Source: Fimbriimonadales bacterium
Lineage (GTDB): Bacteria; Armatimonadota; Fimbriimonadia; Fimbriimonadales; Fimbriimonadaceae
Direction of reading: 5' to 3'
DNA length: 64,000 nucleotides
Assembly: GCA_038210535.1 (NCBI GenBank)
Contig: JBBQWO010000007.1
Span: forward strand, 47,766-111,765
Made by a program: the position numbers and the translations under genes. A model generated the notes under the pieces. It saw nothing but the letters and a program-made list of their open reading frames with translations, was not told where the DNA came from and did no database searches. Shown here piece by piece: positions 1 through 64,000 of this stretch. How positions within the stretch are numbered: the first letter of the stretch is position 1; each line of letters opens with the position of its first letter.

Positions 1-705
1 ATCTGGCGAAGTGCCCACGAGGCGGGCAGCGGGAGCGGCGGTGCCGAACTTGAAGGCGTGCCGAGTCTGCTCCAGCGTCACGGACGCGCCGCGAACGGGT
101 TTGCCGTTCCTGCCGATTACTTTCACCGTCAGGTCGCCCTTGCGTATCTTCTCAATTCTCGCGAGAGCAGCTTTGCGCCAGCCCGGAGAGTTTGGAGACG
201 CGCCATAGTAGTCGATCGTTTGGGGAATCTTGGAAAGGTCCACGGATCCGAGATTCTCTAGGCGGATGTCGGCCAGCTCGACGGTTCCCGCGCCGTAGCC
301 CATGAACAGTGCAAGCTGTGCTTCGCCGGTCGGATGGGCTGCGCCAACTTTTCCCGCAAAACGATATTCCTTCCAGTCAGGGGGCGGAATGACTACCGAG
401 GCGATGTACTTGGTGTTCGGGGGGGATGCTAGCTCGAACATGATGCCGATCTTGGCCTTATTGGGGCTCCGCATCCAGGCTCGGAAGCTCACGACGTCGC
501 CCGCGGCAATCGGGCCATTCGTCTTTTTGTGAGCGACGTTTGTCCAAGGGCTCTCGCCCGCGCCCGCAGCGGTTAGGGTGAGCGCCGGGCCCTTTGCGGA
601 AATTGCCGTTGAAGTCACCACTCGGGTGGGAGACCACCCGCTCGTCGGTTGCGTGAACAGAGCTGTTTGAGGAAGGAGGGCCAAAAGGAGAATCGCCGCA
701 CTCAT
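1..705 (-). CDS. Secreted glycoside hydrolase, N-terminal part: signal peptide, a CBM4/9-like sugar-binding module, then the start of a GH10 (xylanase-like) catalytic domain. The 3' end runs off the window.
   Basis: Absent from the ORF track because there is no in-window stop. My own reverse-strand translation from ATG (complement of 703-705) is open for all 235 codons to position 1: MSAAILLLALLPQTALFTQPTSGW...FMGYGAGTVELADIRLENLG...WRKAALARIEKIRKGDLTVKVIGRNGKPVRGASVTLEQTRHAFKFGTAAPA. The N-terminus is hydrophobic. The 'RIEKIRKGDL..V.V....G.P..GA.V.L.Q.RH.F.FGTA' stretch matches what I recall at the CBM/GH10 junction. Confidence 0.55.
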   Translation of the reverse strand, partial: MSAAILLLALLPQTALFTQPTSGWSPTRVVTSTAISAKGPALTLTAAGAGESPWTNVAHKKTNGPIAAGDVVSFRAWMRSPNKAKIGIMFELASPPNTKYIASVVIPPPDWKEYRFAGKVGAAHPTGEAQLALFMGYGAGTVELADIRLENLGSVDLSKIPQTIDYYGASPNSPGWRKAALARIEKIRKGDLTVKVIGRNGKPVRGASVTLEQTRHAFKFGTAAPAARLVGTSPD

Positions 706-773
706 AGGCTGATTATAGTGGCAAAAAATCCATATGGAACTGCACGGGAACGCCTGCGCGGTAGATTAAACGC

Positions 774-1562
774 ATGTTGACCCAGCCTCAGGTCGAGCAG
801 TTTCAGCGCGACGGTTTTCTAAAAGGGTCGCGCGTTCTTAGCGATGAGGAAATCGCCTTGCTTCAGGCCGAGACCCTGCGCGTGATCGATCAGCGCGAGG
901 ACGCATCTGTTAAGCAGCCCGTGATGGTTCATAACTTTACGGGTGATCCGGAGCGTGCGGTTTGGCAGATCGTCAATATCTGCGAAGCCAGTCCCCCGTT
1001 CATGGAACTGGTGCTGAATAAGACGGTCGCAGAAGAAATTGCTCAGCTCACCGATGCGAATGAGATTCGGCTATGGCATGACCAGATCCAGTACAAGCCA
1101 GCCTCAAAGGGAGGCGTCAATCATTGGCACCAGGATTCTCCGTATTGGGCCACTCTAGAGCCCAAAGACCAGCAGGTTACGGCCTGGGTTGCGTTGGACG
1201 ATGTCGATGAGGAGAACGGATGCATGCGAATGGTGCCCGGCTCCCACCTTTGGGGAAACCACATCGGGTTTCTGGAGGCGGTGCCTTCCTACGACGAGAT
1301 GCCGACGGAGTTTGAGGGGCATTCGGTGAACGTGAAATCTTGCCCCGTCAAGAAGGGTGAAGTGCACTATCACCATGCTTTAACCTGGCATGGCAGCGGA
1401 GCCAATCTAAGTGGACGACCCCGCAGGGCGGTAGCGCTGCATTACATGACGGATAAGACGGTTTTCCATCAAGACGGCGAGCATCCGATGAAGCAGTTCG
1501 TGACGACCGCGGACGGAGAGACGATTACCGGGGAACACTTTCCGGTGATATGGACGAAGTAG
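774..1562 (+). CDS. Phytanoyl-CoA dioxygenase (PhyH) family Fe(II)/2-oxoglutarate oxygenase
   Basis: 262-aa ORF. The N-terminal 'QVEQFQRDGFL' and 'WHQDSPYW' (HxD iron motif), plus a later 'H..LTWHGSGAN', are typical of PhyH-family proteins. Confidence 0.8.
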   Translation: MLTQPQVEQFQRDGFLKGSRVLSDEEIALLQAETLRVIDQREDASVKQPVMVHNFTGDPERAVWQIVNICEASPPFMELVLNKTVAEEIAQLTDANEIRLWHDQIQYKPASKGGVNHWHQDSPYWATLEPKDQQVTAWVALDDVDEENGCMRMVPGSHLWGNHIGFLEAVPSYDEMPTEFEGHSVNVKSCPVKKGEVHYHHALTWHGSGANLSGRPRRAVALHYMTDKTVFHQDGEHPMKQFVTTADGETITGEHFPVIWTK

Positions 1563-2338
1563 CCCGGCTTGCGCTTCAGTGGAACTTGACTCTGGGCGAG
1601 CGGCTGCCGGGGGCAACTTGCTCGGACGTTTTTCTCACGGATGAAGGGACTGTGCTGAAGGTTCCGCACATAGGATCGGAGGAGCGGGATGCGGTGTGGG
1701 CCGCCCAAGCGTTTTCCTTGCACGGTGGCGTGGAAATTCTAACAACAAGCGACCCAGATACCGATGCGCTGCTCATGCCGCGCCTTGGCATCGATCTCAT
1801 AGCTGCGCCGGTTAGCGAGCACGAAAAGATTAAGATTTGCGCGAAGCTGATCCTGCGACTACGGGAGACTCCTCTGGATGCACGGGCACCGAGCCTGGGC
1901 ATTTGGTTTAAGGAGCCTTTGGCAGATTGCCACCCCCTTCAGCCCGAAGGTTGGAAGGAAGCAACCTATCTGCTTGACACAGCTCCTGGCGCGGCGCTCC
2001 TGCATGGAGACTTACACCACCAGAACATTCTGCTCGGACCCCAAGGCTGGACGTCTATCGATGCGAAAGGGATGGCGGGCGACCCGGCCTTCGAACCTTG
2101 CGCGTACATGCGGAATCCGATCGGGGGCATCCCCGACGGCGAGGCGTTGGCGAAGCTCATGGTCGAGAGGCTGCGGCTTTTCGCCGAGTTCCTGCCGTAC
2201 GAGCCTCGGCGCATCTGGGGATGGAGCTTTGCGCAGACGGTGTATTGCAACGACTCCCCCCATTCAGAGTGGGCAGGGCAGCAATGGTCTTTGATAGCCG
2301 AGGCGCTGTGGGACGTGCGTCGAGAGTTTCTCAACTAG
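1550..2338 (+). CDS. Aminoglycoside/hydroxyurea-type phosphotransferase, APH(6)/StrB-like kinase
   Basis: 262-aa ORF. 'LLHGDLHHQNILLGPQGWTSIDAKGMAGDPAFE' matches the catalytic loop I recall from StrB ('LHGDLHHENI...WLVIDP.G..G'). Its start overlaps the PhyH stop by 13 nt. Confidence 0.75.
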   Translation: MDEVARLALQWNLTLGERLPGATCSDVFLTDEGTVLKVPHIGSEERDAVWAAQAFSLHGGVEILTTSDPDTDALLMPRLGIDLIAAPVSEHEKIKICAKLILRLRETPLDARAPSLGIWFKEPLADCHPLQPEGWKEATYLLDTAPGAALLHGDLHHQNILLGPQGWTSIDAKGMAGDPAFEPCAYMRNPIGGIPDGEALAKLMVERLRLFAEFLPYEPRRIWGWSFAQTVYCNDSPHSEWAGQQWSLIAEALWDVRREFLN

Positions 2339-2348
2339 AATCGAACCC

Positions 2349-2980
2349 ATGCTTCTCGCCTGTGTGGCTTCCTTAATGTTGGTCGGTCCCCTGGAGTATC
2401 GGGGCGGCGACGTTTCGTTTTTGCCGCAGATGGATTCGCTTGGCTCAAAGTATTTTGACGGAACGCGCGCCGACGATCCGCTGAAGATCATGGCCAGGCA
2501 CGGGCTGAACACGGCTCGGCTGAGCGTATGGGTTCAGTCGAAGCACGGATGGTGCAACACGGAGCAGACCCTGCGGATGGCGATGCGCGCGAAAGCTGCC
2601 GGGCTGAAGCTGCTGCTCGACTTCCATTACGCCGACGATTGGGCCGACCCCGGCAAGCAGCCGAAACCCGCAAGTTGGACAGGCTTATTGTAGAAACGGC
2701 CTGCCCATTCACCCTGGACAAGTTGTCCGGCCGTCCGCACATGGTCGACCATCGCTATGTGGATAAGCTGCCCTTTCCCGCGACGGTTGACGGACAGCGC
2801 GCATTTACGGCGCGTCTCGTGCAGCTTGTGAAAGAAACTCCTAAGGGCCTTGGGAAGGGCGTCATTTGGTGGGCACCGGACTGGCTCGGCTTGCCCAACA
2901 AGCATTCGGTCTGGGAGAATCTGAATTGGTACGACGCAAGGGGGCGAGCGTTGCCGGCAATAGACGTTCTGGCTCGCTGA
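2349..2980 (+). pseudogene. Decayed GH53 arabinogalactan endo-beta-1,4-galactosidase with an internal deletion and frameshift
   Basis: Frame 0 (2349-2693) encodes the GH53 N-terminus (...GGDVSFLPQMDSLGSKYFDG...GLKLLLDFHYADDWADPGKQPKPASWTGLL*). A different frame (readable from about 2683 to 2980) encodes the GH53 C-terminus (IVETACPFT...GVIWWAPDWLG...WENLNWYDARGRALPAIDVLAR). The roughly 170 aa normally between them, including the acid/base 'GNE' region, are missing. The expected nucleophile in 'YWEP' reads 'WWAP'. Confidence 0.6.
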
Positions 2981-2983
2981 ATT

Positions 2984-3886
2984 CTAGCGGACGCGAAGGC
3001 GTCGATCCGAGATGGACGCGGAACAGCCCGGAGTGGGGGTCACAGGGGGAGTTTTTGAGAACTCACTCTGCCTACCTTCGAGGCGCAGCATGCCGTCCGT
3101 GCTAACTGACACGAAGGCAAACAGCGGCTCTCTGTACGCGTGCATTCCGCTTTGCCAAAAGTAGCTCGCGGAGTTAATGCTGAGGCAAGGGATACCGGCG
3201 TAAGTCTCGAGCCGATCTACGTGCAGGTGGCCAGAGAGACAGGCGACGACACGTCCGTTCTTCTTAATGATCTCCAAGACTTCGATCTGTTCTGGGGGTA
3301 GCGCTTGATTTTTGGCGGCAAAGCCGAGAGGCTGGTGGGAGAGGATGAAGGTGGGCTTGTCGGTCTTTGAAAGCTCGCGTTCGAGCCAAGCAAGTTGTTC
3401 GGGATCAGCCCAATTGTGGGTCGCATTCGAGGTGAAGTAGTTGCCGTTCGCATAGGAGTGCAACTTGCCGGCTTTCCGAAAATGGTTAAGGTCCAGATAA
3501 ATAAAGCGGTAGTCGCCCTGTTCGAACGAGCCATATCGGCGGGGCATGTTCCATAGCGCCATGATCTGTTCCTTCGTGCCGCGATCCATGTCGTGATTGC
3601 CTAGAACGTGGCGCTTTGGCAGATCGATCTGGTTCCAGAGGTCCAGAAATTTGCTGACTTCAGACTCGGGCGTGGGGTGGCAGAAGTCGCCCATTTGGAG
3701 TGCGAAGTCAAGTCCCTTTCTGCGCTTCACCTCCCTCACGAAGGTCTCTAACCGGGTGGAAGCATCGGGCGCGAGGCCGTGGTGAACATCGGATATAACC
3801 GCGAATCGCAACGGCGGAGCCTGTGGCCCGAGACGGAGGGGGATCGCCAGAAATGCCCCGGCTTTTAGCAGTTCACGCCTGGTCAT
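2984..3886 (-). CDS. Calcineurin-like metallophosphoesterase with a Tat-like signal
   Basis: 300 aa. The N-terminus is 'MTRRELLKAGAFLAIPL'. Metallophosphoesterase motifs are present: 'ISDVHHG', 'MGDF', 'GNHDMD' and 'LSGHLH'. Confidence 0.8.
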   Translation of the reverse strand: MTRRELLKAGAFLAIPLRLGPQAPPLRFAVISDVHHGLAPDASTRLETFVREVKRRKGLDFALQMGDFCHPTPESEVSKFLDLWNQIDLPKRHVLGNHDMDRGTKEQIMALWNMPRRYGSFEQGDYRFIYLDLNHFRKAGKLHSYANGNYFTSNATHNWADPEQLAWLERELSKTDKPTFILSHQPLGFAAKNQALPPEQIEVLEIIKKNGRVVACLSGHLHVDRLETYAGIPCLSINSASYFWQSGMHAYREPLFAFVSVSTDGMLRLEGRQSEFSKTPPVTPTPGCSASISDRRLRVR

Positions 3887-3895
3887 AGTGCCATT

Positions 3896-4828
3896 TTACA
3901 AGAGGCTGGACAAACTGCGGGACCAAACTCTTGGGACCGTGGGTGCCGTCTTAATGGCCCTCAAGGCGAGTTGACGGGCGACCCCCCTTTCCCCAAGTTT
4001 GGCCTTGGCCCTCGCCATGGACGAGAGGGCGATGCCGCTCCTCTGGACGAGCATGTTGGTGTACTTAGCGGCTTCGTGGCGGGGCTCATCTGCGAAGATT
4101 TCTTTCCTCCTGGGCAAAATCTTCTGGGTAAGCAGGTAGTGCTGTGCTTCGTGAAATCGAAAGCCAGAGTTGGCCAGCGAGGTGCTGAGGACGGAATAGC
4201 GAACGAGCTTTTCGGGCAGGTGGCTGAACGTTCGATTGGGAGCGAGGATCAGCCAGCCATACCAGTCGGAGCACCGAACCGTGTCGGCAACGAAGTTGCC
4301 GGCGTCGAGCATGTGCTGGCGGCGAAAAACAGCGGTGCTGGCGATTACGTCGTTGCTGGGCAAGATGTGATGGAAGGCGGCGGCATCCGGCTTGATGGCG
4401 AGGTCGCGCGGAACTTCGCGGCCGTCTTCGTAGATGTACCAGCCGTCGGCGTGGACCATCGAGGCACCGGTATGGTCGAGCTGCGCAACTTGGAGTTCCA
4501 GCTTGTTTGGCAGCCAGAAATCGTCATGATCGATGAAGGCGACGAATTCTCCTTGCGCCTCTTCGACCATGCGCTTGCGCGCCGCACCCAGCCCTTGATT
4601 CTCCGTCCTTAGCAATCGGCAGTCGTACTGCGCGGCGATGAGGGCGGAGTCATCGGTGCTGCCGTCGTCGAGCACGAGGACATCGTAATCCCCGAACGTT
4701 TGATCGAAAACGGTATCGAGAGCTTTAGCCAGCGTTGTGGAGCCGTTATAGACTGCCAAACAAACTGTGACGCGTCTAGCCGCCACTGGTGCCGCTTCCC
4801 GTCGAGCCGGTTGACGAGCCTCCTCCAA
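3896..4828 (-). CDS. Family 2 glycosyltransferase
   Basis: 'VTVCLAVYNGSTTLAKALDTVFDQTFGDYDVLVLDDGSTDDS' is the GT2 N-terminal signature. The track start (TTG at 4828) overlaps the upstream gene by 53 nt. An in-frame GTG at 4786 is an alternative start. Confidence 0.8.
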   Translation of the reverse strand: MEEARQPARREAAPVAARRVTVCLAVYNGSTTLAKALDTVFDQTFGDYDVLVLDDGSTDDSALIAAQYDCRLLRTENQGLGAARKRMVEEAQGEFVAFIDHDDFWLPNKLELQVAQLDHTGASMVHADGWYIYEDGREVPRDLAIKPDAAAFHHILPSNDVIASTAVFRRQHMLDAGNFVADTVRCSDWYGWLILAPNRTFSHLPEKLVRYSVLSTSLANSGFRFHEAQHYLLTQKILPRRKEIFADEPRHEAAKYTNMLVQRSGIALSSMARAKAKLGERGVARQLALRAIKTAPTVPRVWSRSLSSLL

Positions 4829-5912
4829 CTACTCCGCCGGTGCCGCCTCCGCCGGTGGTTCCAAAGCCAACTCCACCGTCACCTGCCCACATATCCCATT
4901 CCTCCACCGTGCCGTCCGCATATTCCACACGATAGTGGCCAGAAGGCGTCCAAGAAACTTTCGCGGGAAGGCCGGGGTCGGGGCCTTCGATGAGGCCGTT
5001 ACCCGAGCCATCCGGCCGGTAGGTGTAGCTCCACTTATAGCCCTCAGAATTCTCCCAAACGAAGCGGCCCTCGCCATCGTTGCCATAGGTTCCTACCGAT
5101 TTGGACCAGTTGCCATCTGCCCAGGTTTGGCTGGCGGACCAAGTCCAGCCCTCTGCATTCCAACTGCTGGAACCCTTGTCGGTTCCATACGTTGGCCAGA
5201 AGTTGTCATAGTCCATCCGGCCGCTCAGATCAGATTCATAGACCGTGCTGTAATGGCCGGCAGCCCCCGAGAAGGGTCCTGCGGTGATCGAGTAAGTCGA
5301 GGTTCCGGTGACCGGATAGGTCTCCCAATTGGAGTAAGTGCTTTGGAAGCTTCCGGCCGGTTCCGCTTTCTCTTGGTCGATGTACAGGAGTGTGCTCCAA
5401 GAGTTGGCTGTCCACTGGCTCTCCGCCCACAACCCCAACCATTCGTCGTAGTAGAAGTAAGGCTCGTCACTTCCTCCGCCGCTGCTGGTCGAGCCGCTGG
5501 AGCCGTCGCCGGTAGTGCCCGTCCCACCTCCGTCCGTCGACCCGCTGGTACCGTCGTCGCCACTGGTGAAGGTGCGGTGGAACCGAGAAGCAAACATCGG
5601 AGTGGGTCCCCCGCCAAAGTTGCGAATGAAAGAGCCGATCATGGGCATGCCGTAGCTACTGCCCGTGGTGCCAGAGCTTCCCGTGGTTCCTGATCCAGTG
5701 GTTCCGTTGATGGCCCCAGCTTGACCAGGAGTTTGGAAGCCGCCTTGAAGCATCGCGATCTGGGCGAAGCCGAGAGTTTTCAATAAGCGGGAGCGTGTCT
5801 CCGTATTGGGACTGCCGCCGGAGGTCGAGTCGGCCCCGCCGCCGCCGCATCCAATGATCAGCATCAATCCCGCAACCACCACGAGCCACACCCTGCTTGA
5901 AAACCTTGCCAT
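4776..5912 (-). CDS. Lipoprotein of unknown function with G/S/T-rich linkers and a Trp/Tyr-rich C-terminal domain
   Basis: The track ORF runs 4776-5999. I prefer the internal ATG at 5912, giving 'MARFSSRVWLVVVAGLMLIIGC' (n-region, hydrophobic core, lipobox IIGC). A start at 5999 would abut the divergent gene's start codon and leave no promoter space. I recognise no family. Confidence 0.55.
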   Translation of the reverse strand: MARFSSRVWLVVVAGLMLIIGCGGGGADSTSGGSPNTETRSRLLKTLGFAQIAMLQGGFQTPGQAGAINGTTGSGTTGSSGTTGSSYGMPMIGSFIRNFGGGPTPMFASRFHRTFTSGDDGTSGSTDGGGTGTTGDGSSGSTSSGGGSDEPYFYYDEWLGLWAESQWTANSWSTLLYIDQEKAEPAGSFQSTYSNWETYPVTGTSTYSITAGPFSGAAGHYSTVYESDLSGRMDYDNFWPTYGTDKGSSSWNAEGWTWSASQTWADGNWSKSVGTYGNDGEGRFVWENSEGYKWSYTYRPDGSGNGLIEGPDPGLPAKVSWTPSGHYRVEYADGTVEEWDMWAGDGGVGFGTTGGGGTGGVVGGGSSTGSTGSGTSGG

Positions 5913-5998
5913 TTTTGTATTGTCACACAAGTTGCGGCTTTCGGCATTTACCTGGGCTGTATTGGACAGCGGCGTTGCTTGTAAACTGTTCCTAATCA

Positions 5999-6955
5999 AT
6001 GTCGCTTGCCCGCGCGTTCGTTATTAAGACCTCGGCCCTGTCGCCGGTGGAAAAGCTGGTTCGGAGGTCTTTCCTTTTCAAGCCGCTCGTCAGCCGCTTT
6101 ATCGCCGGCGATACTCTCGAAGAGGCGCTGAAAGCTTCCGAGCAGCTCTTGGCAAAGGGCATGAAGATTTCACTGGACTACTTGGGCGAGAACACGCTCA
6201 ACGAGGCGGAAGCGCTATCGGCCAAGCACAAGTACATCGAAATGCTCGAGCGCATTGCGCTTGTGCCGGCGGTGCAGGAATGGCACACAAAGAGACCTTC
6301 CCCGATCGAACCTCTGAATATTTCCATCAAGTTGACTCAGTGCGGTTTAGATCAGGGGCTTGACTTTGCGGAAGGGAACTACCGTGAGGTTTTGGAGTGC
6401 GCCAAGCGGCTGGACAACTTCGTGCGCATCGACATGGAATCGTCGGATTACACGCAACGCACGCTGGATATGATCGAGAAGGTGTTGCACGATTATCCGA
6501 ACACCGGCACGGTTCTCCAGAGCTATCTCTTCCGAAACGATGCGGACGTGGAGACGATCATTGATTGGAAGGCTAGGGTGCGGTTGGTAAAAGGCGCGTA
6601 TCTCGAGCCCCCGACGGTTGCATTTCGGGAAAAATCCAAAGTAGATGCGGCCTATGTGAAGCAGGCAAAGCGGCTCCTCGATGCAGGGAATTATCCGGCC
6701 ATTGCCACTCAGGACGAGGCAATCATCAAGGAGCTGAATAGCTACGTGGCCGAGAAGAACATCCCCAAGGAGAGCTTTGAATATCAGATGCTGTACGGAA
6801 TTCGGCGCGATCTGCAGGACGGGCTGACGGCGCAGGGATATAACGTTCGCATCTATGTTCCTTACGGAGATTCCTGGTATCCCTATTTCACTCGGAGGCT
6901 GGCGGAGCGTCCCGCCAATGCGTTCTTTATCTTGAAGTCGTTGTTCAAAGGGTAG
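5999..6955 (+). CDS. Monofunctional proline dehydrogenase (PutA-type PRODH domain)
   Basis: 318 aa. 'SRFIAGDTLEEALKASEQLLAKGMKISLDYLGEN' and the C-terminal 'YVPYGDSWYPYFTRRLAERPAN' are the pattern I recall for bacterial PRODH. Confidence 0.85.
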   Translation: MSLARAFVIKTSALSPVEKLVRRSFLFKPLVSRFIAGDTLEEALKASEQLLAKGMKISLDYLGENTLNEAEALSAKHKYIEMLERIALVPAVQEWHTKRPSPIEPLNISIKLTQCGLDQGLDFAEGNYREVLECAKRLDNFVRIDMESSDYTQRTLDMIEKVLHDYPNTGTVLQSYLFRNDADVETIIDWKARVRLVKGAYLEPPTVAFREKSKVDAAYVKQAKRLLDAGNYPAIATQDEAIIKELNSYVAEKNIPKESFEYQMLYGIRRDLQDGLTAQGYNVRIYVPYGDSWYPYFTRRLAERPANAFFILKSLFKG

Positions 6956-6976
6956 CGGCGGTATTCTTTCGTACAG

Positions 6977-7216
6977 ATGGATCGCGTCGCAATCAACATC
7001 ACGGCTGGTCGGGATCAGGTGAATGAGCCTTGGCTTTGGCAGATCGCTCGGAACTTCAACGTACGAGTGAATATCAAGAAGGCCAACGTCGATGACGACT
7101 ACGGTTGGATGCTGGTAGAGCTCGAAGGTCCCATCGAGGATATTCAGCGCGCGACCGCTTGGCTCATGACGACCGGCATGCACGTCGAGGCTCAACAGCG
7201 CGCAGTCGGCGTATGA
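6977..7216 (+). CDS. Stand-alone NIL-domain protein
   Basis: 79 aa. 'EPWLWQIARNFNVRVNIKKANVDDDYGWMLVELEGPIEDIQRATAWL' resembles the NIL (MetN C-terminal, ferredoxin-like) domain. Its stop TGA (7214-7216) overlaps the next gene's ATG (7213-7215). Confidence 0.6.
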   Translation: MDRVAINITAGRDQVNEPWLWQIARNFNVRVNIKKANVDDDYGWMLVELEGPIEDIQRATAWLMTTGMHVEAQQRAVGV

Positions 7217-8091
7217 CGACTCTGGACGACCTCCAAGCCTTTTGGCAGGCGGCTGAGGCGGAAGCTCACTCAGCACCGCTCGACTATCATCGTAGCCTGC
7301 GCAACGACTATGACCTGTCCGGCTTCACAGTCGAAACGCTCACCTTTCGCGGAATTCGAGGAGAGATGCTTTCTGGCTGGCTGGCCTATCCACCCGGCGC
7401 TCGTCGGTTGCGATCCTTTCTCTGGGTTCCTCCCTACGGCCGAGAGTCGCTGGTGCCCAACGAGTACGGCACGCGAGAGGGAATGGTCAGTCTGAGCTTT
7501 AACTTCTTCGGCCACGGCGCCTTTCATCAAGAGAAATATGTCCGTGAGCGCGGCTATTTCTCGGAGGGTGCGGAAGACCCCGAGACATGGGTTTTTCGCC
7601 GCATGTACCAAAACGCTTCAATTGCCGCACGCGTTCTGCAGGCTCAAGTTGAGGTGGACGAGGATCGAATTGGCTCTATGGGCATGAGCCAAGGCGGCGG
7701 ACTTTCGCTGTGGTTGGGAGCGTGGAGCCCCGTCGTAAAAGCCGTTTGCGCCGACATGCCTTTCCTCTGCCAAATCGCAACCCAGCTAGAGGGGGCGGTC
7801 TATCGCTACCCGCTCAAAGAGGTCGCAGACTTCATGGACCAAATTCCACTCGGCCGGGACCGAGTGCTGAACACGGTCTCAAACTTCGACACGGTAAGCC
7901 AAGCCGCGTTTTGCCAGGTGCCCGCCCAGGTTTCGCTCGGCTTGAAAGACCCCGCAGCCCGACCTGATCACGTGCGGGCCGCCTTCGAGGTCCTGCCGGG
8001 TACCAAGCGGCTGAAAGTTTACGACTGGGGCCATGATTGGCATCCAGAGATGGTGGAGAGCAACCGAGAGTGGTTCGCCGACCACCTCTAG
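7213..8091 (+). CDS. CE7 acetyl xylan esterase / cephalosporin-C deacetylase family
   Basis: The track ORF starts at 7105 with an Arg-rich stretch. I prefer ATG 7213 ('MTTLDDLQAFW'). The CE7 nucleophile elbow 'GMSQGGG' and an AXE1-like N-terminus ('TFRGIRGEMLSGWLAYP') are present. Confidence 0.8.
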   Translation: MTTLDDLQAFWQAAEAEAHSAPLDYHRSLRNDYDLSGFTVETLTFRGIRGEMLSGWLAYPPGARRLRSFLWVPPYGRESLVPNEYGTREGMVSLSFNFFGHGAFHQEKYVRERGYFSEGAEDPETWVFRRMYQNASIAARVLQAQVEVDEDRIGSMGMSQGGGLSLWLGAWSPVVKAVCADMPFLCQIATQLEGAVYRYPLKEVADFMDQIPLGRDRVLNTVSNFDTVSQAAFCQVPAQVSLGLKDPAARPDHVRAAFEVLPGTKRLKVYDWGHDWHPEMVESNREWFADHL

Positions 8092-8095
8092 CGGA

Positions 8096-8887
8096 TTAGA
8101 GAGGTTGAATCTCGATCTTGCGGAACTCCGTCGGATGGCTCTCTGCTTGAATCGCGATGTAGCCCTCGTGTAGCCGCACCAGGCCATCTTTTATGAGGCG
8201 TTTCCCGTCCGCGTCGTTTGGATCGAGCTGAGGCTGCTCGTAGCTAAAGACGGTTTCCCCATCGATGACATGTTTCGTCACCGCGTCTCCACGAACCTCC
8301 AGCAGCACCGTCACCCATTGGTCGCCATGATAAGTCTTTGACTTGGAGTCGATGCAATGCTGCGTGATGAGTTTGCCATCCATCACGATATGGGTTCCCG
8401 GGGTGCATATATTGGCAGTGTGCCTTTCGTTTTTGCCATCGCCGCCCAGGAGCTGAACCTCGACAGAAGCAGGGAAGTCTTGGTCCTTGAGCATGCTTTC
8501 CGGAGATTGGCTGAAGATCATCACGCCATTGTTGCGCGTCGCCCATCCGGGTCCCCCGGGACACTGCTCTCCGACGAAGCGATATTCAACTCGAAGGTTG
8601 TAGCTCTTGAACTTGGACTTGTAGAAGAGATGTCCAAATCGGCTGTCGAAGTTCTTGTACTTGTCATATGACACTCGCAACACGCCATCTCCTGCGCTGA
8701 AGGTGTCCAGGTAGTTCACTCCCAAGTCTTCGCCCTTGAACTTTGGCGTCCAACCGTCGAGATCCTTGCCATTGAAGAGGGGAATCCACTCAGGTTGCGC
8801 AGGCGTTGCAATCACCATCGCCGCAAGGCCGGCAAGCAAGAGGGTTCCCGCGGCCGCGGTGGTGCGATAGAGCAAGGGGGAATTCAT
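8096..8887 (-). CDS. DUF1080 (3-keto-disaccharide hydrolase-like) domain protein, secreted
   Basis: 263 aa with a signal-like N-terminus. 'WIPLFNGKDLDGWTPKF' and the C-terminal 'GYIAIQAESHPTEFRKIEIQPL' are classic DUF1080 features. Confidence 0.8.
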   Translation of the reverse strand: MNSPLLYRTTAAAGTLLLAGLAAMVIATPAQPEWIPLFNGKDLDGWTPKFKGEDLGVNYLDTFSAGDGVLRVSYDKYKNFDSRFGHLFYKSKFKSYNLRVEYRFVGEQCPGGPGWATRNNGVMIFSQSPESMLKDQDFPASVEVQLLGGDGKNERHTANICTPGTHIVMDGKLITQHCIDSKSKTYHGDQWVTVLLEVRGDAVTKHVIDGETVFSYEQPQLDPNDADGKRLIKDGLVRLHEGYIAIQAESHPTEFRKIEIQPL

Positions 8888-8919
8888 GCAAGGCTTTTAC
8901 CCGGTTCGAGCCGAATGGA

Positions 8920-10041
8920 CTACGCGAGAGGAGCCTCGGTCGCTTCTCGGATTTGCACGAGCATCGCGTCCACGACTTTCGGGTCGAACTGGGTGCCCCG
9001 GCCCGCGAGCAGCTCTTGTAAAGCGAGCTGCTTCGAGAGGGCACCCCGATAGGGCCGGTCGGTGACCATCGCATCATAAGCATCTACTGCAGCGACGATG
9101 CGGCCAGAAAATGGAATTTCAATACCGCGGAGGCCGTGCGGGTATCCGGTGCCGTCCCACCATTCGTGGTGGCTCAAGGCAATCTCGCAGGCCATCGCCA
9201 AGACGGGCTCGCCGGAACCGGCGAGCATCTGCGCTCCCAGAAGAGAGTGCTGTTCCATCGCTTGGCGCTCCGCGGAAGTAAGCGAGCCTTTTTTCAAAAG
9301 AATCGCGTCCGGCACGGCTATTTTGCCTAAATCGTGCAGAAGCGCTGCGGTCGCAATGTGCGAGGCAAATTCAGGGGAAGAGCCTAGTTCCAACGCAATC
9401 TTGGCTGACAAATCCCCAACCCGTCTGGTGTGGGTCCCCGTCGCATCGTCGCGATATTCGATCGCTCCGGCCAAGCGCTCATACACCTCGCGCCTTGCAA
9501 CGCGTAGCTCATTGGTTCGCTGACGCACCGTTTCTTCTAGCCACGTCTTTTGCCTTTGAACCTCTAGATACAGTCGATGGGTCTTCAGAACATTCCGCAC
9601 GCGCAAGGTTAGTTCGAAAGCTTCAAACGATTTAGGAAGGAAGTCTGCCACTCCTTCTTCGAGCGCCGCGAGCTTTACCGCGTCATCGTCTGTCCCCGTA
9701 ATCATGATGACGGGAGGGTGAACGTCGGTTGGATTGAGGGCCTTTAAAGCTTTTAGTATCGCCACGCCATTCGTCGGGGGAAGCTTGTAATCGATGATGA
9801 GCAGGTCCGGACGTTCCCTGACGTACGTGTCGAACACGCCATCTGGACCATCCAGAATGCTGAGGTTGTGGAAACCCGCTTGCTTCAGTTGGCGTTCGAT
9901 GACCTGACAAGCGGCGGCATCGTCGTCAACGAGGAGAATCCTCGCTCCCGTAACTGCATCATCCGGTCCCATCGTTTTAAAATCAAGGCCCTTCGGAGCC
10001 GTTAGACACAATAGCTTACAAATGTATGGCGACTGCAGCAA
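8920..10041 (-). CDS. Response regulator with an HD-GYP phosphodiesterase output domain
   Basis: Receiver domain 'ILLVDDDAAACQVI...LLIIDYKLPPTNG', then 'HDLGKIAVPDAIL' and 'HHEWWDGTGYPHGL'. An alternative start is ATG 9972 ('MGPDDAV'). Confidence 0.85.
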   Translation of the reverse strand: MLQSPYICKLLCLTAPKGLDFKTMGPDDAVTGARILLVDDDAAACQVIERQLKQAGFHNLSILDGPDGVFDTYVRERPDLLIIDYKLPPTNGVAILKALKALNPTDVHPPVIMITGTDDDAVKLAALEEGVADFLPKSFEAFELTLRVRNVLKTHRLYLEVQRQKTWLEETVRQRTNELRVARREVYERLAGAIEYRDDATGTHTRRVGDLSAKIALELGSSPEFASHIATAALLHDLGKIAVPDAILLKKGSLTSAERQAMEQHSLLGAQMLAGSGEPVLAMACEIALSHHEWWDGTGYPHGLRGIEIPFSGRIVAAVDAYDAMVTDRPYRGALSKQLALQELLAGRGTQFDPKVVDAMLVQIREATEAPLA

Positions 10042-10153
10042 TCCCCTGCCGACGCCCAGAATTGCTATTTGTTAAGCATCCTTCAAGATATAGTTGGCGG
10101 CATCCATTCAGCCCTCAGTCCTGATGGGGCTATTGTCCTGGCAGCGACCCGCC

Positions 10154-11404
10154 CTACTTAAAGAAGTCGAAGGCTTGCAACCGGTCTCGCACTGCCGCTA
10201 AGAATTTTCCAGCTAATAGGCCGTCGATTAGCCGGTGATCGTAGGTGAGAACGAGGTGCATGATCGACCGGATAGCGATCATGTCATCCACAATTACGGG
10301 CATCTTCTGAATCGCGTAGCTTCCGAGAATTGCGCCCTGAGGTGCATTGATCATCGGAGTGCCGAAGAGCGCGCCGTAGGTGCCGGGATTCGTCAGCGTA
10401 AACGTCCCGCCCTTCACATCTTCGACTGAAAGCTTGTTGGCCCGGGCCTTCTTAGCGATGCCTTCCAAGTCTTTCGCAATTTCGATTAACGTCTTGGTAT
10501 GGCAGTCTCGAATGACCGGAACAATGAGCCCCTCGTCGCCTTTGGCTCCTAGTGCGACGGCTACCCCAAGGTGAACGCCGCGGTTCATCAAGATGTTGTT
10601 ATCAGGCTGAAGCGACGCATTCACGAGCGGAAACTCCTGGAGGGTCTCGGCAAGAGCCTTGATGAAGAAGGGGGTGTAGGTGAGCTTGACGCCGTAGGTG
10701 GTGAGGAATGATTCCTTGTTCAGCTCACGAAACTTGACCATGTTGGTCACGTCGCATTGGGTGACCGTGGAGACAGTTGGCACTTGCGAACTGCGCACCA
10801 TCGCTTCCGCGATCATCTTTCGCATGCCGGCAAGCGGCACGAGTTGCTGATCCGGCCCGGCAACGGCGGGAGTGACCGCCTTTGGTTCCGCCACTTTCGG
10901 AGGGCCAGCGGGCGCTGCTGGTTTGCCGGTTTGCAGATAGGTCTCCAGGTCCTTTTTTGTGACGCGTCCGCCTTCGCCTGACCCAGCAATACCACCGAGT
11001 TCCGCGTCCGATAAGCCTTGCTCCTTGGCCATCGCGCGTACGACGGGCGTAAACCATTTGCGCTCTCCATCATTGGCCGGTATTGATGCGGGCTGAGCGA
11101 CTGGGGGAGTTGGTGCTTCGATTACTGGTGCAGATGCGGCGGCTGCAGGTGCGGCCGTGGAGGCACCTGCCTCGTCGATGATGCCCATGGCTTTGAACAC
11201 CTCGACGGTGCCGCCTTCTGGAATCAGAATCTTTGACAGGACTCCCGACGCGGGCGACGGGAGCTCTGTATTGACCTTGTCGGTCATGATCTCGACGATA
11301 GGCTCGTCCTCTTTCACGGATTCCCCTTCCTGCTTGAGCCAGCGGCTCACGGTTCCTTCGTGTATGGACTCACCCAGCTCGGGCATCAAAATCTCGACAG
11401 GCAT
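10154..11404 (-). CDS. Dihydrolipoamide acyltransferase (E2) of a 2-oxoacid dehydrogenase complex
   Basis: Lipoyl domain ('MPELGESIHEGTVSRWL...IMTDKVNTELPSP'), Ala/Pro linker, E3-binding domain and catalytic 'LTYDHRLIDG'. The N-terminus most resembles branched-chain (BkdB-like) E2 from memory. No E1 or E3 gene is adjacent. Confidence 0.85.
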   Translation of the reverse strand: MPVEILMPELGESIHEGTVSRWLKQEGESVKEDEPIVEIMTDKVNTELPSPASGVLSKILIPEGGTVEVFKAMGIIDEAGASTAAPAAAASAPVIEAPTPPVAQPASIPANDGERKWFTPVVRAMAKEQGLSDAELGGIAGSGEGGRVTKKDLETYLQTGKPAAPAGPPKVAEPKAVTPAVAGPDQQLVPLAGMRKMIAEAMVRSSQVPTVSTVTQCDVTNMVKFRELNKESFLTTYGVKLTYTPFFIKALAETLQEFPLVNASLQPDNNILMNRGVHLGVAVALGAKGDEGLIVPVIRDCHTKTLIEIAKDLEGIAKKARANKLSVEDVKGGTFTLTNPGTYGALFGTPMINAPQGAILGSYAIQKMPVIVDDMIAIRSIMHLVLTYDHRLIDGLLAGKFLAAVRDRLQAFDFFK

Positions 11405-11430
11405 AAAGCTAGTTTATCCCTGCTAAGGGG

Positions 11431-12090
11431 TCAACTTTGCAAAGCGATCCATTTCGCCTTCTGTGCCGCTCCCAGAGTGCCCACGACAGAGGCTTGGAGA
11501 ACCTTGAGATCGCTTTGTAGCTTCACGCGCTCCGAGTCATACGATTTGACGATTTCTGCCCTTTGCTTGGTCATCGCCGCTTGGTCGCCAGGTTCCATAT
11601 GGGCAAGGCCCTTGGCAAGCATCTCGTCGAACGCGAGTTTTCGAGCACTGATTTTCTTGAGGAGGACCGATACCTTGTTGGTCTGGCCTTTCGTCAGCCC
11701 AACTCGGGTGGCGATTTCTTTATCGGCGAGCGCCTGGACGCCAATTTGTCGGATCGTTAGCACCAACAGCTTCTTTTCCTGAGCGGCATCAATCGCCGCG
11801 AGGGCCTTCTTGGAGTAGCCGGTATCGAGCGCTCTGATCTCGCTGTCAAGCGGGTTCTTGGAGGCCATCAGCTTTTGTTGCGAAGTTGCGTACTCTGAAA
11901 TTGCCTTTGTGACCGCCCCCTGCTGAGCGACGGAGAGGCGCACTTCCGAACGAATCTGCGGGTTCATGAGCAGGAACGTGCTCTTCTGGATGACGCTAAG
12001 GTGGGGTGCGCTGGGCACTCCCTGCGCGAGGGTAAGGGCTGTTGCAGCGACGGCGAGGGTTCCTAGTAGTAGTCGTGTGAACGTGCTCAT
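11431..12090 (-). CDS. Secreted helical protein, possibly CpxP/Spy-like (LTXXQ motifs)
   Basis: 219 aa with signal peptide 'MSTFTRLLLGTLAVAATALTLAQG'. It contains one exact LTXXQ ('LTKGQ') and two degenerate copies ('LSVAQ', 'LGAAQ'). The family assignment is weak. Confidence 0.5.
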   Translation of the reverse strand: MSTFTRLLLGTLAVAATALTLAQGVPSAPHLSVIQKSTFLLMNPQIRSEVRLSVAQQGAVTKAISEYATSQQKLMASKNPLDSEIRALDTGYSKKALAAIDAAQEKKLLVLTIRQIGVQALADKEIATRVGLTKGQTNKVSVLLKKISARKLAFDEMLAKGLAHMEPGDQAAMTKQRAEIVKSYDSERVKLQSDLKVLQASVVGTLGAAQKAKWIALQS

Positions 12091-12178
12091 GCTTGCTCTT
12101 GTAGACGGGTCGAGCCCGACCTTATTACGTACGTGATGCGGCCAAGAAAATGACGCTCCGGTAGAATATCAGCTTCTC

Positions 12179-12251
12179 GGGCCCGTAGCTCAGTGGTTAG
12201 AGCTAGCGGCTCATAACCGCTTGGTCAGGGGTTCGAACCCCCTCGGGCCCA
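12179..12251 (+). tRNA. tRNA with anticodon CAT (elongator Met, or Ile2 if lysidine-modified)
   Basis: Hand-folded cloverleaf, 73 nt:
- acceptor GGGCCCG/CGGGCCC
- D arm GCTC-AGTGGTTA-GAGC
- anticodon arm AGCGG-CTCATAA-CCGCT
- variable TGGTC
- T arm AGGGG-TTCGAAC-CCCCT
- discriminator A
CCA is not encoded. The paired 1:72 and the absence of three G:C pairs in the anticodon stem argue against an initiator. Confidence 0.9.
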
Positions 12252-12327
12252 TATTTTTCTTCCCGAGAGGCACTTCCTTTGGGGGCAGTATTTTGCGGAA
12301 CCTTGGCGGGCGTGTCACGATTAGCTT

Positions 12328-13581
12328 GTGGAAGTCGTGGTAATCGGGGCCGGCGCTGCTGGCATTATTGCGGCATGGCGCGCAGCTTCTCTCGGTGCCC
12401 GCGTAACACTGCTCGAGAAGACTCCGCGGATCGGAACCAAGATTCTGATTTCTGGGGGAGGGAAGTGCAACATCACGCACGACGGCCCGTTGGAGAGTCT
12501 TATCCGGGCGTTCAGACCAAACGAGGGTCGCTTCATACGGCCTGCCTGCTATCGATTCCAGAACAAGCAGGTAGTCGAGATGCTCACCAGCCGTGGCCTC
12601 TCCGTCTACACTCGCCCCGACGGCAGGATCTTTCCCGTCGACCAGACGGCCAAAGATGTTGTTCGAATTCTGAAAAGCTATCTGGATGACGTGAACGTCG
12701 ATGTGCGCCTCGATGTCCCGGTGATCGGCTTGGGCATTGAAGGCGGTGTAGTCAAGAGCGTACGTTCGCAGGGCGGTGACATTCAGGCTGAACGGGTGGT
12801 CCTAACGGTCGGCGGGAGTTCGTATCCAAACAGCGGTACGACGGGAGACGGGTGGAAATGGTGCCGTGACGCTGGACACACCATCGTAAAACCTCGCGCG
12901 GCGCTTGCCCCGATCTACATGCACTCCGACGAAGCCTGGGCTGCCCGGTCCGGGGTGGCGTTAAGAGGCTGCATTCTCAAGGGCCGCCAAGGCAAGGAAT
13001 TCGTACGCTGGAGAGGCGATCTCCTGTTGACTCACCACGGCATTTCTGGGCCAAACGCGCTTGGCGTCAGTAGGGAAGTGGCGGAAAAGCTAGAAATAGG
13101 CGAAGTCACGTTAGATGTGGACCTCCTCCCAGACAGGAGCTTCGAGGAGCTTGTCCAAGAGCTGCTGGCTTATGGTGCTAGTCATCCAAGGCGTCAGATC
13201 GGTTCCTGGTTGGAGCCGTTTGTGCCAAATAGTTTGGTGGCCGAACTTCTGGGAAGCGCTGGCATTGAGGAGTCAGGAGTCTTTGCGCGTTTTGAGAAGA
13301 AGCAGCGTAACCGCCTGATCGAAACGCTAAAAGCTTGGCAACTGGGGCTCGTTCGGACGGTTCCGCTTGAGAAGGGTGAGGTCGTGGCGGGTGGTGTTGC
13401 TCTGGACGAGGTCGATCCTCAGACCTTGGCCTCCAGGCGGGTGCGAGGTCTCTATCTGGCTGGCGAAGTGCTCGATGTCGCTGGTCCGGTCGGGGGCTAC
13501 AACCTGCAGGCTGCCTTCGCAATGGGCTATGCGGCGGGAGAATCTGCGGCTGAAGCCGTCAAGACTCAGAGTCACCTCTGA
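12328..13581 (+). CDS. HI0933/YhiN (BaiN-like) family FAD-dependent oxidoreductase
   Basis: 417 aa with a GTG start. It has the dinucleotide motif 'VVVIGAGAAGIIAA' followed by 'ILISGGGKCNITH', which is characteristic of the HI0933 family. Confidence 0.8.
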   Translation: MEVVVIGAGAAGIIAAWRAASLGARVTLLEKTPRIGTKILISGGGKCNITHDGPLESLIRAFRPNEGRFIRPACYRFQNKQVVEMLTSRGLSVYTRPDGRIFPVDQTAKDVVRILKSYLDDVNVDVRLDVPVIGLGIEGGVVKSVRSQGGDIQAERVVLTVGGSSYPNSGTTGDGWKWCRDAGHTIVKPRAALAPIYMHSDEAWAARSGVALRGCILKGRQGKEFVRWRGDLLLTHHGISGPNALGVSREVAEKLEIGEVTLDVDLLPDRSFEELVQELLAYGASHPRRQIGSWLEPFVPNSLVAELLGSAGIEESGVFARFEKKQRNRLIETLKAWQLGLVRTVPLEKGEVVAGGVALDEVDPQTLASRRVRGLYLAGEVLDVAGPVGGYNLQAAFAMGYAAGESAAEAVKTQSHL

Positions 13582-13730
13582 GCAAATTTGAGTTTTCTTG
13601 CGGGAACAACTCCTGATTTCTCATCGAGATCGCGCTTGGCGTCTGAGGCGTGTTAACAAATGTCGCATACACGTAGCCTGAATTGGTGACATGCTGATAG
13701 GGAAGGCTTCCCCTAGCTGAATGGACCTGA

Positions 13731-15401
13731 ATGATGATCCCCGAAGAGCCACAAAGTGTCTTGATTCCTTCTGAGGAATCGTTAGGCGGCAGCGCCACCT
13801 TCAAGCAACTCCAAGCCCCCGACTTTCTAGACGCCCTTGCCCGGGCCTCCACGAAAGACGAACTGATCCATGAGCTTGCGCTGGAGTGGGTTCGCGTCAG
13901 CGGAGCCGATTCCTGCGACGTCCTCTATCGGGATCAGGGCGATGGGCTGGTGATGAAGGCAAGCACATTCATCCCGGAGTTTAACAATAGACTTAAACTC
14001 GGCAAAGGCGTGGGTCTTTGCGGGCACGTGCTTCTAACGGGAGAGCCGCTGTTTATCGGCGGTGATGCTGTAGATGATCCCCGCTATGCCAAGTACCCCG
14101 GAGTAGAAACTGATACCTGCGATGGTGTAGCCATCATGCCCCTCTCGCATGACGGAGAACTACAACCGTTTGGAGTCGTGCATTTGAGAAAGACTTGCCC
14201 TTGGCACTCAAGTGAGCAAGAGAGACATTACTTGATTGGTACCGCGAAAGAAACTGTCAAAGCTCTTAAAGCTTATAGCAACGCCTACCAAGCTGGAACG
14301 CAGCAGAACCGACTGGGAGCACTTAGCGAAGTCTCCAAAACCATTGCGACAAGCCCTTACCTCGAAGAGATACTTCAGCTCCTTGTCAACTTGACGGCTC
14401 AACAGTTCAACTATCGGGTCTGCACCGTAAGGCTTCTCGACGAAGCTCGTGGGATGCTCGTTCTTCGAGCCACCCAGGCGCCGGCAAAGGCGTATCAGCG
14501 CAAGCGCGCCATCGCTTTGGGCGAATCGATTGCAGGCCGAGCGATTGCTGAAAACCGCGCAGTGATGGTTCGAGATGTACAAATTGAAGCAGACTACATT
14601 GGCCATGATCTTGCCGTGGAGCAAGGTCTACGTTCCATGATCTGTGTGCCGCTAACCGTACAAGACAAACCCGTCGGTGTCCTTAGCTGCTACACAAGCG
14701 AAGTTCGTGATTTTTCTCAGGACGAGATTAAGGCCCTTGAAACTTTGGCCAAGCAGGCGGCAATTTCTATCGAGCACGCCAAGCTACAGGTTCGTAACAC
14801 GCTGATGCAAGAAATGCATCACCGAGTGAAGAACAACCTACAACAAGTCGCGTCTCTCCTGCGCCTCCAGATGCGTCACGGCAGCTACAAATCTTTGGAG
14901 GAAGCCTTAAACGACTGCCTTGCGAGGATTTTGGCGATCGCGTCGGTCCACGATCTTTTAAGCCGCGACGATCTCGATCATGTTGGAGTTAAGTCTCTCG
15001 CAGACAGTTTGGTTCATCACCAACAAAGCTCTCTCGTTCTACCGGATCGGTCCATCCATTTCCAGGTGCGTGGTGAAGACGTAACCCTCAACATTTCTCA
15101 GGCTACTCAAGTCGCGCTGGTCCTTAACGAGCTAATTTTGAACGCGATTGAGCATGGCTTCAAACACACAGCCGCAGGTGAAGTTCACGTGACCATCGAA
15201 GCGACTGAAGAAGAGGTGTCTATCTGGGTCTCGAACAGTGGCGACCCTTTGCCTGACCAATTTGATCCCACGAAAGCCAGCAACCTCGGGCTCAAGATCG
15301 TAGACAGTCTAGCAAGGGGACTCAACGGACGCTTTAAGCTAGCGAATATCTTGGGATGGACGGTCGCCGAGGTTATCTTCACACGTCAAACCGGAGAATG
15401 A
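13731..15401 (+). CDS. Cytoplasmic GAF-GAF sensor histidine kinase (HisKA_2 type)
   Basis: 556 aa. Two GAF-like regions are followed by the H-box 'EMHHRVKNNLQQVASLLRLQ' and an HATPase region ('LNELILNAIEHGF', 'GLKIVDSL'). Confidence 0.8.
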   Translation: MMIPEEPQSVLIPSEESLGGSATFKQLQAPDFLDALARASTKDELIHELALEWVRVSGADSCDVLYRDQGDGLVMKASTFIPEFNNRLKLGKGVGLCGHVLLTGEPLFIGGDAVDDPRYAKYPGVETDTCDGVAIMPLSHDGELQPFGVVHLRKTCPWHSSEQERHYLIGTAKETVKALKAYSNAYQAGTQQNRLGALSEVSKTIATSPYLEEILQLLVNLTAQQFNYRVCTVRLLDEARGMLVLRATQAPAKAYQRKRAIALGESIAGRAIAENRAVMVRDVQIEADYIGHDLAVEQGLRSMICVPLTVQDKPVGVLSCYTSEVRDFSQDEIKALETLAKQAAISIEHAKLQVRNTLMQEMHHRVKNNLQQVASLLRLQMRHGSYKSLEEALNDCLARILAIASVHDLLSRDDLDHVGVKSLADSLVHHQQSSLVLPDRSIHFQVRGEDVTLNISQATQVALVLNELILNAIEHGFKHTAAGEVHVTIEATEEEVSIWVSNSGDPLPDQFDPTKASNLGLKIVDSLARGLNGRFKLANILGWTVAEVIFTRQTGE

Positions 15402-15422
15402 GCCAGATAGCGGACTGGGACT

Positions 15423-16118
15423 CTAGATGGTAACCCTGTTGATTAGCCCCACGCCTTTGGCCGCCCAAAGACATCCGCGGCGAATCAGCTCCTTTGGCTC
15501 TCTAGCTTCCAGAACGCTTCGCTGATGCCCGAGAGCGTTGTAATACACCCGGCCCCTACCGTACATCTTTGTCCAAATTTGGGGCATTTTGCAGGGATTC
15601 CCTGTATGAGGTCCCTCGACTCCGGCAGCAGGGAAGTCGCACGTGGCCAGCACGTCGACGCCGGGATCGACGTGTAGGTAGTACTGCTCCGAAGCGACCT
15701 CGAAGTCTCCTATTCCGTCGATGATGGGATGGGGCTTGCTCCGCATATTGATCGCGTAACGAACGCCATCGTTGCCCGGATGCGCCACCCATTGGCCACC
15801 AGTAAGAAACTGCCATTCAGTGTCCGCCCTAAATGCATCGCACATCCCGCCATGGCAGCCCGCCATTCCCACCCCGTGCTCCGCGACCGCTTTCAACACG
15901 GGATTGCGATGCTCAGGTGAGATTTCCCCCATGGTCCACACCGGCACGATCAGGCTCAATTCCGCGAGTTTCGTTTCATCGCAAAAGGATTCCAAGGTGT
16001 TGGAGACTTCTGTCTCAAAGCCTTCGCCCTGCAAGATCTCATCAAAGAAGCTGGCGACCTTTTCGGGCTCGTGCCCGTCCCATCCGCCCCAAACAATCAG
16101 CGCCTTTCGCGATGCCAT
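15423..16118 (-). CDS. ThuA-domain (trehalose-utilisation-like, class I amidotransferase fold) protein
   Basis: 231 aa. 'ALIVWGGWDGHEP' and the overall layout match ThuA-like proteins as I recall them. Confidence 0.75.
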   Translation of the reverse strand: MASRKALIVWGGWDGHEPEKVASFFDEILQGEGFETEVSNTLESFCDETKLAELSLIVPVWTMGEISPEHRNPVLKAVAEHGVGMAGCHGGMCDAFRADTEWQFLTGGQWVAHPGNDGVRYAINMRSKPHPIIDGIGDFEVASEQYYLHVDPGVDVLATCDFPAAGVEGPHTGNPCKMPQIWTKMYGRGRVYYNALGHQRSVLEAREPKELIRRGCLWAAKGVGLINRVTI

Positions 16119-16129
16119 AGACTCCGAGG

Positions 16130-17944
16130 TTACCTACCCAACGTGAAGTAGAACGTGGCCCCTTCGCCAACCTTTCCCTGTGCCCAAACCTTGCCGCCAT
16201 GCCGGTGGACAATCCGCTTTACATTTGCGAGACCGATGCCCGTTCCGGGATAATCTTGCGGACTGTGCAGTCGCTCGAAAGGCACGTAAAGTTTTTCAGC
16301 GAACTGCTCATCGAAACCGACCCCGTTGTCCCGCACGAAGTACGCACTAACGCCATCCACCGATTCGCTTCCAACCGAGATCCGCGGTTCCGGCGTCTCC
16401 TTTACAAACTTCCAAGCGTTCTCGATATGGTTTGTCAAAAGGACTCGCAAGAGCGAGTGGTCTCCGGTGGCGACCATCCCGGGCTGAACTGTGAGGACTC
16501 CTTCTGGCATCCCGGTTTCCAACCCAATGGATCGTACGAGTGCGGACAGATCGACATCGCTGAGATTCATTTCCCTACGACCGAGACGGGAATACTCGAG
16601 TAGATCGTCGATGAGTGCCGACATACGCTTGGCTGCCGCTGAGGAGCGCTTGAGCTCGGCTCGACCGTCTTCGCCAATCTTGTCCCCATAATCCTCGATC
16701 ACGATCATGCTGGCGCTCATGATGCTCCTGAGGGGTGCTCGCAGGTCGTGCGAGACGGAGTACGCAAAAGATTCTAACTCCTTGTTGGCTACTTGCAATT
16801 CCTGAGTTCGCTCCTCAACCCTCTGCTCGACGTTGCGGAAGAGTCGGGCATTGTCGACAGCGATTGCGGCCCGCAGAGCGAGTTCCGTTGCAAAACTGAG
16901 CTCCTGATGCGTGTAGCGGTCCTGCTTGGCTGCAACAAAGGTGATCGCTCCGATCACTTTGTCGCGAACGATCATCGGCACGATCATGACGCCGCCAATC
17001 TCGGTCTGGCGAATGAGGGCGAGATGCTCTTCATCTCGGGCAGTGGCGGTGAGCATCTCTTCGGTGATGCTGGGATAGAATTCGGACACTCCCTCTCGTA
17101 AGACCTTTGCGAGCCCCTGCTCGTCGTTCATATCTATCGGGTAGCGCGAATTCACTTCGTCCGCCCACTTCACTTTAGCGGGGTCGATGTGAGCGACGGT
17201 GACTCGCTTGGCCACGCCGTTTTCCAGCGTGTGTACGGCGATCCACTCGGCGAGATTTGGAACCAACACGGATGCCACGTTCGCTAGGGTCGTCTCATAG
17301 TCGAGGGAGGAACTCAGCGTAACGCTGGCATCGTTGAGCAATCGCTCCATCTGCTGGGCGTTCCGGGTCCGTTCATAGAGCCGCGCATGATCGACGGCGG
17401 TTGCCGCACGCCGTCCAATCTCTTCGACAAGCGCAATCCGCGCCTCGCTGAATTCGAAATCTGGTTCAGTGGCCACACAGCAAAGAACGCCGATCGCCTG
17501 ACCATTCGTGACGAGCGGAACGATCAGGAATGAAGCAATGCCGACCTGCTTGTACTGGTCTGATTTTATTTCACCGACTTCAAACTGTTGGAGCACCTTG
17601 GAGTCGATCTGCTCGACCACAACTGACTGGCAGCGTTCGATCGAGGATCGAACGACGGCCTCTAATCCTGAGCTTAGCTCGTCGAAGCTCATGCCCTCGA
17701 TCAACTTCCGCTTGGCCCCGTCCGCATGGTGCCATGCGGCAATGTGAAGTCGATCGTCCTCGAGCAAGAAGACCGAGGCCATCTCGCAAATTCTCGTTAC
17801 AAGCAGTTCCGCCACATTGGCGAGAGTCTCGCTGTAATCGAGGGAAGACGCCAGTCTCGCACTCGCTTCAGCCAAGAAGCGGAAGTCTTCTGTTACAGTG
17901 AGACCGGCAGAATTGGCATCTCTTACATTCTCTTCAAGTGACAC
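16130..17944 (-). CDS. GAF-GAF sensor histidine kinase (HisKA/HATPase_c)
   Basis: 604 aa. Two GAF regions and a coiled coil are followed by the H-box 'FAYSVSHDLRAPLRSI' and ATPase motifs 'VRDNGVGF' and 'GTGIGLANVKRIV'. Confidence 0.85.
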   Translation of the reverse strand: MSLEENVRDANSAGLTVTEDFRFLAEASARLASSLDYSETLANVAELLVTRICEMASVFLLEDDRLHIAAWHHADGAKRKLIEGMSFDELSSGLEAVVRSSIERCQSVVVEQIDSKVLQQFEVGEIKSDQYKQVGIASFLIVPLVTNGQAIGVLCCVATEPDFEFSEARIALVEEIGRRAATAVDHARLYERTRNAQQMERLLNDASVTLSSSLDYETTLANVASVLVPNLAEWIAVHTLENGVAKRVTVAHIDPAKVKWADEVNSRYPIDMNDEQGLAKVLREGVSEFYPSITEEMLTATARDEEHLALIRQTEIGGVMIVPMIVRDKVIGAITFVAAKQDRYTHQELSFATELALRAAIAVDNARLFRNVEQRVEERTQELQVANKELESFAYSVSHDLRAPLRSIMSASMIVIEDYGDKIGEDGRAELKRSSAAAKRMSALIDDLLEYSRLGRREMNLSDVDLSALVRSIGLETGMPEGVLTVQPGMVATGDHSLLRVLLTNHIENAWKFVKETPEPRISVGSESVDGVSAYFVRDNGVGFDEQFAEKLYVPFERLHSPQDYPGTGIGLANVKRIVHRHGGKVWAQGKVGEGATFYFTLGR

Positions 17945-17989
17945 TAACTAATTTTTTTCGAGACCGTGGTCCCAACTCCCTGCACGGTT

Positions 17990-18559
17990 TTATACCGGAC
18001 TTTGCCAGTGCTCGTTGAGTAATGAGGTGAGCACGTGATCCTCCCACTGGCCATCAATGAGGAGATAGTCCCGCGCATATCCCTCGACCTGGAAGCCCAG
18101 GCGCCGCAGCAAGCCACCGCTTCGCTCGTTTCTAGGCATGTACATCGCGCAGATCCGATGTAGATTCTTTTCCTCAAACATGTGCCCGATGATTGCTTCC
18201 AAGGCTTCACGCATGAAGCCGGCTCCCTGGTGCGCTTCTGAGAGGGTGTAACCAAGTATGCCGGCGTAGCAGGGGCTGCGCTTGATATCTGTGACGTTAG
18301 CAACGCCAACAATTTCGTTTCCTTTATGCAGGCAAAAGCGGAAAGCTGTGCCCTGATGCAGGTGCTGCGACATGACCCCGATGCTGTCCTCCCACGCCCG
18401 AGCGTTGAACATGTCTTCCCGAAAGGTGGGCGACCAAGGCTGGAGAAAGTCTCGGTTGTCGCTGTAATAGCGAGCGAACAAGGCTCCATCTCCCCGATGA
18501 GGAGTTCGAACTACCAGGCGCTTTGTCACGATCTCGATCGCTTCCATCGGGCTATCCAA
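17990..18559 (-). CDS. GNAT N-acetyltransferase, RimJ/RimL-like
   Basis: 189 aa. 'LVVRTPHRGDGALFARYY' and 'HQGAGFMREALEAIIGHMFEE..LHRI' fit the RimJ/L-type GNAT pattern. It overlaps the accB stop by 8 nt. Confidence 0.75.
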   Translation of the reverse strand: MDSPMEAIEIVTKRLVVRTPHRGDGALFARYYSDNRDFLQPWSPTFREDMFNARAWEDSIGVMSQHLHQGTAFRFCLHKGNEIVGVANVTDIKRSPCYAGILGYTLSEAHQGAGFMREALEAIIGHMFEEKNLHRICAMYMPRNERSGGLLRRLGFQVEGYARDYLLIDGQWEDHVLTSLLNEHWQSPV

Positions 18560-18995
18560 TCAGCAACAGCACTTCGCCGGGCTGAACCAATTGACCACTT
18601 TGGGCCACTTGCTTCAATACCGTCCCACTGAGTGGAGATGGAATCTCGTTAAATACCTTCATTGCCTCGATCAGGCCGACGATCTGTCCGGTCGTGACGA
18701 GTTCACCTTCCTTGACGAAGGCAGGAGAAGAAGGACTTGAGGAGCTGTAATAGATCCCCGTCATGGGAGACGTGATCGGCGTGCCTTGGGGCGGTTCCGG
18801 CTGCGCCGGCTCTGCCGGGGGATGGTGGAGAATCTCGGCAGTCTCCCCCGCCGGGCGGCTCTCGGAAGGCGTCACTGGGGCAGGCTTGCGAGAAAAAGCG
18901 ATTGAGAACTCATCGACGCTCAGTTGCGCTTCATTTAGCCGAAACTCGCTCATGAGTTCCGCGAGCTCTGAAATACGCGCCTTGTTCTCTGCCAC
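18552..18995 (-). CDS. accB: Biotin carboxyl carrier protein of acetyl-CoA carboxylase
   Basis: 147 aa with a Pro/Ala linker and then the biotinyl domain 'GQIVGLIEAMKVFNEIPSPLSGTV' (AMK motif). Confidence 0.8.
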   Translation of the reverse strand: MAENKARISELAELMSEFRLNEAQLSVDEFSIAFSRKPAPVTPSESRPAGETAEILHHPPAEPAQPEPPQGTPITSPMTGIYYSSSSPSSPAFVKEGELVTTGQIVGLIEAMKVFNEIPSPLSGTVLKQVAQSGQLVQPGEVLLLIG

Positions 18996-19054
18996 GGGGG
19001 AATTATGTCGCCTTGGGACATGCCATAATCAAGTGAAAAGGCAAGGAGGCAAAT

Positions 19055-20521
19055 TTGCCCGCTTTTCGCGAAGGTCTTAGCTTCGACGACATTCTTCTTA
19101 TTCCTAAACGCACCGAGGTTCTCCCAAGTGAAGTTGACCTCACTACGACCTTTCTAAAGGGCATCACCCTTAGAGTACCGATCGTGTCCGCACCCATGGA
19201 CACCGTTACCGATGCACGTCTCGCCATCGCGATCGCCAGAGAGGGCGGCGTTGGGGTTTTGCATCGCAACATGACCATCGAGCAACAAGCGGAAGCCGTG
19301 GATCGCGTGAAGCGATCGGAAAGCGGCGTTATTACCAAGCCATTCAAGCTCGAAGCAGATAAGACGATTCAGGACGCGCTGACGCTCATGGAGCGCTTCC
19401 ATATCTCGGGCGTTCCCATCGTCAGTGAAGACGGCAAGCTCGTCGGCATCCTAACGAACCGCGATATTCGCTTCGAAACCGACTTTAGCAAGAAGATCAG
19501 TGAGCGGATGACGAGTAAGAATCTCGTGACCGCTCCGGTTGGCACCACGCTCGAGGACGCTCAGGAAATTCTCGGACACCACCGTATCGAGAAGCTCCCA
19601 TTGGTCGATGACGAAGGGCAACTCCGTGGCCTGATCACTATCAAAGACATCAAAAAGGTAGCCAGGCACCCTTGGGCCACTAAAGACCAGAAGGGTCGGC
19701 TGATCGTCGGTGCGGCCATTGGTTCGCTGAGAGAGCCTTACGAACGCGCCAAAGCTTTGCTGGACGCAGGGGTGGACTTTGTCGTGATCGACGCCGCTCA
19801 CGGGCACTCTAAGGGGGTCATGGACTGCCTGAAGATGCTCAAGCAGCGCCTCCCCGATCTTAAGGTCGTAGCGGGCAACGTCGCCACCAAGCAGGCCACC
19901 AAAGACTTGATTGACCTTGGGGCAGACGGCTTGCGGGTGGGAATCGGCGCTGGCTCTATTTGCACCACGCGCGTAGTCGCAGGAGTTGGCGTCCCCCAAT
20001 TCACGGCTGTTTTGGATTGTTGTGAGGAAGCTAGAAAACACGGCATCCCGACTATCGCGGATGGCGGCATCCGAAGCTCAGGCGACATTACCAAGTCACT
20101 GGCGGCCGGAGCAAGCACCGTCATGATGGGCAACATGTTCGCGGGATGTGAAGAGAGTCCTGGTGAAACGGAGATTTTCCGTAACCGGGCCTACAAGGTC
20201 TATCGCGGAATGGGCTCGGTGGGCGCAATGCGGCAAGGTTCCTCCGATCGGTATATGCAGACGGGCGGAGTCATCGTTCCAGAAGGGGTTGAAGGGCGAG
20301 TTCCTTTTAAGGGACCTCTAAGCGACACCATGACCCAGCTAATTGGGGGATTGAGGAGCGGCATGGGCTATGCGGGGGCCAAGAATCTGTCAGAGCTGAT
20401 AGAGAACGCCGAGTTCCTCAAGATTACAAACGCGGCGCTGAGGGAAAGCCATCCTCACGACGTTCAGATCACCAAAGAGCCGCCCAACTACTCTTCTCCG
20501 TCCTCATCTGAAGGCGAATAG
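19055..20521 (+). CDS. guaB: IMP dehydrogenase
   Basis: 488 aa. TTG start with AAGGAGG 5 nt upstream. It has '[12 protein letters not shown]', a tandem CBS insert, the catalytic loop '[11 protein letters not shown]' and 'GGIRSSGDI'. Confidence 0.95.
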
Positions 20522-20526
20522 ACAGA

Positions 20527-20555
20527 CTGCGCCCTCCCCTCGCGGGAGGGCGCAG
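20527..20555 (+). terminator. GC-rich hairpin downstream of guaB
   Basis: CTGCGCCCTCCC (20527-20538) pairs with GGGAGGGCGCAG (20544-20555), with loop CTCGC. Only a weak T-rich tail follows ('tgtagtctt'). Confidence 0.55.
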
Positions 20556-20593
20556 TGTAGTCTTGGGCCGCCTTGCGGCATAATCTCTGCGGC

Positions 20594-21229
20594 ATGAATG
20601 AGCTTCAGGCGCGGGCCCAGATGTGCGAAGTTGGCAAGCGCCTCTGGCAAAAGGACCTTGTCGGCGGCGCGGAAGGCAATCTTTCGCTCAGGCTTTCTTC
20701 ACGCCAGATACTCTGCACGCCTAGCGGCTTGAGCAAGGGTCATCTAAGACCTTCGGATCTGGTTGTGATCGATAACCACGGGATCCCGATTTCCGAAGGT
20801 AAACCGAGCAGTGAGATTCTCCTGCACTTGAAAATCCTTGCTGGTCGTAAGGACTGCATGGCCGTCATCCACGCCCACCCACCCATCGCCACTGCATTTG
20901 CCTTGGCGGGCGAGGACATTCCGGACAATTTGCTCCCCGAGTCTGCTTTCGTGCTCGGGTCGGTCGCGACAGTGCCGTTTGGAGAGCCCGGAACGGCGGA
21001 TTTACCGAACAAGATCGAGCCGCTTCTGGACGACCACAAAACGTTTCTGCTGGCGAATCACGGCGCGGTTGTCATGGGCACTGACCTAATGGACGCTCTT
21101 TTTCGCATGGAAACGCTTGAGCGAGTGGCGCGGCTCATCCTAAACGCCCGCCTACTCGGAGAGCCCAAGCAGATGCCGGAGGAGTACTTCAAGAGCCTCC
21201 TCAAAGTGGCTCTGCACGGCCGCTTGTAG
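20594..21229 (+). CDS. Class II aldolase/adducin-domain protein (fuculose-1-P aldolase / MTRu-1-P dehydratase-like)
   Basis: 'GGAEGNLSLRL', 'CTPSGLSKGHL', 'SSEILLHLKI' and 'VIHAHPPIATAF' are class II aldolase motifs. I prefer ATG 20594 over the TTG at 20573. Confidence 0.8.
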   Translation: MNELQARAQMCEVGKRLWQKDLVGGAEGNLSLRLSSRQILCTPSGLSKGHLRPSDLVVIDNHGIPISEGKPSSEILLHLKILAGRKDCMAVIHAHPPIATAFALAGEDIPDNLLPESAFVLGSVATVPFGEPGTADLPNKIEPLLDDHKTFLLANHGAVVMGTDLMDALFRMETLERVARLILNARLLGEPKQMPEEYFKSLLKVALHGRL

Positions 21230-21285
21230 ATCGCAGAGCAAATGGAGATCGAGGCGGCGATGCCCTTGCCGCTTCGATGCTTTAA

Positions 21286-21627
21286 CTACCTCGATCTGCC
21301 GTACGTGTACCGATCGATAGTAAAGGTTTGCTTGAGGGATAGGCTCAGGTCTTTCTTCATCGATCCGACCTTCACCGGCTGGTTGTCCACCTTGGTCCAG
21401 AGCAGACGCACCGTGTTGCCGTTGACCGTGTATTGCCCGGATGAAGAGTAGTTAGCGCCCACGAATCTGAACTCGCCTTTCTGGGTGAACACAAGCTTCA
21501 TATTTTGATTGGCTTTGCCGTCTTGAATGACCATCCAGGTTCCCGCCATGCTCCATCCGCCGGCTAGACAAGTAGGAACGGCAGCAAGCGTCGCTAGAAA
21601 TAATGAGGCTCGAAGAAGGGAAGTCAT
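21286..21627 (-). CDS. Small secreted protein, unknown function
   Basis: 113 aa with signal peptide 'MTSLLRASLFLATLAAVPTCLAG'. AAGGAG lies 11 nt upstream of the ATG on the minus strand. I recognise no family. Confidence 0.5.
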   Translation of the reverse strand: MTSLLRASLFLATLAAVPTCLAGGWSMAGTWMVIQDGKANQNMKLVFTQKGEFRFVGANYSSSGQYTVNGNTVRLLWTKVDNQPVKVGSMKKDLSLSLKQTFTIDRYTYGRSR

Positions 21628-21954
21628 AGCAAGTTTAACTCCTTAAGATGATTCGACGAGCCACCGGTGGTGCGGCTACTCGTCGACTCAACTTTTGCGA
21701 TGGAGCTAGCAACTATCGAAATAGTCGCTAAGATCAACAGGAGACTTGAACCGTATTCAGCCTCCACATTCGCAAGTAAATATGCGAGGACGTGAGAAAA
21801 ACCCCTCCGAAGGAACTTACATCTGGTTCCCTACCCCCTCTCGGTGTGTCACGCCGCAACCTCGAAGTGGAACGGAATGCCGTGCACGGGGGTGAGAACT
21901 CATGCTCCCTCGGCTCCTCAGCATGGACGGGGGAGGTAAGTTCCAGTCACTACT

Positions 21955-22785
21955 TTGGAAGCAAGACCTCTCTTAATTGTGGACGGCGACAACTTGGCAC
22001 ATCGCGCCTATCACTCCACGCCCAAAACAGTGACCGGGCCCGATGGCGTCGCTATCAATGCCTTGGTTGGAGTCATCGGAATGCTCGTTAGAATCTGGGT
22101 AGCGGAAGCGCCGCGCGCGGTATTTGTGGCCTGGGACACTTTGGGAGTGGACACTTATCGCTCGACCTTGTGGCCAGCCTATCAGACTGGGCGTATTTTT
22201 GAGCCAGAGATCCGTCAGCAACTTGGAATTCTTCCTGAGCTTTGCGAGGCATTTGGCTTCGCTATTGGCAAGAGCGCCGGGTACGAAGCGGATGATCTGA
22301 TGGCCGCCGCCGCTTTTGCCGAGGTCGAGCGTGGTGGGACATGCCTGCTGCTCACCACCGATCGAGACGCTTACCAACTCGCCTCAAAATCAGTTACCGT
22401 GCTAGCTGCACGTCGAGGCTCGCGTGATTTGGACCGTATTGGGCCCCATGAAGTCGTGGAGCGTCTTGGGGTTTTGCCCGAACAGGTGCCGTGCTTCAAG
22501 GCCCTTGCGGGAGATAGCTCAGACAAGATCCCCGGTGCTCGAGGCATCGGGCCAAAATCGGCGGCGTCTCTGCTGCTTAGGCACGGAACCCTTGAAGGAG
22601 TGCTTGCGCATTGGGGAAGGCCCGCAGATGCTGAGCAGGTGCTCATGTTCCGAGAGGTTGTCCGCATGCGCCCGGAAGTTCAAGTCGAGCTTCCCGACGC
22701 GCCACCCGATTGGATGGCCGGTGCCGAAGCTCTGCGAAAACTGGGTGCCGACACACTTGCGGATCGAGTCGCCCTGCTTGCCTGA
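21955..22785 (+). CDS. 5'-3' exonuclease (Pol I N-terminal / FEN-like, stand-alone)
   Basis: 276 aa. It has 'LLIVDGDNLAHRAYH', 'EADDLMA' and an H3TH region 'LAGDSSDKIPGARGIGPKSA'. Confidence 0.8.
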   Translation: MEARPLLIVDGDNLAHRAYHSTPKTVTGPDGVAINALVGVIGMLVRIWVAEAPRAVFVAWDTLGVDTYRSTLWPAYQTGRIFEPEIRQQLGILPELCEAFGFAIGKSAGYEADDLMAAAAFAEVERGGTCLLLTTDRDAYQLASKSVTVLAARRGSRDLDRIGPHEVVERLGVLPEQVPCFKALAGDSSDKIPGARGIGPKSAASLLLRHGTLEGVLAHWGRPADAEQVLMFREVVRMRPEVQVELPDAPPDWMAGAEALRKLGADTLADRVALLA

Positions 22786-22793
22786 GAAACTAA

Positions 22794-22826
22794 AAAGGTC
22801 CCGCGCTCTAAGAGTGCGGGACCTTT
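22794..22826. terminator. Bidirectional intrinsic terminator between convergent genes
   Basis: AAAGGTCCCGC (22794-22804) pairs with GCGGGACCTTT (22816-22826). It is flanked by an A-run on the 5' side and 'caattttt' on the 3' side. Confidence 0.75.
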
Positions 22827-22846
22827 CAATTTTTAGCTTCTGGTGA

Positions 22847-23266
22847 TTACCAGCGGCCGCCTTTGCTGCGACCGCCGCCGCCGCTACTGCTTCCGCCGCC
22901 ATAGCCGCCGCCACCGCCGGAGGAACGACCGCCGCCGCCACCGCCGCCATAGCCGCCGCCACCACCGGAGGAACGACCACCGCCGCCGCCGCCGCCGTAG
23001 CTTCCGCCACCACCGCCGCCGCCGCCGCCTGCTCGGTTCTCACGAGGACGAGCCTCGTTAACCGTTAGGGTGCGACCGTCTAGCTGAGTGCCGTGCTTGT
23101 CTGCGATTGCTGCTTCGAGCTGCTCTGCTTCGACATCGACGAATGCGAAACCGCGTCCCTCGATGATTCTGATGTTGTTGGCTCCATATGCTGAGAAAGC
23201 GGTTTGTAGATCGCTCTCACTGCTGCTGTAGGAGATATTACCGACGTATAGTGTTTTACTTGCCAA
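22847..23266 (-). CDS. Glycine-rich RNA-binding protein (single RRM plus a GGGGGGGRSSGGGGGY tail)
   Basis: RNP2 'LYVGNI' and RNP1 'RGFAFVDV' are present. The track ORF (to 23518) has an implausible N-terminus. I place the start at TTG (complement of 23264-23266), which has GGAGG 6 nt upstream. Confidence 0.8.
   Translation of the reverse strand: MASKTLYVGNISYSSSESDLQTAFSAYGANNIRIIEGRGFAFVDVEAEQLEAAIADKHGTQLDGRTLTVNEARPRENRAGGGGGGGGGSYGGGGGGGRSSGGGGGYGGGGGGGRSSGGGGGYGGGSSSGGGGRSKGGRW
22901..22996 (-). repeat. 2 x 48-nt in-frame tandem repeat encoding GGGGGGGRSSGGGGGY
   Basis: The Tyr codons (complement of 22901-03, 22949-51 and 22997-99) recur at exactly 48-nt spacing, with near-identical sequence between them. 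Confidence 0.8.
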
Positions 23267-23496
23267 TTCAGGCCTCCGTTTGTGCGGGCGATTGCCCGCT
23301 GTGTTGCACGGTCTTGCGGTCTCCGATCTCTTTGCTAATTCCGCGCGAGGCTGAACGGTCTGAGAAGTTCGAAACAAGGCTGTAGCGTTCTCATTATGAC
23401 CCAAAAACGACAAAGTCTGTTTCCAGTTGACCCATTGAATTGCGAAAGTTGTGCCGTTCCGGTCAGCGGAGAGCCCGGGCCATCTACAATCTAGGG

Positions 23497-23910
23497 ATGA
23501 GCACCGGCCGCCGCGCATACGATTTGCTTCGAGGATATGTCAATCACGAGTGGGAGCGGATCAAAGGCATCGAGGAAGATCCGGCGGAGCAGGAGCTCAA
23601 TGAAGCTCTCGCAGGGCCCGGCTATCGCCGCACGTCCTATAGCGAGCACTCCGAAGCCGAAGTGATCGTGATCAGCGACGAAGACAAGGCTCGCCAGATC
23701 TTGGGAGTAGGACCTGCGGCCACTTTCGATGAGATCAGGAAAGCCTTCGATAAACTCAACCAGAGAAGCGATCCGGCTAAATTCCCGGGGGGCAGTCCTG
23801 AAGCGGACCATGCAGCCGAGATCCGGTCAAGGGTTCACAAAGCATTTCGAATCTTAAGTGAAAAGTTCGACGCGACCGAAACCCGCTTCAAATCCCTCGA
23901 GATCGACTGA
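23497..23910 (+). CDS. Hypothetical protein with a degenerate J-like domain (no HPD)
   Basis: I prefer ATG 23497 ('MSTGRRAYDLL'). 'ARQILGVGPAATFDEIRKAFDKLNQRSDPAKFP...AEIRSRVHKAFRILSE' follows the J-domain helix II/III pattern, but HPD is replaced by DPA. Confidence 0.45.
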   Translation: MSTGRRAYDLLRGYVNHEWERIKGIEEDPAEQELNEALAGPGYRRTSYSEHSEAEVIVISDEDKARQILGVGPAATFDEIRKAFDKLNQRSDPAKFPGGSPEADHAAEIRSRVHKAFRILSEKFDATETRFKSLEID

Positions 23911-23917
23911 AGAAAGT

Positions 23918-24094
23918 CTAGTGGCCTTGCCACGCGGAATTGAACATTCGATCCCAAGTGCCATTCGCTAAGTCGTGGGCCCTCTGGCTCGAGCCGCTGC
24001 AGAACGGCACTGCGTAAAGAATCAGAGCCAGAGCAAGCGCCCCCAGCACTCCCGTATCCCAACGAAAACGAATTCTATGAGCTCGATTAGCCAT
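23918..24094 (-). CDS. Possible small membrane protein
   Basis: The internal ATG 24094 gives 'MANRAHRIRFRWDTGVLGALALALILYAVPF...', a positive n-region followed by one TM helix. There is no homology support. Confidence 0.25.
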   Translation of the reverse strand: MANRAHRIRFRWDTGVLGALALALILYAVPFCSGSSQRAHDLANGTWDRMFNSAWQGH

Positions 24095-24150
24095 AGAGAT
24101 ATTGTCGAGGGTTACGGGCAGCTGGGCGACAAAGGAGGAAAAAACTCCAA

Positions 24151-26073
24151 CTAGAGACGACGCGTCCAAACTTGCATGTTGGTCGCTCCTCTGTTGTTCC
24201 AGGCATAGAACGGGATAAACGTGGCCTTTGTTTCCTTGACGTCAGCGGCCCCCACCTCTGCGTAAAGGCCCTCAGGAAACAGCTCTACCTCGCATGCCCC
24301 GTCCACAATCAGGGTCGTAACCCCGAGCTTCTCTTGCCGCCCAATCTCCGCTGGAGCGTCCGTATCGGCCATGAAGAGCTGCGGCGGGTAGTCCATGTCG
24401 TGCTGCTCCGCGCAAAAGACCAAGGGCCCCCGGGTCAGCGCCGAGCGTCCAAGATTGTCTCTCACGCGAGGATCTGACTCTAACCACTTTGGTTCCATTT
24501 CTAACTCGATCTTGAGTTTGTCGCCAGGCTTCCAGGTGCGCCGAAACACGGCATAGCCCTCTTCGTATTCGGCTTCCTCGTCCGCACCTTCGATCTCAAA
24601 GGAGACATCGTCAGCCCAGCCAGGAATGCGCACGGCCACCGCAAATGAGCGTGGATGGTCAGGCGTAATGATGACCTCGATCTCCCCGGACCAAGGATAG
24701 TTCGACTTGCACTCGACCTGAACGTCTCCTCCGCCCAGTTTTAAGCCAGCGTTGAAGCCGACCGGCACGTGCACGAATAGGGTGTCTGCTGATGCACCAA
24801 CCGCGTAATGTCCCAGATTTCCGATGAGCCGGGCGATATTTGGCGGACAACACGCACAGGTGAACCAGGGCACACGCTGGTGGGTACCTCGGCTTTCCAG
24901 CGGATTCGTGTAGAAGTATTGATCGCCGACTTGCGAGATGCCGCTCAGCGCACCATTGTAAAGCGCTTGCTCGAGCACGTCGGCATAGTCGGAGTTGCCC
25001 GTAAGTTCAAGCATCTTGTGGCCCCAGAAAATGAGTCCGATGGATGCGCAAGTCTCAGCGTACGCAGTCAGGTTTGGAAGGTCGAAGTCGCCGGTAAATC
25101 CTTCGTTGCTTGCGCTCGGGCCGATTCCGCCGGTGACATACATGCGTCGATTGATCAGGTTCGACCACACTCGGTCAAGCGCCTCCTCGAGGAGAGTGTC
25201 GCCTTTATCCGCCGCAAGATCGGCAGCGGCAATGTAGTAATACATGGCTCGGACGGCGTGCCCCACGATTTCGGTGTGCTCTCGTATGGGCGCGTGATCT
25301 TGGCAGTAGTCTCCACAATATTCTCCCGTGCCCATGAGCAGCCGGGCGGCTTCCGGGGCCAGCGCTATAACATCGGGCTCCTCCATCTCGGGTTCGAAAA
25401 TGCTGGGCTGGTGTCCTCGTTCCTCGATCATCCAACGGGCGAAGTCGGCATATTTCGGCTCTTCGGTGACTTTTGCGAGGCGAACAAGAGCCAGCTCGAT
25501 CTCCTGATGTCCGCAATAGCCTCTCCGCTTGTCTGGCCCAAACACGCTCATCACGTGATCTGCGAATCGGATCGAGACCTCAAGCAATCGCCGGTCGCCG
25601 GTACTTTCAAACATGGCCACGCCAGCCTCGATCAGGTGGCCCCCGCTATACATCTCGTGCATCGCGTTCAGATTCCTCCAGCGCATGGACGGGTGAGCTA
25701 GCTGGAAGTAGGTGTTGATGTAGCCGTCGGGCATCTGGGCTGCGGCGACCACTTCCGTGCAGATATCGACTAGCGATCGCACCTTATCTGCCGCAGCTTT
25801 GAGGTCGGACCTGCGGGCCGCGACCGCGAGAGAGTATGCGCATGCCTCAAGGAACTTGTAGACGTCGCTGTCATTGAACCGAAGTCCCTCGAATGTCCCC
25901 TCCTTTCTTCCAGCGGCTCGCTCAAAGTTCGCCAGCCGATTGGTGGCCACGATCTGTTCATACTGTTGGGGCAGTGTGGTCTCGAGGATGGTTTTCTGCC
26001 ACTGAGACCAGAATGGGTCGGTCAGCGTGATTTGAGAAAGGGGAAGGCTGCTCATGCGCCTAGTGAAAGACAT
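24151..26073 (-). CDS. GH127 (DUF1680) beta-L-arabinofuranosidase family, no signal peptide
   Basis: 640 aa. 'ITLTDPFWSQWQ', 'NDSDVYKFLEA', 'GGHLIEAGVA' and 'FTCACCPPNIARL' (Cys-rich Zn/catalytic region) are typical of GH127. Confidence 0.85.
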   Translation of the reverse strand: MSFTRRMSSLPLSQITLTDPFWSQWQKTILETTLPQQYEQIVATNRLANFERAAGRKEGTFEGLRFNDSDVYKFLEACAYSLAVAARRSDLKAAADKVRSLVDICTEVVAAAQMPDGYINTYFQLAHPSMRWRNLNAMHEMYSGGHLIEAGVAMFESTGDRRLLEVSIRFADHVMSVFGPDKRRGYCGHQEIELALVRLAKVTEEPKYADFARWMIEERGHQPSIFEPEMEEPDVIALAPEAARLLMGTGEYCGDYCQDHAPIREHTEIVGHAVRAMYYYIAAADLAADKGDTLLEEALDRVWSNLINRRMYVTGGIGPSASNEGFTGDFDLPNLTAYAETCASIGLIFWGHKMLELTGNSDYADVLEQALYNGALSGISQVGDQYFYTNPLESRGTHQRVPWFTCACCPPNIARLIGNLGHYAVGASADTLFVHVPVGFNAGLKLGGGDVQVECKSNYPWSGEIEVIITPDHPRSFAVAVRIPGWADDVSFEIEGADEEAEYEEGYAVFRRTWKPGDKLKIELEMEPKWLESDPRVRDNLGRSALTRGPLVFCAEQHDMDYPPQLFMADTDAPAEIGRQEKLGVTTLIVDGACEVELFPEGLYAEVGAADVKETKATFIPFYAWNNRGATNMQVWTRRL

Positions 26074-26211
26074 GGGAAAAGGCTACCTGCCCCCGCCGGC
26101 ATTCCTACTGCCGTCTTAGCGTTTGGCTGCTGGTCCTTGACAGGAACCGTCTCGTCACACACGAACCGCTTTGAGGCGGTAACTTGAAGCCGAACACAGG
26201 TCAAAAAACTG

Positions 26212-27177
26212 ATGAACCATCGGACGCCTTACGTCAACATCCTCCAAGTGATCGGCCAAACCCCGATGGTGCGGTTGAGCAAAATCGGTTCGGAATATCC
26301 GGTCGAGATCCTCGCAAAGTGCGAGTATCTGAACCCTGGAGGGTCGATAAAGGAGCGCGTTGCCTACCGCATGATTTTGGATGCAGAAGAGCAGGGGAGG
26401 ATCAAGCCAGGCGACACCCTGATCGAGGCCACCAGCGGTAACACCGGCATCGGCCTCGCGATGGCGGCCGCAGTCAAAGGCTACCGGCTGATCATCTGCA
26501 TGCCTGAAAAAATGAGCAAAGAGAAGCAGCTCATGATGGAAGCTCTTGGGGCGGAGATTGTTCGCACTCCCACCGCGGCCGCCCACGACTCTCCGGATTC
26601 CAACTTTGCAGTCGCTGAGCGTCTCCAAAGGGAGATACCCAACGCCCACATCCTCAATCAGTGGAAGAATCCCGGGAATGTAGGAGTCCACTACGAAAAG
26701 ACGGCAAGAGAAGTGCTCGATCAATGTGAAGGTTGGCTCGACTATTTTGTCACGGGCGTCGGCACGGGCGGCACGATTACGGGAGTCGGAAGGAGGCTGA
26801 AGGAGTCGTTACCGAATGTACAAATTATCGGCGCGGATCCAGAGGGATCGATCATTGGAGGCGGCGAGCCGGGCGGTCCGTATTTGGTCGAGGGCATCGG
26901 CTACGACTTTATCCCTGAGATTTTGGATCAGACGGTAGTGGATCGCTACTACAAGACGAACGACCAACAATCACTGGGGCTTGCCTTGCGATTGATCCAG
27001 GAAGAAGCAATGCTGGTCGGCGGCAGCTCAGGATCGGTCATGCAAGCAGCTTTGGAGATCGCCAAAGAGTGCAAGGGCGGCGAGAGAATCGTGGTCGTGT
27101 TGGCAGACAGCGTCCGAAACTATATGAGCAAGTTCATCGACCCGGTTTGGATGGGAGCGAACGGAATCAAAGCCTGA
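26212..27177 (+). CDS. Cysteine synthase / cystathionine beta-synthase-family PLP enzyme (no CBS pair)
   Basis: 321 aa. It has 'GQTPMVRL', 'NPGGSIKERVA' (PLP Lys) and 'TSGNTGIGLAMAAAVKGYRLIICMPEKMS'. The last resembles the CBS catalytic core more than CysK, from memory. Confidence 0.85.
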   Translation: MNHRTPYVNILQVIGQTPMVRLSKIGSEYPVEILAKCEYLNPGGSIKERVAYRMILDAEEQGRIKPGDTLIEATSGNTGIGLAMAAAVKGYRLIICMPEKMSKEKQLMMEALGAEIVRTPTAAAHDSPDSNFAVAERLQREIPNAHILNQWKNPGNVGVHYEKTAREVLDQCEGWLDYFVTGVGTGGTITGVGRRLKESLPNVQIIGADPEGSIIGGGEPGGPYLVEGIGYDFIPEILDQTVVDRYYKTNDQQSLGLALRLIQEEAMLVGGSSGSVMQAALEIAKECKGGERIVVVLADSVRNYMSKFIDPVWMGANGIKA

Positions 27178-27362
27178 CCCGCTCTATCTGGCGGTGAAGC
27201 GCAGTGGCCAACTGTAGAGAAGCAACTATAAGGGGAAATTCTCGCGAAAAGGAAAGCCTTTGCCTGCCGCAGGTGGTGGTATTCGCTAAATCCGAGTTAC
27301 ACTGTAGTTGAAACTGTGTGCGCTGCCTGGTGCTGCGTGGACTCCGCTACAGAAGAACTAAC

Positions 27363-27938
27363 ATGATCACACTTGCAATCGCTTCTTTAATTCTCGCTCA
27401 AGGCAGCGCTGCTGTCGTGTGCCCCATGACCGGAGGTGCTTCGCCCGAGATGGGTAAGGCTGTCGACTACAACGGCGTCCGCTACACCATGTGCTGCGGC
27501 GGCTGCGACGCCCCGTTCAAGAAGGATCCGGCGAAGTCGCTCAAAAGCGAAGCGCTGAAGGGCAAGCTTGTCGGCATTTCGCTGTTCGACCCGATCAGCG
27601 GAGCGCGTATCACCGAGAAGGCAGCAAAAGGCGGATTCAGCGATTTCGATGGCGTTCGATTTTATTTCGCGAGCACTGACAGCAAGTCGAAGTTCGATGC
27701 AGCACCCAAGACCTTCGCAAAGGCTCCTGAGAAGGAAGCCCTGTATTGCGTCGTCATGGGCCACGACCTGAAGGATTACGCGACGGCAGGTGGCTATGTG
27801 GATATCGAGACCGTTCGGTATTACACTTGCTGCGCCGACTGCAATGCGGCCCTGAAAAAGAATCCTTCACTTGCGGCTAAGGCCAAGTCGGCGGTTAAAG
27901 CAGTCGCCGCGATGGACGCTCCAGTCAAGAAGAGCTGA
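27363..27938 (+). CDS. Secreted protein with three YHS/TRASH-like repeats
   Basis: I prefer ATG 27363 ('MITLAIASLILAQGSAA').
- Repeat 1: 'VCPMTGG...VDYNGVRYTMCCGGCDAPFKKDP'
- Repeat 2 (Cys-less): 'DPISGARI...DFDGVRFYFASTDSKSKFDAAP'
- Repeat 3: 'YCVVMGHDL...DIETVRYYTCCADCNAALKKNP'. Confidence 0.6.
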   Translation: MITLAIASLILAQGSAAVVCPMTGGASPEMGKAVDYNGVRYTMCCGGCDAPFKKDPAKSLKSEALKGKLVGISLFDPISGARITEKAAKGGFSDFDGVRFYFASTDSKSKFDAAPKTFAKAPEKEALYCVVMGHDLKDYATAGGYVDIETVRYYTCCADCNAALKKNPSLAAKAKSAVKAVAAMDAPVKKS

Positions 27939-27960
27939 CACTCTGATCCTGTTGCGAAAG

Positions 27961-27985
27961 CCCTCGGCAGTTTGACTGCCGAGGG
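27961..27985 (+). terminator. Hairpin after the YHS gene
   Basis: CCCTCGGCAG (27961-27970) pairs with CTGCCGAGGG (27976-27985), with loop TTTGA, followed by 'tgtactatttgt'. Confidence 0.55.
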
Positions 27986-28020
27986 TGTACTATTTGTGGG
28001 CTACCCACAGTTTCCTTCCT

Positions 28021-28659
28021 ATGTTCTCTCTGTCGAAACTCTCCCTGACTCTGGCCGCCTCCGGGATTGTTGCCGGCGCACTGGCCCAGGACGATGAATC
28101 GGGTCCGGTCAAGCTCGTTCCGACGTGAGCGGGCTGTGCCGGTGAGGCAAGATCGCTCCGTGAGGGCGAAGTGGCAACGCAGTGGCATCTCAACCTCAGG
28201 TTCCTCCCAGGGGTGGAAAGAGCTGCGCGCTACCGGTTCACTCTGGATTACCGCTTCGACCCGAAGGTGACGATAGGGTTGGAGGCGAACGGGCTCGACC
28301 AGCTTTTGCCTCGCCTAACTTGGTTTGTCACGCCCGCTACGCAAAGCATGCCGAGTGTGGTTGCGGGAATCACCGGAGACCGCCTCTCGACTCCCACCGG
28401 TCAGGCGATGTTCGTGACGTTTAGCAAGTCGATCAACGATGTCGTGACTCCGTTTGTCGGGTTGAAGTACGGCTTGGATCAACAGGCGGTGGCGTTTCCG
28501 TTTGGTGCGAATTTCTCACTTGGCCAGAGCACCTTTCAAGCGCTCTACGATGGGAACGGCACCCACCTTATCCTGACCCAATCCGCGAAAGGCATCAATT
28601 ACAGCTTTATGCTCGCGCGTATGCGGTTTCCGGGCATCGGGATCTCTTATGGATTTTAG
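28021..28659 (+). CDS. Candidate exported selenoprotein: small outer-membrane beta-barrel-like protein with an in-frame TGA (28126-28128) in a U-A-G-C context
   Basis: The track starts at GTG 28171. In the same frame, ATG 28021 encodes 'MFSLSKLSLTLAASGIVAGALAQDDESGPVKLVPT', then TGA, then 'AGCAGEARSLREGEV', which runs straight into the tracked ORF with no other stop. The C-terminus '...FPGIGISYGF' has the alternating-hydrophobic, terminal-Phe OMP signature. Confidence 0.5.
28127..28158 (+). other. Candidate SECIS-like hairpin 3' of TGA 28126
   Basis: Folded by eye. GAGCG (28127-31) pairs with CGCTC (28154-58), C34-G51 and T35-A50 pair, and UGCC (28137-40) pairs with GGCA (28146-49). The apical loop is GGUGA. 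Confidence 0.35.
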
Positions 28660-28660
28660 A

Positions 28661-29275
28661 GTGCGGAACTTTCTCGTTCTCTCGCTTACGCTCGCTGCCG
28701 TTCCGGGGCAGGCTCAGAGCGAAGCTCGTTGTCCGTTGTGAGCGGCTGGCGGATTCGGGGCCAGTTCGGCCGCGCAAGAACCATCTCGATGGCTGTTCTC
28801 CAGCGTTTGGGTGCCAGGCTCGGTCACGGAGGGTGAGAGCTTTCTCTGGTATCGGGCCAGCGCACGCCTGCAACTCGGCACGGCATTTCTTTGGAAGCAA
28901 CGAGCCTTCCGAGGTCTTGCAAGCTACACCCTTGCGTCGGAGGGCTCACGAACGCCCGCCATCAACGTTGGGGCTGGTTTGCAAGGCATTGGCACCGGGA
29001 ACCCCGGCTATTTCGCGGTGGCTGAGAAGAGCTTTGCGACCCATATAGGAAGCGTGAGCGCGTACTTGGGCTTGGGCCTCAGAAGCAACGAGAACCATGC
29101 CCACATGCTGGGCGGGGCAAAATTCACTCCTAGCCTGAGCAAGTGGACGATGGGGGTTCAGTTGGATGGGCACAACGTGCACCCTTTCGTGACGCGCGAT
29201 TTCGATAGTTTTACAATAGGCATGTACTTGGTTAACCTGAAGTCGCCTGGGATCATGCTTAGCAAAAGGTGGTGA
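28661..29275 (+). CDS. Candidate exported selenoprotein, paralog of 28021-28659, with an in-frame TGA (28739-28741) in a C-P-L-U context
   Basis: The track starts at GTG 28811. In the same frame, GTG 28661 lies 1 nt after the upstream stop. It encodes '(M)RNFLVLSLTLAAVPGQAQSEARCPL', then TGA, then 'AAGGFGASSAAQEPSRWLFSSVWV', continuing into the tracked ORF. It ends '...GIMLSKRW'. Blocks shared with gene 1 include P-S/A-V/I..G, F...KS, Y.GLG, GA.F and DG..H. Confidence 0.5.
28742..28773 (+). other. Candidate SECIS-like hairpin 3' of TGA 28739
   Basis: Folded by eye. GCGGC (28742-46) pairs with GCCGC (28769-73), and UGGC (28747-50) pairs with GCCA (28760-63). The loop is GGAUUCGGG. An alternative apical fold pairs GGCC (28759-62) with GGCC (28768-71), loop AGUUC. 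Confidence 0.35.
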
Positions 29276-29325
29276 TCCTACGTGGATCGGGAACGAGGTT
29301 GCTCAACGCTGCCACAATTCTATAG

Positions 29326-30423
29326 TTGAAACGCATCGCCCTCCTCGGTTCGACCGGCAGTATAGGCACCCAGACGCTCGACGTCATCGCCCAGTTTCCA
29401 GATGACCTGCAAGTCGTTGCCCTCGCGGCGAACAGAAATCATCTGCTTGTTCAAGAACAGGCGGCGCGTTTCGGCATCAACAAGACTGCCTTGTACGAGA
29501 GAGATGGGATGGAAGCGATCACCGAACTCGTCACAGGCGATGACGTAGACCTGGTCGTGGTCAGCGTCGCTGGAGTTATCGGCCTGCTACCGACGATCAG
29601 CGCCATTAAGGCGGGGAAGAACATTGCCTTGGCAAGCAAAGAAGTTCTCGTTGCCGCCGGAGAGGTAGTCATGCCGCTGCTCGAGAAGCACGGAGTTACG
29701 ATGACTCCGATCGACTCGGAGCACAGCGCTATCTTTCAATGTTTGCAAGGCTCGCGGGCGGATCAGGTGGCTAGGCTCATTCTTACGGCAAGCGGTGGCC
29801 CATTCAGAGGCCAAAAGAAGCTTGATTCGGTGACGGTTCAGCAGGCCCTGAACCATCCGACATGGAGTATGGGCGGCAAGATCACCATCGACTCCGCAAC
29901 GTTGATGAACAAGGGCCTGGAAATGATCGAGGCGCAGTGGCTGTTTGGGGTCGCCATCGATCAGATAGACGTCGTCGTACATCCGCAGAGCATTGTCCAC
30001 AGCTTTGTCCAGTTCACGGACGGGAGCGTTCTGGGTCAGTGCGGCTGGCCGAACATGCGGCTGCCCATAGCTTACGCGCTGCTCTATCCAGAAAGAAAAC
30101 CGAACAACCTGCCAAGCTGGAGTCCGACGGACACGCCCAATCTCACCTTCGAGAAGGTGGACGAGGAGACCTTTGTGTCCTTGAAGCTCGCACGCGAAGC
30201 CGTGCGGGCCGGAGGGACCATGCCTTGTGCGATGAACGCGGCAAATGAAGAAGCGGCGAACGCATTTCTGCGCGGAGAGGTTAAGTTTCTACAGATCCCG
30301 CAAGTGGTCGAGGAAAGCATGCAGCAGCACGCTACACAAACCGCAACTTTAGATAGCCTTTTCGCAACGGACGAAGACACGCGCACGTTCGTCCGTAATT
30401 ACATACACCGATTAGCCTTATGA
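29326..30423 (+). CDS. dxr: 1-deoxy-D-xylulose-5-phosphate reductoisomerase
   Basis: 365 aa with a TTG start. It has 'IALLGSTGSIGTQTLDV', 'DSEHSAIFQCL' and 'NHPTWSMGGKITIDSATLMNKGLE'. Confidence 0.95.
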   Translation: MKRIALLGSTGSIGTQTLDVIAQFPDDLQVVALAANRNHLLVQEQAARFGINKTALYERDGMEAITELVTGDDVDLVVVSVAGVIGLLPTISAIKAGKNIALASKEVLVAAGEVVMPLLEKHGVTMTPIDSEHSAIFQCLQGSRADQVARLILTASGGPFRGQKKLDSVTVQQALNHPTWSMGGKITIDSATLMNKGLEMIEAQWLFGVAIDQIDVVVHPQSIVHSFVQFTDGSVLGQCGWPNMRLPIAYALLYPERKPNNLPSWSPTDTPNLTFEKVDEETFVSLKLAREAVRAGGTMPCAMNAANEEAANAFLRGEVKFLQIPQVVEESMQQHATQTATLDSLFATDEDTRTFVRNYIHRLAL

Positions 30424-31631
30424 TGGAATTCCTCTCAACAGCCCTCAATTACACGACCGTCGCGGTGGTGTTCGTCTTGATGATCTCTGTGCTCGTGGCA
30501 GCTCACGAGCTCGGCCACTATCTGTTCGCCCGCCTCTTCGGAATGGGCGTGGAAGAGTTTGCGATAGGCTTTGGCAAGAAGCCGCTCTGGACGTGGATGC
30601 GCAAGACCTATCAGGTTCAAGACGAGCATCATCCTGGCGTGATCGGAATGGAGACGACCAACTTCACGGTGCGTCCTTGGCCACTGGGCGGTTTTGTGCG
30701 AATCAAAGGGATGGTCCCCGAAGATGACGGAAGTGAAGTCGATATCCCCGGAGGGTTCTATAACAAGGCTCCCTGGAAGCGCTTCATCGTTCTGCTGGCT
30801 GGTCCCGCCTTTAGCGTGATAGCAGGCATTTTGGTGCTTTTCCCGCTGTATGCGACGATTGGGGTGGATCGAGTGGTGGGGCAACCGATCATAACCGAAG
30901 TTCTCGCGGAAGGACCCGCGACGGGGTCGGGCATTCAAACCGGTGACCGGATCGTTGCCGTGAACGGGATTCCCGTGGATGGCTTTTACAAGCTGGGCGC
31001 ATTGATTCGGAACTTTGGCAATCAAGAGGTTCAGGTCGGGGTTGAGCGTTCAGGAAAGCAGATGCAATTTTCGATCACTCCTACCTGGAGCGAATTCGAT
31101 ACTCCACTGCGCGACGAGAACGGGGATCCAACGGGAGAACTCGGGCGTCAGGCCATGCTCGGGGTCGGTATAAAGGGTGCCAAAGAAGTTCTAGTCCGCC
31201 TTCCGGTGCCGGTCGCCTTCAAAGCCGCGGTCAACGAGCCCATTCGGGCTGTACGCAGCATTGTCAGCCTCATAAAGCGGCCGAAGAATTTCGAGCGAAC
31301 CGTAAGCGGTCCCGCGACGATGGTCGCCTTCACTAATTATGCGATGCAAAAAGGCATTGCGACCGTTTTGAAGCTGGCGGCGTTGCTGAGCATCTCGGTG
31401 GGGATCTTTAACCTTCTGCCGCTTGGCCCACTCGACGGCGGCCAAATGACCGTCGCTGTGATCGAAATGCTGCGAAAGGGAAGGCGCCTGAGCATCGCGA
31501 CCCAGTCCGGCCTAAGCGCTGTGGGCCTGAGCCTGGTCGCCGTGCTCGTTCTATTCGCGTGGTTTTTCGACTTCAAGAGGTGGTTCGCGCCTGGGCCGGA
31601 GCCCTCGATTTCCAGGACGATTGGCAAGTAA
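30420..31631 (+). CDS. rseP: RIP site-2 metalloprotease (M50) RseP
   Basis: 403 aa with 'HELGHYLFAR' (HExxH), a central PDZ domain and C-terminal 'NLLPLGPLDGG'. Its ATG overlaps the dxr TGA (ATGA at 30420-30423). Confidence 0.9.
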   Translation: MMEFLSTALNYTTVAVVFVLMISVLVAAHELGHYLFARLFGMGVEEFAIGFGKKPLWTWMRKTYQVQDEHHPGVIGMETTNFTVRPWPLGGFVRIKGMVPEDDGSEVDIPGGFYNKAPWKRFIVLLAGPAFSVIAGILVLFPLYATIGVDRVVGQPIITEVLAEGPATGSGIQTGDRIVAVNGIPVDGFYKLGALIRNFGNQEVQVGVERSGKQMQFSITPTWSEFDTPLRDENGDPTGELGRQAMLGVGIKGAKEVLVRLPVPVAFKAAVNEPIRAVRSIVSLIKRPKNFERTVSGPATMVAFTNYAMQKGIATVLKLAALLSISVGIFNLLPLGPLDGGQMTVAVIEMLRKGRRLSIATQSGLSAVGLSLVAVLVLFAWFFDFKRWFAPGPEPSISRTIGK

Positions 31632-31781
31632 ACCAAAAAAGCCGCGTCTGGCGCAATTTTTTCCGATTTTTGCTGATACGGTTCAGCAAAAGGTTAAAGT
31701 CGTGTTATGATGCATTCATTGATAGCGAAGGCACTGTTGCCGAGCCAAGTCCCGCTGCGGGCCTGAGCTAGCTAGGAAGCA

Positions 31782-32816
31782 ATGATGCGCCGAACCACTA
31801 TTGCAGATGTTGCAAAGCATGCGGGGGTAGGAAAGGTCACCGTCAGCTATGTGCTGAACGGACAATCTCGGTCGGCCAGAATCAGCGAACTGACCGAGCA
31901 AAAGGTGCTTCGCAGCGCCGAAGAGCTGGCTTATCGCCCCAATGCACTCGCCCGGATGCTCGTCACGCAAAAGTCCGACGCCCTGGCCGTTGTTTTCCAA
32001 TACGGAGCCTACTTCTCGGCTCTCTCAAGCTTTACGTCAGAAGCCATGCGCGGGGTGTGCGCGGCTTGTGTCGAATCGGGATTCGATCTGATGCTTCACA
32101 CGAAGGCGGCGGATGACCCGATGCACGAAGCGTGCGCTCTCATGGACGGCCGCGTCGATGGTGTGTTGATGCTGCGCGATCGTGATGATCCGACAATGGC
32201 GGAAGTTGTAGCGAACGGCTTTCCGTGTGTTCTCTTCTTCACGCGCTCCGACGATCCGCGCGTTCCGTTCGTGGACAGCGACAACTATGCTGGCGGACGC
32301 ATGGCCACTTCCCATTTGCTCGAGCTCAATCATCGGAGGATCGCGATGGTCATGGGCCCTGCGGGTTCTGTCGCAGGCGCCGACCGGTTTAACGGCTATC
32401 GCAATGCCCTTGAGTCGGCGGGGCTTGCTGTTCGGCCAGACTATCTGGTCGCCGGCGTGGGGCGTGATCCGAGCGGATTTGTACGTCTATTGAGGCAGGA
32501 AGATCGTCCCACCGCCGTCTTCGTATGGTCTGACGACGACGCATTTCTCTGCATGCAGCTTGCGCTGGACCTCGGACTCTCGGTGCCGGGCGACCTTTCG
32601 ATCGTGGGTTACGACAGCTCCGACGCTTGCGAGCGGTCTAAGCCGGCCCTGACTAGCGTGAAACAACCTGTTTTTGATATGGCCCACGCGGCCACCCTTT
32701 TACTTGCTTCTCTGGTACGCGGCACTTCGGTGGAACGCACTAGAATCGTCTTCCCTCCTGATCTGGATGTACGCGGTTCGACCGCGGCCCTCGGTGAACC
32801 GTTAATCTCTCAATGA
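31782..32816 (+). CDS. LacI-family transcriptional regulator
   Basis: 344 aa with the N-terminal HTH 'TIADVAKHAGVGKVTVSYVLNG' and a periplasmic-binding-fold C-terminal domain. Confidence 0.9.
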   Translation: MMRRTTIADVAKHAGVGKVTVSYVLNGQSRSARISELTEQKVLRSAEELAYRPNALARMLVTQKSDALAVVFQYGAYFSALSSFTSEAMRGVCAACVESGFDLMLHTKAADDPMHEACALMDGRVDGVLMLRDRDDPTMAEVVANGFPCVLFFTRSDDPRVPFVDSDNYAGGRMATSHLLELNHRRIAMVMGPAGSVAGADRFNGYRNALESAGLAVRPDYLVAGVGRDPSGFVRLLRQEDRPTAVFVWSDDDAFLCMQLALDLGLSVPGDLSIVGYDSSDACERSKPALTSVKQPVFDMAHAATLLLASLVRGTSVERTRIVFPPDLDVRGSTAALGEPLISQ

Positions 32817-32831
32817 AGAGGAACTTATCTC

Positions 32832-33683
32832 ATGATTCGAAATACTAAAGCCTTTACTCTAATCGAACTTCTCGTTGTCATCGCGATTATCGCCATTCTG
32901 GCGGCGATCCTTTTCCCTGTCTTCGCGCAAGCCAAAGCTGCTGCCAAGACCACGCAAGCTCTCAGCAACATGAAGCAGCTCGGTACCGGCAATTTTCTCT
33001 ATAGTGGCGACAATGACGACGTTCGGGTTCTTCCGAAGGCGTTTGTCAATGATCCTGCTGGCGGCGGCGACGAGTATTCGTGGAAGCAGCTCATCTCTCC
33101 TTATGTGAAGAGCACGGCCCTCTTTTCAGACCCCGTAAATCCTATTGCTAAGTTCCCCGACTTCCACTCTGATCCTGCCATGCGAGCAGTCTTCGGATGG
33201 AAGACGACGAACCTTCCCGCAACGATGCGATTTAACCGTGGTTACAACCTCGCCAACATCTGGGGTTCTTCATGGTTCGCCGACAACAACGCGGTTTCGC
33301 TAACCTCCTTCAGCGAACCGGCAAACGTTTACTCGCTCATTGAGAGTAAATCGGTCTGGCCAGAGATCGGCACCTACGCAGGGTGGATCGAGAACGTCGA
33401 CTCCGACTATGGCTGGTTCGGCCCAGCCGCTCCCGTAACGGGAACGAAGTGGATGTGGAGTTCGGAGAAGTGGGACGGAAAGGCGTTTACCGCGGCTTAT
33501 TGGGACGGCCATGCCAAGCGGCAGAGCCACTCGCGAGCTTGTGCAACGAACTTCATGAGCCAGCCTGACGGGTCGTCTTCCTTCGACAACTTCAACATGG
33601 GAGATCCGGCCAAGAAGGCCGTGCAGAACGGAGACACCTGGATGAACACTTACTGTTCGTCGATGCCTGCTAAGTTCCGCTAA
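32832..33683 (+). CDS. Prepilin-type N-terminal cleavage/methylation domain protein (pseudopilin-like, DUF1559/H-X9-DG type)
   Basis: '[30 protein letters not shown]', 'MKQLGTGNFLYSGDNDD' and C-terminal 'YWDGHAK'. Confidence 0.85.
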   Translation: MIRNTKAFTLIELLVVIAIIAILAAILFPVFAQAKAAAKTTQALSNMKQLGTGNFLYSGDNDDVRVLPKAFVNDPAGGGDEYSWKQLISPYVKSTALFSDPVNPIAKFPDFHSDPAMRAVFGWKTTNLPATMRFNRGYNLANIWGSSWFADNNAVSLTSFSEPANVYSLIESKSVWPEIGTYAGWIENVDSDYGWFGPAAPVTGTKWMWSSEKWDGKAFTAAYWDGHAKRQSHSRACATNFMSQPDGSSSFDNFNMGDPAKKAVQNGDTWMNTYCSSMPAKFR

Positions 33684-33694
33684 TCACAATCAAG

Positions 33695-33718
33695 GGCCGC
33701 CGGGAATTCTCGGCGGCC
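33695..33718 (+). terminator. GC-rich hairpin between the pseudopilin and lipoprotein genes (attenuator or stabiliser?)
   Basis: GGCCGCCG (33695-33702) pairs with CGGCGGCC (33711-33718), with loop GGAATTCT. There is no clear U-tract. Confidence 0.35.
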
Positions 33719-33728
33719 ACTCAATCTT

Positions 33729-34016
33729 ATGAAATACCTAATCCTTATGGCCGTTATCCTGGCAGCACTTGGCTGTGGATCGGCTGCACCCGATCCTCAG
33801 ATTGAGTCAAACAGACTCGAAAGTGCCACTAAACTGAGAGCCGCGTTTGACAAAGTCGGAGGAGACTATGAAAAGCTCTCTGCCGAGGATCGCACTGCGC
33901 TGATCACCATGTTTCAGAACAACGAAGACAACCTGCGGCGAACGTGGACTTTTATGAAGGAACGCGGACAAACTGCGGGTTCTTCGAGTCCCGGAGGAAG
34001 CCCGTCGGGTAATTGA
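33729..34016 (+). CDS. Small lipoprotein, unknown function
   Basis: 95 aa. 'MKYLILMAVILAALGCGS' is a signal peptide plus lipobox-like ALGC. A helical body and a Ser/Gly/Pro tail follow. Confidence 0.5.
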   Translation: MKYLILMAVILAALGCGSAAPDPQIESNRLESATKLRAAFDKVGGDYEKLSAEDRTALITMFQNNEDNLRRTWTFMKERGQTAGSSSPGGSPSGN

Positions 34017-34041
34017 GTGCAGACGCCAACTATATAACCGA

Positions 34042-35325
34042 ATGCCACTGTTTACCCTCTGTTTGATCGGGAGCGTTAGCCTTTCCGGAGATGCCCTTTC
34101 GGGCGTCCCTCTTCTTAATGAACTTCAGCATCGCGCTGTCACATTCTTCTGGAACGAGTCCCACCCTAAGACTGGCTTTGCCAAGGATCGGGCGTCGAAC
34201 TTTGAAAAGACTGATAAGTACGACGTGGCCAGTTGCGCGTCTACGGGTTTTGCTCTAGCGTCCTATCCTATCGGGGTCGAACGCAAGTGGCTGAATCGTG
34301 AGAAGGCTAAGGAGCGAACACTCACCACGCTCCGAAGCCTTCTGACTGTTCACGAGAGCCATAAAGGTTGGTTTTATCACTTTACGAATTGGGAAACTGG
34401 CAAGCGAGTGTGGAACTCGGAGTTGTCTTCAATCGATAGCTCGATTCTTTTTGGCGGTCTCATCGTAGCCGAGCGCTATTGGAAAGACAGCGAGATCACC
34501 AAATTAACCAATCAACTTCTCAATCGAACGGACTTCAAATGGATGATGACGGATGGTGGGGCCAAGCCGGAAGAGGGCATCTTTTCCATGGGATGGCGTC
34601 CAGACACCGGCTTTATCGAGTCACGCTGGAGTGGCTATTCGGAAGAGAAGATGCTGTTTCTCCAAGCGTATGGCCTCGATCCTAGGCTGGCTAATCATGG
34701 CTTCGATAAGACCAACCGGCAGGAAAGGGAATACAAGGGAATTTCGTTTCTCAACGGCGGACCGCTGTTTATCCATCAGATGTCGGAGTCGTTCTACTCC
34801 TTCTCCGACCTGCGAGACAGACGGGGTTACAACTACTGGGTTGCGACCCAAAACGCGACACTTGCCAACCGTCAATATTGCATCGATAACCCTGGGAAAT
34901 TCAAAGCTTATGGGCCCGACTTTTGGGGGCTGAGCGCGTGCGATACGCCGGACGGCTACAAGGCTCTAGGTGCTCCCGGATGGATCGAAGACAACGGGAC
35001 CATCACCCCGACGTCCGCAGTAGCGGCGCTCCCCTACACGCCCAAGGAGTCCATGGCGTTCTTGAACTCGATGTTCAAGGAGCATCCGAAAGCATGGGGT
35101 CGTTACGGGTTCAGCAATGGCGTGAATCCCTCCCGAGACTGGGTCGATCCAGACGTTATCGGCATTGATCTGGGAATGATGCTGCTGGCCTCCGAGAACT
35201 ATCGGACGGGCTTGATTTGGAAGCTTTCTAGCTCCCACCCAGCCATAAAGCTTGGCTACACGAGAATGGGATTTAAGAAGGTTGCAGGCTCAAACAAGGC
35301 GGCGCTGAAAGTAAGCTCAAAGTAA
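34042..35325 (+). CDS. 'Putative glucoamylase' (PF10091-type) / GH144 endo-beta-1,2-glucanase-like protein
   Basis: 427 aa. 'SCASTGFALASYPIGVERKW' and 'HKGWFYHFTNWETGKRVWNSELSSIDSSILFGG' match the conserved core I recall for this family. Confidence 0.65.
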   Translation: MPLFTLCLIGSVSLSGDALSGVPLLNELQHRAVTFFWNESHPKTGFAKDRASNFEKTDKYDVASCASTGFALASYPIGVERKWLNREKAKERTLTTLRSLLTVHESHKGWFYHFTNWETGKRVWNSELSSIDSSILFGGLIVAERYWKDSEITKLTNQLLNRTDFKWMMTDGGAKPEEGIFSMGWRPDTGFIESRWSGYSEEKMLFLQAYGLDPRLANHGFDKTNRQEREYKGISFLNGGPLFIHQMSESFYSFSDLRDRRGYNYWVATQNATLANRQYCIDNPGKFKAYGPDFWGLSACDTPDGYKALGAPGWIEDNGTITPTSAVAALPYTPKESMAFLNSMFKEHPKAWGRYGFSNGVNPSRDWVDPDVIGIDLGMMLLASENYRTGLIWKLSSSHPAIKLGYTRMGFKKVAGSNKAALKVSSK

Positions 35326-35376
35326 AAATTGCCGAATCTGTATCAAAGGGTGTGAAATGTAGCGTATGCTACAGAT

Positions 35377-35694
35377 ATGCTTGCCCTTGGTATCGAGCGT
35401 TACACCGCGATCACGATGATCGTTATTGGTCTGTCCCATGTCCTACAGCCTGCCATGTGGTGCCACTGGTTCTGCAAGCTCGCCGAGGCAAAGGTTGCAG
35501 CGGTGGCGATCGCCATGGTCAGCCTTCCGTTCGGACTCATTTTGGTGTTGACTCATAACGACTGGACACTCAGGCCAACGATCATTGTCACCATCCTTGG
35601 GTGGGGTCAGGTGGTAAAGGCATCGCTGTACCTGCTTTTTCCGCCATCGCTCAGCGCAAAAGCTTGGAAATGGAGGGTGGCGAAGCCGGGATGA
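35377..35694 (+). CDS. Small integral membrane protein, unknown function
   Basis: 105 aa with about 3 hydrophobic helices. A 20-codon hydrophobic ORF (35691-35753, 'MRIAGFVFLLLGTVLALAIF') overlaps its stop (ATGA). Confidence 0.4.
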   Translation: MLALGIERYTAITMIVIGLSHVLQPAMWCHWFCKLAEAKVAAVAIAMVSLPFGLILVLTHNDWTLRPTIIVTILGWGQVVKASLYLLFPPSLSAKAWKWRVAKPG

Positions 35695-35752
35695 GAATCG
35701 CAGGTTTTGTGTTTCTGCTGCTTGGTACCGTCCTGGCACTCGCGATCTTCTA

Positions 35753-36928
35753 GTGAATGAAAGGAGCGGACACTGTTCATGGGCTGGTAATCGCTGTATC
35801 ATCTATCTTATGCTTGCGATCATTGCTGCGCTGACCCTGGGGCCTACCCTCGATCAGAAGATACAAAGTGTGCTTCCCACTGCCAAGGAAGACAAGTGGC
35901 TACAGATTCCTTGGCGAACGAGCCTGATGAAGGCACGAGCGGACGCTCAGCAAGCGGGAAAGCCACTGTTCCTCTGGATCATGAACGGCAGCCCAGTCGG
36001 CTGCACGTGAAATAACGGCCAGTTGGACCGTGCGTTCACTTTTGCCGATCAGAGAATCATCGACGTTCTCACTAAAGAATTCATTCCCGCAGTTGGCAAC
36101 ACCCACGAGTTGCAGAACCAAAAATCTCCCGCCGGGAGCTGGTTCATGTCCGCGGCTCAGCTCGTCAATCCGCGTGTGCTGGACAAGACGACCGCTCAAG
36201 GTTTCTACGTCGTGGCGGCCAACGGCCAACCGTACGGATTCAACAATAACCGTGATCCGGAACGCGTGCTCGACTTTATTCGGAAGAACGGCTCAAGCTT
36301 TAAATCGTCTCCTCCGCCTCCCGCGACTATCGCCGAGTCAGACCTTGCTGCCTCCTTTACTCGGAAGGCTTCCGAAACCGTGAGCACTTTGCGCGCCTTT
36401 ACAAGGATCAAACCCTTGCCCAAGGATTGCGATGTGCTGAACCATAGTGTCGGGCGCGATCACGTTTGGATTTATCCATCCGACCTCGAGCAGGTTGTGG
36501 GACGAACAGGCAAGTTCGATATGCCGGTGCAGTTGGCGACCCGCCTCGCCCGCTACCACCTTGTGGACAATGTCCGAGGCGAGCCTTCCTTCTGGACTCC
36601 TGACGAGGTGAAGAAGTCGGCCTTTCAAATGTGGCCCAAGGGTGGTGGAGTGTTTGCCTTTGCTGGCACCTACGCGATGCAAACTGCAGATAAGCAGCGG
36701 GGGCTGCGTGGGACGCTCGAGGGCGAGATGCGGATAACCGGAGGGTCCCTGTCGCGATTTCGGGCCTATGGCGAGGCCAAGGCATGGGGTGCTGGGCCCT
36801 ATACGCCGCGCCCACCATCGGGAGAGTTTCCTCTGGTGTTTGCCTTCATCGACGTGAACGATGAGTTCTCAAAGGTGACACCGCCACAAGCGGCGGCCTA
36901 CGGTGACGGAGAGTATCGGAGGCCCTAG
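35753..36928 (+). CDS. Candidate selenoprotein: membrane-anchored or exported thioredoxin-fold-like protein with an in-frame TGA (36008-36010) in a G-C-T-U-N context, plus an unknown 300-aa C-terminal domain
   Basis: The track ORFs 35753-36010 and 36023-36928 are in the same frame. They are separated only by TGA and the sense codons AAT AAC GGC CAG. The joined sequence reads '...WRTSLMKARADAQQAGKPLFLWIMNGSPVGCT[TGA]NNGQLDRAFTFADQRIIDVLTKEFIPAV...'. That is the layout of a Trx-fold active site. The start could be GTG 35753 or ATG 35810. Confidence 0.5.
36015..36031 (+). other. Candidate SECIS-like 17-nt hairpin 3' of TGA 36008
   Basis: ACGGCC (36015-20) pairs with GG(A)CCGU (36025-31), where A36027 is bulged. 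The loop is AGUU. It begins 4 nt after the TGA. Confidence 0.3.
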
Positions 36929-36942
36929 GAACCTCAGAGCCT

Positions 36943-36977
36943 GTTTGGTGTTAGGATTCGAAATCCTAACACCAAAC
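36943..36977. terminator. Perfect 16-bp hairpin between convergent genes
   Basis: GTTTGGTGTTAGGATT (36943-58) pairs with AATCCTAACACCAAAC (36962-77), with loop CGA. 'cgctttctt' follows. Confidence 0.7.
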
Positions 36978-36984
36978 CGCTTTC

Positions 36985-37593
36985 TTACCGCTCGACTTCG
37001 CCCTGAAGCCCGCGGCGAACCACAAGGAACTTGATCCGCTTGGGTTGGAAACGCTCTTGCAGAACCTCGACGGCTCGATGGACGAGGACGGTGCCTCCGC
37101 AGTAGAAGAGATCGACTGCTGCGTATTGATGCTCTGGCCAGGTGTGAATCGTGTAGTGCGATTCCTGGATGATCACCGCGCCGCTGACGCCGTAGGGCTT
37201 GAACTCGTGGAACGATTGCGCGACCACAGTTGCTTTACTCTCCACGGCGGCCATTCGCATGGTGTCGCCGACGTAGTCTTCCGTTTCCAGAAGCCGGCCA
37301 TCGCAGCCGTAAAGCTCAACGAGCAGGTGCGAGCCCAGCGAGGGTTCTTCACCTGGACGGAAGGGAAGGCCCTCCTCGTCTCGGCCAAGCCATTCGTCGA
37401 AGGACTCGGGATCATCGGCATGGATAAGGGTCCAGCCTTTGTCGTGGGTGAGTTGTGGCGGAGTTGCCACTGCATCATCTGAGCGGCGCTTGCCGAACAG
37501 TCTTTGCCAGAGGGACATTTTGGCACCAGTCGCGAACGGAGCGGCGACGGCGCAAACAACAAACGAGCTAACCAAAATCGAGAAGATTGACAA
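36985..37593 (-). CDS. speD: S-adenosylmethionine decarboxylase proenzyme (class 1, pyruvoyl) with an N-terminal extension
   Basis: 'HLLVELYGCD', 'GVSGAVIIQESHYTIHTWPEHQYAAVDLFYCG' (E|S self-cleavage site) match B. subtilis-type SpeD. The domain begins near residue 87 of the track ORF. More likely starts are ATG 37518 ('MSLWQRLFG') or an in-frame GTG shortly after it. Confidence 0.75.
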   Translation of the reverse strand: MSIFSILVSSFVVCAVAAPFATGAKMSLWQRLFGKRRSDDAVATPPQLTHDKGWTLIHADDPESFDEWLGRDEEGLPFRPGEEPSLGSHLLVELYGCDGRLLETEDYVGDTMRMAAVESKATVVAQSFHEFKPYGVSGAVIIQESHYTIHTWPEHQYAAVDLFYCGGTVLVHRAVEVLQERFQPKRIKFLVVRRGLQGEVER

Positions 37594-37852
37594 TCACATA
37601 GACCTCACTTTTGAAAACCGTGCGCAGACACAAGATTGCTCTTGCGCGGAAAACCCGACGAGAAGTTGCTGAAGAAGATTTGTCGGGGAAGTGTCTTGAC
37701 TGAGACCGATCTGAGAGAGGGCTCGTTCTGAGCGGTTCAGGCCGCACCCTTCGACTCTTCCTATTTGTGTCATTCCTTCAGCAAGGAGTTTTCTCCTATT
37801 AGCGGCTCCTAACCGCCCATAGCCGCCCCACGGTCACCCGTGACGCAGGGGG

Positions 37853-37881
37853 ATGATACCAGCCCACCCACCTTATGTCAA
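37853..37881 (-). promoter_or_regulatory. Near-consensus sigma70-type promoter reading toward speD
   Basis: The minus strand reads TTGACA (complement of 37876-81), a 17-nt spacer, then TATCAT (complement of 37853-58). Confidence 0.5.
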
Positions 37882-37969
37882 TCAAGTTAGTTCGATTGGG
37901 GCACGATATAGCAATACGCCTGAGGGATGCACATGTTCCATCGTCCCTACCGAAGCCTTGGGGTTCAAC

Positions 37970-39163
37970 TCACCGGACAGGATCAACTTCCTGCAGAGGC
38001 AGACAGGGGGCGCGCGTAATCGCAGATCGGTAGACCTGCGCGACTTTGGTCGCCATCTGCGGGATGCTGTGGGAGCGGACGGAGCGGGAGGCAGCGTCGC
38101 TCATCCGAGCATACAGGCGGTCGTCGTCAAGGACCTCCAGCACGTGCGAAGCCAGATCTTGAGGGTCGTTCTTGGTTGAGAATCCGTTTACTCCCTCTTC
38201 CACGGCCGCGCTGGCGCCGCCTCCTGCGACGATCACTGCGGGAAGGCCGTGGGTCATTGCTTCCTGGATCACGAGGCCTTGGGTTTCAGTAATTGAGGCA
38301 AAGAGGAACAGGTCGGCCGCTGCGTAGTATTGATCCACCAGAGAACGGTCGACGAATCCTACAAATCGCACTCTGTCTCCGATCCCCAGAGAACGCGCGA
38401 TCTGGATACATTCCGAGCGATAAGGTCCGTCGCCAACTAGCCAAAGCCGTAGGGAGCGATCGGATCGGAGAGCTAAGGCAGCAGCTTCTATCAGCACACC
38501 CAAGTTCTTTTCTCTTGCCAGACGTCCCACGTAGAGCAAAATGCGCTGTTCGGGAGGAATGCCAAGCGACCGTCGTGCCTCCGATCGATCGAGGGGGGGG
38601 CCGAATGACAAGCCTGTCGGAATCACCGTCACGGGAGTGTCCACGGAATGCCGCCTCAGCCACTTGAGAGAGGCTTCGGAGGGGGTAATGACATGGTCCA
38701 TCCGGTTGTAGTAAAAGTTCGTGTGCCTCGCGATTCGGAACCGCATGTAGCGACGCGGCAGCAGGCGAAAATAATGGGCATACCGATCATAGAGGGTGTG
38801 ATACGTTGAGACGATCGGCAGGCCGTGTGACTCGGACCATCGAAACCCGACCATGCCCAGCATGTAGGGAGTGTGGGTGTGCACGATATCGTAAGTTTCC
38901 CGCTGAAACCTCTGGAGCATTCGGTAGAAGGGCGGGATTGCCACGGGATAGCCCTTCGACATAGGAGTCTCAAGCGAGCGGAACCGAAAAGTATTGGGGT
39001 CCGAATCCTTGTAGCCGGGGAATCGTGGCGCGTAAAGATGGACCGAATGGCCCTGCCGCCTTAGCTCCTGGACGAGCGCTTCGATGCTAATGCTGACGCC
39101 GTTGAGCACGGGAAGAGCGCTGTCTGAAAAGACCGCTATCCGCAGGCTGTCACCCCGCCTCAC
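37970..39163 (-). CDS. GT4 (group 1) glycosyltransferase
   Basis: 397 aa. It has 'RIAVFSDSALPVLNGVSISIEAL' and the EX7E region 'ETQGLVIQEAMTHGLPAV'. Confidence 0.85.
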   Translation of the reverse strand: MRRGDSLRIAVFSDSALPVLNGVSISIEALVQELRRQGHSVHLYAPRFPGYKDSDPNTFRFRSLETPMSKGYPVAIPPFYRMLQRFQRETYDIVHTHTPYMLGMVGFRWSESHGLPIVSTYHTLYDRYAHYFRLLPRRYMRFRIARHTNFYYNRMDHVITPSEASLKWLRRHSVDTPVTVIPTGLSFGPPLDRSEARRSLGIPPEQRILLYVGRLAREKNLGVLIEAAALALRSDRSLRLWLVGDGPYRSECIQIARSLGIGDRVRFVGFVDRSLVDQYYAAADLFLFASITETQGLVIQEAMTHGLPAVIVAGGGASAAVEEGVNGFSTKNDPQDLASHVLEVLDDDRLYARMSDAASRSVRSHSIPQMATKVAQVYRSAITRAPCLPLQEVDPVR

Positions 39164-39166
39164 TCG

Positions 39167-39709
39167 TCACTCCTGAGGAAATCGGCCATGGTCGCCTACA
39201 AATTTCACGATGTCGCTGAGTCGGAATCTTCGTTGGCCTCCGCCGGTCCGATGGTGTGCGAGCCATCCCCGATTGGTGTAGCGACGTACAGTCGCCGGAC
39301 AAACACCTAGGAGGCGACTAGTTTCTTCGAGGGAAAGTTCGGGGTCCAAAAGCCTCTTGATGAGATCTTGACGCGACTCCTTGAATTCTCCGCTGTAGTA
39401 ATTCGCGGTCACTGAGTCATCGTAGAAACTGCAAAGAAATTCGACGTTCTTCGGCAGCGCCATCCAGGTGGTCTGCAGTTCCGGATCCATGACCGCACTT
39501 TTGAGAGGGTTCTCCGACTTGGCACGACGCGGCCGGGGAGCGCTCATGACCGTTTTCTTGAATCGCGTGCGCTTGGCGTCTCCGTTTTGAGCAACCCCGC
39601 CGTCATTCCCTATCGCCTGCTTAGAGTCCAGAAATGCACTTTCTATATAAGCAAGCGGATCAAACTTATCCGTTTTCAACTCTCTAAGTCTACAACCGTG
39701 GCCGGTCAA
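39167..39709 (-). CDS. Protein with a C-terminal MerR/excisionase-type HTH; the N-terminal part is unknown
   Basis: 'LSLEETSRLLGVCPATVRRYTNRGWLAHHRTGGGQRRFRLSDIVKFV'. The start is uncertain, and the track start overlaps the queA stop by 4 nt. Confidence 0.55.
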   Translation of the reverse strand: MTGHGCRLRELKTDKFDPLAYIESAFLDSKQAIGNDGGVAQNGDAKRTRFKKTVMSAPRPRRAKSENPLKSAVMDPELQTTWMALPKNVEFLCSFYDDSVTANYYSGEFKESRQDLIKRLLDPELSLEETSRLLGVCPATVRRYTNRGWLAHHRTGGGQRRFRLSDIVKFVGDHGRFPQE

Positions 39710-40749
39710 ATGATAAGCATCGAGTCACCAAAGCTTAAAAAACGATATTGTTGGGCAACTGCCTCCTGATAGGCTCCCAGCACATGACCCCTTCCGGCAA
39801 GGGCCGAAATCATGAGCATCATCGTAGTTCCGGGCATGTGGAAGTTGGTGAACATGCCATCAATAACTTGAAAATCGAATCCGGGACGGATGAAAAGCTT
39901 GGTGGATTTGTCTCCATGCGCCACCCTCCGCCGCCCCGTGGCGAAGGATTCGAGCGTTCTGACGGTTGTGGTCCCGACCGCGATGATCCGGCCCTTGCAA
40001 CTGGCGATCTTCTCAGCGGTTTCCGGAGGCAATGTGCAACGTTCGCCGTGCATCTTGTGCAGATCGACATCGTCGATCTTTATCGGGCGGAAGGTGTCGA
40101 GGCTGACGTCCAAAGTGACGTTCGCTAGCTCCACGCCCCTTTGCTGAAGCACTTCAAGCATGGTCTGGTTGAAATGGAGGCCCGCGGTCGGAGCGGCTGC
40201 GCTTCCGGGGGCCGCCGCGTAAACGGTTTGATAGCGCTCCTGATCTTGGAGAACCTTTTGAATATAGGGCGGCAGAGGGGTGAGCCCGACCTGCTTCAAT
40301 CGCTCCATTAAGCCTGTGGGCTGGAGGAATCGAATGGTTCGAAGCTCCTCGTTTGCTTCCTCCACCACCGCGTCGAGACCTTCGCCGAAAGTGACACGCG
40401 CCCCAGGGCGAAGGGATTTTGCTGGCTTCATCATCGCCTCGAAGACTGCCGGGGCAAGCTCTGAGAGGAGCAAGGCTTCCACTGCACCACCGGTGGCTTT
40501 GTGCCCAAGGAGCCGTAAGGCGGTCACGCGGGTGTCGTTCAGCACAAGGAGATCTCCGGGGTGAAGTAGGTCGAGCACATCCGTGAATTGACGGTGCTCG
40601 ACCTCTCCGCGCTTGTGGAGCAACAGAAGTCGGCTTGATGAGCGATCTTGCAACGGGCTTTGCGCGATCAAGTCCGGTGGCAAGTCGTACAAGTAGTCGC
40701 TCAAGCGCTGCACCGGACATCCTCCAACCGCCGGACACGGGACGGCCAA
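39706..40749 (-). CDS. queA: S-adenosylmethionine:tRNA ribosyltransferase-isomerase
   Basis: 347 aa. It has 'LSDYLYDLPPDLIAQSPLQDRSSSRLLLL', 'TPLPPYI', 'GSAAAPTAGLHF' and 'AVGTTTVRTLES'. Confidence 0.9.
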   Translation of the reverse strand: MAVPCPAVGGCPVQRLSDYLYDLPPDLIAQSPLQDRSSSRLLLLHKRGEVEHRQFTDVLDLLHPGDLLVLNDTRVTALRLLGHKATGGAVEALLLSELAPAVFEAMMKPAKSLRPGARVTFGEGLDAVVEEANEELRTIRFLQPTGLMERLKQVGLTPLPPYIQKVLQDQERYQTVYAAAPGSAAAPTAGLHFNQTMLEVLQQRGVELANVTLDVSLDTFRPIKIDDVDLHKMHGERCTLPPETAEKIASCKGRIIAVGTTTVRTLESFATGRRRVAHGDKSTKLFIRPGFDFQVIDGMFTNFHMPGTTMMLMISALAGRGHVLGAYQEAVAQQYRFLSFGDSMLII

Positions 40750-40853
40750 AACCCATGCTCCGGGCCCTCAGGGTGCTTCGTGGCCTTCATGCGATCTTCC
40801 TCGCAGGGTGTAACGAATGCTCGATCCGAGAAGTATGAATGCTAAGAAGCGGC

Positions 40854-40881
40854 TTTACGATTCGGCATAGTGGCGTAAAAT
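40854..40881 (+). promoter_or_regulatory. Possible sigma70-type promoter for the 40902 gene
   Basis: TTTACG (40854-59), a 16-nt spacer, then TAAAAT (40876-81), lying 20 nt before the ATG. Confidence 0.3.
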
Positions 40882-40901
40882 AGCAGCAGACGGACAAATA
40901 C

Positions 40902-41615
40902 ATGAAAAATCGATTTCAGACAATAGGACTCATTAGCCTCATTGCTATCTCTTCTCTGGCCTTTGCAGTCGCCCAGGGCGTCAATCTCAAGCGTACTCTG
41001 AAGGAGGGTCAGACCTTCAAGTACCGCATGGAAGGCAACGTCGATATGCAGGGCACGCCTATCACTCTCACCGGCATCATGCAGGAGAAGGTGGTAAAGG
41101 TCGAAGCCAACGGCAACTTTGCTCTCGAGCAGCAGCAGCTTGAAGGCAAGATCAGCGCGGGCGGCCGGGAAATGGATATGCCAGCCGGCAATGCGACAGT
41201 CACGACTTACAAGACGACGGGCGAGGTAGTGGAGATCAAGGGTTCAACCGAAGATGCCACCGCCTACCGAATGTCCACGCTCGGCCTACTCGTCGATGCG
41301 GGCAAGCTGATCAACGTGGGCGACAAGTGGTCTCATATGGTCAAGGCCGATACTAAAACTGGCTTGGTGGCGGCGAAGGCTGACTATGAAGTGATTGGCG
41401 AGGAAAAAGTTGGCGCGGTAGACACGATCAAGATCAAGGCGACCGTCAAGGAAACGGAAGGCACCGAGCCTGCTTCGAGCGATTCCACTTTATGGATCGA
41501 CAAGAAGGACGGCAGCACGGTTAAAGCTGAGACCAAGTGGACCAAGGCTCCTTTCCCCGGACCCACGGGAACCATGATCCTCGACGCTACGATCAAGCTC
41601 ACTCGAATCGAGTAG
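40902..41615 (+). CDS. Secreted beta-rich protein, unknown function
   Basis: 237 aa with signal peptide 'MKNRFQTIGLISLIAISSLAFAVAQG'. I recognise no family. Confidence 0.5.
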   Translation: MKNRFQTIGLISLIAISSLAFAVAQGVNLKRTLKEGQTFKYRMEGNVDMQGTPITLTGIMQEKVVKVEANGNFALEQQQLEGKISAGGREMDMPAGNATVTTYKTTGEVVEIKGSTEDATAYRMSTLGLLVDAGKLINVGDKWSHMVKADTKTGLVAAKADYEVIGEEKVGAVDTIKIKATVKETEGTEPASSDSTLWIDKKDGSTVKAETKWTKAPFPGPTGTMILDATIKLTRIE

Positions 41616-41636
41616 AAGTAAAGTCGTTAGACAAGG

Positions 41637-41670
41637 ACAACCTTTCGCCTCTTACGAAGCGGAAGGTTGT
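41637..41670 (+). terminator. Intrinsic terminator
   Basis: ACAACCTTTCGC (41637-48) pairs with GCGGAAGGTTGT (41659-70) with one G:U pair. 'ttctgttcttc' follows. Confidence 0.7.
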
Positions 41671-41680
41671 TTCTGTTCTT

Positions 41681-42622
41681 CTAGGGATGCCTTTTCAGGC
41701 ACGAGGCTTGATCAATTCTCCAGGTTCCTAGCGTTGCCTCCCACTGAGTGCCGGATGAGGCAAGGGTGGCATTACTGAGCATGTCTAGCTCAGCAAGAGA
41801 GGCAGCAAACCGCTTCTCTGAGAGGTGAAAGGCCCTTTGCGCGTGATACAGGCGCATCAATTCGTTTCGCTCGTGATGGGCCTCGAGCGGCCGAGGCTGC
41901 TCGGCACCCGTTTCGCCGAACTGTACAACGCCCCACATTTCTGGACGGTGCATGTCGACTGCTCCTTGGGGAGACCAAACCCAGTTCTCCTCTCGCTGTC
42001 CAGGAATGCGCCGATAGCTGCCATTGGCCACTTCATGCTCCCACTGCACGCGTGAAAAGTTGATGCGCCACTGGTCCCCCGGGTTTGGAGGGCAAGGACT
42101 TGAGCCGGCAAGCTCCCGTAGTGCCCTCCACGGGATGGCAATCTCCACCGACCATCCTCGGTCGATGTCGGAAGGTTCGTTTAGGGTGCCATCGATCCAC
42201 ACAGCCGTTCTTAAGCCGCGAATGTCCCATCCGTTGATCGCGGGGCCCCCGTCTCGGTAGGGCCGCACAAGCAGCAGATCCCACACCGTGTTCAGCGCAT
42301 TGATCTCAAGCTCGCCATACAGGTGATTGTCGCCATCAGGATCGATGAATACCTCGAAGTCGTTGTCATTGAAGATGACCGAGTCCCGCTCTGTCAACGA
42401 GCCCCAGACATGAGGCTCCTCCATCTCGGCACCGATGTAAAGACACTCGTCATCCCAAAGCATCTTGACGCGAGTTTGAAAGCGTGGCGTAGGGGCTTCT
42501 GGTCCAAGAATATCCACGAAGGGATCGCTCCACGCGGCTTCGGTCCAAGGGCTCTTATTCAATCGCCCGTCCATCATTGGGGCCGTCGCAGCGCGTCCAC
42601 AGACATAGAATGAGGGATTCAC
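41681..42622 (-). CDS. Carbohydrate-binding family 9-like (DOMON-like) protein
   Basis: 313 aa. 'RVKMLWDDECLYIGAEMEEPHVWGSLTERDSVIFNDNDFEVFIDPDGD' and 'NTVWDLLLVRPYRDGG' match the CBM9-like family I recall. No signal peptide is visible. Confidence 0.65.
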   Translation of the reverse strand: MNPSFYVCGRAATAPMMDGRLNKSPWTEAAWSDPFVDILGPEAPTPRFQTRVKMLWDDECLYIGAEMEEPHVWGSLTERDSVIFNDNDFEVFIDPDGDNHLYGELEINALNTVWDLLLVRPYRDGGPAINGWDIRGLRTAVWIDGTLNEPSDIDRGWSVEIAIPWRALRELAGSSPCPPNPGDQWRINFSRVQWEHEVANGSYRRIPGQREENWVWSPQGAVDMHRPEMWGVVQFGETGAEQPRPLEAHHERNELMRLYHAQRAFHLSEKRFAASLAELDMLSNATLASSGTQWEATLGTWRIDQASCLKRHP

Positions 42623-42681
42623 TTCCCGGGATTAAACCGCACTTGATCAGGCGCGGGCCATAGGCTGCTAGACTTCAGCAA

Positions 42682-44061
42682 ATGCCCCAGAGCATCGCAT
42701 TTCACGGCGCGGCCGAAACGGTCACGGGTTCTCGACACTTGCTTCGCATAAAAGACAAGCTGGTGCTTGTCGATTGCGGAATGTTCCAGGGCGGGCGCGA
42801 ACTGCGTCAGCGCAACTGGGAGCCATTTCCGGTGCCGCCGCATGAGCTCGATGCGATCGTGATTACGCACGCCCACATGGACCACATCGGCTACCTGCCG
42901 AAGCTATCGGCCCTCGGCTATAAGGGCCCGATCTACGCGACGCCCGCCACGATCAAGCTCTCCAGAATTTCACTGCCCGATAGTGCGCGCATTCAAGAAG
43001 AAGATGCGCGCACGGCCAACAAAGTGGGATCGCGTCACCAGCCAGCCCTCCCCCTCTACACCGAAGACGATGCTTTCGCGGTGCTGAAGCTCTTTAAGCC
43101 GCTGCATTATCATCAGAATCAAGTCCTGCCGGGCGGGGCGCAGTTCCGGTTTTTGCCTGCGGGTCATATTCTTGGGTCCGCCTTTGCGGAGATCTATTTC
43201 GAAAACGGCGAGAGAATCCTTATGGGCGGCGACCTTGGCCGCTACAACACGCCCATCATTCGCGATCCTGAGCCGGTGGAACATGCCGAGTACCTGGTGA
43301 TTGAAAGCACCTACGGCGATCGACTGCACCAGGTGGAAGATCCCAAAGAAAAATTGGCGGAGATCTTCCGAGACGCTTGGCAAGGAGGCAACCGTATCCT
43401 CGTGCCCTCTTTTTCGATCGGTAGAACCCAGGAGCTGCTGTACTACATCAGCCGATTGCAAGCGGAGAAGCGAATGCCGCGCATCCCCGTTTTTATCGAT
43501 TCGCCTATGGCTACCTCGGCAACAGAAGCCTATCGAAGCTCGACAGAAGAGCACGACCACGACATGAAGCTCTCGCTGGATCAGGGCCTGAGCGACCTTG
43601 ATCCAGAGGGAGTCTCCTATATCCGAGATCGCCGTCAGTCCCAGGAGCTAAATTCGCGGCAAGGTCCGTTCATGGTGATCGCGGGAAGCGGGATGGCCAA
43701 CGGCGGCCGAATCGTCCACCATCTCTTGCATCATGTTTCGGATTCATCCACCATTGTGCTGTTCACCGGATATCAGGCTGAGGGAACCCTTGGACGCCGC
43801 ATCCTCGAGGGCCAAGAGGTCGTGAGAATATTGAAGAGGGAAGTGCCCGTTCGAGCCAGGATCGAAAAGCTGAATGCGTTGTCGGCTCACCCTGACCAAG
43901 GCGAAATACTGACGTGGCTGAGAGGATTTAAGACCGCGCCACGCAAAACGTTTATCGTTCACGGCGAGCCCCACGCACAGCAGGCCCTTCAGACCAAAAT
44001 TCGAGAGGAATTGGGCTGGGACGTGGTGATTCCACATTGGCACGAAGAGTTCGACCTATAG
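42682..44061 (+). CDS. MBL-fold beta-CASP ribonuclease-like hydrolase
   Basis: 459 aa. It has 'LVDCGMFQG', 'ITHAHMDHIGYLP', 'ESTYGDRLH' and a C-terminal RNA-specificity-like region. Confidence 0.85.
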   Translation: MPQSIAFHGAAETVTGSRHLLRIKDKLVLVDCGMFQGGRELRQRNWEPFPVPPHELDAIVITHAHMDHIGYLPKLSALGYKGPIYATPATIKLSRISLPDSARIQEEDARTANKVGSRHQPALPLYTEDDAFAVLKLFKPLHYHQNQVLPGGAQFRFLPAGHILGSAFAEIYFENGERILMGGDLGRYNTPIIRDPEPVEHAEYLVIESTYGDRLHQVEDPKEKLAEIFRDAWQGGNRILVPSFSIGRTQELLYYISRLQAEKRMPRIPVFIDSPMATSATEAYRSSTEEHDHDMKLSLDQGLSDLDPEGVSYIRDRRQSQELNSRQGPFMVIAGSGMANGGRIVHHLLHHVSDSSTIVLFTGYQAEGTLGRRILEGQEVVRILKREVPVRARIEKLNALSAHPDQGEILTWLRGFKTAPRKTFIVHGEPHAQQALQTKIREELGWDVVIPHWHEEFDL

Positions 44062-44064
44062 TAA

Positions 44065-44466
44065 TTGCAGATGTCTGCGACTAACCCCGAACGGAAGATG
44101 CTCCGCGTGCTCGTCGCAGATGACGAGCGGCATGTGGCGCGGCTGGTGCAAGTCAATTTGGAGCGGCTTGGCCATTCGGTCGAACTAGCCCACAATGGCC
44201 TTGAGGCACGCGATATGGCCCTCACTGGCGGGTACGACCTGCTCGTGCTCGACATCATGATGCCGCACATGGACGGGGTGGAGGTGCTGAAGGCGCTGCG
44301 CAGGGATGCGCGAACCAAGGATCTGAAGGTGGTAATCCTAACGGTAAAGGCGCAGGATGAAGACATTCTGCGGGGATTTGAGAGTGGTGCAGATTTCTAT
44401 CTAACCAAACCTTTTAATCCGGATGAAGTGGCGAAACTTATCTTTCAAATCATGGCGGAGCCTTAG
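44065..44466 (+). CDS. Stand-alone CheY-like receiver
   Basis: 133 aa. 'RVLVADDERHVARL', 'LLVLDIMMPHMDG' and 'ILTVKAQDED'. It starts 4 nt after the beta-CASP stop. Confidence 0.85.
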   Translation: MQMSATNPERKMLRVLVADDERHVARLVQVNLERLGHSVELAHNGLEARDMALTGGYDLLVLDIMMPHMDGVEVLKALRRDARTKDLKVVILTVKAQDEDILRGFESGADFYLTKPFNPDEVAKLIFQIMAEP

Positions 44467-44478
44467 ACCGCCGCAGAG

Positions 44479-45639
44479 GTGTATCCTCTGCGAATGGTTC
44501 GCCTCGGTATCATCGGCCTCGGAAACATGGGCACGGCCCACGCAAAGACGGTTTCGCAACTCAGCGACGTACAACTTGTGGCGGTCGCAGACGAAGATGT
44601 GAGACGCCTCACCGACTACGCGGAACTGAAGATCTTTGACAACCCTCAAGCCCTGATCGAGTCCGGGGAGGTGGACGCGGTGCTCATTGCCACGCCGCAC
44701 TATAGCCACACGACGCTTGGCATTGCGGCGCTAGAAATGGGCCTGCACGTTCTCGTCGAAAAGCCGATCTCAGTTCATAAGGCGGACGCAGAGCGCCTGA
44801 TCGCGGCTTGGAACCCCGACAAGCAAGTTTTTGCGGCCATGTTCAATCAACGAACCGACCCCTTCTATCAGACTATTCGCGACATCGTACAGGGCGGGCA
44901 ACTTGGGGAAATCCGGCGCACGAACTGGATCATCAGCAACTGGTTCCGAACGGAGGCGTACTACGGCAGCAGCGCCTGGCGCGCTACGTGGGCCGGAGAG
45001 GGGGGCGGGGTGCTGTTGAACCAATGCCCTCATAACCTGGACCTTTTCCAGTGGATTTGCGGGATGCCTTCAAAGGTGCGCGCGTTCTGCACCTTCGGCC
45101 GCGACCATAAGATCGAAGTCGAGGACGAGGTTACGGCATACTTCGACTATCCCAATGGAGCGAGCGGGGTGTTTATCACGAGCACCGGCGAAGCCCCGGG
45201 CACGAACCGTCTAGAGATTGCCGGCGACCTTGGAAAGCTGGTTTTTGAGGCGAACAAAATCACGATCACCAAGAACGAAGTTTCCGCGCGCGAATTCTGC
45301 AAGACTTCCAAGGAGTCGTTCGCCCAGCCCAAAACCACAATCTCGGAGATCTCGCCTGAAGGCAAAGCGGGCCAGCATCGTGAGATCATCGAGAACTTTA
45401 TAGCCGCGATCACCCACAATGCGCCCGTCATCGCGCCCGCTGCCGAAGGGATCCATTCAATAGAGCTCGCCAACGCCATGCTCTACTCGGCATGGACCGA
45501 CACCACCGTGAGCATCCCGCTTGACTCAGCAGCTTATGAGGCAGCCCTCCAAACAAAGATAAAGGAATCCAGCTTTCATAAGGAAGTCCAGGAAGGCGTG
45601 AAGGTGGACATGGCCAACTCCTTTGCCGCCACGTCTTAA
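44479..45639 (+). CDS. Gfo/Idh/MocA-family oxidoreductase
   Basis: 386 aa. It has 'RLGIIGLGNMGTAHAK' and 'HVLVEKPIS'. Confidence 0.85.
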   Translation: MYPLRMVRLGIIGLGNMGTAHAKTVSQLSDVQLVAVADEDVRRLTDYAELKIFDNPQALIESGEVDAVLIATPHYSHTTLGIAALEMGLHVLVEKPISVHKADAERLIAAWNPDKQVFAAMFNQRTDPFYQTIRDIVQGGQLGEIRRTNWIISNWFRTEAYYGSSAWRATWAGEGGGVLLNQCPHNLDLFQWICGMPSKVRAFCTFGRDHKIEVEDEVTAYFDYPNGASGVFITSTGEAPGTNRLEIAGDLGKLVFEANKITITKNEVSAREFCKTSKESFAQPKTTISEISPEGKAGQHREIIENFIAAITHNAPVIAPAAEGIHSIELANAMLYSAWTDTTVSIPLDSAAYEAALQTKIKESSFHKEVQEGVKVDMANSFAATS

Positions 45640-45644
45640 GCGAG

Positions 45645-48083
45645 CTACCGTTTGTCGGCTTCCGTTTCCAGTCGAAGGCTCATCTTTGCAATGCGGTCGG
45701 GCAGGGCTTCGCTAGAAACCTGATCCCTCAAGCGGTCCACTAGGATGGGGAACGCCAGGGGGGTCGGACGTTCGGGGTACGTGAAGAGTAGCCGGGAAAA
45801 CGACAGGCGCTCCAATGCTTGGGAGAGGCGGGTTTGCTCGAGTTGACGATCGAGGACCTCGCGGGTGGCTTGGCGTATGAGCAAGTTGTCGGGTTCATAA
45901 CGCCTGAACACGTCGTAAAAGAGACCGCTCGATCCTTGGATTTGGCGTGCCGTTTTTCGCATTCCCGGATAACCTTCGAAGATGAGACCGGAGATGCGTG
46001 CGATCTCACGGAACTGGCGTCGGGACAGTTCAATAGAGTTAAGGCTGTCCAAGATATCGGTGCCCACATTCTGGGGCGACAGCAATCCGGCATCGATTGC
46101 TTCTTCGAGTGGTGCGGGCTCCACGCTCAGAAGCTCGATTCCATAGTCGTTGTAAGCCATGCTGAACGTGATCGGCCGCAGGCGTGACATGCGATAGGCC
46201 AGCACCGCAGCCAGCCCCTCGTGGACCAGCCGGCCCTCGAAGGGATAGAGAAAGAGATGGAATCCCTCACGCGTCTTGACTCGCTCGATTAAAAGCTCGT
46301 CTTCATGAGGAATCGCCGACCAACGATTCTGAACCTCCAGCAAGGGCGCCATGGCGACCATCTCTTCGGAGATCAGCTTGCCATCGCGGGCACTGGATAA
46401 GGTGCGACGGATGGAAGCCGAAAGTTCGGTCGACAGCGGCAGCCGCCCGCCCATCCAGCGCGGGATCGCACCTTGTGAGTTGCTCGCACGCCGCACCCAC
46501 GCCGTCATGTCTCGCATTCGCACGAAGGCTAGGGGCTTACCGGCAAAGAGAAACTTATCGCCTGGCTTAAGCCGGGCGATGAAGGATTCTTCGACGGTCC
46601 CGAGCCGCCCACCCTTCAGATACTGAACCACCACCGCTGCATCGCTAAGAATGGTTCCGATCGACATGCGGTGGCGTCGAGCGATCTGCTTGCTTTCGAC
46701 TGTGTAGCGCCCGTCCAGCAGCACCACGCGCCGGAAATCTTCATAGGCTTTTAGCGACTCGCCGCCACGCGTGACAAAGTCGAGAGTCCAGTCCCATTCC
46801 TCAGCGCTGAGATCCTTGTACGCTTGCGTGGTGCGCACCTCGTTCAAGAGCTCGTGATACTCAAAGCCGTCTCCCAGTGCGCAGGTAACGGCGTGCTGAA
46901 CGAGCACATCGAGGGGCCGCTCGACTCCTTCTCGCGACTCGATTTCGCCTCTTTGAGCGGCGGCCCGAGCCGCTGCGATATCAACCAGTTCCAGAGCGTG
47001 CGTAGGAACGCACGTGATGCGGCTCGGAGCACCGGGTCGGTGGCCGCTCCGCCCGGCTCTTTGGAGCAGTCGGGCGACTCCCTTCGGGCTCCCGAGTTGG
47101 ATTACGCGATCAACCGGCGTAAAGTCCACCCCTAGATCGAGACTCGAAGTGCAGACGACCGCTCGAAGGAGACCCTCCTTCAGCCCGCGCTCAACTTCGT
47201 CACGAACTGCTCGATCCAACGAGCCATGGTGCAAGGCGACCGTTTCCGACCACTCCGGTTTAAGTTCAAGGATCGCCTGGTACCAGATCTCCGCTTGCGA
47301 TCGCACGTTGGTGAAGACGAGGCATGTTCCGCCCTCCGCGATTGCGTCCACCACTGCGGGGACCATCTGCTTGCCGACATGACCGGCCCAAGAGAATCGG
47401 TCCACATACTCAGGCAACAGGGAGTCGACAATGATTTCCTTGACGACATCTCCTTGAATCATCACGCCCGAGCGGGAAGCGTGGGAGTCCACTCCAAGCA
47501 AGGTGGATAGAGCGTTAGGCAAATTGCCGAGCGTCGCAGATACCCCCCATATTCTCGTTTGGGGGCTTGCGGTTCTCAGTCTGGCAAGCGCCAGTTCTGT
47601 TTGAACCCCTCGCTTAGTGGACATCAGTTCATGCCACTCGTCGACCACGATGCACTTGAGGCTGGAGAACGTCTCGCGCCAGCCCTCATAGCTGAGCATC
47701 AAGGTTAGGCTTTCTGGCGTTGTCACCAAAGCGGCCGGGAGCTTCTTCTTTTGCCGGGCCTTGACCGCAGCCGACGTGTCCCCGGTTCGCAGCTCCACTG
47801 TCCAGGGAACGCCCATCTCAGCGAGAGGCATCTGTAAGGAAGCCGCCGTATCAGCAGCCAAGGCTCTCAGGGGCGTAATCCAGAGAACCTGAATCCCATC
47901 AGGTTGCTCGCCATTCAGGGACTCGAGCACAGGACCAAACCAAGCGGCAAGGGTCTTGCCAGTTCCGGTTGCGGAGTGGATGAGTCCGCTATGACCGGCG
48001 AGATACGCTCGCCACACCTCTCTTTGAAATTCGAAAGGCTCCCAGCCGCGCTTTTCGAACCATTGTTCTGCGGGTGAGAGCAT
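45645..48083 (-). CDS. Lhr-type DExH helicase of the 'ligase-associated DNA damage response' kind
   Basis: 812 aa. It has 'WFEKRGWEPFEFQREVWRAYLAGHSGLIHSATGTGKTLAAW', 'VVDEWHEL' and 'GRSGHRPG'. The length and N-terminus match that subfamily from memory. Confidence 0.85.
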   Translation of the reverse strand: MLSPAEQWFEKRGWEPFEFQREVWRAYLAGHSGLIHSATGTGKTLAAWFGPVLESLNGEQPDGIQVLWITPLRALAADTAASLQMPLAEMGVPWTVELRTGDTSAAVKARQKKKLPAALVTTPESLTLMLSYEGWRETFSSLKCIVVDEWHELMSTKRGVQTELALARLRTASPQTRIWGVSATLGNLPNALSTLLGVDSHASRSGVMIQGDVVKEIIVDSLLPEYVDRFSWAGHVGKQMVPAVVDAIAEGGTCLVFTNVRSQAEIWYQAILELKPEWSETVALHHGSLDRAVRDEVERGLKEGLLRAVVCTSSLDLGVDFTPVDRVIQLGSPKGVARLLQRAGRSGHRPGAPSRITCVPTHALELVDIAAARAAAQRGEIESREGVERPLDVLVQHAVTCALGDGFEYHELLNEVRTTQAYKDLSAEEWDWTLDFVTRGGESLKAYEDFRRVVLLDGRYTVESKQIARRHRMSIGTILSDAAVVVQYLKGGRLGTVEESFIARLKPGDKFLFAGKPLAFVRMRDMTAWVRRASNSQGAIPRWMGGRLPLSTELSASIRRTLSSARDGKLISEEMVAMAPLLEVQNRWSAIPHEDELLIERVKTREGFHLFLYPFEGRLVHEGLAAVLAYRMSRLRPITFSMAYNDYGIELLSVEPAPLEEAIDAGLLSPQNVGTDILDSLNSIELSRRQFREIARISGLIFEGYPGMRKTARQIQGSSGLFYDVFRRYEPDNLLIRQATREVLDRQLEQTRLSQALERLSFSRLLFTYPERPTPLAFPILVDRLRDQVSSEALPDRIAKMSLRLETEADKR

Positions 48084-48114
48084 TTGGCTAGTATGAAAGA
48101 GGCTGAATAGCGAA

Positions 48115-48145
48115 GCGTGGCTCTGCTAAACCTGCAAAGCCACGC
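48115..48145 (-). terminator. Hairpin downstream of the 48166-49029 gene
   Basis: GCGTGGCT (48115-22) pairs with AGCCACGC (48138-45), with a 15-nt loop. The T-tail is weak. Confidence 0.4.
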
Positions 48146-48165
48146 CTACTGTCGCCAAGTAACCG

Positions 48166-49029
48166 CTAGGCTACGTAGCCGCCGCCCGTGCGAGCCTCGT
48201 ATGCATTGAGGTTCGAGGCGCCGTATTTGGTGAGGGTCTCGGTAATCTCTTCGCGGGTGCAATCGCCGGAAGGAGCGTTGACTGCGAGGACCGCGCCGCC
48301 GCCCTGGATCGCCTTGTCGTAATCAGCAGCGACGTGCGCGTCGACTCCCTGATCCTTGAGATAGCCCGTGACTGCTCCGGCTGCTGCGCCCGCGCCGGTA
48401 GCTGCTGCTACTCCGCCAAGAGCTGCCGCTAATGCGCCGCCGCCAACTACCAGGCCAACACCAGGAATGAACAGGGAAGCCAGCGCTGCCACTGCTCCCA
48501 CTCCCAGGCCCCATCCCGCGCCCTTAACGGCGCCTGCGCCCGCGTCAGCTCCGGTCGTCGTTGAGATGCCGTGCTTGGCAGCATTCTCGGTGCTGTCGGC
48601 GCTGTCGCTTGAGGAACTTGAGGAGCCGGAGCGGCCCTCCATATCCACGGAGTCTCTTGCCTCCGAACCTGCGGCCCCCATATTCTGGTGCGCTTCTTGG
48701 TTCTGTCGATCAGTCGCGGCTTCGTACTTTCGCTCGCCAGCCTCGTTGCCGAGCGCGTCGTTGATGCCTGCCATGGTCCGATTGCCGCCTTCAGCGATCT
48801 TGTCGCCTGCTGCTGCCATATAGCCCATGCCCGCATCTCCCGCATTCTTCAGATCGTTTTCGCCATCTCCGGAGTAGCCGTGCGAGCTGGTGGTGGTGTT
48901 GCCGGAGGCATCGGTGTGGCTGCTGACAACGCTCAGGTCCTCCGAGCGAACGCCATGGTCGAGTAGGGCTCCTGCGGCCTTTTCAGCCAAAGAAGGGTCA
49001 GCGAACGAAGCGTAAATTGTGTTTCCCAT
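48166..49029 (-). CDS. YflT/general-stress-like protein with a central acidic Ser/Gly region and a glycine-zipper membrane segment
   Basis: 287 aa. The N-terminus is 'IYASFADPSLAEKAAGALLDHGVRSEDLSVV'. The hydrophobic segment is 'GWGLGVGAVAALASLFIPGVGLVVGGGALAAALGGVAAATGAGAAAG'. The family call is tentative. Confidence 0.5.
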   Translation of the reverse strand: MGNTIYASFADPSLAEKAAGALLDHGVRSEDLSVVSSHTDASGNTTTSSHGYSGDGENDLKNAGDAGMGYMAAAGDKIAEGGNRTMAGINDALGNEAGERKYEAATDRQNQEAHQNMGAAGSEARDSVDMEGRSGSSSSSSDSADSTENAAKHGISTTTGADAGAGAVKGAGWGLGVGAVAALASLFIPGVGLVVGGGALAAALGGVAAATGAGAAAGAVTGYLKDQGVDAHVAADYDKAIQGGGAVLAVNAPSGDCTREEITETLTKYGASNLNAYEARTGGGYVA

Positions 49030-49134
49030 GTCTATTTAACCTCTGAGTGCTCGATAACGCGGGCGAATCGTTTTCGCTGCTATCGGCATATACCTAGGGC
49101 TTTGCATTTGACTCGCAGGTTCCCAATCCTGGGA

Positions 49135-49914
49135 CTAGTCGCATGCCCAATACCAAGACCCATCGGTGGGGTGAGTCTCACCGGATCGGTGCCCTTCAGG
49201 GTGGACGATCGAGTTATCCAAACCGCCCGCGCCGGTTGAGAACTTGGCGTGTCCGTCAGAGAATATGAGGGTGCCGCCGTTGCTGTGCCACTTCGTGAAG
49301 TAGTTCCAGGGAGCCGGGCAGTCGTAGCCGTATTTTTCACACGCTCCCGCTATTTGGGAGTTGTCAAAAGCCGCCATCATTTCGTCGCGCATGATCCGGC
49401 TCTCGGAGGGGAAGGAGATCATCGACTCGGATACCAGGGCAGTATAGTCGCGCGGCTCATTGTTGCCGGTGGACTCACCGGCAACAACCGAGTACATACA
49501 CTTGGTGAAGCGATAGCTGCTGCCATAGGCACTCCAATAGGAGTTCGATCCGGGCACGTCTTGGGCTGTATATGGGCCGCCCGCATCCATGGGGCACTTG
49601 AACAACTCGACCAGTCCATTGCTGCCGCTCCCCGATTGGATGTAGGGTGCGAGAAGCACCTCGACTCCCTTGTGACCCGATTTTCCCCCCGGCGGCTGAC
49701 TGTTGTAGGCGTAGTGAATGGGGAACATCCCATCGTAGTCCTGCAGATACATTGAGTTCGCGATGCCAATTTGGCGAGCGTTGCTCAGGCAGGCTGTTTG
49801 TTTCGCGGCTTCTTTGGCGCGCGCGAAGACTGGGAAGAGGATTGCTGCGAGGATCGCGATGATTGCGATGACGACGAGAAGCTCGATGAGCGTGAAACCT
49901 TTACGGTGGTTCAT
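49135..49914 (-). CDS. Prepilin-type N-terminal cleavage/methylation domain protein (second pseudopilin-like gene)
   Basis: I prefer ATG 49914 ('[34 protein letters not shown]'). It also has '[18 protein letters not shown]' and C-terminal 'FSDGHAKF'. Confidence 0.85.
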
Positions 49915-50308
49915 TGGTGTTGCCTCCAGATGCCAGGGAGCCGCCATCGTTTTGCGAAAGCGGTCTCCAAGGGAGGCCTCTCCGCGATCCCTCCGCCGGT
50001 ACTAACCGGATCAGGTGTTTGGGGTCTTTTCGGCACTTCCACCGAAAACTCTCAGCCATCGTGGCTCCCCCTGCGGGCGAATTCCTGTAATCAATCTCTA
50101 TTTTAGCCGCCAAAACGGCTTCGCGGTCAAAAAGTTGCCGGGCGGCGGGTAACCCATGGCGTTTCCGCTTGTAGGCAGAGCCGCGTGCTCCGGCACTTAG
50201 CATTGTGAAAAGCGCGGTAGGCTTCATGCCGGAGATGCCCCAAAGTGAGTACAGATTAAATTTTCTCCACCCTTTGAGTTGTTCTTGTTCGTACTTATCT
50301 TCAAGCAT
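49901..50308 (-). CDS. Doubtful hypothetical ORF upstream of the pseudopilin
   Basis: 135-aa ORF. The 5' half is noticeably AT-richer than its surroundings. I recognise no motif, and a TTGACC-19-TAAAAT promoter-like site lies inside it. It may be non-coding leader. Confidence 0.25.
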
Positions 50309-50463
50309 GGAATAGCTGGAACATCCTGTCAGCCATCCGATGTCAATCGCATCAACTTCGAAACATGAATCTGCTTCAGAAAAGGCACCGCTTCACTCCC
50401 GATTGGCTTTGCGTCGCAAAGCGAAAGCGACGACGCTCAAGCAAAAATTCCGTGCCCGTGCAA

Positions 50464-50832
50464 ATGGCCATGCCATTGTTGTTTCTCGCGCTCATCGATA
50501 TCTACGCAACTGTCTCGATCGCCTTTGGAAGCATTCCTCCTTGGGTGCCTCTACTGTGTGGCTCGGCCTGGATCGGCGTCCTCATGGGACGCACGACTCT
50601 CAATCGTGTTCTTTCCCTGGGAACGGGTGCGGTCGTCGTCGTCTGCACCTCTGCGGGGATAGGAGTATCTTTCTGGCTCGGCAACGGCTTCATGAGCCCA
50701 GAGACGGGGCTGGCGTTGCGCAACTACTTCGCGCTCCACTGCAGCGCGATCATGGTGGGGCATCTCCTAGCGATGATCTTGTTCTCAGGTGTGCGAATAG
50801 GAAGGCGCCCGCTTCAGCAACTCCAGAGTTAG
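50464..50832 (+). CDS. Possible small multi-pass membrane protein
   Basis: In the frame of track ORF 50365-50832, ATG 50464 gives 'MAMPLLFLALIDIYATVSIAF...' with about 4 hydrophobic helices. Its 3' end overlaps the convergent peptidase gene by 48 nt. Confidence 0.35.
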   Translation: MAMPLLFLALIDIYATVSIAFGSIPPWVPLLCGSAWIGVLMGRTTLNRVLSLGTGAVVVVCTSAGIGVSFWLGNGFMSPETGLALRNYFALHCSAIMVGHLLAMILFSGVRIGRRPLQQLQS

Positions 50833-51915
50833 GCGCGCTGTGTCGATGAGATCCTGACGGGAAATGTGCTCGTCGTGGGTATGGATCTTCTCCATTCCGG
50901 TGGCTACGACGATGCAGGGTAGGCCCTTCGAGTTGTAAATATTGGCATCACTTCCGCCCAGGGTCGTTCTAAGTTTGGGGTCGAACCCTAAGGCTCGGCT
51001 TGCTTCCATGGCCAGCCTAACGACTGGTTCGTTCGGATCGATGACATAGGCGCTATAGTGTCGCTCGTGCACGATTTCAACCGTCGTACCCCACTTTGCA
51101 GCTGCTTCCTCGAATCGTTGAATCATGTGGCCCGACTGCTTGTCGAGCTCCTCGACGCTTGTGCTCCGAGCCTCCCCGCGAATCTTAACTTCTGGACAAA
51201 CGACGTTGACCGCCGTTCCACCCATGATCATGCCCAAGTTCGCGGTGGTTTCTGGGCCGATCCGACCGATTTTCATTCCGCTGATTGCATCGGCAGCCAC
51301 TTGGATCGCGTTGATGCCATTTTCCGGGTCCTTGCCGGAGTGGGCGGGAATGCCATGAATCGTGATATCGAGCTTGTCGTGGGTGGCGGTTCTGGTCACG
51401 AACGTTCCGACGGGCGGACCAGTGTCCAACACATAGCCAAAGTCGAGGTTCAAGTCGTCGATTTCAAGAGCATTGGCACCCTTCAGGCCGATCTCTTCGG
51501 CCACCGAGAGAAGGAGGCAGATGTCGCCATGCGGCTCTCCTGATTCTCTTAGGGCTAGAACCGCCTCGATCGCGGGGGCCATTCCTCCTTTGTCATCCGC
51601 TCCGAGGATCGTGTCTGAAGTGCTGTAGAAGACGCCGTCCCGCTCTTCAATGACCAGCCCCGCAGTGGGTTCAACGGTGTCGAAATGGGCCGAGAGGAAG
51701 ATGCGAGGGGCATCCGGGAGTTCGCCGCGCAGCCATACGATGAGGTTGTTGCCGCTGCCTCCAATCTTCTCGCCGGCTTGGTCCTCATGGACTTCAAGGC
51801 CGCAATCTATGAGGTATTGCTTGGTCCAGGCCACACATTCTCGTTCCGCCAGGGATGGCGCGTCGATGCGCACAAGGTCGAGGAATAAGCTGACCAGCCT
51901 CTCTTCATTGATCAC
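50785..51915 (-). CDS. M20-family metallopeptidase (peptidase T-like)
   Basis: 376 aa. It has 'SAHFDTVEP', 'GADDKGGMAPAIEA' and 'EEIGLKGA'. Confidence 0.85.
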   Translation of the reverse strand: MINEERLVSLFLDLVRIDAPSLAERECVAWTKQYLIDCGLEVHEDQAGEKIGGSGNNLIVWLRGELPDAPRIFLSAHFDTVEPTAGLVIEERDGVFYSTSDTILGADDKGGMAPAIEAVLALRESGEPHGDICLLLSVAEEIGLKGANALEIDDLNLDFGYVLDTGPPVGTFVTRTATHDKLDITIHGIPAHSGKDPENGINAIQVAADAISGMKIGRIGPETTANLGMIMGGTAVNVVCPEVKIRGEARSTSVEELDKQSGHMIQRFEEAAAKWGTTVEIVHERHYSAYVIDPNEPVVRLAMEASRALGFDPKLRTTLGGSDANIYNSKGLPCIVVATGMEKIHTHDEHISRQDLIDTARLTLELLKRAPSYSHT

Positions 51916-51947
51916 GTCTCGATTCTACATCTCTTGTGCGACTCGTA

Positions 51948-54440
51948 TCAGAGGCCCCCTGCCAACTGACTGTGCTTCAGGTTGCGCTTCGCGAGACCCT
52001 TCCCGTGAGCCCCAGCTAATGCAGCCGGATAGGGAGTGTGCCAGCCCTTCATTTCATGCCAGATCAGTCGGTTAAGATTGTCTTCGTCCTTCTCCGTTTT
52101 CATGCCGGTGCGTTTGATTGGAATTGTCTTCTTGATTTGTGCCCAATGAAGTGCACTCGGGGAGTTGTCGACTTTCAAGTCTGAATCGTCGAGCGAAAAG
52201 TTGGCCGAACGCGCGGTGTAGGGAGAGAAATCAGCCCGCTCGGTAAAGCAGGAGGTCATGAGTGAGGATGAGGCGTCTCTTTGATTCATGGGTGAGACGC
52301 CGAGAATATGGAGCATTGTCCGGATCACGGATGTCTGATTGTAGAACTCGCTCACCAATGCTTTTCGTTTGGTATAGGGGCTAACCACCAGACAGATCGA
52401 CCGATGCCCATCGACATGGTCAAATCCATTCTGAGGGTCATCTTCGTTGATAAAGATGGCCGTCTTTGGCCAGAAACGGCTTTTGCTAACCTCTTGGACC
52501 AGCCGTCCAATCGCAAGATCGTTATCGGCCATGTGTGCACTTGCCGACACGGGGCCACCGAGGTGGTCCTGTGGCAGGTAGAGAATCGTGAAATTGGGAA
52601 GTCTGCCGTTCTTTTCGAATACCCGAAACTCTCGTAGGAACTCCTCGATACGTGCGACATCGGGAATGTCCATGTTCCAGCCAGGGGTGTCGAGGTTAGA
52701 GTAGCGCCGCAATCGCTCAATGCCAATGTTGTTGGTGAACTTAACGCGTTCGCCGCGCCTGTATGCCGCGAGAACTTCCTTGTAAGACTTCTTTGGTAGG
52801 GTTTCCGAGTAGTTCATCTCGCCGTAGTTTCGGAATGATAAGCCAGCCGCGAGAATGTGGTCCCAGATGAATCCGCTAGAGCTATAGGTGATTGGATCGT
52901 CCCCAAACGTGTAACTACGGTTGAATCCGCCGAACGCCCGCTGAAGGTAGGGAGTGACGTTGCCTTCTGTTGCCCACGAGTGCCCGTCTGCGGAAAGCAC
53001 CCCATTGCAGTAGTAGTTATCAAGCTGCACGAACTCTTGGGCGAGCGCATGATGGTTGGGAGAGTTGATCTCAGGGAAGGTGCAGAGGCTAGGATCGTTG
53101 TCGCCTCTTGGCAGATCGCCGAACATTTGATCGTACGTGCGATTCTCCTTGATCACGTAGATCACATGCTCGATCGTGCTTGGGTCACCCAGGCGCCTGG
53201 GTATCGGTAGAGGCTTGGCGGTTGAGCCAGTTTGCCTCTCCATGGCTCGGAGAATTTGAGTCGTGAAAGCTAGCTCGCGGACCTTGGCGGTCATTGCCTG
53301 CAGATTAGAGGGTGGCTGCAGCTTTTGGATCGATCCCCGATGCTGATGCGAGCTTCTGCCCTTCTGAGCGGGGTCCTTTGTTCGCGATCCGACACCCTTA
53401 TTGTTTGCTACATAGATGTCCTTTCCGTGCACTTGAACAGCGGTGGGGAACCAACCGGTCGGCAGAAATCCTGTTAGAGAAGGTTTGCCGTCGACATTGT
53501 CGATCACGCCCACGGCGTTGTTTCCGGCAAGCGCGACCAAGAGCCTCTCTCCATCCGGTGCTAGAGCCAATGCATTAGGCATGGATCCGAACGGTAGGCG
53601 GAGGTCTGGTTTGATCACCATCTGACGCACCTTGCGATTGAGGTCTCGGTCGATCCAAGAAAGAGTGTCGGAGTTCGCGTCGGCGACGATGACGTGCTTG
53701 GCGGTGACGACCACTTGCGATGGCTGCAGCCCCACGGGAATTGACTCGATGACCGAGGAAGTCGCGAGAGACACGACGGCAACAGTCCCGCTTGCGCCAA
53801 CTCCTCGGTCGTCCACAAGGGTTTCGGTTCCGGCGCTGGGGGCCGTCTTTGCCTTCGTCCCGGGAAGTTCTCCGCCTTGGTTGCTCACATAGGCTGTTTG
53901 CCCATCTTCCGATAGCTGGATGTCATAGGGCGATATGCCAACCCCGATCTCCTTGACGAGTCTTCCTAGGCTCAGGTCAACCACTCCGACTGTATTGTTG
54001 ATGGAGAGGCAAACGTAAGCCGTTTTGCCATCTTTGGCAACGACAACCCCGCAGGGGAACGAATTGCCTTTGCCTCCTGGACCCGGAAGTTCGATGCTGC
54101 GACTCAAGGACCAATTGTTCGCCAGACTCCTGAACTCGTGCAGTTTGTTGGTGCTGCTCGTAAACAGGACGCGCTTCGCGTTCGGGGCTACATCTAGTCC
54201 CCACAGCGACGCACCCTCGGGGCTCGGAACCTTGGCAGTTTCCTGGAGAGTGGATGCGTCTACGATTCGGAGAGCGTCCCGATCCTTTATGAAGAGCGTG
54301 CTCCCGTCGAGAGAAACGCGAAGGTCGACTGGCCGCGATCCGGCGAGCTCCCGGACGACGCCGGCGGGGGCGAGTAGTTGGCCCGACGGCATGAACGAGT
54401 CAGACACTTGTTGAGCCAGCAGCAAGGAAATCAACAGCAT
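51948..54440 (-). CDS. Bifunctional-looking secreted protein: N-terminal YVTN/YncE-type beta-propeller plus C-terminal phosphoesterase (PLC/AcpA family)
   Basis: 830 aa. Propeller repeats such as 'DGKTAYVCLSINNTVGVVDL' and 'DGQTAYVSNQG' are followed by 'IEHVIYVIKENRTYDQMFGDL', typical of the phosphoesterase family. Confidence 0.8.
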   Translation of the reverse strand: MLLISLLLAQQVSDSFMPSGQLLAPAGVVRELAGSRPVDLRVSLDGSTLFIKDRDALRIVDASTLQETAKVPSPEGASLWGLDVAPNAKRVLFTSSTNKLHEFRSLANNWSLSRSIELPGPGGKGNSFPCGVVVAKDGKTAYVCLSINNTVGVVDLSLGRLVKEIGVGISPYDIQLSEDGQTAYVSNQGGELPGTKAKTAPSAGTETLVDDRGVGASGTVAVVSLATSSVIESIPVGLQPSQVVVTAKHVIVADANSDTLSWIDRDLNRKVRQMVIKPDLRLPFGSMPNALALAPDGERLLVALAGNNAVGVIDNVDGKPSLTGFLPTGWFPTAVQVHGKDIYVANNKGVGSRTKDPAQKGRSSHQHRGSIQKLQPPSNLQAMTAKVRELAFTTQILRAMERQTGSTAKPLPIPRRLGDPSTIEHVIYVIKENRTYDQMFGDLPRGDNDPSLCTFPEINSPNHHALAQEFVQLDNYYCNGVLSADGHSWATEGNVTPYLQRAFGGFNRSYTFGDDPITYSSSGFIWDHILAAGLSFRNYGEMNYSETLPKKSYKEVLAAYRRGERVKFTNNIGIERLRRYSNLDTPGWNMDIPDVARIEEFLREFRVFEKNGRLPNFTILYLPQDHLGGPVSASAHMADNDLAIGRLVQEVSKSRFWPKTAIFINEDDPQNGFDHVDGHRSICLVVSPYTKRKALVSEFYNQTSVIRTMLHILGVSPMNQRDASSSLMTSCFTERADFSPYTARSANFSLDDSDLKVDNSPSALHWAQIKKTIPIKRTGMKTEKDEDNLNRLIWHEMKGWHTPYPAALAGAHGKGLAKRNLKHSQLAGGL

Positions 54441-54663
54441 GCCTCTACTATTGCACCGTCAAGTGGGTGATGGTGAAGTTCGCGTCAGAAAGGTTGGAGA
54501 TCTAATACTTTCTCAATTTCGCAAACAACCTCTTAAAATGGGGGCGAAATACTTTGAGCCGGGACAATTCCTATGGTCAAAAAGGCATTCACTCTCACTA
54601 CCGGGTGTAGCCGCAACCATCGGCCATAATTGAGAGCCGGGACGCAGTCGTCCCACCAAAGCA

Positions 54664-56229
54664 ATGACGCCAGCAGGTTGCGCCTTTTTCTCGTCTCTCC
54701 CCGACACTATTTTCGCCGTCGAGCAATTTAGCGGCGATGAATTAATGATGATTCGTACGGCTGAGGAGTTCAGCCGGAACGAAATCCTGCCTGTAGTGGA
54801 ACGCCTCGACCATCAGGAAGAGGGTCTCATGGCGGACCTGATTAGGCGCGCTGGCGATCTAGGGCTGTGCGGTATTGACACTCCTGAAGCCTATGGAGGA
54901 CTTGGGCTCGGCAAGAACCTTTCCGCAAGGATTCTCGAATTTATGAGCCTGAACGGCTCCTTCAGCGTCACTTTTGGCGTCTCGACCGGGATAAGTCAGG
55001 TAGGTCTCGTCCTCTTCGGCACCGAAGAGCAGAAACAGCAGTATTTGCCCCGACTGACGAGTGGCGAATGGATAGGCGCCTATGCGCTCAGCGAGCCCAA
55101 TAGCGGCAGCGACGCGCTCTCCGCCTCGACTCGGGCAGATCTGACGGATGGCCAATACATCTTGAATGGCACCAAGATGTGGATATCAAACGCGAAATGG
55201 GCTGAGTTCTTCCTGACTATGGCGAAAGTGGACGGAGACAAATTCAGCGCGTTCATCGTCGAGCGCTCGCACCCAGGAGTTGTTATCGAGCGCGAAGAGC
55301 ATAAGATGGGCCTGAAGGGATCCTCCACCGCGCGATTGCTTCTCGAGAATGCGGAAGTTCCGGAACAAAATCTGCTGCATCAGGAAGGGCTGGGTCACCA
55401 CGTGGCACTCAATGCTCTCAATCTCGGGCGTTTCAAGCTATCGTCGATGTCCATAGGACCGGCCAGACACGCCATTGAAGTTTCCAGCCACTATGCATTG
55501 GATAGGAAGCAGTTCGGTCAATCGATTTCTGAGTTCGGTCTGATCCAGAAGAAATTCGCGCTAATGGCCGCCCTTTTCTACGCGGCCGAGTCAATGATCT
55601 ACCGAACCGGTGCTTTGATCGACGACGCGTTCGACCAGCACGCCGGCTCCATCGAAGGGAACCGGAAGGCGGCGGAGGAATACGCCGTGGAGTGCAGCAT
55701 GTGCAAAGTATTCGCCACGGAAGCGGAAGGTCTTATCATCGATGAAGCGATGCAGGTCTATGGCGGATATGGGTTCACGGAAGAATTTCCGATCGCTCGC
55801 CACTACCGAGACGCGCGGGTAAGCAAAATCTATGAGGGGACCAATGAGATTAACCGCCTGTTCATTGCAGATCGTCTCTCACGCAGAATCAAGGAGGGCC
55901 GAGCCAGTGGGGAAGGGCTGGCGGACAGCTTTATTGCTCAACTGGCAACCGACGCATTCGCAACCTCGCCGAAGGATCAGATTCGCTTGGGAGCGGTCTC
56001 TGACCTCCTGATACTGAGCTACGCGGAACAGTCTGCAAGGCTCCGAGCCGAGCAAGTCGGAAGCATGGCAAAGGATCTCTACCAGTGCTTGCTTCCGTGG
56101 CTCAATGCCAAAGCAGCAGAGGCGTATCAGACGGCGACCGCTCGGTCAGTAACGTTGCCTCTGACCGAGGTGCCCGACTGGGAAGGCATCGCGAAGAGGG
56201 TGTACAAGAAAGGTGGACCCCTCTCGTAG
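54664..56229 (+). CDS. Acyl-CoA dehydrogenase family protein with a C-terminal extension
   Basis: 521 aa. It has 'EAYGGLGLG', 'YALSEPNSGSDA', 'GTKMWISNA' and 'QVYGGYGFTEEFPIARHYRDARVSKIYEGTNEI'. Confidence 0.85.
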   Translation: MTPAGCAFFSSLPDTIFAVEQFSGDELMMIRTAEEFSRNEILPVVERLDHQEEGLMADLIRRAGDLGLCGIDTPEAYGGLGLGKNLSARILEFMSLNGSFSVTFGVSTGISQVGLVLFGTEEQKQQYLPRLTSGEWIGAYALSEPNSGSDALSASTRADLTDGQYILNGTKMWISNAKWAEFFLTMAKVDGDKFSAFIVERSHPGVVIEREEHKMGLKGSSTARLLLENAEVPEQNLLHQEGLGHHVALNALNLGRFKLSSMSIGPARHAIEVSSHYALDRKQFGQSISEFGLIQKKFALMAALFYAAESMIYRTGALIDDAFDQHAGSIEGNRKAAEEYAVECSMCKVFATEAEGLIIDEAMQVYGGYGFTEEFPIARHYRDARVSKIYEGTNEINRLFIADRLSRRIKEGRASGEGLADSFIAQLATDAFATSPKDQIRLGAVSDLLILSYAEQSARLRAEQVGSMAKDLYQCLLPWLNAKAAEAYQTATARSVTLPLTEVPDWEGIAKRVYKKGGPLS

Positions 56230-56275
56230 CTCCGGTTGAAACCTAGCCCCTAGTTGCTCTCATTGCTCCACGATT

Positions 56276-58213
56276 TTAGCCCTTGGTTGACGGTACGCTC
56301 GGCCCGGAAATCTTAGCGGGAGGGGGAATGAGCGGTAGCCAGACTTCCATCGCGCCCGCCTTCCGATTATCCCAATAGCCATAGGGAACTAGCGTTGCTT
56401 TTACCTTCTTGGCGACCTTGAGAGGCTGGTAGAGAGTGCGATCCCAGTTGGGGGGTGCCACGCTTTCAGCTTGCGCGTCAATGACCACTACGCCGCCCAG
56501 AACGTCTTTGCGATACGAAGGCTTAAAGGAGGTCCCTCGCGGAAGAACGAGATCGGCGATCGGGGAGGTGTTGTCCACTTGCTCTGCGCAATAGATCAGT
56601 GGACCGCGTTGTACCGCGGTGCGTCCGCGATCATCTTGCGCACTAGGGTGGGCCTCCATCTGAAGCGCAGGCATTGGCAGATCGAGGCTTACGGTATCTC
56701 CTTTTCGCCATGGACCGCTCAAAACGAAGTATCCCTTTTCCAGCGCAGGGGAAGGCATCTTCTTGCCGTTGATGGCAAGTGACGCACCTTGCGCCCAGCC
56801 GGGATTTCTGAGGCGAAGCCCTGCTTTCGACGGTGCGCCAAAGGTCATTGAAATCCGGCCATCCCAAGGGTAGTCCGTCTTGACGCTCAACTTCATCGGC
56901 TCGTTTGCAACCGTCGTATTCAGGTCGCCGCCTACGTAGAGGTTGACGACTAACTGCTTGTTAGATCTGGCATAGACGTAGCCTCCGAGTGAAGCGATCG
57001 TACGCAAGACGTTTGGAGGACAGCATGCGCAAGTGAACCACTTGGAGCGATGGTGATTGCCTTGGCTGGCGAGTGGATTGACGTAGAAGAAGCTTTTACC
57101 ATCGAGTGCTACTCCGCTGAGCATGCCGTTGTAGAGGGCCATCTCAACCGAGTCGACGTATTTTGCGTCGCCAAACAGAAGCGCCATCCGCTGTCCCCAC
57201 TGAGCCATCGCGATTGACGCGCAGGTCTCTTGGTAAGCGGTCAGAGTTGGCAGATCGTAATCGACGGTAAAGCCTTCGTTGCTTCGGCTCGGACCGATCC
57301 CTCCGGTGATAAAGATGCGCTTCTCGATGGCGTTTCGCCAAACGCGGTTCAGCATGCTGATCATTTCAGGGTCTTGGGTTTCGCGGGCAAGATCTGCGGC
57401 ACCCGCAAGCAGGTAGGCGGCTCGCACTGCGTGCCCCTTGATCTCCTTGTGCTCGTGAATGGGAACATCATCCAGCCAATAGGTGCCGTTGTATCGCTCT
57501 AGGGGTGTTTTGTGCTCCGCCGCAAAGAAATGGGTACCCCGCATCTCCACCATCTTTTTGCTCAAGGCAAACCAGCGGTCGTCCTCAGTTTCCTTCCAGA
57601 GCTTGAAAAGCGCAACTTCGAGCTCGGGATGGCCCGGATAGCCGGGTTCGCCATTGGGACCATATCGCTCGTCGATTAAAGAGGCGAATCGTACTGCAAT
57701 GTCGAGAAAGTTTCTCTTGCCGGTTGCCTTGTGGTGAGCCACCGCGGCTTCGATCATGTGGCCCGCGCAGTACAGCTCATGGTCGTCTCGCAGGTTTTTC
57801 CATCGCCCTTCAGGCCGGTTGACCTGGTGCCAGGTGTTCAGATACCCATCCTTCATCTGGACTGATGCAATGAGGGCAATCAGCTCGTCGGTGCGCTTGT
57901 CCAATTTCGGATCTGGGTGTGTCGCGAGTGTATAGGACACGCCCTCAAGCACCTTGTAAAGGTCAGAATCTGTAAAGATCAGGCCTTTATAGCCAGCTCG
58001 CTTTCCTTCTGCGGCCAGACGCATGACCAGGTAGTTGCCGGCCTCTTCGAGCTGCTGCAGGCTGTGTTCGACCGTGGCCGTTCGATTGACTTCCTGCCTT
58101 GGCTGCCAGAAACGATCCTTGATCCGAACGTCGGTGAAGGGTATCGGGTCATATTTGACCAAGTCAGCCTGTGCAGAGGATAAGGCAATGGCCGCGAGCG
58201 TCGCCGTAATCAT
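56276..58213 (-). CDS. GH127 (DUF1680) beta-L-arabinofuranosidase family, secreted paralog
   Basis: 645 aa with signal peptide 'MITATLAAIALSSAQA'. It has 'FTDSDLYKVLEG', 'AGHMIEAAVA' and 'FTCACCPPNVLRT'. Confidence 0.85.
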   Translation of the reverse strand: MITATLAAIALSSAQADLVKYDPIPFTDVRIKDRFWQPRQEVNRTATVEHSLQQLEEAGNYLVMRLAAEGKRAGYKGLIFTDSDLYKVLEGVSYTLATHPDPKLDKRTDELIALIASVQMKDGYLNTWHQVNRPEGRWKNLRDDHELYCAGHMIEAAVAHHKATGKRNFLDIAVRFASLIDERYGPNGEPGYPGHPELEVALFKLWKETEDDRWFALSKKMVEMRGTHFFAAEHKTPLERYNGTYWLDDVPIHEHKEIKGHAVRAAYLLAGAADLARETQDPEMISMLNRVWRNAIEKRIFITGGIGPSRSNEGFTVDYDLPTLTAYQETCASIAMAQWGQRMALLFGDAKYVDSVEMALYNGMLSGVALDGKSFFYVNPLASQGNHHRSKWFTCACCPPNVLRTIASLGGYVYARSNKQLVVNLYVGGDLNTTVANEPMKLSVKTDYPWDGRISMTFGAPSKAGLRLRNPGWAQGASLAINGKKMPSPALEKGYFVLSGPWRKGDTVSLDLPMPALQMEAHPSAQDDRGRTAVQRGPLIYCAEQVDNTSPIADLVLPRGTSFKPSYRKDVLGGVVVIDAQAESVAPPNWDRTLYQPLKVAKKVKATLVPYGYWDNRKAGAMEVWLPLIPPPAKISGPSVPSTKG

Positions 58214-58245
58214 TGCTAGACATTATGGACGAGCTATTTGAGAAG

Positions 58246-58277
58246 AGGCACCTCACTACTCACGTAACGAGGTGCCT
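58246..58277 (-). terminator. Hairpin downstream of ppdK
   Basis: AGGCACCTC (58246-54) pairs with GAGGTGCCT (58269-77), with a 14-nt loop. Confidence 0.45.
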
Positions 58278-58284
58278 TGATGAC

Positions 58285-60975
58285 CTACTTGTCGATTGCG
58301 ACTTTAACCTTATCTCGAATCGCTGCCTGTGCAGCGGCGAGTCTCGCAATGGGAACTCGGAATGGTGAGCAGGACACGTAATCCAGACCTAATTCGTGGC
58401 AGAAGTAGATGGATTCCGGATCGCCGCCATGCTCTCCGCAGATTCCGCATTTAAGACCTGGCCTCGCGGCGCGACCTTCCTCTACCGACATCCGCATAAG
58501 CCTGCCGACGCCGGTGGTGTCCAATGTCTCGAAGGGGTTTCTCGTCAGAATTTTCTGCTCGACATAGCGGCCCAGGAACTTGCCCTCGGCGTCGTCTCGG
58601 CTGAAGCCGAACGTCGTTTGCGTTAGGTCGTTCGTGCCAAAGGAGAAAAACTGCGCATACTGCGCGATCTCTCCCGACGTGAGTGCCGCTCGGGGAATTT
58701 CGATCATCGTGCCGAAGGTGTACGGAACTTCGACGCCCTGCTCTTCGACGATCGATTTTGCCTCCGCCTCCAATTGGCTCTGGACCACTCGCAGCTCGTT
58801 CACCGTGCTGACCAGCGGGATCATGATTTCAGGAAGGACTTTGATGCCTTGCTTCGTTAGCTTGGCCGCTGCCTGGAGAATCGCGCGGGTTTGCATCACT
58901 ACGATGCTGGGGAACATGATTGAGAGTCGCACGCCTCGAAGGCCGAGCATCGGATTCGACTCCGCCATCGCCTCCACCGCGTGGAGAACCTTCATCTTCT
59001 CTTCAAGCTGGGCCGAGAGATCGCCGTGCCCAAGACTGATCCTGGTTTTAAGCTCGGTTGTCTCGCGCACCAACTGCTCGTGGTTCGGAAGAAACTCATG
59101 GAGCGGTGGATCGATCAATCGGACGGTCACTGGGAGCCCGTCCATGGCCTCAAAAATGCCCTCGAAGTCCGCTTGCTGGAACACCAGCAGTCGGTCCAGC
59201 ATTTCTTGGCGAACCTTCTCGTCCTTCGTGAGAATCATCTCTTGCACGAGAGGGAGCCGATCTGCCTCGAAGAACATATGCTCGGTTCGGCAGAGTCCGA
59301 TTCCCTCGGCACCGAATTCAAGTGCCTGTCGTGCGTCCCGAGGATTGTCTGCATTGGCGCGGACTTTCATGGTGCGAGCCTCATCCGCCCATTCCATCAA
59401 CGTGCCGAAGTAGCCGCTGACAGCGGGAGGAATTAAGGGCAACGTCTGCAAATAGACGTCTCCGGTAGAACCGTTAATCGCGATGATATCGCCTTCATAG
59501 ATCGTCTTGTCCCCGATTTTCATCGTCTTGTTATGGACATTGACGGTGGCGGCCTCACAGCCGGCGACGCAGGGCAAGCCGAAGCCTCGGGCAACCACCG
59601 CGGCATGCGAAGTCTTGCCGCCGCGAGCGGTCAGGATTCCTTGGGCGGCGAGCATTCCATGCACGTCATCCGGGTTCGTCTCGTCGCGAACGAGAATGAC
59701 TTTCTCGCCGGAGTGGCCGATTTTCTCGGCGGTATTGGCGTCGAAAACTGCCTTGCCAACCGCTGCACCGGGGGAAGCGGCCAAACCGCGGGCTGCCGCC
59801 ATGATGCCGTTCGCTTCGATAAAGTCCTCATCAAAGCGAGGGTGGAGAAGCTGATCCAAGTGACTGGCAGACACACGCTGCAGAGCCGTTCCTTTGTCGA
59901 CCAGACCTTCTTGAACCATCTCAACTGCCATTCGCACGGCTGCATGCCCCGTGCGCTTGCCGACTCGGCATTGGAGCATGAACAGGCGTCCCCGCTCGAT
60001 CGTGAACTCGAGGTCCTGCATGTCCTTGTAGTGGTGCTCGAGCCGTTGGCCGATTGCCACGAACTCGTCATATACGCGCTCGTTTTGCTCTTTGAGTTCT
60101 AGGATGGACACGGGTGTGCGAACCCCTGCGACGACATCCTCGCCCTGGGCATTCATCAAGAACTCGCCGTATAGGTAGTTCTCGCCGGTCGAGGGGTCAC
60201 GGGTAAAGGCGACGCCGGTGCCGCAATCGTCGCCCAGATTGCCGAACACCATGGCTTGGATATTGACGGCTGTTCCGATCTCATCAGGAATTTTTTCAGT
60301 CCGACGATAGACGATGGCGCGGTCGTTGTTCCAAGAGCGGAAGACGGCTTCGATTGAAAGTTCAAGCTGTGCCCACGGATCTTGCGGGAAGGGCTTGCCG
60401 GTCTCCTTTTCGACGATGCCAAGGAATTCTTGGGAAACCGCGCGAAGATCGGCGGCGTCCAGGTCGAGGTCACCCTTGACCCCCTTTGCCTTCTTGGCGG
60501 CATCGAATGCGTGCTCGAAATCGTGCTTGTTCACGCCGAGGACGACGCTGCCGAACATCATGATGAAGCGCCGATAGGCGTCGAATACAAAGCGCTCGTT
60601 GCCGCTTTGTGCGATCATGCCTGGGATGGTGGTCTCGTTGAGGCCCAGGTTCAAGATCGTGTCCATCATGCCGGGCATCGAGAACTTCGAGCCGGAGCGG
60701 ACGGAAACGAGTAACGGATTCTGAGCGTCTCCGAAACCCTTGCCCTGATCGCGTTCCACGTCAGCGACGGCGACGCGAACTTCGGCCATCAGCTCTCCGG
60801 GAAGTCTTCGACCTTCCTCGTAATACTCGGTACAGACTTCGGTGGTGACAGTGAATCCAGCGGGGACGGGAAGGCCGATATTGGACATCTCGGCGAGGTT
60901 TGCACCCTTGCCACCGAGTAAGTCTCGCATCGACGCATTCCCCTCTCTGAAGAGGTAGACGCGCTTATTGCTCAT
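58285..60975 (-). CDS. ppdK: Pyruvate, phosphate dikinase
   Basis: I prefer ATG 60975 ('MSNKRVYLFREGNASMRDLLGGKGANLAEM'), which has AGGAGAA upstream. The phosphohistidine loop 'GGKTSHAAVVARGFG' and the C-terminal PEP-utilising domain 'GICGEHGGDP' are present. Confidence 0.95.
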   Translation of the reverse strand: MSNKRVYLFREGNASMRDLLGGKGANLAEMSNIGLPVPAGFTVTTEVCTEYYEEGRRLPGELMAEVRVAVADVERDQGKGFGDAQNPLLVSVRSGSKFSMPGMMDTILNLGLNETTIPGMIAQSGNERFVFDAYRRFIMMFGSVVLGVNKHDFEHAFDAAKKAKGVKGDLDLDAADLRAVSQEFLGIVEKETGKPFPQDPWAQLELSIEAVFRSWNNDRAIVYRRTEKIPDEIGTAVNIQAMVFGNLGDDCGTGVAFTRDPSTGENYLYGEFLMNAQGEDVVAGVRTPVSILELKEQNERVYDEFVAIGQRLEHHYKDMQDLEFTIERGRLFMLQCRVGKRTGHAAVRMAVEMVQEGLVDKGTALQRVSASHLDQLLHPRFDEDFIEANGIMAAARGLAASPGAAVGKAVFDANTAEKIGHSGEKVILVRDETNPDDVHGMLAAQGILTARGGKTSHAAVVARGFGLPCVAGCEAATVNVHNKTMKIGDKTIYEGDIIAINGSTGDVYLQTLPLIPPAVSGYFGTLMEWADEARTMKVRANADNPRDARQALEFGAEGIGLCRTEHMFFEADRLPLVQEMILTKDEKVRQEMLDRLLVFQQADFEGIFEAMDGLPVTVRLIDPPLHEFLPNHEQLVRETTELKTRISLGHGDLSAQLEEKMKVLHAVEAMAESNPMLGLRGVRLSIMFPSIVVMQTRAILQAAAKLTKQGIKVLPEIMIPLVSTVNELRVVQSQLEAEAKSIVEEQGVEVPYTFGTMIEIPRAALTSGEIAQYAQFFSFGTNDLTQTTFGFSRDDAEGKFLGRYVEQKILTRNPFETLDTTGVGRLMRMSVEEGRAARPGLKCGICGEHGGDPESIYFCHELGLDYVSCSPFRVPIARLAAAQAAIRDKVKVAIDK

Positions 60976-61162
60976 GAAAGACGATTGTTCTCCTGGGAAT
61001 CGATTGGTATCGCCAGTCGGGAGCGGCATCGTCGGCGCCCTCGGTTGGTTTGCTTCAGGGGAGTGTACCCATGGCCTTTCAGGGCATGGCACCTTCCCTG
61101 GTGGGTCTTCGCCTCAGAGCGGTCGCCCTCGCAGCGGCCCAGAGACGCATACTTGAACTGCA

Positions 61163-61606
61163 ATGCGAACGGCAATCGAAATTACCGATGGGGTGGACCG
61201 GGTCGATTTTGAGCTTGTCCATAGCTGGCTCAAGAACAGCTATTGGAGCCCCGGAATGCCGCTCGAGAAAGTTCGCCGAGCCGCAAAGGGAAGCTCACTC
61301 GTGGTGAGCGCACACGACTCCGGCATCCAGATCGGTTATCTGCGCGTCATTAGTGATCGCGCCACCTTCGCCTGGATCGCCGACGTTTATGTCGATGAGG
61401 AACACCGAGGAAAGGGCATCGCAAGAGCGATGGTGCAATACGCTCAGGCGCACGCCGACCATTTGGGACTGAGGAGGTGGGTCCTCGCGACTAAAGATGC
61501 GTATCGCGTTTATGAAACCTGCGGCTTTGGGCCACTGGAGGAGCCGCATCGATGGATGATTCACTTTCCCCAAGCACCGCCAGCTCAAGATTCAGGGGAG
61601 ATTTAG
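61163..61606 (+). CDS. GNAT-family N-acetyltransferase
   Basis: 147 aa. 'IADVYVDEEHRGKGIARAMV' is the acetyl-CoA-binding motif A. Confidence 0.75.
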   Translation: MRTAIEITDGVDRVDFELVHSWLKNSYWSPGMPLEKVRRAAKGSSLVVSAHDSGIQIGYLRVISDRATFAWIADVYVDEEHRGKGIARAMVQYAQAHADHLGLRRWVLATKDAYRVYETCGFGPLEEPHRWMIHFPQAPPAQDSGEI

Positions 61607-61673
61607 GTCGGAGCAAAAGATCGGTGTACAATAAACCCGCCTTGACAGCACTCCGAAGTCCAAGGAGGGAGCA

Positions 61674-62651
61674 ATGATAGACGGCAAGCGACACGCCGAA
61701 GCTTTTAAAGAGGAACTCTCGAAAGCTTCTTCCGTCCTCATTGGAACCCACATGAACCCAGATGGCGATGCCTTTGGGTCGGCGCTCGCGCTTTCGTTTT
61801 ATCTTGATGCCATTGGCATGCAAAACGAGATTGTCTCGCACCATTTCGCTCCCAGGAACTTGCGCTTCCTGCCCGGGGTGAGCCGAATCCGGCTTAAGCC
61901 GAAAGAAGAAAAATACGACCTCGGGGTTGTCCTCGATTTGGACTCCTTGGATCGGCTCGGCAACGCAGCCGAGTTCTTCTCGAGTTGCTCCCGCTTAGTC
62001 GTCATCGATCATCACGTTCCCCACGCAAAGCCTGGCGACCTGAGGATCGTGGACACCAGCGCCCCCGCCACCGCCGTGATCCTCACCCGCCTGCTAATCG
62101 GAATGGGCGCAAGGATCACCCCGGAAATTGCAACTTGCCTTCTAACCGGCATCGTGACCGACACCGGGTCTTTCCGTTTCCGAAACACCACTCCGGAGGC
62201 CCTCAGCTTAAGCGCTTTCCTTTTGGAGCACGGGGGCGACCTGACACTCGTTCAGGAGGAGATTTTCCAGAGTAAATCGCTGGCCTCTGTGCGGCTTCTT
62301 GGCCGGGTTCTAGAAACCATGCGCCTGGAGTGCAACGACCAAGTGGCTTGGAGTGCTCTTAGCGCAGCCGATTTTGAACAGGCGCAAGCAAGCGACGAAG
62401 ACACGGAAGGCTTTGTCAACGAGTTGCTCTTCATCACGTCGGTGCAAGTAGCCGCCATCTTACGCGAGCCCAAGCAAGGCAAGGTTCGGGTGTCCGTTCG
62501 CTCACGGGGGGACTATGATGTTGCGGAAGTCGCAAGAACCTTTGGCGGAGGCGGACACAAGAACGCAGCGGGATGCACCATCGATGAGCCTTTGGAAGTT
62601 GCTGAAAAGCTCCTCGTCGGGAGGCTGAAGCAGTGCTTGGGATCCTGCTAG
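61674..62651 (+). CDS. nrnA: DHH/DHHA1 phosphoesterase (oligoribonuclease / pAp phosphatase NrnA-like)
   Basis: 325 aa. It has 'HMNPDGDAFGSALAL', 'VVIDHH' and 'GGGHKNAAG'. It has the usual position upstream of truB. Confidence 0.85.
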   Translation: MIDGKRHAEAFKEELSKASSVLIGTHMNPDGDAFGSALALSFYLDAIGMQNEIVSHHFAPRNLRFLPGVSRIRLKPKEEKYDLGVVLDLDSLDRLGNAAEFFSSCSRLVVIDHHVPHAKPGDLRIVDTSAPATAVILTRLLIGMGARITPEIATCLLTGIVTDTGSFRFRNTTPEALSLSAFLLEHGGDLTLVQEEIFQSKSLASVRLLGRVLETMRLECNDQVAWSALSAADFEQAQASDEDTEGFVNELLFITSVQVAAILREPKQGKVRVSVRSRGDYDVAEVARTFGGGGHKNAAGCTIDEPLEVAEKLLVGRLKQCLGSC

Positions 62652-63496
62652 TCGACAAGCCAAAGGGTCTCACCTCGCACGATGTCGTCAACCAGATTCG
62701 CCGCAAGTTTTCAACCAAGCGGGTGGGTCATGCGGGCACCCTCGACCCGCTTGCTACCGGACTGCTCGTGATAGCGATTGGTCCTGCGACGAGATTTCTT
62801 CAATACCTGCCCTTGGAGCCCAAGGTATACGAGGCCGAAATCACTTTCGGTCAGTCCACCACGACCTATGACGCCGAGGGCGTACGATCCGAGCTAATGG
62901 ATGTCCCTGCCGAGTTTGAAGCGGCGCTGGACCATGCGTTGCCCGCTTTCCGTGGGCTGATTCAGCAGCTCCCGCCCATGTTCAGCGCGATCAAGGTGCA
63001 GGGCCAGCCGCTCTACAAATATGCGCGCATGGGAAAGGAGCTTGTACGGGAGCCCCGAACCGTTCACATCTCTTGTTTCGATCTCATGCACGTAGAAGGT
63101 GCAACCGTAAGGGCCAGAATCGTCTGCTCGGGCGGGACCTATATTCGCTCGCTGGCCCATGATCTGGGACAAGCCCTCGGCTGCGGCGCTTATCTCAGTG
63201 CGCTTGTCCGCACTAATGTGGGCCGCTTTCAATTAGGCGAAGCAAGTCCTCTCGACGCTATTCACCCGGACCAGCTAAAGCCTTTGCGAGAGGCGCTCCC
63301 TCCGATGCCTTTGCTGGAAATCAGCGAAAGCAGCACACAAAACATCCGAGAAGGACGTCCTATCGGTGTGGCAGAACCGCCGGACGCGCCCCTCATCGCT
63401 CTTATCGAGCCGCGAGGCGAGGTTTTTAGCATCGCAAGAGTTCATGGCAACGTTCTCCAGCCCGAATGCGTTATCCCTGCTGAGGTATTCGATTGA
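62633..63496 (+). CDS. truB: tRNA pseudouridine(55) synthase
   Basis: 287 aa with a GTG start. It has 'GILLVDKPKGLTSHDVV' and 'VGHAGTLDPLATGLL'. Confidence 0.95.
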   Translation: MLGILLVDKPKGLTSHDVVNQIRRKFSTKRVGHAGTLDPLATGLLVIAIGPATRFLQYLPLEPKVYEAEITFGQSTTTYDAEGVRSELMDVPAEFEAALDHALPAFRGLIQQLPPMFSAIKVQGQPLYKYARMGKELVREPRTVHISCFDLMHVEGATVRARIVCSGGTYIRSLAHDLGQALGCGAYLSALVRTNVGRFQLGEASPLDAIHPDQLKPLREALPPMPLLEISESSTQNIREGRPIGVAEPPDAPLIALIEPRGEVFSIARVHGNVLQPECVIPAEVFD

Positions 63497-63972
63497 CCAT
63501 CTTTGAATCGGCACCGAACAAGAAGGTACTGGCCGGACAAATCGTTTGGTTTTTTGTGTGGGTGGGAGTCACGGCGGTTGCGGCCTTTCTCACTCCGAAT
63601 GCATCGGGCCATGGAACACATCAGGCGCTCGGAATGCCGCCTTGTCCAAGTGTTCTTCTGTTTGACCGGCCCTGCCCGGGTTGCGGCCTTACCACGAGCT
63701 GGACGGCCTTTGTCCACGGAAATTTCGGCCTCAGCTTTCGTGCTCACGCTCTTGGTCCGGCAACGTACCTATTCTTCACGTTGGGTGCTTGGGCGGGTCT
63801 GTACGGATGGGTTAAGAGTCTTCGGCTGAACGCCAATGAGGCATGGGCGACCCGCACGGTCAGCGTCGCTATCGTCGTCTTCCTCGCCTTTGGGATCATC
63901 CGTATGGCCGTCACCCCCGGTTTCGCGATGCCGTCCGAGAGGTGGCTGACTCGCCTGCTCTCGGATAAGTAG
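63493..63972 (+). CDS. DUF2752-family membrane protein
   Basis: 159 aa. 'CPSVLLFDRPCPGCGLTTS' is the DUF2752 signature. Its TTG start overlaps the truB TGA. Confidence 0.7.
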   Translation: MTIFESAPNKKVLAGQIVWFFVWVGVTAVAAFLTPNASGHGTHQALGMPPCPSVLLFDRPCPGCGLTTSWTAFVHGNFGLSFRAHALGPATYLFFTLGAWAGLYGWVKSLRLNANEAWATRTVSVAIVVFLAFGIIRMAVTPGFAMPSERWLTRLLSDK

Positions 63973-64000
63973 CGGCTATTCCAAGTACGTTCCGTTGACA

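Follow-up and report, generated by a model that had tools for sequence, protein, structure and literature searches.

Two adjacent genes (genes 1 and 2; Table 1) within the 64-kb stretch of DNA analysed here (the window), which belongs to a Fimbriimonadaceae-like bacterium of the phylum Armatimonadota, are predicted, with a probability of about 0.85, to be real and intact tandem paralogous selenoprotein genes in which UGA is recoded with the help of a hairpin; a metal-handling function is proposed for their products. Each product would consist of a signal peptide, a flexible linker of approximately 25-35 residues and a 12-strand barrel, with one Cys of a CxxC-type motif in the linker replaced by selenocysteine (Sec). 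The UGA would be recoded by a short SECIS hairpin located inside the coding sequence. Comparison with related sequences strongly supports the selenoprotein reading of both in-frame TGA codons.

Table 1. Predicted features of the barrel gene region (positions in the window)
Feature	Position	Strand	Details
Exported protein gene with YHS/TRASH metal-binding repeats	27318..27938	+	Pfam YHS PF04945, E = 1.2e-9, plus TRASH domains
Terminator-like hairpin	27960..27986	+	12-bp stem, between the YHS gene and gene 1; consensus scan, pattern match only
Gene 1	28021..28659	+	Signal peptide 28021-28086, short linker with U-A-G-C, beta-barrel domain; ~212 codons including Sec (translation)
In-frame TGA of gene 1, predicted Sec codon	28126..28128	+	First position of CxxC-type motif; partner Cys codon 28135-28137
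Predicted SECIS hairpin of gene 1	28153..28169	+	UCGCUC-CGUGA-GGGCGA; loop begins 30 nt past UGA
Gene 2	28649..29275 (or start GTG 28661)	+	Signal peptide, linker with C-P-L-U, beta-barrel domain (translation)
In-frame TGA of gene 2, predicted Sec codon	28739..28741	+	Second position of CxxC-type motif; partner Cys codon 28730-28732
Predicted SECIS hairpin of gene 2	28757..28773	+	GGGGCC-AGUUC-GGCCGC; loop begins 21 nt past UGA

The gene coordinates and in-frame TGA codons (28126 and 28739) given in the original prediction, which was made from the DNA sequence of the window, all hold upon retranslation. The gene 1 frame extends from ATG 28021 to TAG 28657-28659 with TGA 28126-28128 as its sole internal stop, and this codon lies in the context LVPT-U-AGC at residue 14 past a plausible signal-peptidase site between AGALA and Q. 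The gene 2 frame extends from GTG 28661 to TGA 29273-29275 and is likewise interrupted by a single stop, TGA 28739-28741, found in the context ARCPL-U-AAGG at residue 9 past the site between GQA and Q, so that the claimed distances of 14 and 9 residues are both reproduced. The GTG 28661 start proposed for gene 2 does open a frame that reaches the claimed end, but an ATG at 28649, overlapping the end of gene 1, is at least as good a candidate for the start and perhaps a better one; an ATG is also found at the matching position in L001, the closest relative. TGA is used as an ordinary stop in the window, where it terminates 12 out of 42 open frames that are 250 codons or longer, in agreement with the earlier statement that the codon is not reassigned.

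The relatives of gene 2 comprise 56 proteins and 41 genomic loci, all from Armatimonadota. TGA is present at the identical codon in all 42 distinct gene 2 sequences, which represent approximately 40 species-level Armatimonadota genomes, and its flanks are conserved as CPL before the codon and AGG(F/Y) after it. The TGA of gene 1 is kept in four sequences; the orthologues with TGA are those of L001, L006 and L050, and the orthologues of L004/L005, L051 and L052 encode Cys, with TGT or TGC in the TGA column. Judged from these alignments, the conserved TGA pattern is far beyond chance. Full-length Cys forms of both gene types were obtained when 1.84 billion representative proteins were searched. 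Eight full-length gene-2-type relatives (P0042, P0046, P0103, P0113, P0153, P0169, P0207 and P0223) have Cys at the TGA position, with the motif CPLC in P0042, P0046, P0103, P0153 and P0169 and CPIC in P0113, and the motif PT-C-AGC is found in P0003, P0115, P0124 and the YHS fusion proteins described below. The aligned column, which had been put forward as a test of the selenoprotein proposal, is thus occupied by either Cys (TGT/TGC) or TGA.

Both TGAs could instead be true stops, in which case the genes would be pseudogenes or would consist of short leader ORFs followed by barrels translated from the internal GTG codons 28171 and 28811. This arrangement is the one adopted by gene callers and by the public NCBI annotation, in which the proteins start downstream of the TGA. 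A barrel started at these GTG codons would, however, have no signal peptide, and the TGA, its flanking codons and the reading frame are conserved in every locus. A hydrophobic signal-like segment is present in frame upstream of the TGA in 40 of 40 loci by eye, and 31 of the 40 pass a crude hydropathy test that uses the first in-frame start codon; the signal-like N-termini of the window genes and their relatives bear out the claim that the products are exported. No homologue among those compared simply starts at the downstream GTG and lacks the preceding segment, and the Cys forms are continuous proteins without a break at the TGA column. The number of codons following the TGA is 169-178 in 39 of 40 loci and only 41 in L045. 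With the covariation described below also against it, the true-stop explanation is judged highly improbable.

Genes 1 and 2 are distant paralogues as determined by hhalign (probability 96%, E = 2.4e-9), in keeping with the tandem paralogy originally suggested. The alignment places the gene 1 TGA onto the first Cys of the gene 2 motif, and both paralogues have a single CxxC motif in common, which reads UxxC in the first gene and CxxU in the second. A UxxU copy, with two UGAs 9 nt apart and a single hairpin, is encoded in seven other genomes. With respect to the motif, the hairpin is placed identically in the two paralogues, being 30 nt past a first-position UGA and 21 nt past a second-position UGA.

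The predicted hairpins span 17 nt and feature a 6-bp stem with a 5-nt NGUNN loop. For gene 2 (alignment A2, 40 sequences), columns 19-35 are paired in 95.4% of cases with compensatory changes at six of six pairs, and the loop residues G26 and U27 are invariant. The covariation score was reached by none of 500 shuffles and control helices slid along the alignment pair at 29-51%; RNAalifold independently predicts the same helix. For the gene-1-type hairpin (alignment A6, composed of four UxxC and six UxxU sequences, all Sec forms), columns 28-44 are 96.7% paired with compensatory changes at pairs 28-44 and 30-42, and again none of 500 shuffles reaches the observed covariation score. Some of the covarying changes alter the encoded amino acids, which argues against the TGAs being true stops. 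The hairpin is absent from the gene-1-type Cys forms, and the helix is absent from L057, the sole gene-2-type Cys form with DNA available. When limited to the four UxxC sequences, RNAalifold prefers a longer hairpin at 28127-28158 that starts at the UGA, and this alternative structure may be the SECIS of gene 1. Addition of the six UxxU sequences favours the downstream hairpin, whose place relative to the motif matches that of the gene 2 hairpin.

Bacterial SECIS elements are described as having a loop of 3-9 nt, a stem of at least 4 bp, a G within the first two loop positions and a distance of 16-37 nt between UGA and loop (PMC13188914). The 5-nt loop, the 6-bp stem and the spacings of 21 and 30 nt fall within these limits, and an energy threshold of -7.5 kcal/mol or lower was applied in addition. 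The gene 2 hairpin passes this threshold at -8.0 kcal/mol and the gene 1 hairpin is borderline at -7.2 to -8.0 kcal/mol; in L001 the hairpin has a value of -4.4 kcal/mol. A covarying hairpin that fits the bacterial model thus lies past each TGA, in support of the original prediction. Folding of single window sequences past the TGAs gave structures no better than shuffles (z -0.07 to -1.07), a result that sides with true stops and for which reason covariation was relied on instead. The hairpin is only marginally stable in isolation and its support is comparative, not thermodynamic. The sole Rfam matches of the window at the gathering threshold were a tRNA-Met and a TPP riboswitch; no SECIS or tRNA-Sec family was matched.

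ARAGORN did not identify tRNA-Sec in the window or the 41 loci, and tblastn with SelA, SelB and SelD of E. coli provided no hits in the window or any of the loci; none of selA, selB, selD and tRNA-Sec is therefore found in the 64-kb window or in approximately 650 kb of related loci. The Sec machinery of this genome is assumed from literature at the level of the phylum. Use of Sec is documented in Armatimonadota: Table S2 of PMC5029168 includes Chthonomonas calidirosea T49 among the Sec-utilising organisms, and Armatimonadota metagenome-assembled genomes carry Sec-containing hydrogenases, with the hydrogenase genomes having been screened for selABCD (PMC13582414). A third gene of the window exhibits the same pattern, with a conserved TGA (36008) beside a Cys. 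A regex scan of the loci for Sec motifs of the thioredoxin or peroxiredoxin type returned only noise.

The hairpin could also direct the insertion of Cys in place of Sec at one or both UGA positions, through a tRNA-ReC-type (selC*) tRNA that is compatible with SelB. Genes resembling tRNA-ReC have been reported in five of five Armatimonadota genomes with UXXU hydrogenases (PMC13582414), and the seven UxxU loci found here, each with two UGAs 9 nt apart and one hairpin, are consistent with such a mechanism. The same UXXU-hydrogenase genomes also hold a canonical tRNA-Sec (PMC13582414), however, and the retention of a costly UGA and hairpin across approximately 40 species solely for Cys is hard to explain because forms with an ordinary Cys codon exist and dispense with the hairpin. 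Recoding to Cys is consequently considered improbable, and recoding to Sec is the preferred reading of both genes.

AlphaFold2 modelling of the Cys form P0042 gave an all-beta protein of 12 strands with a mean pLDDT of 76; values for the barrel are mostly 84-93 with one block at 63, and the linker is disordered with pLDDT below 50. The best matches in the protein data bank are outer-membrane barrels that are mostly 12-stranded, namely KdgM (4fqe, TM-score 0.51/0.62), FapF, NanC and a designed 12-strand barrel, although these structural matches are modest (TM-score 0.46-0.62, identity 9-15%). The domain is therefore predicted to be a 12-stranded barrel resembling outer-membrane barrels, as the earlier description of the proteins as outer-membrane-protein-like had anticipated. 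The signal-like N-termini of the window proteins and their relatives, together with the even number of strands in the model, are as expected for a small outer-membrane barrel. Neither protein matched a Pfam or NCBIfam entry at E values up to 1, including KdgM/NanC and other outer-membrane families.

The gene preceding gene 1 encodes the YHS/TRASH protein, which is a likely functional partner of both barrel proteins. A YHS homologue adjoins the gene 2 homologue in L008-L011, with only a weak match in L021 (E = 9e-7), and YHS repeats are fused to a gene-1-type barrel in a single polypeptide of 389-418 residues in L051, L052, P0116, P0126, P0127 and P0130. A gene encoding a TlpA-like protein is located near a barrel gene in 11 loci in total, and five loci have the order gene 1, TlpA-like gene, gene 2. 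An ArsR/SmtB metalloregulator (79.5 bits; cut-off 55) is encoded ahead of the operon in L030 and L036. Between this regulator and the operon, L030 encodes a 25-residue peptide with 10 Cys residues and L036 contains the end of a Cys-rich ORF. Over half of the loci show no synteny. In L021, a neighbour rich in His and Met was considered as a CopB-like protein, and this assignment was dropped because no Pfam match was obtained. It is the gene neighbourhood and the domain fusions that suggest the handling of thiophilic metals by the barrel selenoproteins.

An even-stranded outer-membrane barrel has both of its termini in the periplasm, and the selenol/thiol pair would then be carried by a tether in the periplasm, at the barrel mouth. 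The pair on this tether would bind or relay a thiophilic metal or metalloid ion, for which copper(I) is the leading candidate, and this ion would pass between the pair and the YHS/TRASH protein of the periplasm. The TlpA/ResA-like thiol-disulfide reductase would keep the pair reduced, and the barrel would serve either as a route across the outer membrane or as an anchor in it. A more specific and tentative proposal is a small channel, similar to a porin, for thiophilic metals such as Cu(I) and perhaps also Hg, Cd or As, in which the Sec tether would be the gate or hand-off site that selects the metal; the device would be fed by the YHS/TRASH protein, acting as a chaperone, and reset by the TlpA-like protein. 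Under this proposal the UxxU hairpin would drive two recodings spaced by 9 nt, perhaps with tRNA-ReC allowing a mixture of Sec and Cys.

The same genes and the same SelB/SECIS recoding would also be compatible with a pair that acts as a catalytic redox centre, making the product an outer-membrane-tethered selenol-thiol oxidoreductase or peroxidase that is recycled by the TlpA-like protein. Most known CxxU/UxxC selenoproteins are thiol-based oxidoreductases (PMC13188914), and the TlpA/ResA-like thioredoxin is the commonest neighbour of the barrel genes (11 loci). The barrel does not have a thioredoxin-like fold, however, and the YHS/TRASH fusions, the ArsR/SmtB regulator and the Cys-rich peptide favour metals. 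TlpA is in addition a reductant of copper-site cysteines, as with the ScoI and CoxB proteins. A redox centre is accordingly regarded as a possible but doubtful role for the pair, and metal handling is retained as the proposed function.

Comparison by description with the 119 selenoprotein families and subfamilies catalogued in 2026 (PMC13188914 Table 1) did not identify a small barrel of the outer membrane bearing CxxU or UxxC in its N-terminal part. The NCBIfam selenoprotein models do not match either protein, and literature searches found no description of a small-barrel Sec family. In line with the original remark that no described family of this kind was known, there is strong support for the barrel pair defining a selenoprotein family that is absent from current catalogues, as far as the listed families can be compared by description. 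This adds a well-supported family with three motif variants from a poorly studied phylum. Public records at present misannotate the members as hypothetical proteins truncated at the N-terminus, and the family supplies a concrete re-annotation rule for these genes. The tether of a small outer-membrane barrel is an unusual location and fold for Sec chemistry, and the link of Sec with the YHS/TRASH, TlpA and ArsR context suggests that metals are trafficked in the cell envelope with the assistance of selenium. The occurrence of Sec at the first, second or both motif positions with one fixed hairpin constitutes a natural experiment on the tolerance of SECIS spacing and on the conversion of Cys to Sec.

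The barrel genes resemble bacterial genes with an in-ORF bSECIS (E. coli fdhF type; Zhang and Gladyshev consensus model, PMC13188914) in the UGA beside a Cys in a CxxC-type motif, the existence of Cys homologues and the stem-loop 16-37 nt downstream with G then U at loop positions 2 and 3. They differ in that the hairpin is short (17 nt) and, in the UxxU relatives, one hairpin would serve two UGAs 9 nt apart. Sec replaces Cys in a soft-metal motif in several metal-handling selenoproteins, namely the MerT-like transporter (C/SxxU), a P-type ATPase (UxxC), the SO_0444 Cu/Zn efflux transporter (UxC), the YHS-domain protein NF041384 (GxU) and CopZ-family forms, whereas metal binding by the barrel proteins is proposed from context. 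The YHS association is held in common with this group but the folds and families are different, and the YHS protein of the window does not contain Sec and scores 14 bits against NF041384 (cut-off 70).

The small 12-stranded porins KdgM and NanC and the FapF barrel are similar in predicted strand number and size and are the best fold matches. With an identity of 9-15% and no Pfam match, this likeness may reflect generic barrel geometry, and those proteins do not have a CxxC/Sec tether. Sec-containing outer-membrane barrels of the TonB-dependent and MtrB types share the combination of Sec with a beta-barrel, and the TonB-dependent type also features CxxU. TonB-dependent receptors and MtrB are large barrels of unrelated families, whereas the barrel described here is small (~155 residues, 12 strands) and would carry its Sec on an N-terminal tether outside the barrel; the two NCBIfam models for Sec outer-membrane barrels (TonB-dependent type, MtrB) do not match at E values up to 1. 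The system would also be analogous to the maturation of copper sites by TlpA with ScoI and CoxB, given a periplasmic TlpA/ResA-like reductase encoded beside a Cys-pair protein in a copper-related context, with the distinction that the target here would be the tether of an outer-membrane barrel and not ScoI or CoxB.

Two neighbouring genes of the window each contain a single in-frame TGA that is predicted to encode selenocysteine (Sec, U). The translated product of gene 1 reads MFSLSKLSLTLAASGIVAGALA|QDDESGPVKLVPT-U-AGCAGEARSLREGEVATQW..., with the bar marking the predicted cleavage point and the TGA as the sole internal stop, and that of gene 2 reads ...LVLSLTLAAVPGQA|QSEARCPL-U-AAGGFGASS.... 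Both frames were re-read, and the layout and coordinates agree with the original prediction apart from the gene 2 start. The GTG proposed for it is possible, but the ATG 12 nt upstream, which overlaps the end of gene 1, is at least as good, and the closest relative has an ATG at the equivalent position. Both C-termini are aromatic (...SYGF and ...SKRW). TGA is an ordinary stop in the window (57% G+C), as had been noted, with 12 of 42 long open frames terminating in it.

Features of the window and of related loci (L numbers; coordinates without a locus are window positions)
Feature	Location	Strand	Description
YHS/TRASH gene	27318-27938		Directly upstream of gene 1; product exported, with metal-binding domains of the YHS and TRASH types
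Inverted repeat	27960-27986	+	12-bp stem, strong, terminator-like; between YHS gene and gene 1
Gene 1	ATG 28021 to TAG 28657-28659	+	Translation; TGA 28126-28128
Gene 2	ATG 28649 or GTG 28661 to TGA 29273-29275	+	Translation; internal TGA 28739-28741
Third candidate selenoprotein gene	35810-36928	+	TGA 36008-36010; 301-aa ORF starts after TGA
TPP riboswitch	49970-50081	-	Rfam RF00059, 62.9 bits, above gathering threshold
UxxU copy	L017:4249-4305	-	Two TGAs 9 nt apart
UxxU copy	L021:8299-8355		Two TGAs 9 nt apart
UxxU copy	L023:7608-7664		Two TGAs 9 nt apart
UxxU copy	L030:1125-1181		Two TGAs 9 nt apart
UxxU copy	L033:8043-8099		Two TGAs 9 nt apart
UxxU copy	L035:3559-3615		Two TGAs 9 nt apart
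UxxU copy	L036:8738-8794		Two TGAs 9 nt apart
Five-gene cluster	L030:545-2934		ArsR/SmtB, 10-Cys peptide, UxxU barrel, YHS-plus-TlpA/ResA-like reductase, CxxU barrel
YHS-barrel fusion	L051:4428-5669		413 aa
YHS-barrel fusion	L052:4380-5621		413 aa

A protein search identified 56 relatives of gene 2, nearly all with a called start immediately past the TGA position; the full-length relatives P0042 and P0046 read ESEARCPL-C-VAGGFGASS, with Cys at the position of the window's TGA. Scanning one genome per species gave 41 gene 2 loci, exclusively in Armatimonadota (Fimbriimonadaceae, Fimbriimonadales and MAGs labelled Chthonomonas, including the complete genome CP021423.1), and the TGA directly follows a conserved Cys-Pro-Leu in 42/42 distinct sequences from every site-covering locus. 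An in-frame hydrophobic signal-like segment is visible by eye upstream of the TGA in 40/40 loci, 31/40 passed a rough hydropathy check begun at the first in-frame start, and 39/40 have 169–178 codons past the TGA. The remaining homologue (L045:10070 onward) retains the conserved TGA but meets a TAG only 41 codons on; it may be a pseudogene, or the assembly may be in error there. One contig titled Methanoregulaceae archaeon (L032, JADZEW010000026.1) carries a gene 2 signal peptide and SECIS region near-identical to those of a Fimbriimonadaceae MAG (L029) and is probably mis-binned.

The gene 1 family is rarer. Relatives with TGA (L001 from a Fimbriimonas sp. MAG, L006 and L050) read ...PT-U-AGCAGEAR... 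with signal peptides upstream, and TGT or TGC occupies the Sec codon in L004/L005, L051 and L052. Homologues checked at the TGA column of either gene hold TGA or Cys. Profile comparison aligned gene 1 with gene 2 over 195 columns (96% probability, E = 2.4e-9) and merged both motifs into one CxxC, U-x-x-C in gene 1 and C-x-x-U in gene 2. As judged from sequence, this shows the tandem genes to be distant paralogues, as originally predicted. In seven further loci a gene-1-type copy contains a pair of in-frame TGAs and reads VPT-U-TG-U-PGEG (UxxU). One relative from the search of representative proteins, P0164 (PA-C-VG-W-PGEGQFL), has Trp (TGG, one base off TGA) at the second Sec position of the UxxU forms.

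Past each TGA lies a covarying hairpin. In 40 aligned sequences of the gene 2 family, the hairpin has a 6-bp stem beginning 15 nt past the UGA, which places the start of its RGUUC loop at 21 nt; loop residues G26 and U27 are invariant. The stem is paired in 95.4% of cells, with compensatory changes in 6/6 pairs (variants GCAUCC/GGAUGC, UCAGUC/GACUGA and UCCGCC/GGCGGA) that also change the encoded amino acids. The covariation score was reached by 0/500 shuffles, sliding the 3' partner gave 29–51% pairing, and RNAalifold independently predicted the same helix. The equivalent gene-1-type helix (four UxxC and six UxxU sequences) is 96.7% paired, with compensatory changes in two pairs. The window's loop sequence is CGUGA, and the UxxU forms have AGUUC or GGUGC. 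The distance to the loop is 30 nt from a UGA in the first motif position and 21 nt from one in the second, and the single downstream hairpin of the UxxU copies has both spacings; the hairpin's place relative to the motif is therefore identical in all three variants. For gene 1, a longer hairpin starting at the UGA is a possible alternative to this downstream one. The downstream hairpins of both families have values within the published limits for bacterial SECIS elements (3–9 nt in the loop, at least 4 bp in the stem, an early G then G/U in the loop, spacing of 16–37 nt; PMC13188914), and the Cys forms are without the helix. Alone, the hairpin is marginally stable, the window's copies having energies of -7.2 to -8.0 kcal/mol.

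The UGAs of genes 1 and 2 are very probably recoded (probability about 0.9), to Sec or, less likely, to Cys. No tRNA-Sec, selA, selB or selD was found in the window or the fetched loci. Within the phylum, Chthonomonas calidirosea T49 is listed as Sec-utilising with three selenoproteins (PMC5029168 Table S2), and Armatimonadota MAGs encode Sec-containing group 4 hydrogenases (PMC13582414). The latter study, whose selABCD screen covered Sec-type genomes as a whole, also reported canonical tRNA-Sec plus tRNA-ReC-like genes in the 5 Armatimonadota UXXU genomes, and because of these tRNA-ReC genes a reading of UGA as Cys is retained as a minor alternative to Sec. The third candidate gene reads ...GKPLFLWIMNGSPVGCT-U-NNGQLDRAF... 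across its TGA, and the conservation of that codon is consistent with a Sec-decoding host. The called start lies past the TGA in 42/42 of its protein relatives, and the TGA and GCT-U-NNG motif are kept in 4/4 relatives with DNA read (L053–L056, one labelled Poribacteria). This product has no Pfam or NCBIfam match, and the distance from its UGA to a small downstream hairpin (ACGGCC-AGUU-GGACCGU) is only 5 nt.

The gene 1 and gene 2 proteins likewise have no Pfam or NCBIfam match. AlphaFold2 analysis of the Cys form P0042, using a 60-sequence alignment, predicts a signal helix, a disordered linker (residues 14–54) containing the CxxC motif, and 12 beta strands with pLDDT mostly 84–93. The best solved-structure matches are outer-membrane barrels, mostly 12-stranded, including KdgM (TM-score 0.51/0.62), FapF, NanC and a designed 12-strand barrel. 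The barrel model, the conserved TGA/Cys column and the covarying hairpin support the original prediction of exported OMP-like selenoproteins. Only 206 relatives came up when 1.84 billion representative proteins were searched with a profile; those inspected include Cys forms whose motif is CP(L/I/F)C or PT-C-AGC and proteins of 389–418 aa with YHS repeats fused to the barrel.

The inverted repeat in front of gene 1 could keep the YHS and gene 1 units apart in transcription or act as an attenuator. The L051 and L052 fusions consist of a gene-1-type barrel in the Cys form (PT-C-AGC) plus three YHS/TRASH-like repeats; a thioredoxin-fold gene (WATWCxxC motif) is next downstream, and similar fusions are P0116, P0126, P0127 and P0130. 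Five Armatimonadota loci have the gene order UxxU gene 1, TlpA/ResA-like, CxxU gene 2; in six further loci a TlpA-like gene lies no more than about 5 kb away, and a YHS gene adjoins gene 2 in four. An ArsR/SmtB metalloregulator (79.5 bits vs a cut-off of 55) precedes the operon in L030 and L036, which share the five-gene layout. Between regulator and operon L030 encodes a 25-aa peptide, MSITKCPCCEGECTCPKECPNCDCC, that includes 10 Cys, where L036 has a Cys-rich ORF end, and the L030 TlpA-like protein contains a weak YHS module. Fewer than half of the loci show synteny. Even-stranded outer-membrane barrels have both termini on the periplasmic side. From the gene context, the selenol/thiol pair would be carried on a periplasmic tether, where it may bind or relay a thiophilic metal; the YHS protein and reductase would be its partners. 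Soft-metal handling is a tentative assignment, at slightly under even odds, and a purely redox role for the pair is a serious rival.

The original prediction knew of no described selenoprotein family of this type, and the May 2026 catalogue, with 119 families and subfamilies, indeed does not include it. The nearest outer-membrane entries, the TonB-dependent receptor of FCYXU type and the GSU2204/MtrB-PioB family, are both unrelated; the nearest metal-handling entries are the MerT-like, P-type ATPase, SO_0444 and YHS-domain selenoproteins. None of the models of these entries matches the gene 1 or gene 2 protein. Members of the family stand in public records as truncated hypothetical proteins, and the evidence supports a new selenoprotein family whose UGAs are recoded by a known mechanism, the standard bacterial one.
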